Part shown: positions 1 through 28,220 of the stretch, one piece after another
Layout of the letters: every line of letters begins with the position of its first letter
Numbering within the stretch: position 1 is the stretch's first letter
Source: a virus
Taxonomy: Duplodnaviria > Caudoviricetes
Direction: 5' to 3' (one strand)
IMG/VR virus record: IMGVR_UViG_3300020045_007239
Span: 1-28,220 of that record
DNA length: 28,220 bases
The notes under the pieces: generated by a model
Told to the model about the DNA's origin: nothing
What the model saw: the letters and a program-made list of their open reading frames with translations, nothing else
Database searches by the model: none
Program-made: the position numbers and the translations under genes

Positions 1-34
1 GCCGGCGAGGGGATTGGAAAGGCTTCAACTGATG

Positions 35-640
35 CTATGCCGCCATTAAACGTTTGCATGCCGCTCCAAAACAACCTGGGTCAATACCGTAAGCGGTCAC
101 GGAATAACCATTCTCCAAGCACTCGATTGGCAGACTGCCGCTGCCGTGGTGTGTATCGAGGATGGTGTCACCGGGCTTGGCATAGTGCTTTAGGAGCCAT
201 TGGTATAAGCGAACAGGCTTCTGCGTCGGATGTATCCTATTAACGTCCTGTGGCGCGTATTCAAAGCATTTTGAAGTTGTAGATAAACCTTCCGACAGCG
301 AAGCCATTTCGCACATGGACATAGTGAAGTTCTCGCTAATGGTTATTTTCTTCCAAATTACAAATCCCTTAAACGGGGGAAGTTGGAAATTATTAGCGCC
401 CCAAATTATGCAATTTTTGGCAACTCGGTTTAACTCAGCAAAAAATTCCGGCGTAGGCTTGTTCCCAAATTGCGCCATGCTCCCATTATTCCGCATATCC
501 TTGGTCGGCTGGTTATCCTTCATGTCTCGATACGGGGGGTCAACAATCGCCAAATCAAACGCATTATCCGGCATCTCCCGCATTGCCGCCATGCAATCCC
601 TCCGATAAAGTTCAGCGTTTCCGATCACGACCTTTTCCAT
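35..640 (-). CDS. DNA N6-adenine/N4-cytosine methyltransferase (beta class, phage orphan type)
   Basis: DPPY catalytic motif, HPTQKP, and DTHHGSGS SAM-binding motif in beta order. Confidence 0.9.
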   Translation of the reverse strand: MEKVVIGNAELYRRDCMAAMREMPDNAFDLAIVDPPYRDMKDNQPTKDMRNNGSMAQFGNKPTPEFFAELNRVAKNCIIWGANNFQLPPFKGFVIWKKITISENFTMSMCEMASLSEGLSTTSKCFEYAPQDVNRIHPTQKPVRLYQWLLKHYAKPGDTILDTHHGSGSLPIECLENGYSVTAYGIDPGCFGAACKRLMAA

Positions 641-679
641 TTTCTCTCCTTTATTTCCTTCTTACCAAGGCGGTTGCGA

Positions 680-967
680 TTAACGCCAGAATTCCTTGCG
701 CGCTTTGTATCCAGTGCGGTTAGGTAACTTCTTTAACTCCCGCCTGGTCGATGTACCTTTACAGACAACTCTCTCGCCTTCGTTGCACTCTTTGTCCTCT
801 GTGAAGTCGATTTGCTCCGGGACATCAAATCTGTCGAAGGTAGAAACCAGGTAATCGTCACCCACAGGGAGAGTGGCTGTAGTAGTCGGGCCAATAGCTA
901 TGTTGCCAACCAAGATATATCGTGAGCCGAATGTGTTTGTTGTCCCGCTATAACCAACCATTTTCAT
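680..967 (-). CDS. Hypothetical protein
   Basis: 95-aa ORF with GGGAGG RBS, co-oriented with neighbours. Confidence 0.7.
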   Translation of the reverse strand: MKMVGYSGTTNTFGSRYILVGNIAIGPTTTATLPVGDDYLVSTFDRFDVPEQIDFTEDKECNEGERVVCKGTSTRRELKKLPNRTGYKARKEFWR

Positions 968-1179
968 TTCCTCCCTGTTTTTGTGTATTTCTTGTCAAAG
1001 GCGCCTTTGAGATATCAGTGCTAGCGAATACTGCTGGATGCTTGCGGTAATGCTTGGAGCATGGTGTTGACTAACATAATACTAGTTCTTGTTATTGTTC
1101 TTGTTATAGGGCTACGAGTTAACCGAGCTTACAAGCTAGCCCAAAGCAAGGTCATAAGGTAGCTTGAAGCTAGCTTAAA

Positions 1180-1560
1180 CTACTTGTTATTCTTACTCTT
1201 TTTAAGTATATCTCGCTCTTTTTTCTTCCTGATAGTTTCCAGCCTATTGGCTCTTTGCCCTTCCGTATAGGTCTGAGCTTGCTCCCATTGTTCACGAAAA
1301 GACGCAATCGTAATATGCTCGTCAATGACCTGGATCAGACCACGTTCAAGGAACAAATTACGGCATTCCAGCCAGCGTTCTTCTGTCAGTTTCAGTAGGG
1401 GCGCAACGTATTGTGGATCGTCGGGGAGTCGTGCTTGATGTTGCCAGAGGTGACATATACGGAATAGATACCAGACCCCTAGTGTATCGTGGGGGAGGTT
1501 CATAATCTTGTAATTGCCTAATTCGTCAGAGGGATGAAACTTGTAATAGGGAAGGCTCAT
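1180..1560 (-). CDS. DUF1376/YdaU-like phage replication protein N-terminal domain (short)
   Basis: N-terminus MSLPYYKFHPSD...G.W..L...LPDD resembles YdaU/DUF1376; GGAG RBS. Confidence 0.7.
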   Translation of the reverse strand: MSLPYYKFHPSDELGNYKIMNLPHDTLGVWYLFRICHLWQHQARLPDDPQYVAPLLKLTEERWLECRNLFLERGLIQVIDEHITIASFREQWEQAQTYTEGQRANRLETIRKKKERDILKKSKNNK

Positions 1561-1658
1561 GGGTCGGTAGCTCCATATCGGTAAGTAGTTATCGCGCCCG
1601 GACAGTACCGTGCTGTCTTTTCCCCCGCTAAAGGTAGGACGCGATCGAATGATGGATG

Positions 1659-1687
1659 ATATTACCCACTAATCACCGTTGAGTCAA
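1659..1687 (-). promoter_or_regulatory. Leftward sigma70-like promoter
   Basis: TTGACT-17 bp-TAATAT on minus strand. Confidence 0.5.
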
Positions 1688-1703
1688 GCCTAAAAAATAA
1701 TGA

Positions 1704-1732
1704 TTGACAGGGGGAATTGATAGGTGTAAGTT
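1704..1732 (+). promoter_or_regulatory. Rightward sigma70-like promoter at the head of the small-gene operon
   Basis: TTGACA-17 bp-TAAGTT, back to back with the leftward promoter. Confidence 0.6.
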
Positions 1733-1767
1733 TACACCAACGATGGAGAGAAGGAGGGGATAATCGA

Positions 1768-1989
1768 ATGAGCCGATGTAAAAGGGAAAGCAATCCTGAC
1801 CTGATATGTACCAGTTACAAAACCGCCAGCAACAGATCGACAAGACTCTTGCTGCTGGAAATTGTGGCGGAGGCGTGGATAGACGGTCATAAGAAGATTT
1901 ATGCTGAGTTAGGTCTAGACATTGAGTGTCAATGTGCCATTTGCGACAAGGCTCGCGAAGCTTTCAGTCTGAAACACAATAGGAGATAA
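1768..1989 (+). CDS. Hypothetical protein (73 aa)
   Basis: AGGAGGGG RBS before ATG 1768; CxCxxC near the C-terminus. Confidence 0.65.
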   Translation: MSRCKRESNPDLICTSYKTASNRSTRLLLLEIVAEAWIDGHKKIYAELGLDIECQCAICDKAREAFSLKHNRR

Positions 1990-2004
1990 CCCGCCACGCT
2001 TGGC
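1984..2004 (+). repeat. 21-bp junction repeat AGATAACCCGCCACGCTTGGC (second copy 2541-2561)
   Basis: Two identical copies, each at a gene end and followed shortly by AAGTTT. Confidence 0.9.
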
Positions 2005-2046
2005 AACAGGAAGTTTACACCAACAAATCAACAGGGGGAGGAAAAC

Positions 2047-2325
2047 ATGAGCTATCAAATCGGCAGCACGACATACCCCAAAGCCAGAAAGCAGCATAAT
2101 TGCATGGCGTCAGACTGGATCGTGAACTATTTGCAGGATGTGGTGGAAATGTGCGACTACTCCGAAAAGCGGGAATTGGTCAAGGCCAGACGCAACAAGT
2201 GGAAGATCCTGCCCGGACAGAAGTATGTCAGGCAAGCGATGGTATGGGAAGACAAACTGGGAACATTCAAGGCTATACCGGCAATGCACGACATCCGCAT
2301 TAAATACAGCCTGTATGAAGATTAA
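2047..2325 (+). CDS. Phage hypothetical protein (KARK.H.C motif)
   Basis: 92-aa ORF, GGGGGAGG RBS. Confidence 0.8.
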   Translation: MSYQIGSTTYPKARKQHNCMASDWIVNYLQDVVEMCDYSEKRELVKARRNKWKILPGQKYVRQAMVWEDKLGTFKAIPAMHDIRIKYSLYED

Positions 2326-2356
2326 CAAGCAAACACTAAACGGGGGAGGAAAGCAA

Positions 2357-2539
2357 ATGGTAAGAATTAAACTATGGGTTAACACAGGATTTGCCGGCGC
2401 GAAACACGAAGAAGAAATCGAAGGGCCGGATGAATGGGAAACGATGTCACCGGAAGAACGGGAGAAATGGATGGATGAAGCGGCGAGAGATTACCTGTTT
2501 GATAGGTGTGAGTTCGGGGCTGCTGTTATTCCAGATTAA
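2357..2539 (+). CDS. Small acidic phage protein (DUF7167-like)
   Basis: RBS GGGGGAGG before ATG 2357; V.TGF.GA.HEE.IE motif. Confidence 0.7.
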   Translation: MVRIKLWVNTGFAGAKHEEEIEGPDEWETMSPEEREKWMDEAARDYLFDRCEFGAAVIPD

Positions 2540-2610
2540 TAGATAACCCGCCACGCTTGGCCCCGGCAAGTTTGCCAGAAACATGAAGCGATAACAGGAG
2601 GTAGGCAATC

Positions 2611-2817
2611 ATGACAAACAAGCAAATTAAATCAGACCTAATCCGTATAGCGGCTGTATTGGTGCAAGGTAATTACATCCCATCCGATTTAGTGGATGAC
2701 TACCCGCAAAAAACGTACTCGGCGGGGAAGGTAGCAAAAATGATGGAACAGGCTCACGAGAAGTCGAGGGCACTTGCAATTCAGGTAAGAAATCTGGCTG
2801 ATTCGATAGTGCCATAA
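2611..2817 (+). CDS. Hypothetical protein
   Basis: AGGAGGT RBS, 68 aa. Confidence 0.75.
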   Translation: MTNKQIKSDLIRIAAVLVQGNYIPSDLVDDYPQKTYSAGKVAKMMEQAHEKSRALAIQVRNLADSIVP

Positions 2818-2848
2818 CGAATTGGCAACCATTAAACGGGGAGGGAAC

Positions 2849-3277
2849 ATGAGCGAAGAATTAGGGTTTACAGAAGGTGATATCTGCAATCGTAAAGGAT
2901 GTAAGGGAGTAATTGGCACGCATCCAGCAAAAAACTGTTCATGCCATATCAACCCACCGTGTTCAGCGTGTACCGCCCCTCGCGGGTTCTGCCCTGTATG
3001 TGGATGGGAGGAAGCGGATGACAAAATAGTGAATGACTACGTTGTCAACCAAGATCCCAAAACAGGCGTGTATAGAACATGGACTCCGCGACCGCTGGAC
3101 TCAAAAAAGATCGACTGGCACTCATTTAGTCATACCGGCGCGAGCATGATTCGACGGGGGGTGTATCCAGAGGGAGCAACGAGGGGTGAGGTTGAAGCGG
3201 TGGTCAACGGTACATTCGGAGGCCGGTTCAATTCTTTCGGCAACGGCAAATTTGAGTATGTGGCATACACGGACTAG
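2849..3277 (+). CDS. Cys-rich putative Zn-binding phage protein
   Basis: GGGGAGGG RBS before ATG 2849; CSCHINPPCSAC and CPVC motifs. Confidence 0.8.
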   Translation: MSEELGFTEGDICNRKGCKGVIGTHPAKNCSCHINPPCSACTAPRGFCPVCGWEEADDKIVNDYVVNQDPKTGVYRTWTPRPLDSKKIDWHSFSHTGASMIRRGVYPEGATRGEVEAVVNGTFGGRFNSFGNGKFEYVAYTD

Positions 3278-3307
3278 ACCGGCAAACATTAAACGGGGAG
3301 GAAACGA

Positions 3308-3529
3308 ATGGAAATAAGAGCTGAAGTATGTGGATGGTTCAAACGGGTGAACGCTCCCGATGATTGCGTCAAGCGTGGACATATCGACCTTGCCTTTTTG
3401 CCGCCGTTGAACGTGCTGACTCCACCATTTCAGCGCTTGCCAACTGTCGAGGATCTGAATGCAACAACTGTCAGGCTTTACCATGTCGGGACCACGGAAG
3501 ATAATCGCCCTTGGTTTCGCCATGAATAG
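3308..3529 (+). CDS. Hypothetical protein
   Basis: GGGGAGG RBS, 73 aa. Confidence 0.65.
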   Translation: MEIRAEVCGWFKRVNAPDDCVKRGHIDLAFLPPLNVLTPPFQRLPTVEDLNATTVRLYHVGTTEDNRPWFRHE

Positions 3530-3674
3530 GCCATCAACCGACATCTACGACACGGTAGAAATAGACAACGCACTGCTGGCGTATGAGTTCGGGATACTGC
3601 CGGAATTGGTGCGGTGCGAAGAGTGTACGATGGCGCATAAGTGCGTAGAGTGTTTGCAAAATGAGGATGTATGA
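3522..3674 (+). CDS. Hypothetical protein with two CxxC motifs
   Basis: Overlaps the end of the previous gene; 50 aa. Confidence 0.5.
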   Translation: MNRPSTDIYDTVEIDNALLAYEFGILPELVRCEECTMAHKCVECLQNEDV

Positions 3675-3710
3675 TAACCATGCCACTCGCTAAACTAAAC
3701 AGGAGGCAAC

Positions 3711-3908
3711 ATGCTAACACATCAAAAAAGGGTAGTGACAGAAAAGGCTGAATTAGATGAAAAGCTGGAAAAGCTCAATGTCTTTAAACAGGGGCAACTG
3801 TATGCTTCATTGTCTGACGCAGAGCGAGAGAGGCTTATTAGGCAGTCTCTTTACATGGCTGGGTATTCAACGGTTCTTGGCGAGCGAATAGCTGCATTTA
3901 CAGAGTGA
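3711..3908 (+). CDS. crAss001_48-like small coiled-coil phage protein
   Basis: RV..EK.EL.EKL.KL..F...Q...M..Y..VL.ERI pattern; AGGAGG RBS. Confidence 0.8.
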   Translation: MLTHQKRVVTEKAELDEKLEKLNVFKQGQLYASLSDAERERLIRQSLYMAGYSTVLGERIAAFTE

Positions 3909-3941
3909 TATAACCGGCCACATTCAATAAAAGGAGGCAAC

Positions 3942-4079
3942 ATGCTAAAAAGACTAGCAACATTCAAAGAGTGGAAACAGGCAGCAATCGTCAACACAGC
4001 AATGGAAATGACAGACCAGTACCGCTATGTCGGGATTGTCGGAGCATTAATCTGGGCCATGGACGAGATGGAGGGGTAA
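3942..4079 (+). CDS. Hypothetical protein (45 aa, not in ORF track)
   Basis: AGGAGG RBS; TAATG coupling to the next gene. Confidence 0.6.
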   Translation: MLKRLATFKEWKQAAIVNTAMEMTDQYRYVGIVGALIWAMDEMEG

Positions 4080-4288
4080 TGACAGACGAACGAATGAAGC
4101 AGTTAATGGAACAGGCGGGATTCCACCAGAGCCACAGCATTGCACAGCTCATTTTGCAGGTCGAGAATGAGACGGCGCAAGAATGCCGAAAAGTTGCGTT
4201 AGAAATGTATCGAAGCGATGACTACGCGGCTTCTGTTGCCGGAGCGATTGCTATTAGAATCAAGGTAAAATTCGGGTTAGAAATATGA
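4079..4288 (+). CDS. Hypothetical protein
   Basis: GGAGGGG RBS before ATG 4079. Confidence 0.65.
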   Translation: MTDERMKQLMEQAGFHQSHSIAQLILQVENETAQECRKVALEMYRSDDYAASVAGAIAIRIKVKFGLEI

Positions 4289-4443
4289 CCACACCAAGTT
4301 ACATCACAATCAAGGTATTCCGCGCCACTCGCGAGAAATGGCGCTTACTGGCGGCGTTACGGGGACAGTCACTCTGCGACTTGCAGGAAGAGATCGTGAC
4401 GCGGGAGCTGGCGAAAGAGCCGATGTTGGAGAGTGGGAAATGA
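4285..4443 (+). CDS. Ribbon-helix-helix-like small DNA-binding protein (52 aa, not in ORF track)
   Basis: ITIKVFRATREKWRLLAALRGQSLCDL fits a strand-helix-helix pattern; ATGA overlaps at both ends. Confidence 0.55.
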   Translation: MTTPSYITIKVFRATREKWRLLAALRGQSLCDLQEEIVTRELAKEPMLESGK

Positions 4444-4607
4444 GCACTGATTGGCATGGAGACGTCATTCAGGAACACTGGCAAGAATTGGTATGGCAGG
4501 CACACTGGTTTCTATCGGCCATGCCGGATGAGGATCTATTTTGGAATGTCGCAATATCTGGTCCGTTTGGTCTGGCAGTACAGGTTGTCGAAAGGAAAAG
4601 AAAATGA
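4440..4607 (+). CDS. Hypothetical protein (55 aa)
   Basis: ATGA overlaps at both ends. Confidence 0.55.
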   Translation: MSTDWHGDVIQEHWQELVWQAHWFLSAMPDEDLFWNVAISGPFGLAVQVVERKRK

Positions 4608-4807
4608 GTTGCGTTCGAGTGGAGCACGGATTTCTTTGTGGACCAGACGAATTCGTTGACCTCGCTCCATTTGGGGCACACGTCTGGATGAGCTATCACC
4701 ATTATCATGGACCGGCATTTTACCGATCTGAGGCGGCAATCACACCGATTTGCGCACCGTCAAAGAAGACTTGGGATGCATTCGAGAAATGGCAAAAGAG
4801 CAGATAA
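4604..4807 (+). CDS. Hypothetical protein, paralogue of 22353-22571
   Basis: 41 of 64 aligned residues identical to the second copy, no gaps. Confidence 0.85.
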   Translation: MSCVRVEHGFLCGPDEFVDLAPFGAHVWMSYHHYHGPAFYRSEAAITPICAPSKKTWDAFEKWQKSR

Positions 4808-4851
4808 CGGCTTGAGTTGAGCCGTACAACGGCTCGAACGTTTTGTTATGC
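4802..4851 (-). other. attC-like recombination site 1
   Basis: Minus strand GCATAAC-AAAAC-GTTCGAGCCG-TTGTA-CGGCTCAAC-TCAAGCC-GTTATCT: R''/L''/L'/R' boxes with an extra base in L''. Confidence 0.85.
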
Positions 4852-4873
4852 GTTCGGGCGGATTGGAGAGAGT

Positions 4874-5062
4874 ATGCACATCAGAAAACAGGTAGCGACC
4901 GACGCGGTAGTACAATGGTACGGTAGGAATGCTCAAGATATTTCCGAATTTGAAAAAGCTAAAGCAGGGATCGCCAAAGGGCTTCGTGGACAGGCGGAAA
5001 ATGTCGAAGCACTTACATTTGATGAGTTTATTGAGATAAGGCGGCTGAATTCACTCGCCTAA
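4874..5062 (+). CDS. Cassette-like hypothetical protein (62 aa)
   Basis: GGAG RBS just after site 1; stop TAA lies in the core of site 2. Confidence 0.7.
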   Translation: MHIRKQVATDAVVQWYGRNAQDISEFEKAKAGIAKGLRGQAENVEALTFDEFIEIRRLNSLA

Positions 5063-5107
5063 CGATTTTTAGATATGCGGTTTATCCGCATGAGCGGCTG
5101 GTTAGTC
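5057..5107 (-). other. attC-like site 2 (imperfect)
   Basis: GCCTAAC...ATGCGG-TTTAT-CCGCAT...GTTAGTC; L boxes poorly paired. Confidence 0.6.
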
Positions 5108-5122
5108 ACAAGGAGACACGCT

Positions 5123-5272
5123 ATGGGAAGATGGGTTTGTTGGCAATGTTTCAGTTCTGCTCGCTGTGAAGTCAGGGCATTTAAGGAGAAACCTACAACA
5201 CCTTGCCCTGACCATTTCCGTATTCCGTATGTGTTTATAGCAACACCAGAACACCAAGAGGGGAGTAGATAA
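5123..5272 (+). CDS. Cassette-like hypothetical protein (49 aa, Cys-rich)
   Basis: AAGGAG RBS just after site 2; stop lies in the core of site 3. Confidence 0.65.
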   Translation: MGRWVCWQCFSSARCEVRAFKEKPTTPCPDHFRIPYVFIATPEHQEGSR

Positions 5273-5328
5273 CGCACAAGCCCAGCGGCTGCGGTTTGTG
5301 CCGTCCGTCTGCTGCGACTTGGTTAGGC
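5267..5328 (-). other. attC-like site 3
   Basis: Minus strand GCCTAAC (perfect RYYYAAC)...GC-rich imperfect palindrome...GTTATCT, 62 bp. Confidence 0.75.
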
Positions 5329-5353
5329 GCTACGGTGCCAGAAAGGGAAATTC

Positions 5354-5626
5354 ATGAATAAGCCAGCAACAAGTATTGATTTCACCTGTGAGTGGTTCGC
5401 CAAGGCAGCAGATGCCGCTAATAAGCAAAATCGTAGAGATAGTGCTGCTCTCTGGAATGACGGACTTTCCCATCTTAAATATCAGCAGCGCAGGATTAAC
5501 GAATTGGAAGATGCTTTACGGTGCGTCACTTCCGCAATCCGCGATATACGGCACGATTTGGGAGCAAATTTTCCGGCACTCTCCGAAGCGGCCATTTTAG
5601 CAGAGGCTATGCTAGTTAAGGGATAA
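5354..5626 (+). CDS. Cassette-like hypothetical protein (90 aa, helical)
   Basis: Starts 25 bp after site 3; ends in GGATAA|C. Confidence 0.75.
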   Translation: MNKPATSIDFTCEWFAKAADAANKQNRRDSAALWNDGLSHLKYQQRRINELEDALRCVTSAIRDIRHDLGANFPALSEAAILAEAMLVKG

Positions 5627-5686
5627 CGCCAAGCACGGCCATTACAAAGAGCAGCGTAACGGCAGGATACACATACAATCTCACAT

Positions 5687-5722
5687 ACCCCGCCCCTGTC
5701 ATCGGCAGGGGCAACGAAAGGA
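5687..5722 (+). repeat. 36-bp direct repeat with hairpin and RBS (second copy 6325-6360)
   Basis: ACCCCGCCCCTGTCATCGGCAGGGGCAACGAAAGGA occurs twice, identical. Confidence 0.95.
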
Positions 5723-5728
5723 CGGACA

Positions 5729-5905
5729 ATGGATTACATGGAATTTAAAGAAGAACTCGACGATTGCAGGCTGGACACGATGGAAGAAGATATTGACAAG
5801 CTCTGTATAAAGCGGCTTGAACACTCCTGCCAGGAATTTGGGAACGAGGGTAAAACGGCGCTCAAACTTCTGGACGTTGTAAAAGACCTGCTAGAACTTC
5901 GGTGA
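5729..5905 (+). CDS. Hypothetical protein (58 aa, not in ORF track)
   Basis: AAAGGA RBS within the repeat; MDYMEFKEELDDC...LLELR. Confidence 0.65.
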   Translation: MDYMEFKEELDDCRLDTMEEDIDKLCIKRLEHSCQEFGNEGKTALKLLDVVKDLLELR

Positions 5906-5907
5906 GA

Positions 5908-5970
5908 TTATAACGGCTGCGCCTTGAACGGCGTAGCGCAGCGGAGTCCGCTTCCGAGGCGTGGTTATCA
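5908..5970 (-). other. attC-like site 4
   Basis: TTATAAC...GCCTTGAACGG..CCGCTTCCGAGGC...GTTATCA, 63-bp imperfect hairpin. Confidence 0.72.
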
Positions 5971-6040
5971 CACATACAATTTCACATACACCGCCCATGC
6001 CGAGGGGTATAAAGGGTTTAATTAAGAAAGGAGCGACAGC

Positions 6041-6316
6041 ATGGAAACATTGAATCACGGCGGAACAGTCGGACGCGTCGAAGCACCTGCCGCTGAACGG
6101 ATCGCGCAGGAGTTGAAATACAAATTGCGTGACGCTGATGCCGACAAGATAGAAGCATTTTGGAGTGTGGATATACAGCGCAATCAGGCCGGTGAACCAG
6201 TGCCGACAGTAACAATTGTCGCTGACAACACTGGAACGGAAGAGCAGCGCGAGGCTATCAGAGATCACTTGTGGGGTACCGCTGATATTCTCCGCGAAAT
6301 TTACAGAGTAATATAA
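6041..6316 (+). CDS. Hypothetical protein
   Basis: AAGGAG RBS, 91 aa; ends in ATATAA|C. Confidence 0.75.
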   Translation: METLNHGGTVGRVEAPAAERIAQELKYKLRDADADKIEAFWSVDIQRNQAGEPVPTVTIVADNTGTEEQREAIRDHLWGTADILREIYRVI

Positions 6317-6367
6317 CATCATTCACCCCGCCCCTGTCATCGGCAGGGGCAACGAAAGGAGGAAGGA

Positions 6368-6688
6368 ATGACACCAATACAAAAGGCAACGAAATATTTA
6401 AAAGAAACTCCGCAGTATGTCATGGACGAAAACGACACAGCCGGTTATGCATCCCGCTTGGTGCGCGATTTAATGATTGAAATAAAATGCCTCAAAATTC
6501 AGGTTTGTGACCGTGGCAATAATTACGAAAAGCAGAAAAAAGAAAACGACTTTATGCGGTATCTCATTACGCAAATCTTGAATGACTTACCAGCAAAACG
6601 TGATTGGCTTGACCCTAGCATTGAAACAGGGATGAAGGAAATGTGCAACATAGGCCAACTTAATATTAACCGGAATAAGGCAGAGTAA
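6368..6688 (+). CDS. Hypothetical protein
   Basis: AGGAGG RBS, 106 aa; last gene of the operon. Confidence 0.75.
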   Translation: MTPIQKATKYLKETPQYVMDENDTAGYASRLVRDLMIEIKCLKIQVCDRGNNYEKQKKENDFMRYLITQILNDLPAKRDWLDPSIETGMKEMCNIGQLNINRNKAE

Positions 6689-6718
6689 TCTAGCTGATCC
6701 ACATTCCAACAACACCAT

Positions 6719-6747
6719 GCCCCTGCCACCACGTCAGGGGCTTTTTT
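6719..6747 (+). terminator. Intrinsic terminator closing the small-gene operon
   Basis: GCCCCTG-9 nt-CAGGGGC followed by T6. Confidence 0.8.
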
Positions 6748-6982
6748 ATGCCCAAAACTCACATACAGACCCGCTAAATATCGTGGAGTATACACACATT
6801 TTGGCCGATGTTTTGGCCGATCTTTTTGATCAAAATCACCTGCCATACTCAAAACTTCCCTTACAATTCCGCCAGACTCCACAACGTGTATCCACGATAT
6901 TTACCAATCACTAACATATATGAAGAATTGCGTAATAATATCAAGGGCTTGCATGAACGCACATATTTTGCACATACAGCAC

Positions 6983-7015
6983 AAAAAAAGGACTCAGCAT
7001 CATAGCTAAGTCCTT
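6983..7015 (-). terminator. Intrinsic terminator downstream of the tRNA 3' fragment
   Basis: Minus strand AAGGACTTAGC-TATGAT-GCTGAGTCCTT-TTTTT. Confidence 0.75.
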
Positions 7016-7023
7016 GATTTTGC

Positions 7024-7075
7024 TGGTGGAGCTGAACAGGATCGAACTGTCGACCTCTTGACTGCCAGTCAAGCG
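7024..7075 (-). other. attP: attP core: 3' half of tRNA-Ala(GGC)
   Basis: CGCTTGACTGGCAGTCAAGAGGTCGACAGTTCGATCCTGTTCAGCTCCACCA contains an anticodon arm (GGC), T arm, acceptor strand and CCA; no D arm; IHF-like WATCAAN4TTR near 6939 (+) and 7007-7019 (-); close to the integrase. Confidence 0.9.
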
Positions 7076-7246
7076 GATAAAAAGCTAAGTATTTGAATAT
7101 GTTGCGTAAGTAGCTAGAATCACTAACGTTTATTTTCTGCTAAACGTTGTGGAAATACCTGTTTTTTCAGGCTTCACGTTATTTAGTTGAAATCGCTGGC
7201 GAAACCGTTACACATACAATGCACATACAAGCGATGATGATCCATG

Positions 7247-7456
7247 TCAATCTATGCAGTCTTTGTCTTGATCCCACCCCTCCGGGTGAATAGCTGCAAT
7301 ATCGGCAAAATTCAGCATAAGTGGACCTTCGACATAGTAATTATTTGCAACATCATTTTTTACGCCCCCGGTAATAGCCGAAATAAAGGAATCCACGGAA
7401 TTAGTTAACGGGACTGTGATTTTGTGACCGTTTTTTAGAACTACAATTGCATTCAT
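7247..7456 (-). CDS. Hypothetical protein
   Basis: AGGAG RBS, ATGA overlap. Confidence 0.65.
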   Translation of the reverse strand: MNAIVVLKNGHKITVPLTNSVDSFISAITGGVKNDVANNYYVEGPLMLNFADIAAIHPEGWDQDKDCID

Positions 7457-7686
7457 GATTGCTCTCCTTTTTGTAGTTTGATATCACGAAGAGCGTCCAT
7501 CCATGGAAAAGGGAGCGTTTCGTGTTTGCCCATGCTGCATTCGCATTCACCGTCACCCCACACTTGCCGACATGCGCAATGGTGGGTATGACCCTGTGTT
7601 TGCAACTCTTCAACCATCCGGAGGTCTTTTGTTTCGTCCGCCATTTCCTCGTAACTCATTGCCCCAAATCTTCCGTATCCAGCCAT
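7453..7686 (-). CDS. Hypothetical protein (HTHHCACR..WGDGECEC motif)
   Basis: GGGGAGGG RBS; Cys/His cluster. Confidence 0.75.
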   Translation of the reverse strand: MAGYGRFGAMSYEEMADETKDLRMVEELQTQGHTHHCACRQVWGDGECECSMGKHETLPFPWMDALRDIKLQKGEQS

Positions 7687-7701
7687 AATTCCCTCCCCTT
7701 T

Positions 7702-8859
7702 CTATAGTGCCAGCTTGTCTCGATACTCGGCCAGTGTTGCCTGCTTCTTGCTGGGTTCCAGATGGCCGTAACGCTTGTAAGTTATTTTCACGTCTGCATG
7801 GTCCGCCAAACTGCTAACTATGTACAGAGGCACGTCATCGCCTAGGAGAATCGACACAAATGAATGACGCAGCTTGTGGGGAGTTCCGGTTAACCCAGTT
7901 TTCTTAATAGCCGTCTTCCACGCTGTTCTCATGTCGTGCATAGGCTTGTCTATCTCCAGTGCAGGGTCATTGGCTGGTGACGGGAATAGCCACGTTCTAT
8001 AGCCATACTTCAAAGCGTATTTGTTGATATCGTTTCGTAATACTGGCGAAATACCGGTAACGAAATTACGCCCCGATTTCATCACCTCACCCGGCATGGA
8101 TACGGTGCAGTCATCGGCAATATACTCAAACCGCATACCATATACATTGCCCGGACGCAAGCCGGTTTCTATTTGGATACGGATTGCCAGTGCCAACTGT
8201 TCGCACGATGCGGCAATCAGCACCCTCACCTCATCGGCGGTGAAATAATCATCCTTGTAATTGTCAATCGCTGGTTTCGGTACCTTCAGCATATTGTCTT
8301 TTGCTTTATGCAGTCGGTCATAGTCGTTGGCATCAAGGTACATTGTGACGAGCACAAACATCCGTTTCACTGTACCAATCAATCCGGCAATGGTGCGGGC
8401 AGAGAGTCCATCTTCCTCCAGCGATTTGGTGAATTCCAGCAGTCGTGTAGGCTTGACATCAATCAACTTTTCTTTGTCACCAAACTCCCGGCTAAGAGTT
8501 GCCAGCATGTATTGATAATACTTACGGGTCTTATCCTTCATTTTGGCACTGTCAAAAGCCTCTTTGCCGTCCTTCCAGGTCAGCATAACCTCCTGCTTCG
8601 GGAGGGGAGTACCGTTGTGTTTGGCCCTCTGGCACTCGGAAAGGTACAGCTCAGCTTCTTTTTTCGTAGGAAACGATTTATCGATCCTTTCTCCATTTAT
8701 CTGGCCGGTCGCATACCACGGCCCGGACAGTTTCAGCGCTTTGCCGCATTTCGGGCAGTTTTGCGTTGTTGAGTAGCCGTTTTTATCACTAGATGCTGAT
8801 TTCAGCTCTGTGATGTAGCGACATTTCCCGCCGCATGTTCCCCGCTTGACCGCTCTCAT
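7702..8859 (-). CDS. int: Phage tyrosine integrase with N-terminal Zn-ribbon-like segment
   Basis: TGLR, K, HKLRH, ADH and RY catalytic motifs; GGAGGT RBS favours start at 8859 rather than 8919. Confidence 0.93.
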   Translation of the reverse strand: MRAVKRGTCGGKCRYITELKSASSDKNGYSTTQNCPKCGKALKLSGPWYATGQINGERIDKSFPTKKEAELYLSECQRAKHNGTPLPKQEVMLTWKDGKEAFDSAKMKDKTRKYYQYMLATLSREFGDKEKLIDVKPTRLLEFTKSLEEDGLSARTIAGLIGTVKRMFVLVTMYLDANDYDRLHKAKDNMLKVPKPAIDNYKDDYFTADEVRVLIAASCEQLALAIRIQIETGLRPGNVYGMRFEYIADDCTVSMPGEVMKSGRNFVTGISPVLRNDINKYALKYGYRTWLFPSPANDPALEIDKPMHDMRTAWKTAIKKTGLTGTPHKLRHSFVSILLGDDVPLYIVSSLADHADVKITYKRYGHLEPSKKQATLAEYRDKLAL

Positions 8860-8983
8860 TTCGGCACCTCCGGTTTGATTATCTGCAGCCGGACATCTTT
8901 GCCGGTTGTCTCGCACCATGATTTAATCCATGCCTTGTCAGAATCCCTTTCGACAACTTTGCCGCAATAAGGGCATCGGTATT

Positions 8984-9358
8984 TCATTTTGCCATCTCCT
9001 TTGCCATGTTCATCAGTATAGACTTCTGAGCCATCCCCATTTTTCGGTAATACTCCAATAGTATAGACTCCTCACTACTGATTATATCAGGAGCAATCAT
9101 CCGGGCCAACTCTGGTTCGCCCTTCTCTTCGCAAATCCATTTCAACTCGCTGGGAGTGAAACCGAGGGCGAATCCCATCTTGAGAAATACCAGTACGCCA
9201 GCCGATTTAAGGTAATTAAGGACTTGCGTACATGCCTGTAAACTCAGCCCTACTCTCGACTGATTTATCCAGTCTTGAACGATACTGTGACCCTGCTCGC
9301 GGTATTTCAGCTGAATATATTCAGCCGGCGTCATGTTTGCTGTTTTAGGCTTTTTCAT
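8984..9358 (-). CDS. Putative HTH-like regulator
   Basis: Coupled to the repressor gene; C-terminal EE..LLEYYRKM...QK is a repressor-type tail. Confidence 0.55.
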   Translation of the reverse strand: MKKPKTANMTPAEYIQLKYREQGHSIVQDWINQSRVGLSLQACTQVLNYLKSAGVLVFLKMGFALGFTPSELKWICEEKGEPELARMIAPDIISSEESILLEYYRKMGMAQKSILMNMAKEMAK

Positions 9359-9687
9359 TTCGGTTCCTCCTTTTTTGTAGCTACTTCCTCAAGTAGCCGT
9401 TTCTGAATATCTTCAGGTAATGTAGGGATGACTTTAATGAGTTCGCGAGCAACAGTATTGCTGCGGCGTTCTTCTGCGAATGCGCGTGGTTCCAGTAGCT
9501 CGAACGGTTGCACTCCGAAATATTTAGCGAGTTTCGCCAGATTGGTGGCGTCTGGAGTAACGCCCTTGTGGTAATATGTACTGATAGACACCTTGCTAAC
9601 ACCTGCCTCTCGTGCGATTTCGTGTTGCTTTTTCCCGGTCGCCAACTTCTCGATGATTAGTTCTTGCAACCTGTTAATTACTCTCAT
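9355..9687 (-). CDS. CI-like XRE-family HTH repressor
   Basis: QHEIAREAGVSKVSISTY...P....L.KLAKYFGV; start at 9687 with GAGGGG RBS; no peptidase domain. Confidence 0.85.
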   Translation of the reverse strand: MRVINRLQELIIEKLATGKKQHEIAREAGVSKVSISTYYHKGVTPDATNLAKLAKYFGVQPFELLEPRAFAEERRSNTVARELIKVIPTLPEDIQKRLLEEVATKKEEPK

Positions 9688-9724
9688 TACACACACCCCC
9701 TCATAGAAAATAAACCATGTTGAT

Positions 9725-9753
9725 AATATATTACTCAATACGAACAATGTCAA
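9725..9753 (-). promoter_or_regulatory. Leftward promoter (repressor-integrase operon)
   Basis: TTGACA-17 bp-TATATT. Confidence 0.65.
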
Positions 9754-9801
9754 ATTATATTTGCGGTCGATAAAAAACATTTGCCTATGTGAAATTAAAG
9801 A

Positions 9802-9830
9802 TTGACAGTTAATTTTGGACATGTTAGACC
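9802..9830 (+). promoter_or_regulatory. Rightward promoter (cro operon)
   Basis: TTGACA-17 bp-TAGACC with TGn extension. Confidence 0.5.
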
Positions 9831-9869
9831 TTCAATCACATTTGATTCACACATAAAAACGGAGGGAAC

Positions 9870-10091
9870 ATGGAATTAACATGGACGTTTTCAGGGTCGC
9901 GGCTCAGGCTGTTACGAGAGATGAAGGGGATGGAGGTTGCTGACTGCGCCAAAGCACTTGGTGTAGCAGGCCATCAATGGAAGAGCTGGGAAGAGGACAG
10001 GGTTGAACCTGGCGCTCGCACAGTGGCGAAGATGTGTACACTGCTTGGCGCACCGAACGCTATTTTTTGCTGGTCCGGAGGTGACAAGTGA
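9870..10091 (+). CDS. Cro-like XRE HTH protein
   Basis: RLRLLREMKGM...AKALGV....WE...EP; divergent from the repressor. Confidence 0.85.
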   Translation: MELTWTFSGSRLRLLREMKGMEVADCAKALGVAGHQWKSWEEDRVEPGARTVAKMCTLLGAPNAIFCWSGGDK

Positions 10092-10237
10092 CATTACTGG
10101 AACTGAAAGCAAAGGTTGATGCGGCGTTACTGTTTGGCGACATGGAAAGCATGAAAGACCATGCAGAGATCACGGACGCGGAAATCGTTCTGGCGATAGG
10201 CGATCATCCGGCATACTTCAATCTTGTCGGCAAGTAG
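10088..10237 (+). CDS. Hypothetical protein (49 aa, GTG start, not in ORF track)
   Basis: GGAGGT RBS, GTGA overlap. Confidence 0.55.
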   Translation: MTLLELKAKVDAALLFGDMESMKDHAEITDAEIVLAIGDHPAYFNLVGK

Positions 10238-10276
10238 TCTAGTTTTGCCACACTAATCAACGGAAAGGAAAAAGAA

Positions 10277-10501
10277 ATGAACGATGATTTTGCAACAACA
10301 CAAAGGAAACTGCGAATCCAGATGGCGGAGAATCAGACCCGCATGGAAATAGCAGACGAGGAACTGGAACGGGGCGGTAATCCACTGTCGTCACTTATCG
10401 TTCTGGTCGTGGTTCTGGCGTTTGCGGCGGCTGTCGTGATGTGGGTACTCAGGCATAGGGATGCGATTAACGGACCTATGCGCATGGCGGGTATCGCATG
10501 A
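10277..10501 (+). CDS. Small single-pass membrane protein
   Basis: Hydrophobic LIVLVVVLAFAAAVVMWVL segment. Confidence 0.7.
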   Translation: MNDDFATTQRKLRIQMAENQTRMEIADEELERGGNPLSSLIVLVVVLAFAAAVVMWVLRHRDAINGPMRMAGIA

Positions 10502-10911
10502 ACAGTGAAACCAGATACAGGAGAGTTGTCACTGGCAAACGTGTCCGTTACGAACCGGTAGCCGAATACTGCGACCTCGACCAGTTCCCGAAAGGGTACC
10601 ATCTGTTGTATATCACGCCGGGATGCAGGTCGTACAGATATGATATTGCGCCTGATTATCATGCGGTCATAGCCGCCGTGCATAGCATGAGGGATACCAT
10701 GATTGCCACCATGAATGAGGCTAATCGGTTTAATCTGGATAAGCCGGTAACCCCGCTGACCAAGAAACAGAGGGCCGTATTGGATGAATACCAACGGCTG
10801 AGGGGCGAAACGCTGACAGTATTCAAGGGCGTTTCCATGCATGATATCGTGGAGGCCGGTCTAAAAGTGCTGGAGAAAGGGGCAACCAATGGAATGTCCG
10901 AAGTGTCGTAA
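10498..10911 (+). CDS. Hypothetical protein
   Basis: 137 aa, ATGA overlap. Confidence 0.75.
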   Translation: MNSETRYRRVVTGKRVRYEPVAEYCDLDQFPKGYHLLYITPGCRSYRYDIAPDYHAVIAAVHSMRDTMIATMNEANRFNLDKPVTPLTKKQRAVLDEYQRLRGETLTVFKGVSMHDIVEAGLKVLEKGATNGMSEVS

Positions 10912-11290
10912 AACAATGCACGGCTATTCAGGCCCGTCGATATCATCAGGAGCAACCAGGCATGACGGCGATCAAGCGGAGTACATCGTAGGGAAGTCAT
11001 GTATCAATTGTGGTACATGGATTGATGATGAGCCGATAGTTGCTAAACCCGGAGTGCCAGACCCCACCGGGCGCGAGGGGCAGAAACCTAAATTATATCT
11101 CATCACGGAAGCAGATAAAACCGTCTGGGAATACCGTGAGTCGATCTTGCGAATGCTGGCAGAGAAAACCGACATGAAAAACATTATCCGGTTGATGTCT
11201 CGTGCCGGGCAGCCGGCCAAACCCAAGAATATCATGGCATCTATACTCAGGCTGCAGGACGGGCGGCTGGCGGAACATTTCGAAGCATAA
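10889..11290 (+). CDS. Zn-ribbon protein
   Basis: CPKC...CINCG. Confidence 0.7.
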   Translation: MECPKCRKTMHGYSGPSISSGATRHDGDQAEYIVGKSCINCGTWIDDEPIVAKPGVPDPTGREGQKPKLYLITEADKTVWEYRESILRMLAEKTDMKNIIRLMSRAGQPAKPKNIMASILRLQDGRLAEHFEA

Positions 11291-11306
11291 ATTTAAGGGA
11301 GGAAAT

Positions 11307-12119
11307 ATGAGCAAAAAACAAAAAGATCAGCAGGTAATTAAAAGCTACAAGGGTTTTGACAAAAACATGCAGTGCAGGGGCTTCCAATTTAAGGAAGGCG
11401 AAACATACAAGCATGAAGGGGCAGTAGAAGCGTGTGCATCTGGCTTCCATTCTTGCGAAAATCCGCTTGATGTACTGAATTATTATGATCTTTGCGACAG
11501 CCGTTTTGCCAGTGTTACGGTCGGCGGAGAGATTGGCCGTCACAGCGGTGACTCAAAAATAGCTTCTGCCATTATCACCATTGATGCGGAAATCAAGCTA
11601 CCTGAATTCATAAAAGCTGCTGTGAACTGGCTAATGGATGCGTGTAAAGGTGATGATTCCAGCCAGCTCGCAGCATCAGGGCATTCCAGCAAGCTCGCAG
11701 CATCAGGGCATTCCAGCAAGCTCGCAGCATCAGGGCATTACAGCCAGCTCGCAGCATCAGGGGATTACAGCCAGCTCGCAGCATCAGGGCATTCCAGCAA
11801 ACTCGCAGCATCAGGGCATTCCAGCCAGCTCGCAGCATCAGGGGATTACAGCCAGCTCGCAGCATCAGGGCATTCCAGCCAGCTCGCAGCATCAGGGCAT
11901 TCCAGCCAGCTCGCAGCATCAGGGCATTCCAGCGTTGCCGCATGCGTTGGCACAAAGGGGCAAGTCAAAGCTGGTCCAAACGGAGCACTCGTATTGACTC
12001 GGTGGGTAGAGAATGAAAAGCGATACAGGGTGTCGGTAGCATATACGGGCGAAAACGGAATAAAGCCGGATGTTTGGTACACTCTGGACGATAATGGCTT
12101 ATTTATAGAGGTGTCATAG
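11307..12119 (+). CDS. DUF7666-like phage protein with 9-aa tandem repeats
   Basis: YKGFD..MQCRGFQF..G...C.SGFH.CENPLDV N-terminus and GENGIKPD.WY.L C-terminus; GGAGG RBS at start 11307. Confidence 0.85.
   Translation: MSKKQKDQQVIKSYKGFDKNMQCRGFQFKEGETYKHEGAVEACASGFHSCENPLDVLNYYDLCDSRFASVTVGGEIGRHSGDSKIASAIITIDAEIKLPEFIKAAVNWLMDACKGDDSSQLAASGHSSKLAASGHSSKLAASGHYSQLAASGDYSQLAASGHSSKLAASGHSSQLAASGDYSQLAASGHSSQLAASGHSSQLAASGHSSVAACVGTKGQVKAGPNGALVLTRWVENEKRYRVSVAYTGENGIKPDVWYTLDDNGLFIEVS
11656..11933 (+). repeat. 27-bp tandem repeat, about 10.3 copies, in frame ([HD][SY]S[QK]LAASG)
   Basis: Directly visible. Confidence 0.97.
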
Positions 12120-12256
12120 TGTGCTATAATGGTCAATGCCCCTATGAAAAGTGGGGTAATCCTGACACTGCTGGCGAGTGTGCCAAACCGTCAATGCAGG
12201 GCACGCCATTAGCTCACTGCTACGAGGAACCGGAAGAGGGGGAAGAGGATGAATGA
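12119..12256 (+). CDS. Hypothetical protein (45 aa, GTG start)
   Basis: GAGGT RBS; Cys-rich with acidic tail. Confidence 0.45.
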   Translation: MCYNGQCPYEKWGNPDTAGECAKPSMQGTPLAHCYEEPEEGEEDE

Positions 12257-12407
12257 TATAAAGCTATGTGATTGTGGCAGTGTAGGATGGTTGGGGATAT
12301 GGGAAATTAACGGCAAGGAGCAGTACCGAACGGGCAAGCATCATTTGACGGCGCTCAACGCATTAATTGCAGTGCAAAATTGGATTGATAAGCCTATTTT
12401 GTCGTAA
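12249..12407 (+). CDS. Hypothetical protein (52 aa)
   Basis: Overlaps the previous ORF and fills the gap. Confidence 0.45.
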   Translation: MNDIKLCDCGSVGWLGIWEINGKEQYRTGKHHLTALNALIAVQNWIDKPILS

Positions 12408-12453
12408 TGACAGTAAACAATGTGTAGCGCAAACTAAACGAAGGGGAGGATGT

Positions 12454-12738
12454 ATGAGCAGAGATTACAAAACAGTTCCAACCACTCTCGAAGTCTGGAG
12501 AGCTATCCGAGAAGCACACCCTGAAATGGTGGTGTATGGAAGTTTCAGCGCACCAGATGGTAATTACTACGGTGATCCAAGCGAAGGTAAGATGTTCACG
12601 AGCTACGGATTTAAGCAAGGCGAATTCCCGGTGATCGAAGCGGAGACAAGGTGGGACATTGACCGAGCAAAACCGTATGAGCGACATAACGAGCGTCACA
12701 AATATTGGCTATGCTTGCCAGAGAAAGCGGAGGATTAA
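12454..12738 (+). CDS. Hypothetical protein
   Basis: GGGGAGG RBS before ATG 12454. Confidence 0.75.
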   Translation: MSRDYKTVPTTLEVWRAIREAHPEMVVYGSFSAPDGNYYGDPSEGKMFTSYGFKQGEFPVIEAETRWDIDRAKPYERHNERHKYWLCLPEKAED

Positions 12739-13023
12739 ATGTTTGAAATCGAGGTAAAAACAGGGGAGTTCGGGCCGGTGGTATTGAGGGGATGTACAGA
12801 CGGGACAGTCGAAATGTGCCGCTGGCAAGATACCAAAGATGTTAAGACCAAAGAACCAATTACCGTACTGCAACCGCTCAAATATTACGCATCGATTGAG
12901 CAGGCATTTGAGCGTGTTGCCAGGATGCGGATAGGGTCGGCAGTGGCTACCGATATTAAAGAGTTGGTGGCGGCGATAAGAGGCATACGGGCAGATATCA
13001 AGAAGGAAATGGGGGTGGTATGA
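12739..13023 (+). CDS. Hypothetical protein
   Basis: GGAGG RBS; 94 aa. Confidence 0.75.
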   Translation: MFEIEVKTGEFGPVVLRGCTDGTVEMCRWQDTKDVKTKEPITVLQPLKYYASIEQAFERVARMRIGSAVATDIKELVAAIRGIRADIKKEMGVV

Positions 13024-13715
13024 GTCATATTAAATACCACTACGACGTTGAGCAGGGGTCAGATGAATGGCACGCACTCAGAAATGGAATTATGACCTCT
13101 TCTGAAATGAAGTTAATTATCACGCCGTCACTGAAAACAGCCAGCAATGACAAGGAAAAAGCACACCTGTATGAGCTGGCAGCACAACGGATTACCGGTT
13201 ACGTCGAGCCATTTTATTTCAACGATGACATGTTAAGGGGTCATACAGATGAAATTGAAGCACGTATTCTCTATGCCGAAAAGTACGCTCCGGTTGAAGA
13301 GGTCGGCTTCATCACGAATGACTCTTTGGGCTTTGTGATCGGCTTTTCTCCCGATGGCATTGTTGGTGATGACGGGTTAATTGAGTGCAAGTCGAGACGG
13401 CAGAAGTACCAAATCAAGACGCTGGTGGAGTGCGTGACGACGAACACTATACCCGATGAATATATGATTCAGATCCAGACCGGTTTGTGGGTTACAGGTC
13501 GGAAATGGTGCGACTTCATATCATATTCAGGCGGTCTGGAAATGGTAACCATTCGCGTCTTTCCTGATACCAAGATTCAGGATGCAATCGTAGCGGCAGC
13601 AACCGAATTTGAAGCCAAAATCAAGGGGGTGATTGAAAGGTATCACCAGATTCAGCAGTCACCGGGGCGTTTGATCCCGACAGTTCGCAGGGTTGAGCAG
13701 GAAATAACTTTATAA
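13020..13715 (+). CDS. YqaJ/lambda-exonuclease-family recombination nuclease
   Basis: EQGSDEW..LR.G..TSS, SPDG, IECK, Y..QIQ..LWVTGRKWCDF. Confidence 0.92.
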   Translation: MSHIKYHYDVEQGSDEWHALRNGIMTSSEMKLIITPSLKTASNDKEKAHLYELAAQRITGYVEPFYFNDDMLRGHTDEIEARILYAEKYAPVEEVGFITNDSLGFVIGFSPDGIVGDDGLIECKSRRQKYQIKTLVECVTTNTIPDEYMIQIQTGLWVTGRKWCDFISYSGGLEMVTIRVFPDTKIQDAIVAAATEFEAKIKGVIERYHQIQQSPGRLIPTVRRVEQEITL

Positions 13716-13724
13716 GGGGGCAAG

Positions 13725-14399
13725 ATGAAGGCACTTATTTTTGATACCGAAACGACAGGTATTGCAGACCCAGAAATTATCGAAGCGGCATGGATGCTAC
13801 TGCCTGGTGACGGCACCGACTGTACATTGTATCAGGAGCGATTCAAGCCGGTCAAGCTGATTGATTTGGGCGCAATGGCAACACACCACATTATCCCCTC
13901 TGACCTGACTGATTGCAGGCCGAGCGCAGATTTTAAACTTCCCGAGGTGGATTATCTGATTGGTCACAACGTAGACTTTGACTGGCAAGCGGCAGGTTCG
14001 CCAAACATTAAGCGGATTTGCACGCTGGCACTGAGCCGGTATCTTTTCCCTAACATCGACAGCCACAAACAGACGGCAATGCTGTACCATCTGTTTCCGC
14101 ATGAGACTGCAAGAGAGATGTGCCATGATGCACATAATGCACTGGCTGATGTGAATATGTGTCATGCCTTGCTGGAAGCTCTCATTGAAAGGATGGGGGA
14201 GGACGACAAGCTAACGGAAGATTATACGTGGGAAGATATTTGGCGGATATCCGAGATAGCACGTATTCCAACAGTAATGGCGTTCGGCAAGCACAAGGGT
14301 CTGGCAATCAAAGATGTTCCCCGCGATTATGTTCAGTGGTATCTCAGGCAGGCCGAAACTGACCCGTATTTGGTAAAAGCATTTACATCAGTTAAATAG
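13725..14399 (+). CDS. DnaQ-family 3'-5' exonuclease (exonuclease X-like)
   Basis: DTETTG, GHNVDFD, H.A.AD; C-terminal FGKHKG..I.DVP.DY..W. Confidence 0.9.
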   Translation: MKALIFDTETTGIADPEIIEAAWMLLPGDGTDCTLYQERFKPVKLIDLGAMATHHIIPSDLTDCRPSADFKLPEVDYLIGHNVDFDWQAAGSPNIKRICTLALSRYLFPNIDSHKQTAMLYHLFPHETAREMCHDAHNALADVNMCHALLEALIERMGEDDKLTEDYTWEDIWRISEIARIPTVMAFGKHKGLAIKDVPRDYVQWYLRQAETDPYLVKAFTSVK

Positions 14400-14415
14400 C
14401 ATTCAAGGAGTCAAA

Positions 14416-15018
14416 ATGTCAGATCTCAGATCAACAGTAGTGCCTAAATCGGACCAGCTCAATGCTGATTCGTTGATCGGCGGTAAAACACTGACCATCA
14501 AGGTCACAAAAGTATTGCTTGAATTAGGAGAACAGCCGGTAATCATCAATTACGAAGGTGATGAGGGAAAGCCGTACAAGCCTGGTAAGTCGATGCGTCG
14601 AGTCTTGATCCACGTTTGGGGCGCTGACGGGAACAACTTTGTCGGCAAGAGCATGACCCTTTATTGCGACGAAAAGGTTACTTTCGGCGGCACGGCAGTC
14701 GGCGGAATTCGTATCAGCCATATGAGCCATATCGACAAGCCGATTACTATGGCGTTGACGGCAACCAGAGCCAACAAGAAGCCATTCACGGTCAAGCCGC
14801 TGGTGGTAGCAGCAGAACCAGTCAAGCAAACGGAACCTGTTGAACCAAAGATCACCAAAGAGATTGCCAACGACCTGCTGGCGTTAATGACCGACAACGG
14901 GATCAGCCCCCAGGATTTCAAAACTCAGTATGAACTCAAGACAGCGCTTGACTTGCCTTTGTCGAAGTTGGCAGATGCCAAAGCATGGATTATTAAGAAC
15001 AAAAAGGAGCAGGCATAA
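14416..15018 (+). CDS. Conserved phage protein, candidate single-strand annealing partner of YqaJ
   Basis: PKSDQLNAD...[11 protein letters not shown] motifs; position between exonuclease and SSB (function inferred). Confidence 0.6.
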
Positions 15019-15425
15019 TGGCGTCATTTCAGCAAGTAATTTTGATGGGTAATTTGGGCCGCGATCCAGAAATAAAGTACACTGCCAGCGGTCAGGCAGT
15101 GGCTAATTTCAGCATTGCCACAAGCGAGAAGTACAAGGATAAATCCGGCGAGAAAGTAGAAAAAACCGAATGGCACAACATTGTAATTTGGGGCAAGCTG
15201 GCGGAAGTGGTCGAAAAGTACGTTACCAAGGGGAGTACTGTTCACCTGGTCGGCAAGCTCCAGACTCGCAAGTGGCAGGACAAGGAAGGCAAAGACCGCT
15301 ATACTACTGAAATCGTCTGCCATGAAATGACCATGTGCGGCGGTGGCAATGGTGCTCCGAAGCAGGCGGCAGAACCGGCAGGCGGAGATGAGCCACCGTT
15401 TCAGGATGACGACATACCCTTTTAG
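15018..15425 (+). CDS. ssb: Single-stranded DNA-binding protein
   Basis: [17 protein letters not shown] tail. Confidence 0.97.
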
Positions 15426-15498
15426 CTAACTACCTGTAATTGTTCATCTTTTCACTAATCGACGTTGATTATAAACTACATCACAAAGGAGAATCACA

Positions 15499-15639
15499 AT
15501 GGTAAGACAATGCACATGTCAGCACCCCATGCAGGATGAAATGCACGGCAAGGGGAATCGAGCGCATAACCCGACAGCGAAGTCAACCGGCTCACAGCAG
15601 GAATGGCGCTGTACTGTCTGCGGTAAAGTAAGCAAATAA
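15499..15639 (+). CDS. Small Zn-binding protein (46 aa, not in ORF track)
   Basis: AAGGAG RBS; CxC...H...CTVC. Confidence 0.6.
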   Translation: MVRQCTCQHPMQDEMHGKGNRAHNPTAKSTGSQQEWRCTVCGKVSK

Positions 15640-15687
15640 TCACCCTAAACGAGCTAGGCAACTCACTAAACTGCCTACGGAGGGTTT

Positions 15688-16146
15688 ATGCTGTTTATTG
15701 GAATTGACCCCGGCATGAAGGGGGGAGTCGCGCATTACTGTACGCATAGCTGTAAGTATGGGGCGGTACCGATGCCTGCAACACGATTGCAACTATTTTA
15801 CCTATTACGTGATCTCAGAACAGAGTTCGGACCAATAATAGCAGGAGTAGAGAGTGTGCATTCGATGCCCGGTCAAGGAGTTTCCAGCACGTTCAAGTTC
15901 GGTAAGGGTTGCGGCGAGATATTGGGAATACTGACTGCGTTGAATGCGGAAATCATTGAGCCTACTCCGCAGGCATGGAAAAAGCTCGTGTTGGCGGGGA
16001 CAGATAAAGGGAAGGATGCCGCAATACAAGTGGCGGAAAATAGTTTCCCCGATATTGTGCTGGTACCAAAAAACTGTCGAAAGCCGCATGACGGCATGGC
16101 TGATGCTGTTTGTATTATGGATTATATCAGGAGGACATACAAATGA
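15688..16146 (+). CDS. RuvC-like Holliday junction resolvase
   Basis: IGIDPG, E.V.SMPGQGVSSTF.FG, P..WK, DG.ADA. Confidence 0.88.
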   Translation: MLFIGIDPGMKGGVAHYCTHSCKYGAVPMPATRLQLFYLLRDLRTEFGPIIAGVESVHSMPGQGVSSTFKFGKGCGEILGILTALNAEIIEPTPQAWKKLVLAGTDKGKDAAIQVAENSFPDIVLVPKNCRKPHDGMADAVCIMDYIRRTYK

Positions 16147-16472
16147 CAGCACAACTTGCTAAAAGCCCGGTATTCACCATGATGCCGGAACGTGACCACC
16201 AGGATCTAATATTGATCGCCATCATGGATATGTTCTTTCAGCACCTCAAGGTTAAAAATTCCTGCAATGAGAAAAGAACGTATCGGCTGAATAAGCTCCA
16301 TACCGCTCTGTTGGACTACGAAAAACAATATGAAGGTGCGATACCGGAACACGTGGGAGACAAAGCCGATGACCTGAACCGTATCATCAACAAGGGGCTG
16401 GATATGATGCTCAAACCCCCAAAACTGGTGACACACGGCGCAAAGGGGCGGTTCGAGGCGGTGCCGCAATGA
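16143..16472 (+). CDS. Hypothetical protein
   Basis: AGGAGG RBS, ATGA overlap. Confidence 0.7.
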   Translation: MTAQLAKSPVFTMMPERDHQDLILIAIMDMFFQHLKVKNSCNEKRTYRLNKLHTALLDYEKQYEGAIPEHVGDKADDLNRIINKGLDMMLKPPKLVTHGAKGRFEAVPQ

Positions 16473-16675
16473 GATACCGCTACAAAACTCAGGGAGATCC
16501 AAATTGCCGCCAGTACTGCCCGACTGACCCTGAATTTGCGGCACTCGCAGCACAGATAACACCGCTGGGCAGGATACCGGCACCGTTTCCGCCGAGCTGC
16601 AATTGCTGGGGCGATGAAGGACCGATGCCGATGCGATGTAAGCACGAGACACCGGACAGTTTGACTAATAAATAG
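16469..16675 (+). CDS. Cys/Pro-rich hypothetical protein
   Basis: ATGA overlap; 68 aa. Confidence 0.5.
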   Translation: MRYRYKTQGDPNCRQYCPTDPEFAALAAQITPLGRIPAPFPPSCNCWGDEGPMPMRCKHETPDSLTNK

Positions 16676-16686
16676 GAGGTAAGGGA

Positions 16687-17046
16687 ATGACGTTAAAATA
16701 TGATAGCAACGGGCAGATTAGGGAGTTTGAAACAGGGGCTACACGTTCCCCGCAAGCAGACAAACTCTGCTATGACGGCTTTTTCTCGCCAGCTGTAATG
16801 AAGCGGATAGCACAGTATATGCACAAGCACCGGACGCAATCAGACGGACAGTTAAGAGCGCCTGACAACTGGCAGAAGGGCATTCCGCAAGCGTCGTATA
16901 TGGAATCTATGATGAGACATTTTATGGATGTGTGGATGTACAGCAGCGGTTGGCCGGAACTGATGGAAGAGGATATCGAAACTGCGCTGTGTGGACTGCA
17001 TTTCAATACCCACGGCATGTTGCTGGAAATTCTGAAAGAGAAATAA
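16687..17046 (+). CDS. dATP/dGTP diphosphohydrolase-domain protein (DUF5664-like)
   Basis: R.FETGATR, NWQKGIP...Y..S..RH. Confidence 0.75.
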   Translation: MTLKYDSNGQIREFETGATRSPQADKLCYDGFFSPAVMKRIAQYMHKHRTQSDGQLRAPDNWQKGIPQASYMESMMRHFMDVWMYSSGWPELMEEDIETALCGLHFNTHGMLLEILKEK

Positions 17047-17058
17047 AAGGGGCCACAC

Positions 17059-17964
17059 ATGGATTACTCAATCGCTTACGAAGATCACGCTATCCAGCTC
17101 CAATGTTACAGGCCAGCAGTCACCGGGAAACTGACCACGCTGACACTGCCGCCACAAGCGGGACATAGCGAAGTCATTGCGAACTGGCCAGCACCGGGGC
17201 AGAACCTCATGGAGACAATTTGTGCCAACACGGACGGCGGCGTCTACATGGTGGCGTGGAAGTCCTGCACTCACGAGCGCCGAAACGAGTCATACGTGGA
17301 TCTGGTCGAGCAGGTCAGCACGGCTATAATGGCAACAGGTGATTTCCCTGTGCGGCTGGTAGGTCTCTGCCAGGGTGGGACGCTGGCAACCATCTATGCT
17401 GCGTTGTATCCGTCTGATGTAGCGCATCTCGTAGTTGCCGGAGCGCCGATTGACGTAAGCCTTGGTGATAGTGTGCTGAAGCAGGCGCAGGAGACTCCAT
17501 TGTGGATGTATAAGATGATTGTCGCTATGAATGGCGGGATTGTATCAGGACACTGGTTGGGGTCGATGTGGAAGTCTGGGAACTGGCGCACGCATTACGT
17601 TGACCGCTTCACCTGTCCCGACGACCGGACCGAAGCGTTTTATGCGTGGTACGATGATACCCGTTGTCTGGCAGGCGGCTGGTATCTTGAACTGATAGAG
17701 CAACTGTTCCTCAATAACCTGCTGATTCAGAACAAGTTTATGGTGGGCGATAAAGTAGTTGATCTTCGCAATATCGCATGTCATGTTGACCTGATTGCAG
17801 GGGATCGTGACGATATCACCCCACACGAGCAGTTGTTCGCGCTATGTCAGCATGTGCCACAAGCCAAATGCCACATCGTGCCAGGCGGTCATATCGGTTT
17901 GTTTATGGGCGCTGAGTCCCAGCCTACATGGGGAAAAGTGTGTCAACTGCCTAAACGTTGTTGA
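17059..17964 (+). CDS. Alpha/beta hydrolase of the PHA synthase/intracellular PHB depolymerase (DUF3141-like) group
   Basis: PPQAGH, GLCQGG, AGAPID, AG.RDDIT, PGGHIGLFMG give a Cys-Asp-His triad. Confidence 0.8.
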   Translation: MDYSIAYEDHAIQLQCYRPAVTGKLTTLTLPPQAGHSEVIANWPAPGQNLMETICANTDGGVYMVAWKSCTHERRNESYVDLVEQVSTAIMATGDFPVRLVGLCQGGTLATIYAALYPSDVAHLVVAGAPIDVSLGDSVLKQAQETPLWMYKMIVAMNGGIVSGHWLGSMWKSGNWRTHYVDRFTCPDDRTEAFYAWYDDTRCLAGGWYLELIEQLFLNNLLIQNKFMVGDKVVDLRNIACHVDLIAGDRDDITPHEQLFALCQHVPQAKCHIVPGGHIGLFMGAESQPTWGKVCQLPKRC

Positions 17965-17989
17965 TTTATTAGTAAATATCTGTTACTCT
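17961..17989 (+). promoter_or_regulatory. Promoter for the ParB-like/helicase operon
   Basis: TTGATT-17 bp-TACTCT with TGn extension. Confidence 0.55.
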
Positions 17990-18017
17990 GGTTGCTGTAA
18001 GTGATTAAAACAATAAA

Positions 18018-18123
18018 CGCAATGGTCCAGATTGCGATAGCTTGGTTTCGGCGGTGAAAACCTCCGAGAACCTGGAACCGCCCAAGGCAGCTGGACCCTG
18101 CTTTGAGGCGGTTTCTTATTTTT
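18018..18123 (+). ncRNA. Structured leader RNA: three hairpins, the last terminator-like
   Basis: Stems at 18018-18036, 18044-18072 (GAAA loop) and 18076-18113, followed by a T-rich tract; loops 1 and 3 are complementary. Confidence 0.6.
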
Positions 18124-18134
18124 AGGGAGTAGAC

Positions 18135-19037
18135 ATGAGTATAAAAATTGACAAAGAATTTAGAGACATGATTCCTCCATTGTCTCCCGCCGAATTTGAC
18201 CTGCTGGAGTCTTCAATATTGGTTGAAGGTTGCCGTGATTCGTTGGTCGTATGGGACGGCACACTGATTGACGGGCACAACCGCCACGCTATCTGCACAA
18301 AACACGGCATTGAATTTCAGACAGTGGCCAGGGACTTTGTTGATCGCGATGAAGCACTAAACTGGATTGATTCAAATCAGCTAGGCAGGCGCAATGCAAC
18401 ACCTGACCAAATGAGTTTAATACGAGGCAGGCTGTACAATCGCATGAAAAAACAAGGGGTTAGGTCTGATTTAACTTTAGGTCAAATTGACCCTAAGTTA
18501 CCTTGTTCTAATCTAAATACCGCTGACTTGTTATCTGCAAAGCTTGGTGTTTCGCCGTCTACAATTAAGCGGGATGGCGCGTCCGCCGCCTTAATTGACC
18601 AACACCCAAAAGAGGCGCAAGCAATCATTAACGGTGCAAAGAAAAAATCAGAAGTACTGAAAGAGATTAACCCTCCAGTGCCGAAACCGGACCCGCCGCC
18701 CTTGCCGGACATTTCAGAAGTTGATTCAGCGCCAGAATCTGAGATGGTAACCATATCCAAAGAACAATTCGATGAGATGCAGGAGATGATTGAATCGTCA
18801 CTGGCCGAAGAGCAGGCGCTTGCTAACATGCTGGACGCACAACCAGACGACCAGCTAGCTGTTGCCACGGAGCAAATTAAGCAGCTGTCAGAACAAGTAC
18901 GCATACTGAATTGCAGTTTAGCCGGCGCAAACAACCAATGTAATGAATTGAAACGGCTGTTAAAGGCAAGAGACCGGCAGATTGCCAAGCTGGAAAAAGA
19001 AAACGATAAGCTGAGGATGGAGGCTTTGCCATTATGA
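18135..19037 (+). CDS. ParB/Srx-like N-terminal domain protein with HTH and coiled-coil tail
   Basis: IPPLS..E...LE.SI..EG, LIDGHNR, NQLGRRN, GVSPSTIKRD. Confidence 0.85.
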   Translation: MSIKIDKEFRDMIPPLSPAEFDLLESSILVEGCRDSLVVWDGTLIDGHNRHAICTKHGIEFQTVARDFVDRDEALNWIDSNQLGRRNATPDQMSLIRGRLYNRMKKQGVRSDLTLGQIDPKLPCSNLNTADLLSAKLGVSPSTIKRDGASAALIDQHPKEAQAIINGAKKKSEVLKEINPPVPKPDPPPLPDISEVDSAPESEMVTISKEQFDEMQEMIESSLAEEQALANMLDAQPDDQLAVATEQIKQLSEQVRILNCSLAGANNQCNELKRLLKARDRQIAKLEKENDKLRMEALPL

Positions 19038-21661
19038 CGCTATTCGATGAAGAGCCCAATGATTATAGTTCTGGTACATTTCCGACTCTGCGGGAGTTTC
19101 AGGTTACTGCACATGAAGCGCTGCGACAAGGGGATAGAGACGGACACCGATGTCAGTTGGTGATGGCTCCAACAGGTGCAGGGAAGTGCTTGGGTTTTGG
19201 CACCCCCGTTATCATGGTGGATGGCAGTATTAAAACGGTTGAATCCGTAGTTGTTGGCGATGTGCTTATGGGGCCAGACGGCAAGGGCCGGAACGTACTG
19301 AGTACCACAAAAGGCCAAGATAATTTGTACAAAATCACTCCAAAAAAGGGTGATCCGTATATCGTGAACAGCGTACATCTTTTGAGTCTGAAAATGGTCT
19401 GCGGAAGCGATGGCATAAACATGTCAAGCGGAAAACATATTAACAAGGATTACGAAAATCCAATCTTTGTTGAAGCTCAAGACCTATTTAATAGCAACCA
19501 GACCGCAAAACATTGCCTGAAAGGTTGGCGACCATCCGCCGTAGATTTTGAAAATGAAGACGATTACCACATGATTCCACCGTATATTCTGGGTTTATGG
19601 TTAGGTGACGGCACGAGTTTGCAGCCAACAATAACAAAGCCGGACGGGCCTGTTGTCGATGCTTGGAAGCAATACGCTAAAAAAATAGATTGTGATGTAA
19701 GCATGATACCAAATGGGTCGTCTGGTTGCCCTTCTTGGAGGATAACTAATCGCGGCAGAGATAATGACGGAAATGGGCCAGGGAAGGGCGAATTTCATTC
19801 TATGCTCCTTATTCTCGATCTTCTTGGTAATAAGCATATCCCTAAAGATTATATAATGACGACCAAAGAAGCCAGGCTTGAACTTTTAGCCGGCTTATTA
19901 GATACGGATGGACATATGTCGAATAGCGGGTTTGATTTTGTCCAGAAGAATAAACAAATAGCTGAATCAGTCGCATTTATATGCCGGTCATTAGGATTAG
20001 CGGTAAATATTAAACAATGCAAAAAAGGGATTGCTTCGAGTGGTTTTTCTGGCTTGTACTGGCGGTTAAATATTTCTGGCGATTGCTCAATCATTCCTTG
20101 TCGTGACCCAAAAAAACAAGCAGGCCCACGAATACAAATCAAGAACCATCTTGTAACTGGCATATCTATTAAACCTGCTGGATTCGGCGACTATTATGGT
20201 TTTGAAATTGACGGAGATAGACAATTTTTATTAGGAGATTGGCAAGTAACCCACAATACCGTACTGGCACTGAATATTATCCAACAGGCTCTTATTAAGG
20301 GCAAGCGGTGCATGTTTGTATGCGACCGAACCGCACTCATAAACCAGACTTCTGATGTTGCGGACATGTTGGGATTATCACGGCATGGGATCATTCAGGC
20401 AGGACATTGGCGGACGAATCTAAAGCTACCCTTCCAAATTGCCAGCATTCAAACGCTCATGCGCCGGCAATGGCCGGAGATGGATGTAATTGTATGCGAT
20501 GAAGCCCATACACTCTACAAGACAGCTATTAACCATTTTCAGAATACTACAGCAAGGGTCATTGGATTGAGTGCAACGCCCTTCAGTCCGGGACTTGGGC
20601 AGGTTTACACGAACCTGATTAATAGTACCACGATGCACGCTTTGACGGATTCTGGAATTTTGGTACCGATGCGGATCTTCTCTTGTCACAAGATGGATAT
20701 GACAGGGGCCGAAACTTCAGGAGGGGAATGGACGGAAAAAGCTGCAGGCGAAAGAGCGTTACAAATCAAGGGGGACGTGGTTTCAGATTGGGCTAAATAT
20801 GCTCTTGACCGCAAAACAATTGGTTTTTTCCCCGATATCGCCACAGCAGAACAATACACGGCGGCGTTTAATTTAGCCGGATACCGGGCCGAAACGTTCA
20901 CGTCACACACCGATGACAACGAGAGGGCAGAATTGTTAGCGGAGTACAGAAAACCGCACAGCTCTATTCGGCTGCTGCTCAGTTGCGAGTGCCTAGCAAA
21001 AGGGTTTGACGTGCCAGACATAGAGGCCGGAATTGATGCACGCCCGTTTCGCAAGTCGCTTTCAAGCGTCATTCAGATGTGGGGTAGAATCTTACGCAGT
21101 CACCCCGGCAAGGAAGATGCTTACCTGCTCGATTTTTCCGGGAACATCGTCAGGTTTTTGGATGATTTTACAGAGATATTTTACAACGGCCTTGATGCTC
21201 TTGATATGGGCGAAAAACTGGATAAGACAATCCGGCGTGAAGAAGGCAAAGAACCGTCAGCATGTCCAAAATGCGGAGTAAGCCCTTGTGGTAAGCGGTG
21301 CATGGCTTGTGGATATGAGCGCCCATCGAAGCAGAGCACAGTGGAAGTCACTGCGGGAGTAATGACGGAAATAGTGCTAGGTGGCAAGAAATTAGCTGAT
21401 GACGCCCGGCATTTATACGAACAGCTTTGTTCATATCATCGTTACAACGGCGGAAGTCCTGACAAAGCACCGGGGCGAGTCTGGTTTCAATATCAGGAGA
21501 TAACCGGACAGAAACCGCCGTCAACTTGGAAATTTGAGTCTACCCCTGATGTCCGGGTTACAAAAAACGTTATCGGTAAAATCAAATCACTAAAAATTGC
21601 TTGGCGGGCGGTGGCCAGAAAACAATCAGCAAGAAGCGCGTCAGCCAGTGCGACGGCATGA
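19034..21661 (+). CDS. SF2 DExH helicase (phage, RadD-like with C-terminal Zn fingers) containing an intein
   Basis: APTGAGK/T, DEAH, SATP, GFDVP, QMWGRILR, CPKC..C..C..C. Confidence 0.93.
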   Translation: MTLFDEEPNDYSSGTFPTLREFQVTAHEALRQGDRDGHRCQLVMAPTGAGKCLGFGTPVIMVDGSIKTVESVVVGDVLMGPDGKGRNVLSTTKGQDNLYKITPKKGDPYIVNSVHLLSLKMVCGSDGINMSSGKHINKDYENPIFVEAQDLFNSNQTAKHCLKGWRPSAVDFENEDDYHMIPPYILGLWLGDGTSLQPTITKPDGPVVDAWKQYAKKIDCDVSMIPNGSSGCPSWRITNRGRDNDGNGPGKGEFHSMLLILDLLGNKHIPKDYIMTTKEARLELLAGLLDTDGHMSNSGFDFVQKNKQIAESVAFICRSLGLAVNIKQCKKGIASSGFSGLYWRLNISGDCSIIPCRDPKKQAGPRIQIKNHLVTGISIKPAGFGDYYGFEIDGDRQFLLGDWQVTHNTVLALNIIQQALIKGKRCMFVCDRTALINQTSDVADMLGLSRHGIIQAGHWRTNLKLPFQIASIQTLMRRQWPEMDVIVCDEAHTLYKTAINHFQNTTARVIGLSATPFSPGLGQVYTNLINSTTMHALTDSGILVPMRIFSCHKMDMTGAETSGGEWTEKAAGERALQIKGDVVSDWAKYALDRKTIGFFPDIATAEQYTAAFNLAGYRAETFTSHTDDNERAELLAEYRKPHSSIRLLLSCECLAKGFDVPDIEAGIDARPFRKSLSSVIQMWGRILRSHPGKEDAYLLDFSGNIVRFLDDFTEIFYNGLDALDMGEKLDKTIRREEGKEPSACPKCGVSPCGKRCMACGYERPSKQSTVEVTAGVMTEIVLGGKKLADDARHLYEQLCSYHRYNGGSPDKAPGRVWFQYQEITGQKPPSTWKFESTPDVRVTKNVIGKIKSLKIAWRAVARKQSARSASASATA
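19187..20257 (+). mobile_element. Intein (357 aa) with LAGLIDADG homing endonuclease
   Basis: Begins CLGFGT, block B N..H, LGLWLGDG and LAGLLDTDG motifs, ends VTHN followed by Thr; splits Walker A. Confidence 0.95.
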
Positions 21662-21906
21662 CCCCGCACGCCATTATCCTGCATGAGCAATTCAATCCTG
21701 ACTGGTACCTGCTCACTCTGCGTAAGCGCTACACGTATCTGGCTGGGCGTGTAACCGCGATGAAAGCAATGTATCTGCAGAGTGAGCAGGTTGACCCGTA
21801 TTTTTGGTGGTGGATTGATGCGGCCCTGGAGTTGCACACATTAAAAGAGTATGGCAAGCGGTACCAGAATTTTCGGGAAATTGACACGATTACCAAGCAC
21901 TATTGA
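21658..21906 (+). CDS. Hypothetical protein
   Basis: ATGA overlap with the helicase stop. Confidence 0.6.
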   Translation: MTPHAIILHEQFNPDWYLLTLRKRYTYLAGRVTAMKAMYLQSEQVDPYFWWWIDAALELHTLKEYGKRYQNFREIDTITKHY

Positions 21907-21916
21907 GGTTTCTACA

Positions 21917-22171
21917 ATGATCGAATACATCAAATATAACAGAGACAACAAGTGGGTAGATTTCGAGGATAGAGACATCACCCGGCCCCACGCGCTTAAC
22001 CTGTTTGCAAATGGCGTTGAGGTGATAATCAAAGAGGATGGGACATTCATTTGCAACCGTAACGAGCGCCGCAAAACGTACCGGAAAGCCGGGCATAGGG
22101 CGGTGATGTTGACGGACATGGTACCGGTGGAGCGGTTAATTTTGGATGTTGGATTTCAGGGGGGAGCGTGA
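21917..22171 (+). CDS. Hypothetical protein
   Basis: GAGGT RBS before ATG 21917. Confidence 0.65.
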   Translation: MIEYIKYNRDNKWVDFEDRDITRPHALNLFANGVEVIIKEDGTFICNRNERRKTYRKAGHRAVMLTDMVPVERLILDVGFQGGA

Positions 22172-22341
22172 GCGAACATTATACCCGCAATACGACCGCA
22201 GTCATGAAGTTTTGCCAGACGTGCAACCGGAATACAATGCACAAGGTCTCGGGAAAGCGCATAGGATTGTGCATGGAAAATCATATCAAAGTTGCACAGG
22301 TGCCAAAGGTTTATGAACAGGAAGAACCAACTTTATTTTAA
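22168..22341 (+). CDS. Small Zn-ribbon-like protein (57 aa, GTG start)
   Basis: GGGGG RBS, GTGA overlap; C..C...H...C. Confidence 0.55.
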   Translation: MSEHYTRNTTAVMKFCQTCNRNTMHKVSGKRIGLCMENHIKVAQVPKVYEQEEPTLF

Positions 22342-22352
22342 TGGGGGGCGGT

Positions 22353-22571
22353 ATGAGTTGCATTAGAATTGAACACGGCTATATTTGCGGGCCGGATAGC
22401 GTTGTTGATTTGTCATCATACGGCGCGAAAATCTGGATGGAGTGGCATCACTATTTAGGTCCTACGTTTTTCCGGTCGGTCAACCGGATAACGCCGATCG
22501 TCACGCCGTCACGCAAAACATGGGCGGCATTTGAGAAATGGCAAGGAGAACAAAACAAGGAGTCGGTATGA
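22353..22571 (+). CDS. Hypothetical protein, paralogue of 4604-4807
   Basis: About 64% identity over 64 aa. Confidence 0.85.
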   Translation: MSCIRIEHGYICGPDSVVDLSSYGAKIWMEWHHYLGPTFFRSVNRITPIVTPSRKTWAAFEKWQGEQNKESV

Positions 22572-22732
22572 AAAACATCTATTGCAAATGTGGGCGAGTA
22601 GTAGGTATGGCAAACGACTGTCTGAGCATTCGCAAAGGCACAATCCATCTATGCCGGGAGTGTCAGCCTACTAAAACAAAAACGCCTGATGTGCCGGACT
22701 TTTTCAAGAGCGTTTTCGGGGTGCGCAAATGA
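22568..22732 (+). CDS. Small Zn-finger protein
   Basis: AAGGAG RBS; CKCG...CREC. Confidence 0.65.
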   Translation: MKNIYCKCGRVVGMANDCLSIRKGTIHLCRECQPTKTKTPDVPDFFKSVFGVRK

Positions 22733-22851
22733 TAACACCAGAACAGAGGGAGGCTCGAGCGGAGAGAATTGCGATAATGAGCGTTGAAGGTGAAGGGCCG
22801 GACGAAATTGAGGCTGTTTTGGCCGCTTATCCAGAAATTTACGGAGAATAA
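22729..22851 (+). CDS. Hypothetical protein (40 aa)
   Basis: ATGA overlap; ER.AIM..EG motif. Confidence 0.5.
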   Translation: MITPEQREARAERIAIMSVEGEGPDEIEAVLAAYPEIYGE

Positions 22852-22854
22852 AGA

Positions 22855-22882
22855 AAGCGCCTTCGTTGATTGGGGGCGCTTC
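22855..22882. terminator. Hairpin between converging operons (probably a bidirectional terminator)
   Basis: AAGCGCCTTC-loop-GGGGGCGCTT. Confidence 0.65.
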
Positions 22883-22914
22883 TCGTTTGACCTGATTGCC
22901 CAGTCAAATTAGCG

Positions 22915-23160
22915 TTAGCGGGTGAAATGGATGGGAGGCATCCCGCGATTCGCCCTGTCCATGTCCGTCAAACATCCCCCGCAAACACGGAAATGTTCGC
23001 CTATAAATTGGTCACTACATCGAGGACATGTGATTGACTCTACATAAACTCGTGGGCGCAAACCAAAGGCCAGAGAGCCGCAAGCATTACATCTCTGAGT
23101 TGACAGTATGTGATCGCCGTACTCTGTTGTTTTGCAGTTTGTACATGTGTATTTATACAT
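22915..23160 (-). CDS. Zn-finger protein (four CxxC)
   Basis: CTNC, CNAC, CPRC, CGGC; GAGG RBS. Confidence 0.7.
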   Translation of the reverse strand: MYKYTCTNCKTTEYGDHILSTQRCNACGSLAFGLRPRVYVESITCPRCSDQFIGEHFRVCGGCLTDMDRANRGMPPIHFTR

Positions 23161-23178
23161 AAAATCCTCGCTAATCCG

Positions 23179-23394
23179 TTATCTTGCTCCCCGTCGATCC
23201 CGTTGAAACTCTTTGGTATCAAGCGCCTGCTCGATGTACGCAGCAAGCGGAAATTGAATAGCGACGCCTGTTCTGGCTCGTGCTATCGTGGTCCGGCTGA
23301 CTCCCGACACGGTTGCAAGCGCTTCATTCGTTGCGCCTGCATTCCGCATTCTATCGGAGAGTTGCGGGATGGTGCGTTTCTTATATGTCGCCAT
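23179..23394 (-). CDS. Small XRE-like HTH protein
   Basis: NEALATVSGVSRTTIARAR. Confidence 0.75.
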   Translation of the reverse strand: MATYKKRTIPQLSDRMRNAGATNEALATVSGVSRTTIARARTGVAIQFPLAAYIEQALDTKEFQRDRRGAR

Positions 23395-23406
23395 TGTTTC
23401 CCCCCG

Positions 23407-23577
23407 CTATATGGTATCTGCAACGAATTTTTTCAGTTGATATAGGAATCTATGGGGCTTACCCGTTTTCAGGTTGATACCCTCATCCATCCCCATACAG
23501 TATCCGTGCTCAATACAAAATTTCACCATAGATTTTACAACGTCCTTGGCTTCATCTGTCAGTTTTTCGTATTCCAT
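23407..23577 (-). CDS. Hypothetical protein (56 aa, not in ORF track)
   Basis: TAATG coupling; GGAGGTGGGG upstream. Confidence 0.6.
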   Translation of the reverse strand: MEYEKLTDEAKDVVKSMVKFCIEHGYCMGMDEGINLKTGKPHRFLYQLKKFVADTI

Positions 23578-23753
23578 TACAGCCCCACCTCCGCCAGTTC
23601 ATTGAGATCCCGATGGATCTCTTCGATTTTTTCAACCTGTTGCCGTAGTACCATAAACAAGGCCCGATTGTCAGCGTGGTTCGCCTGTAGCGCCAAACAT
23701 TGAAGTTGCGCAAGTAGTTCGTCGGAAGTTCGTAATGCGTCTGATATTTTCAT
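23577..23753 (-). CDS. Hypothetical protein (58 aa, not in ORF track)
   Basis: AGGAGG RBS; helical. Confidence 0.6.
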   Translation of the reverse strand: MKISDALRTSDELLAQLQCLALQANHADNRALFMVLRQQVEKIEEIHRDLNELAEVGL

Positions 23754-23755
23754 GA

Positions 23756-23995
23756 TTATTCCTCCTGTTTGACTTGTTTAATATTTTGTTTAAAAACAAA
23801 ATGATTGGGGCATTCCAAAATATCATCTGGTTCTTCCAGAAAATTTGACGTAAAATGTCCACTACATTTGTTGCAGCTATGCGCTACGATTCCCGGCATG
23901 TGTGTATTTATCGGAGTTTTTATTGTGACCTCTGCGCATCGTGGACACCAACCAGAATCAAACATATCCCATACTTGTTGTCGTGTAATTTTCAT
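23756..23995 (-). CDS. Zn-ribbon protein
   Basis: CPRC...CNKC; GGAGGG RBS. Confidence 0.65.
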   Translation of the reverse strand: MKITRQQVWDMFDSGWCPRCAEVTIKTPINTHMPGIVAHSCNKCSGHFTSNFLEEPDDILECPNHFVFKQNIKQVKQEE

Positions 23996-24141
23996 TGAAC
24001 ACCCTCCGGCACGATATCAACACACTTCACCCTAAAACCTGCCTGTTTCAACAAGACTACGGCTTCTTTTTTTGAATCAGCAACTACATATTGCCGTACT
24101 TTTTCGCCTTCGTAATAACATGTAGACTTGTAAAAACTCAT
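23992..24141 (-). CDS. Hypothetical protein (49 aa)
   Basis: AAGGGGG RBS; ATGA overlap. Confidence 0.55.
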   Translation of the reverse strand: MSFYKSTCYYEGEKVRQYVVADSKKEAVVLLKQAGFRVKCVDIVPEGVQ

Positions 24142-24152
24142 GGTTTCCCCCC

Positions 24153-24317
24153 TTATTTGTTGACACAGAAAGCGTCTCTAATCGTCCCTTTTTCCTTGAT
24201 AAGCCCCATAACATATTGGCACTGTCTCATGGTACTAAACTCCTGCATTGTGATTATTGTATTATTGCTGTTGAACCCTGCCATGTTGATGACTACAAGC
24301 ACGGCTGCGGTTATCAT
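24153..24317 (-). CDS. Hypothetical protein
   Basis: GAGGGGG RBS; EF.T..QC...AFCV motif. Confidence 0.55.
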   Translation of the reverse strand: MITAAVLVVINMAGFNSNNTIITMQEFSTMRQCQYVMGLIKEKGTIRDAFCVNK

Positions 24318-24343
24318 AATTTCCCCCTCGTTTGACCTGTTTA

Positions 24344-24622
24344 TCATACCCTTGTCGCTTTGGCAATCGCGGCCTGAATCACAGCTATTGTGTTGTTTGC
24401 CTCAATATCTTCTCCTGGCAGACAGCAGAAATCCACGAGCATATTCTCCATCGTGTTCAGCGCCTCCCATAGCGCGGAAAGCATGTCTGGCGCCGCGGCT
24501 AGCAGGGTTACGTGTTCCCTGTTTTCGTTATCCCATTCCTCAACGACTGCAATAGTGCGTCCCATGTCATCTACAACTTCGTTACAGCATTCTGCATCTG
24601 ATACATGCCATTTCGTTTTCAT
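24344..24622 (-). CDS. Phage hypothetical protein (L.AAAPDML.AL motif)
   Basis: LLAAAPDMLSAL...AAIAKA, a common small phage early-protein pattern. Confidence 0.75.
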   Translation of the reverse strand: MKTKWHVSDAECCNEVVDDMGRTIAVVEEWDNENREHVTLLAAAPDMLSALWEALNTMENMLVDFCCLPGEDIEANNTIAVIQAAIAKATRV

Positions 24623-24804
24623 TTCAATTTCCCCTCAAATTGGTTATAGAAAAGCCATTGAAAATTAAGACTTGATGTTGGTTCGTCCAGTTCGTTGACT
24701 GTTATAATTTCCCACATTGTGACGCTCATGATTAATTTCCCCTCGCTATGTCAATCATACACCACACCAAGCACGCCAGACCGCCTAAAGTTACACATTC
24801 CATG

Positions 24805-24948
24805 TTACACCTCGATGCTGTAAATAAGGCCATGAGAGCGGCAATAATCGATTGCCGCCATGATGGTATTAAAGGGGACAACAATTTGCTTCCACGGGTC
24901 CAGTATTGCATAAGAGCCGGTAATTGTGGTTGTGATAGTGGTTGACAT
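24805..24948 (-). CDS. Hypothetical protein (47 aa)
   Basis: AAGGGGG RBS. Confidence 0.5.
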   Translation of the reverse strand: MSTTITTTITGSYAILDPWKQIVVPFNTIMAAIDYCRSHGLIYSIEV

Positions 24949-25002
24949 TTTTGCCCCCTTGATTAGTTTGTGCTCTATGTTGATTATTTGGCCTGTAGAA
25001 AA

Positions 25003-25143
25003 CTACTTAGGAAGCTGCTGTATTTTACGCCTGACTTGCATTAATTGTTCTTGTAGACCGGCTATTTTTATTTTTATTTTATACTCTTCATTATAGAGTC
25101 TAGCTAGTTGCAAGTTGTCGCAAAATTCGTTGTTAAATTTCAT
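25003..25143 (-). CDS. Hypothetical coiled-coil protein (46 aa)
   Basis: AGGAGGT RBS. Confidence 0.5.
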   Translation of the reverse strand: MKFNNEFCDNLQLARLYNEEYKIKIKIAGLQEQLMQVRRKIQQLPK

Positions 25144-25221
25144 GATCCACCTCCTAAATTTTGTTGGCCTGCTCACTTACCCGCCCGAGCTAGTCAGGCG
25201 GTAAGGTCAACGGGTCAAAAG

Positions 25222-25404
25222 TTACGGTTTAAACATATCATTAAGCAAATCACGGAATGGGTCAGGGATTTTTGCAACACAGTCTTTACAAAGTTTGTGA
25301 ACTTGCGCGGGGTGCATTTCGCCATTCATTTCATATTCTTCGGAAGCAAATGTCTGTATAAACTCTTTGCCGCATTCCTCGCATATCCTGATAACTGGTT
25401 TCAT
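25222..25404 (-). CDS. Small Zn-ribbon protein
   Basis: AAGGGG RBS before ATG 25404; CEECG...C.DC. Confidence 0.65.
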   Translation of the reverse strand: MKPVIRICEECGKEFIQTFASEEYEMNGEMHPAQVHKLCKDCVAKIPDPFRDLLNDMFKP

Positions 25405-25761
25405 CTCATCCCCCTTTATTTTAACTTTCTCGGCACATTCCATACCCGGCTGCGGCAGTTCGGGCAGCTCTTCGGGTGACTGACTCGCGGCGTCCACTCG
25501 TATTGTTCTGGACAGCGCAGACATTTACATGTTTCGACTTCATTCGGCTTTTCCATCTCGTTTTCCTTTCGCTCACTTTTGGCCGGTGGGCGCGGCGGTT
25601 AATGTTCAATATTCAATATTTTAGCAATCTGCTCTACTTGTTCTTCAGTCGCATATTTATGTAAATAGTCTACAATGCGCCGCTTCAGTTTTTTAATCTC
25701 ATCTTGTGTCATGGTTGCCCCTTGTTCCGGGGAGGTTTTACCCTCCCCGCTTTTATTTGAT

Positions 25762-26613
25762 TTATGCCGCCATCTTTAAGGCTTTCATCTGCTCAGCCAT
25801 TTGAAACAGCGCCTTGTTCAGTTTTGTATCTTCCTGGATTGATTTAACTTCCCTTGTGTGACGGTTCGAGGCCGGGACATAAGCGCCGGTTTCATCACGG
25901 TGCGATGGTATCCGGTACGCTTGCCCGCCTTTTGTCACATTTTCTTGAATGACATTGAACGTGGTCCATAGATCATTTTTCTTGTCATCGTAACGGCGGA
26001 CATTAAGCAGTTTTTCCGGCTGTAGGGTAACTGTTTCGTCAAATTTCATGCTAAATGCGGCTCTTGCAAAGATCCCTTTTTCGTCTGGTGTAAGCTCTAT
26101 TTCCTGCATTTTCTGAACATCTTCGATCAAGCGCGGTGTCTGCATGACTATTTCATCAAACCCGCGCCTTACTTCGTCCAGTACAGTGCCAGAATGCCGA
26201 ACTGATATTTTAGCAAGCGTCGAATCAGCAACCACCATACCGTTACTACAAGCAAGCCGATAAAGTCCGGCGTGCATTTGATAAGCTGATCCTCTGTCAT
26301 GGGAGTTCAAGAGCACTATTTCAGGGAACACGTCACCAACCACAAGATCATTACCCGGACGCCTGAAGCGCAATAAATGCCGTGTAAACTCCTGCTTGCC
26401 TTCAATCCTGGTACCCTGCTGTTTTGCTGCCATAATGTCCCAACCTTCGGCAAGCAGGGATTCAACAACGGCAATAGTAGGGATGAACGTGTAACGGTCT
26501 GATACGCCACCCCATGCGGATTCAGCAAAAACTGAAGGTGCACGGTGCTGGACTTGTTCGAGGGTAAGAGGAATGTTTTTAGCTGATGTGGTGTTGAGAT
26601 TGAAAGTTGCCAT
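25762..26613 (-). CDS. DUF932 family protein
   Basis: APSVFA...S.RYTFIPT, NSHD..S.YQM.AGLYRL.C.NG, DLWTTFN.IQENV.KGG. Confidence 0.9.
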   Translation of the reverse strand: MATFNLNTTSAKNIPLTLEQVQHRAPSVFAESAWGGVSDRYTFIPTIAVVESLLAEGWDIMAAKQQGTRIEGKQEFTRHLLRFRRPGNDLVVGDVFPEIVLLNSHDRGSAYQMHAGLYRLACSNGMVVADSTLAKISVRHSGTVLDEVRRGFDEIVMQTPRLIEDVQKMQEIELTPDEKGIFARAAFSMKFDETVTLQPEKLLNVRRYDDKKNDLWTTFNVIQENVTKGGQAYRIPSHRDETGAYVPASNRHTREVKSIQEDTKLNKALFQMAEQMKALKMAA

Positions 26614-26709
26614 GGTGTTCTCCTTTTCGTTGCCTTGCGGCTGTGAGTTGGTAGTTAGAAGAGGTCTAACGCCTTGCCGGATTCCCTCCGGCTGGGCTTG
26701 AGAGTTAAA

Positions 26710-26904
26710 TTAAACCGCTATACCTAGCCGGCGCGCAATTTCAGCACATTCACGGCAAACCTGCGAAACGAGTTTGTCAGGATTGGCAGCTTTAATTGCC
26801 TGAATGTTCTCGGCTACATCTTTGACGGTGCAACGGACTCCGACTTCTTTTAAATGTGCCCTCAGCTTCAGGGTCAACAGTTTTGTGGGTGACTTGGCTT
26901 TCAT
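26710..26904 (-). CDS. Hypothetical protein, first gene of the leftward operon
   Basis: AGGAG RBS. Confidence 0.65.
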   Translation of the reverse strand: MKAKSPTKLLTLKLRAHLKEVGVRCTVKDVAENIQAIKAANPDKLVSQVCRECAEIARRLGIAV

Positions 26905-26941
26905 AATACTCTCCTGTTATTCCGTCGCTCCATCTGATTTA

Positions 26942-26970
26942 AATATACATGATGATTATCACGATTGCAA
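26942..26970 (-). promoter_or_regulatory. Leftward promoter with adjacent imperfect palindrome (26974-26997)
   Basis: TTGCAA-17 bp-TATATT; AATAATT-N10-AATTATT. Confidence 0.6.
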
Positions 26971-27054
26971 CAAAATAATTGCATCATGGTAATTATTTTT
27001 TAGTCAACGGTGAGGAGGGAGGAAAGCCCCAGGATAGGGGCGATTGGGGAGGGA

Positions 27055-27324
27055 TTAGGCTATAATCTTTTTACGACTGCTAACAACCCGATACCACAAG
27101 CGGCCTGTTTTAATGTTGCGCTCTTTTATCACATATCCGCCAGCAGACAAGCGCCCGTATGAGATTGATACCGTGGGCCTCGACAGATTCAGAACGTGGG
27201 CTAAATGGCTTTGTAGTATGCCGATCCAGCCGCCCCGCCCCGCATGTTTGCACAAGTACAAGTATAAACGGCGGTCGTTACTGGTCAGTGATTGATCCGT
27301 GGTTATGTTACTGTGTGGTTTCAT
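27055..27324 (-). CDS. Winged-helix HTH protein
   Basis: LT..D.RLYLYL...QS.LA..LNLSRPTV.....L...GYV. Confidence 0.75.
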   Translation of the reverse strand: MKPHSNITTDQSLTSNDRRLYLYLCKHAGRGGWIGILQSHLAHVLNLSRPTVSISYGRLSAGGYVIKERNIKTGRLWYRVVSSRKKIIA

Positions 27325-27794
27325 TCCTTCGGCTCCTTTTTTACTGGTTTAATTTCACCATCTTTTAATTTAAGTTTACGAGCTAATGCTTTCCGTGCGT
27401 TGACTTTAGCAAAACTCCCTCTTCCAGCTATTTCAGGCAGTATCCGCAGTTTTAACCGGCCTGACTGGTTGCGCTCCATCGTTACATATCCATGCTCTTT
27501 CAGCCGTGTAATTGACTCGCTCACATTCGCCTGGTACGTTTTCATATCCTTGGCAATAGCCGCTTGTGTCTCTTCAATCCATCCACCATCAGTCATCACG
27601 CTACAGAGATACAGGAATACTCTGTAATCTGTGCCGCCAAGCTTCTTATCCAGTACCAAATCCAATATCCCCGCGAACGCCATAAAGAACTCCTTGTTTT
27701 TTTTATTGTTGTCAGGTAACCATAAATCGGTTAGATCGTTATCGGTCTCGATAGTCCGGCCGCCATGCACTTTTTCTGTCACCACATAGACCAT
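27321..27794 (-). CDS. RepL-like/winged-helix protein
   Basis: DYRVFLYL...TQ.AIA..M....NVS.SI.RL...G...P.I..RG. Confidence 0.65.
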   Translation of the reverse strand: MVYVVTEKVHGGRTIETDNDLTDLWLPDNNKKNKEFFMAFAGILDLVLDKKLGGTDYRVFLYLCSVMTDGGWIEETQAAIAKDMKTYQANVSESITRLKEHGYVTMERNQSGRLKLRILPEIAGRGSFAKVNARKALARKLKLKDGEIKPVKKEPKE

Positions 27795-28220
27795 CAGCCT
27801 TATTCCTTTATAAATACAGCCACTTACAGGATTATAGTCTTTTACTCGAAGCTATTATACCGAATTGACTATTATTTGTGAAGCATAAAGTAAGTAATGT
27901 TGATTAGTTACAGAATCTCCTTTAGTCTCTATGCTAACACCACCACCAAAACCCCGCCTTTGACTGTGACTTTGCCCTTAATACTCCAGTGCTTTACGTC
28001 CTGATGAGCCTGCGAATCGGGCTAAACTCAACTGCCTCTCGCCTGTTTCATTCCCACCATCCCAAGCAGCACAGCCAGCCACAGCAAAAAGCGCCTTGAC
28101 GATGATAAGTCGATCACCCAGGCACCACAGCCAAGCCCATTACATTCCCTCGTCACGCAATTATAATTACCCTGCCCTCACTATGCACGAGCCACCGATC
28201 GACAGCCACAGCTCAATTAC

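What the first reader, a model, noticed from the sequence alone, without database searches (positions are those of the whole stretch)
4802..5627. Reverse-oriented attC cassette array in a phage that lacks an integron integrase
Seen: three consecutive 50-62 bp imperfect hairpins bounded by TAAC...GTTA, each separating single promoterless genes. Site 1 read on the minus strand (GCATAAC AAAAC GTTCGAGCCG..CGGCTCAAC TCAAGCC GTTATCT) closely parallels the aadA attC as I recall it (GTCTAAC AATTC GTTCAAGCCG..CGGCTTAAC TCAAGC GTTAGAT), including the extra L'' base. The sites therefore point opposite to their genes, unlike classical cassettes. With crossover at TAA|C, each unit is attC+RBS+gene+TAA. This predicts a final junction with a core but no hairpin, which is what 5621-5627 (GGATAA|C) shows. 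Inference: three cassettes are inserted between 4807 and 5627, mobilised in trans by a host IntI or another recombinase, so that phages exchange phage-type genes as inverted cassettes.
Basis: partly seen in the sequence, partly recalled or inferred. Interest (0 to 1): 0.9.

Follow-up and report, generated by a model that had tools for sequence, protein, structure and literature searches.

The report
Backward integron cassettes in a phage
A temperate phage carries small accessory genes separated by the DNA hairpins that bacterial integrons use to swap gene cassettes, but with the genes facing backwards; this layout dominates among the phage sites sampled, and the cassettes are likely moved by an integrase borrowed from the host.

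Summary
Confirmed and extended. The three hairpins are attC-type sites, and there is a fourth at 5908-5970. Two covariance models built without window DNA rank exactly these four first, all on the minus strand, opposite their genes. The site-1 hairpin recurs in 16 distinct contexts elsewhere. It stays with the downstream leader and changes neighbours at the left TAA|C. With one search pattern, de-replicated cassettes were 24 reverse, 7 classical, 11 unclear in viruses, versus 5, 36, 20 in bacteria. This partial genome has no IntI; 14 of 25 candidate host genomes do, as does one related provirus. Published phage PH101, whose sites IntI1 recombines, has the same reverse layout, which the paper's text does not note. 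Against: no empty-site relative of this phage was found, its cassette ends match poorly (4-5 nt), and recombination was not tested. Phage attC clusters are known (Qi 2023), and this scan reported reverse arrays on other DNA before. Verdict: new variant of a known kind.

The parts
4604..4807 (+). Gene upstream of the array (67 aa, phrog_7990); its TAA stop plus the next C is the left junction
   Evidence: paralog at 22353-22571 has no hairpin
4802..4851 (-). attC site 1 (top strand on minus; extrahelical G on the + strand); predicted crossover 4807|4808
   Evidence: 42.8 bits R1, 57.0 bits R2; family seen in 16 distinct contexts elsewhere
4874..5062 (+). Cargo gene A (62 aa) of unit 4808-5062; no relative found
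5057..5107 (-). attC site 2; predicted crossover 5062|5063
   Evidence: 28.9 and 39.2 bits; 86% match in L202, beside a true intI
5123..5272 (+). Cargo gene B (49 aa from the RBS-led ATG; an in-frame ATG at 5075 inside site 2 would give 65 aa) of unit 5063-5272
   Evidence: no PHROG family
5267..5328 (-). attC site 3; predicted crossover 5272|5273
   Evidence: 12.5 and 26.7 bits; nearest look-alike lies in the reverse array L220
5354..5626 (+). Cargo gene C (90 aa) of unit 5273-5626; no sequence relative found
   Evidence: nearest feature clusters are unnamed viral proteins at 0.91, a lead only
5621..5627 (+). Junction with the TAA|C core and no hairpin
   Evidence: no model hit; no look-alike among 3159 TAAC-anchored stretches
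5729..5905 (+). Gene E (58 aa) between two TAAC junctions, without a recognisable upstream hairpin
   Evidence: 13.2 and 31.1 bits; look-alikes in L215 and L220
6041..6316 (+). Cargo gene D (91 aa) of unit 5914-6316; two 71%-identical homologs sit in other phages with no attC or TAAC at their ends
6311..6317 (+). Last TAA|C junction, no hairpin
7024..7075 (-). Context: likely attP core, the 3' part of tRNA-Ala(GGC); points to the host group
   Evidence: 100% over 52 nt in 25 of 301 genomes searched; tRNA-Ala(GGC) in 4 of 4 loci checked
7702..8919 (-). Context: ordinary phage tyrosine integrase, not IntI
   Evidence: phrog_1, E 2e-44; TIGR02249 19.6 bits against a cut-off of 265

Best explanation
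The region is an array of four attC-type sites on the minus strand whose genes read on the plus strand, and each unit (hairpin, ribosome-binding leader, gene, TAA) is likely a cassette that an integron integrase supplied in trans inserts and excises at TAA|C. Shown: the sites, their strand, the absence of intI from this contig, the unit boundary in relatives, and the excess of this layout among the viral sites sampled. Inferred: the gene-coding strand is the recombinogenic bottom strand, so IntI would cut in the AAC formed by a TAA stop plus C. An incoming cassette would then land at the end of a gene, rebuild its stop codon, bring its own RBS and be read from the phage operon promoter. The enzyme would come from the host, or sometimes from a co-infecting phage that has intI. 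If the operon runs with replication (not determined), the bottom strand would also lie on the lagging-strand template, which favours recombination (PMC5371416). The window's own units have poorly matched ends, so they are probably aged or chimeric and may recombine less well than those of relatives.
For: Model strand: the four best hits in the window are the four sites, all minus. Boundary: among 14 de-duplicated relatives plus the window, column conservation is 0.3-0.6 from -30 to -2 left of TAAC and continues through the hairpin into the leader; 15 distinct left flanks in 16 contexts. L015/L049 and L213/L218 share site 1 and a 79-aa gene, then differ directly after the gene's TAA|C. L012 and L220 carry site 1 plus a phrog_3451 gene between different neighbours. 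Cassette-end boxes complement for 6-13 nt in 33 of 50 reverse units. Orientation: viral 24 reverse, 7 classical, 11 unclear; bacterial 5, 36, 20 (Fisher p 2e-8); by attC family 14 to 5 against 1 to 15 (p 9e-5). A provirus has a true intI (335 bits) next to a reverse array with a site-2-type hairpin, and portal and head genes beyond it. 14 of 25 candidate hosts have IntI over the cut-off. PH101: three sites on +, all 14 annotated genes in the stretch on minus; two of the sites were recombined by IntI1 with the expected junction (PMC9892861).
Against: No relative of this phage with an empty or reordered array was found (run X1 has no spanning piece). The window's cassette-end boxes complement for only 4-5 nt, against 6 or more in 13 of 14 relatives of site 1. 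Sites 1 and 2 (50, 51 nt) are shorter than the 57-141 bp range in PMC5027507. Site 1 lacks the second extrahelical T, and sites 3 and 4 have C in place of the usual G. Constrained folding favours the + strand in only 2 of 4 sites. No attC hit lies within about 1.5 kb of 14 candidate-host intI genes, with the narrow model R1. No attI was recognised in the window. The survey rests on one aadA-like pattern and a simple ORF rule, and covers 11 of 64 parts of the bacterial collection.
Confidence: 0.8

Rival explanations
1. The hairpin-plus-RBS modules descend from attC sites but now act as conserved gene-boundary linkers, shuffled by homologous or microhomology recombination without IntI.
For: The window's ends are mismatched. 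Near-identical site-1 bodies precede unrelated genes, which homologous exchange at a shared linker could also give. The phage encodes a YqaJ-type exonuclease and an SSB. 0 of 10 near-complete phage records has intI over the cut-off.
Against: Sharing stops at TAA|C on the left, the IntI cut site, and not at scattered points. End-box complementarity is kept in 33 of 50 units. Helices show two-sided changes (17 of 22 pairs; the alignment was fitted to the model, so this leans in favour). PH101 sites still recombine with IntI1.
Confidence: 0.13
2. These are classical cassettes: each hairpin belongs to the gene upstream of it and the crossover is at the right-hand G|TT.
For: attC sites are nearly palindromic, stops fall in TAAC in both layouts, and end-box complementarity cannot tell the two apart. 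Phage TJE1 has the classical layout, as do 7 of 42 de-replicated viral units.
Against: Plus-strand scores are below 9 bits for all four sites, against 26.7-57.0 on minus with R2. The hairpin stays linked to the downstream leader and not to the upstream gene. One gene is followed by different hairpins.
Confidence: 0.04
3. The hairpins are RNA elements (attenuators or processing sites) or chance structures between small genes.
For: Folding z-scores are weak, and the structures lie on the transcribed strand.
Against: There is no T-run after the stems. The R and L boxes, spacers and bulges fit attC models trained on other DNA. No Rfam family matches the region.
Confidence: 0.03

Closest known systems
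CALINs in phage genomes (Qi et al. 2023, PMC9892861; parts 1-4 of 7 and supplement part 1 of 2 read, figures not seen)
   Same: A cluster of attC sites with small genes and no intI, in a phage. The PH101 cluster has the same reverse layout when its record is checked.
   Different: The text calls the TJE1 and PH101 cassettes 'oriented in the same direction', the typical bacterial structure, and does not describe genes opposite their attC. It reports no phage-wide orientation bias and no sharing of one attC-leader frame among unrelated genes.
Classical integron cassettes and attC sites (Nivina et al. 2016, PMC5027507, introduction part 1 and passages read; Cury et al. 2016, PMC4889954, passages read)
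   Same: R and L boxes, unpaired spacers, extrahelical bases, the AAC cut site and tight packing of one gene per unit.
   Different: Here the gene is on the bottom strand and downstream of its own attC. Top-strand recombination inverts a whole cassette but keeps the gene-to-attC relation, so it does not give this layout. 'Inverted-integrase' integrons differ in intI orientation, not in the cassette.
attG insertion and SALINs (Loot et al., bioRxiv 10.1101/2022.09.11.507474, passages read)
   Same: IntI inserts cassettes at GWT-type genomic sites without attI and can excise them; this would explain a first insertion at a TAAC gene end.
   Different: Shown for bacterial chromosomes; here the target is a phage operon and the units stack into an array.

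Membership tests
attC site | Paired R boxes with the AAC/GTT core | tested here: met
   All four sites
attC site | L boxes with an extrahelical base in L'' of the bottom strand, usually G | tested here: met
   G in sites 1 and 2, C in sites 3 and 4, all on the + strand, read from the model alignments
attC site | Second extrahelical base a conserved T, 6 bp from the first | tested here: inconclusive
   Present in sites 2-4 (sites 3 and 4 have one further bulge), absent in site 1 (criterion)
attC site | Unpaired spacers of about 5-6 nt and length 57-141 bp | tested here: inconclusive
   Spacers 5/7, 5/8, 6/6, 5/8; lengths 50, 51, 62, 63. A 50-nt TJE1 site was recombined by IntI1
attC site | Covariance-model hit with strand preference | tested here: met
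   Own models R1 and R2, not the IntegronFinder model
attC site | Recombined by IntI as a folded bottom strand | not testable with these tools
   Analogy to PH101 only
CALIN | Two or more attC sites on one strand, under 4 kb apart, no intI nearby | tested here: met
   Four sites in 1.2 kb; the contig's integrase scores 19.6 of 265 bits; the genome is partial
Classical gene cassette | Gene on the top strand, upstream of its own attC | tested here: not met
   Genes are on the bottom strand, and the hairpin is linked to the downstream leader
Classical gene cassette | The two ends of a cassette are complementary in the circle | tested here: inconclusive
   4-5 nt in the window; 6-13 nt in 33 of 50 reverse units elsewhere
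Complete integron | intI with the integron-specific domain | tested here: not met
   met only in provirus G049
Complete integron | attI site | tested here: inconclusive
   One spacing pattern taken from the L202 end junction gave 2 matches (2.4 expected), neither in the array
Complete integron | Cassette promoter Pc | not tested
   No promoter scan was run

The most novel reading that the evidence does not exclude
Phages run their own mirror-image cassette pool and make new cassettes from ordinary phage genes. A fixed frame (end box, attC hairpin, RBS leader) is closed around a resident gene and then traded between phages by host IntI. The site-1 frame with both ends conserved surrounds unrelated genes, and gene D is a cassette here but a plain gene in two other phages. 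That would give a tractable system for the open question of how integron cassettes are made.
Probability: 0.3. Interest if true: 0.88.

Novelty: new variant of a known kind. Interest (0 to 1): 0.68.

Why it matters
Integrons are seen as bacterial devices, lately as stores of anti-phage genes (search listings). These data suggest that phages use the same recombination chemistry for their own accessory genes. Cargo in relatives includes DNA methyltransferases, a Mom-like modifier and a Lar-like restriction-alleviation protein, which are likely counter-defence genes. The reverse layout predicts a site-specific route to phage mosaicism, with insertions at stop codons. It would also be a pool partly cut off from host integrons, since such a cassette at a host attI would face away from Pc. 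The same frame around unrelated genes, and one gene seen with and without a frame, make cassette genesis testable by comparative genomics. The orientation of a gene relative to its attC is easy to overlook, as PH101 shows.

Tried and rejected
Rfam: one weak match outside the region. BLAST of site 1 against plasmids gave only chance hits, and the region had no match among GenBank phages. Related-locus scans of viral contigs: gene 4604-4807 gave two short hits; genes 5354-5626 and 6368-6688 gave none; a site-4 pattern gave none. Genes A and C found only themselves. Atlas searches gave no usable family. The representative search for gene B never returned, so gene B's relatives are unknown beyond PHROGs, Pfam and NCBIfam. 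Sequencing runs: one small-share holder, no RNA holder listed. Its contigs cover site 1 with foreign DNA before 4803 and 6380-6669 at 99%, but show no joint and nothing spanning the array. Free-energy tests do not separate the strands reliably. Two cruder orientation counts (38 reverse, 12 classical, 12 unclear of 62; viral 44, 10, 5 of 59 and bacterial 13, 76, 29 of 118) were replaced by the cassette-defined, de-replicated count. That count could define units for only 45 of 62 viral and 69 of 134 bacterial sites; four zero-length artefacts were counted as unclear and one mixed cluster as viral. The phage's own integrase as the cassette enzyme was judged unlikely because it lacks the IntI profile and has its own att site; this was not tested. 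Literature searches found no paper describing reverse-oriented cassettes in phages. The library lacks most subscription journals, figures are not held, and Qi's Dryad annotation file and the bioRxiv supplements could not be seen; these may show the orientation.

Full report
Setting. The window is a whole 28,220-base viral record. It holds a tyrosine integrase at 7702-8919, a CI/Cro-like pair, recombination and replication genes and many small ORFs. None of the 63 ORFs scanned is convincingly a structural gene, so the genome is partial. The integrase scores 19.6 bits on the IntI model, whose cut-off is 265. Next to it, 7024-7075 matches the 3' part of a tRNA-Ala(GGC) at 100% in 25 of 301 genomes sampled from the class of a MAG titled Desulfuromonadales. 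This is most likely attP and suggests the host group; other classes were not searched.

The observation. Their folding energies alone are unremarkable. I collected aadA-like attC sites from bacterial genomes with one pattern and built model R1 from 41 classical ones. Over the whole window its four best hits are 4802-4851, 5057-5107, 5908-5970 and 5267-5328, all on the minus strand, at 42.8, 28.9, 13.2 and 12.5 bits. Model R2, from 47 matches in 19 other loci, gives 57.0, 39.2, 31.1 and 26.7 bits, with 13.6 for the next hit. R2 includes look-alikes of the window's sites from other phages and inherits its strand from R1, so it confirms family likeness more than strand. The fourth site is new; the array runs to 6317. 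The junction at 5621-5627 has a core and no hit.

Which gene owns which hairpin. Site 1 recurs almost unchanged in 16 distinct contexts with 15 distinct left flanks, in viral contigs, metagenomes and bacterial assemblies. One of these is a prophage in a candidate host. Conservation ends just left of TAAC and runs on through the hairpin into the leader, and the genes that follow are mostly unrelated. L015/L049 and L213/L218 share the site and a 79-aa gene and then differ directly after that gene's TAA|C. L012 and L220 carry the site with a phrog_3451 gene between different neighbours. L220 also holds look-alikes of sites 3 and 4 in one array. In 33 of 50 such units the two ends complement for 6-13 nt.

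How general it is. The same pattern gave 66 viral loci and 133 bacterial loci from 11 of 64 parts of the collection. I defined each cassette by its complementary ends (possible for 45 of 62 viral and 69 of 134 bacterial sites) and de-replicated. Viral units were 24 reverse, 7 classical and 11 unclear; bacterial units were 5, 36 and 20. By attC family the split was 14 to 5 against 1 to 15. This covers one attC type and uses a simple ORF rule. PHROG families matched 12 of 32 reverse cargo proteins and 3 of 38 bacterial classical ones; genes lying in phages are expected to match PHROGs more often, so this is modest evidence.

The enzyme. Of 50 viral records searched (of 64 at hand), one has intI over the cut-off, and none of the 10 near-complete records does. 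That one, provirus G049, has intI (335 bits) beside a three-unit reverse array with a site-2-type hairpin and 10-nt matched ends, with portal and head genes beyond. Its last junction resembles an attI core as I recall the layout; this was not tested. Among the 25 candidate hosts, 14 have IntI over the cut-off, though R1 found no attC within about 1.5 kb of 14 of those genes. In print, Qi et al. 2023 (PMC9892861) showed that IntI1 recombines bottom strands of attC sites from phages TJE1 and PH101. Checking the records, TJE1 is classical. PH101 has its three sites on + and all 14 annotated genes in that stretch on minus; two copies share the hairpin and leader and differ left of TAAC. Reverse phage sites are thus proven IntI1 substrates, though the paper's text does not note the inversion.

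Mechanism. IntI cuts the AAC of the folded bottom strand (PMC5027507). Here the bottom strand is the coding strand and the AAC is a TAA stop plus C. A cassette would insert at a gene end, rebuild the stop, supply its own RBS and be read from the operon promoter. A first insertion needs no attI, since IntI uses genomic GWT sites (bioRxiv 10.1101/2022.09.11.507474, passages). If the operon runs with replication, the bottom strand is on the lagging template, which raises recombination (PMC5371416, passages). These steps are inferred.

Evidence against. No relative of this phage with an empty or reordered array turned up. The window's own ends complement for only 4-5 nt. The end of gene A fits site 3's box for 8 nt, better than its own, which suggests chimeric or aged units. 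Sites 1 and 2 are short, site 1 lacks the second bulged T, and constrained folding favours + in only 2 of 4 sites. No attI was recognised. Shuffling by homologous recombination at attC-derived linkers remains possible.

Wider array and genesis. TAAC lies at or just after the stop in 12 of 19 genes between 1768 and 6688, against 6 of 49 elsewhere (p 6e-5, and 0.002 without the four hairpin sites). The operon may therefore be a larger, decayed array. Gene D has two 71%-identical homologs with no attC or TAAC at their ends. With the fixed frame around unrelated genes, this fits capture of ordinary phage genes, but loss of the frame in those two phages is not excluded.

Novelty. attC clusters in phages are known. 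Ten literature searches found no description of reverse-oriented phage cassettes; the library is incomplete and I could not see figures. Earlier notes of this scan report the same layout in other phages; I used them as leads only. Other papers seen: PMC4889954, PMC8876359, PMC8352920 and PMC13323075 as passages; the anti-phage cassette preprints as listings only. Verdict: a real, reverse-oriented attC array; new variant of a known kind; interest 0.68.

Noticed in passing
window 1768-4100: Six more gene ends carry TAAC followed by a 20-55 nt RBS linker without a hairpin (1986, 2325, 2546, 2817, 3677, 3913). Two share a 42-nt repeat (1975-2016, 2532-2573) and several share a TAAAC-G-rich RBS linker. 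Possibly a decayed part of the array.
   Followed up: partly
window 3667-3684 and 5958-5975: An 18-nt, 89% inverted repeat joins the TAAC junction at 3677 to the right end of site 4, on both sides of the core. Unexplained.
   Followed up: no
window 5669-5722, 5970-6010, 6311-6360, 6717-6766, 6960-7230: CACATAC occurs 8 times on the + strand, all between 5670 and 7228. Some copies flank the likely attP, as integrase arm sites would, and some follow the last junctions together with a repeated GC hairpin.
   Followed up: no
window 4829-4860 and relatives L003, L012, L045: The leader after site 1 holds an inverted copy of the L'' box (perfect over 10 bp in some relatives), so an alternative hairpin could compete with the attC fold or cover the RBS.
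   Followed up: no
L202 / L227 (G049): A provirus with a complete mirror-image integron: reverse array, attI-like last junction repeated upstream of intI, and a true intI beside portal and head genes.
   Followed up: partly
L228 (KR534323 75919-77987): The published PH101 attC cluster, validated with IntI1, is reverse-oriented relative to its annotated genes.
   Followed up: yes
window 5075-5077 and L213: An in-frame ATG lies inside site 2, 13 nt after gene A's stop; in L213 a gene appears to start inside the loop of a long hairpin.
   Followed up: no
window 19034-21661: Helicase with a Hint plus LAGLIDADG insertion, likely an intein with a homing endonuclease.
   Followed up: no
window 11602-11979: A 27-nt tandem repeat inside ORF 11307-12119.
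   Followed up: no
window 17059-17964: An alpha/beta hydrolase with PHB-depolymerase-like hits in a phage.
   Followed up: no
window 22905-23185: Two minus-strand genes end in TAAC around a short RBS linker, a possible hairpin-less unit; L215 has a homolog of the neighbouring gene near a site-1-type array.
   Followed up: no
L239-L246: Many IntI-model hits in candidate hosts lie in open frames of 410-506 aa, longer than usual IntI, with no R1 attC hit nearby.
   Followed up: no
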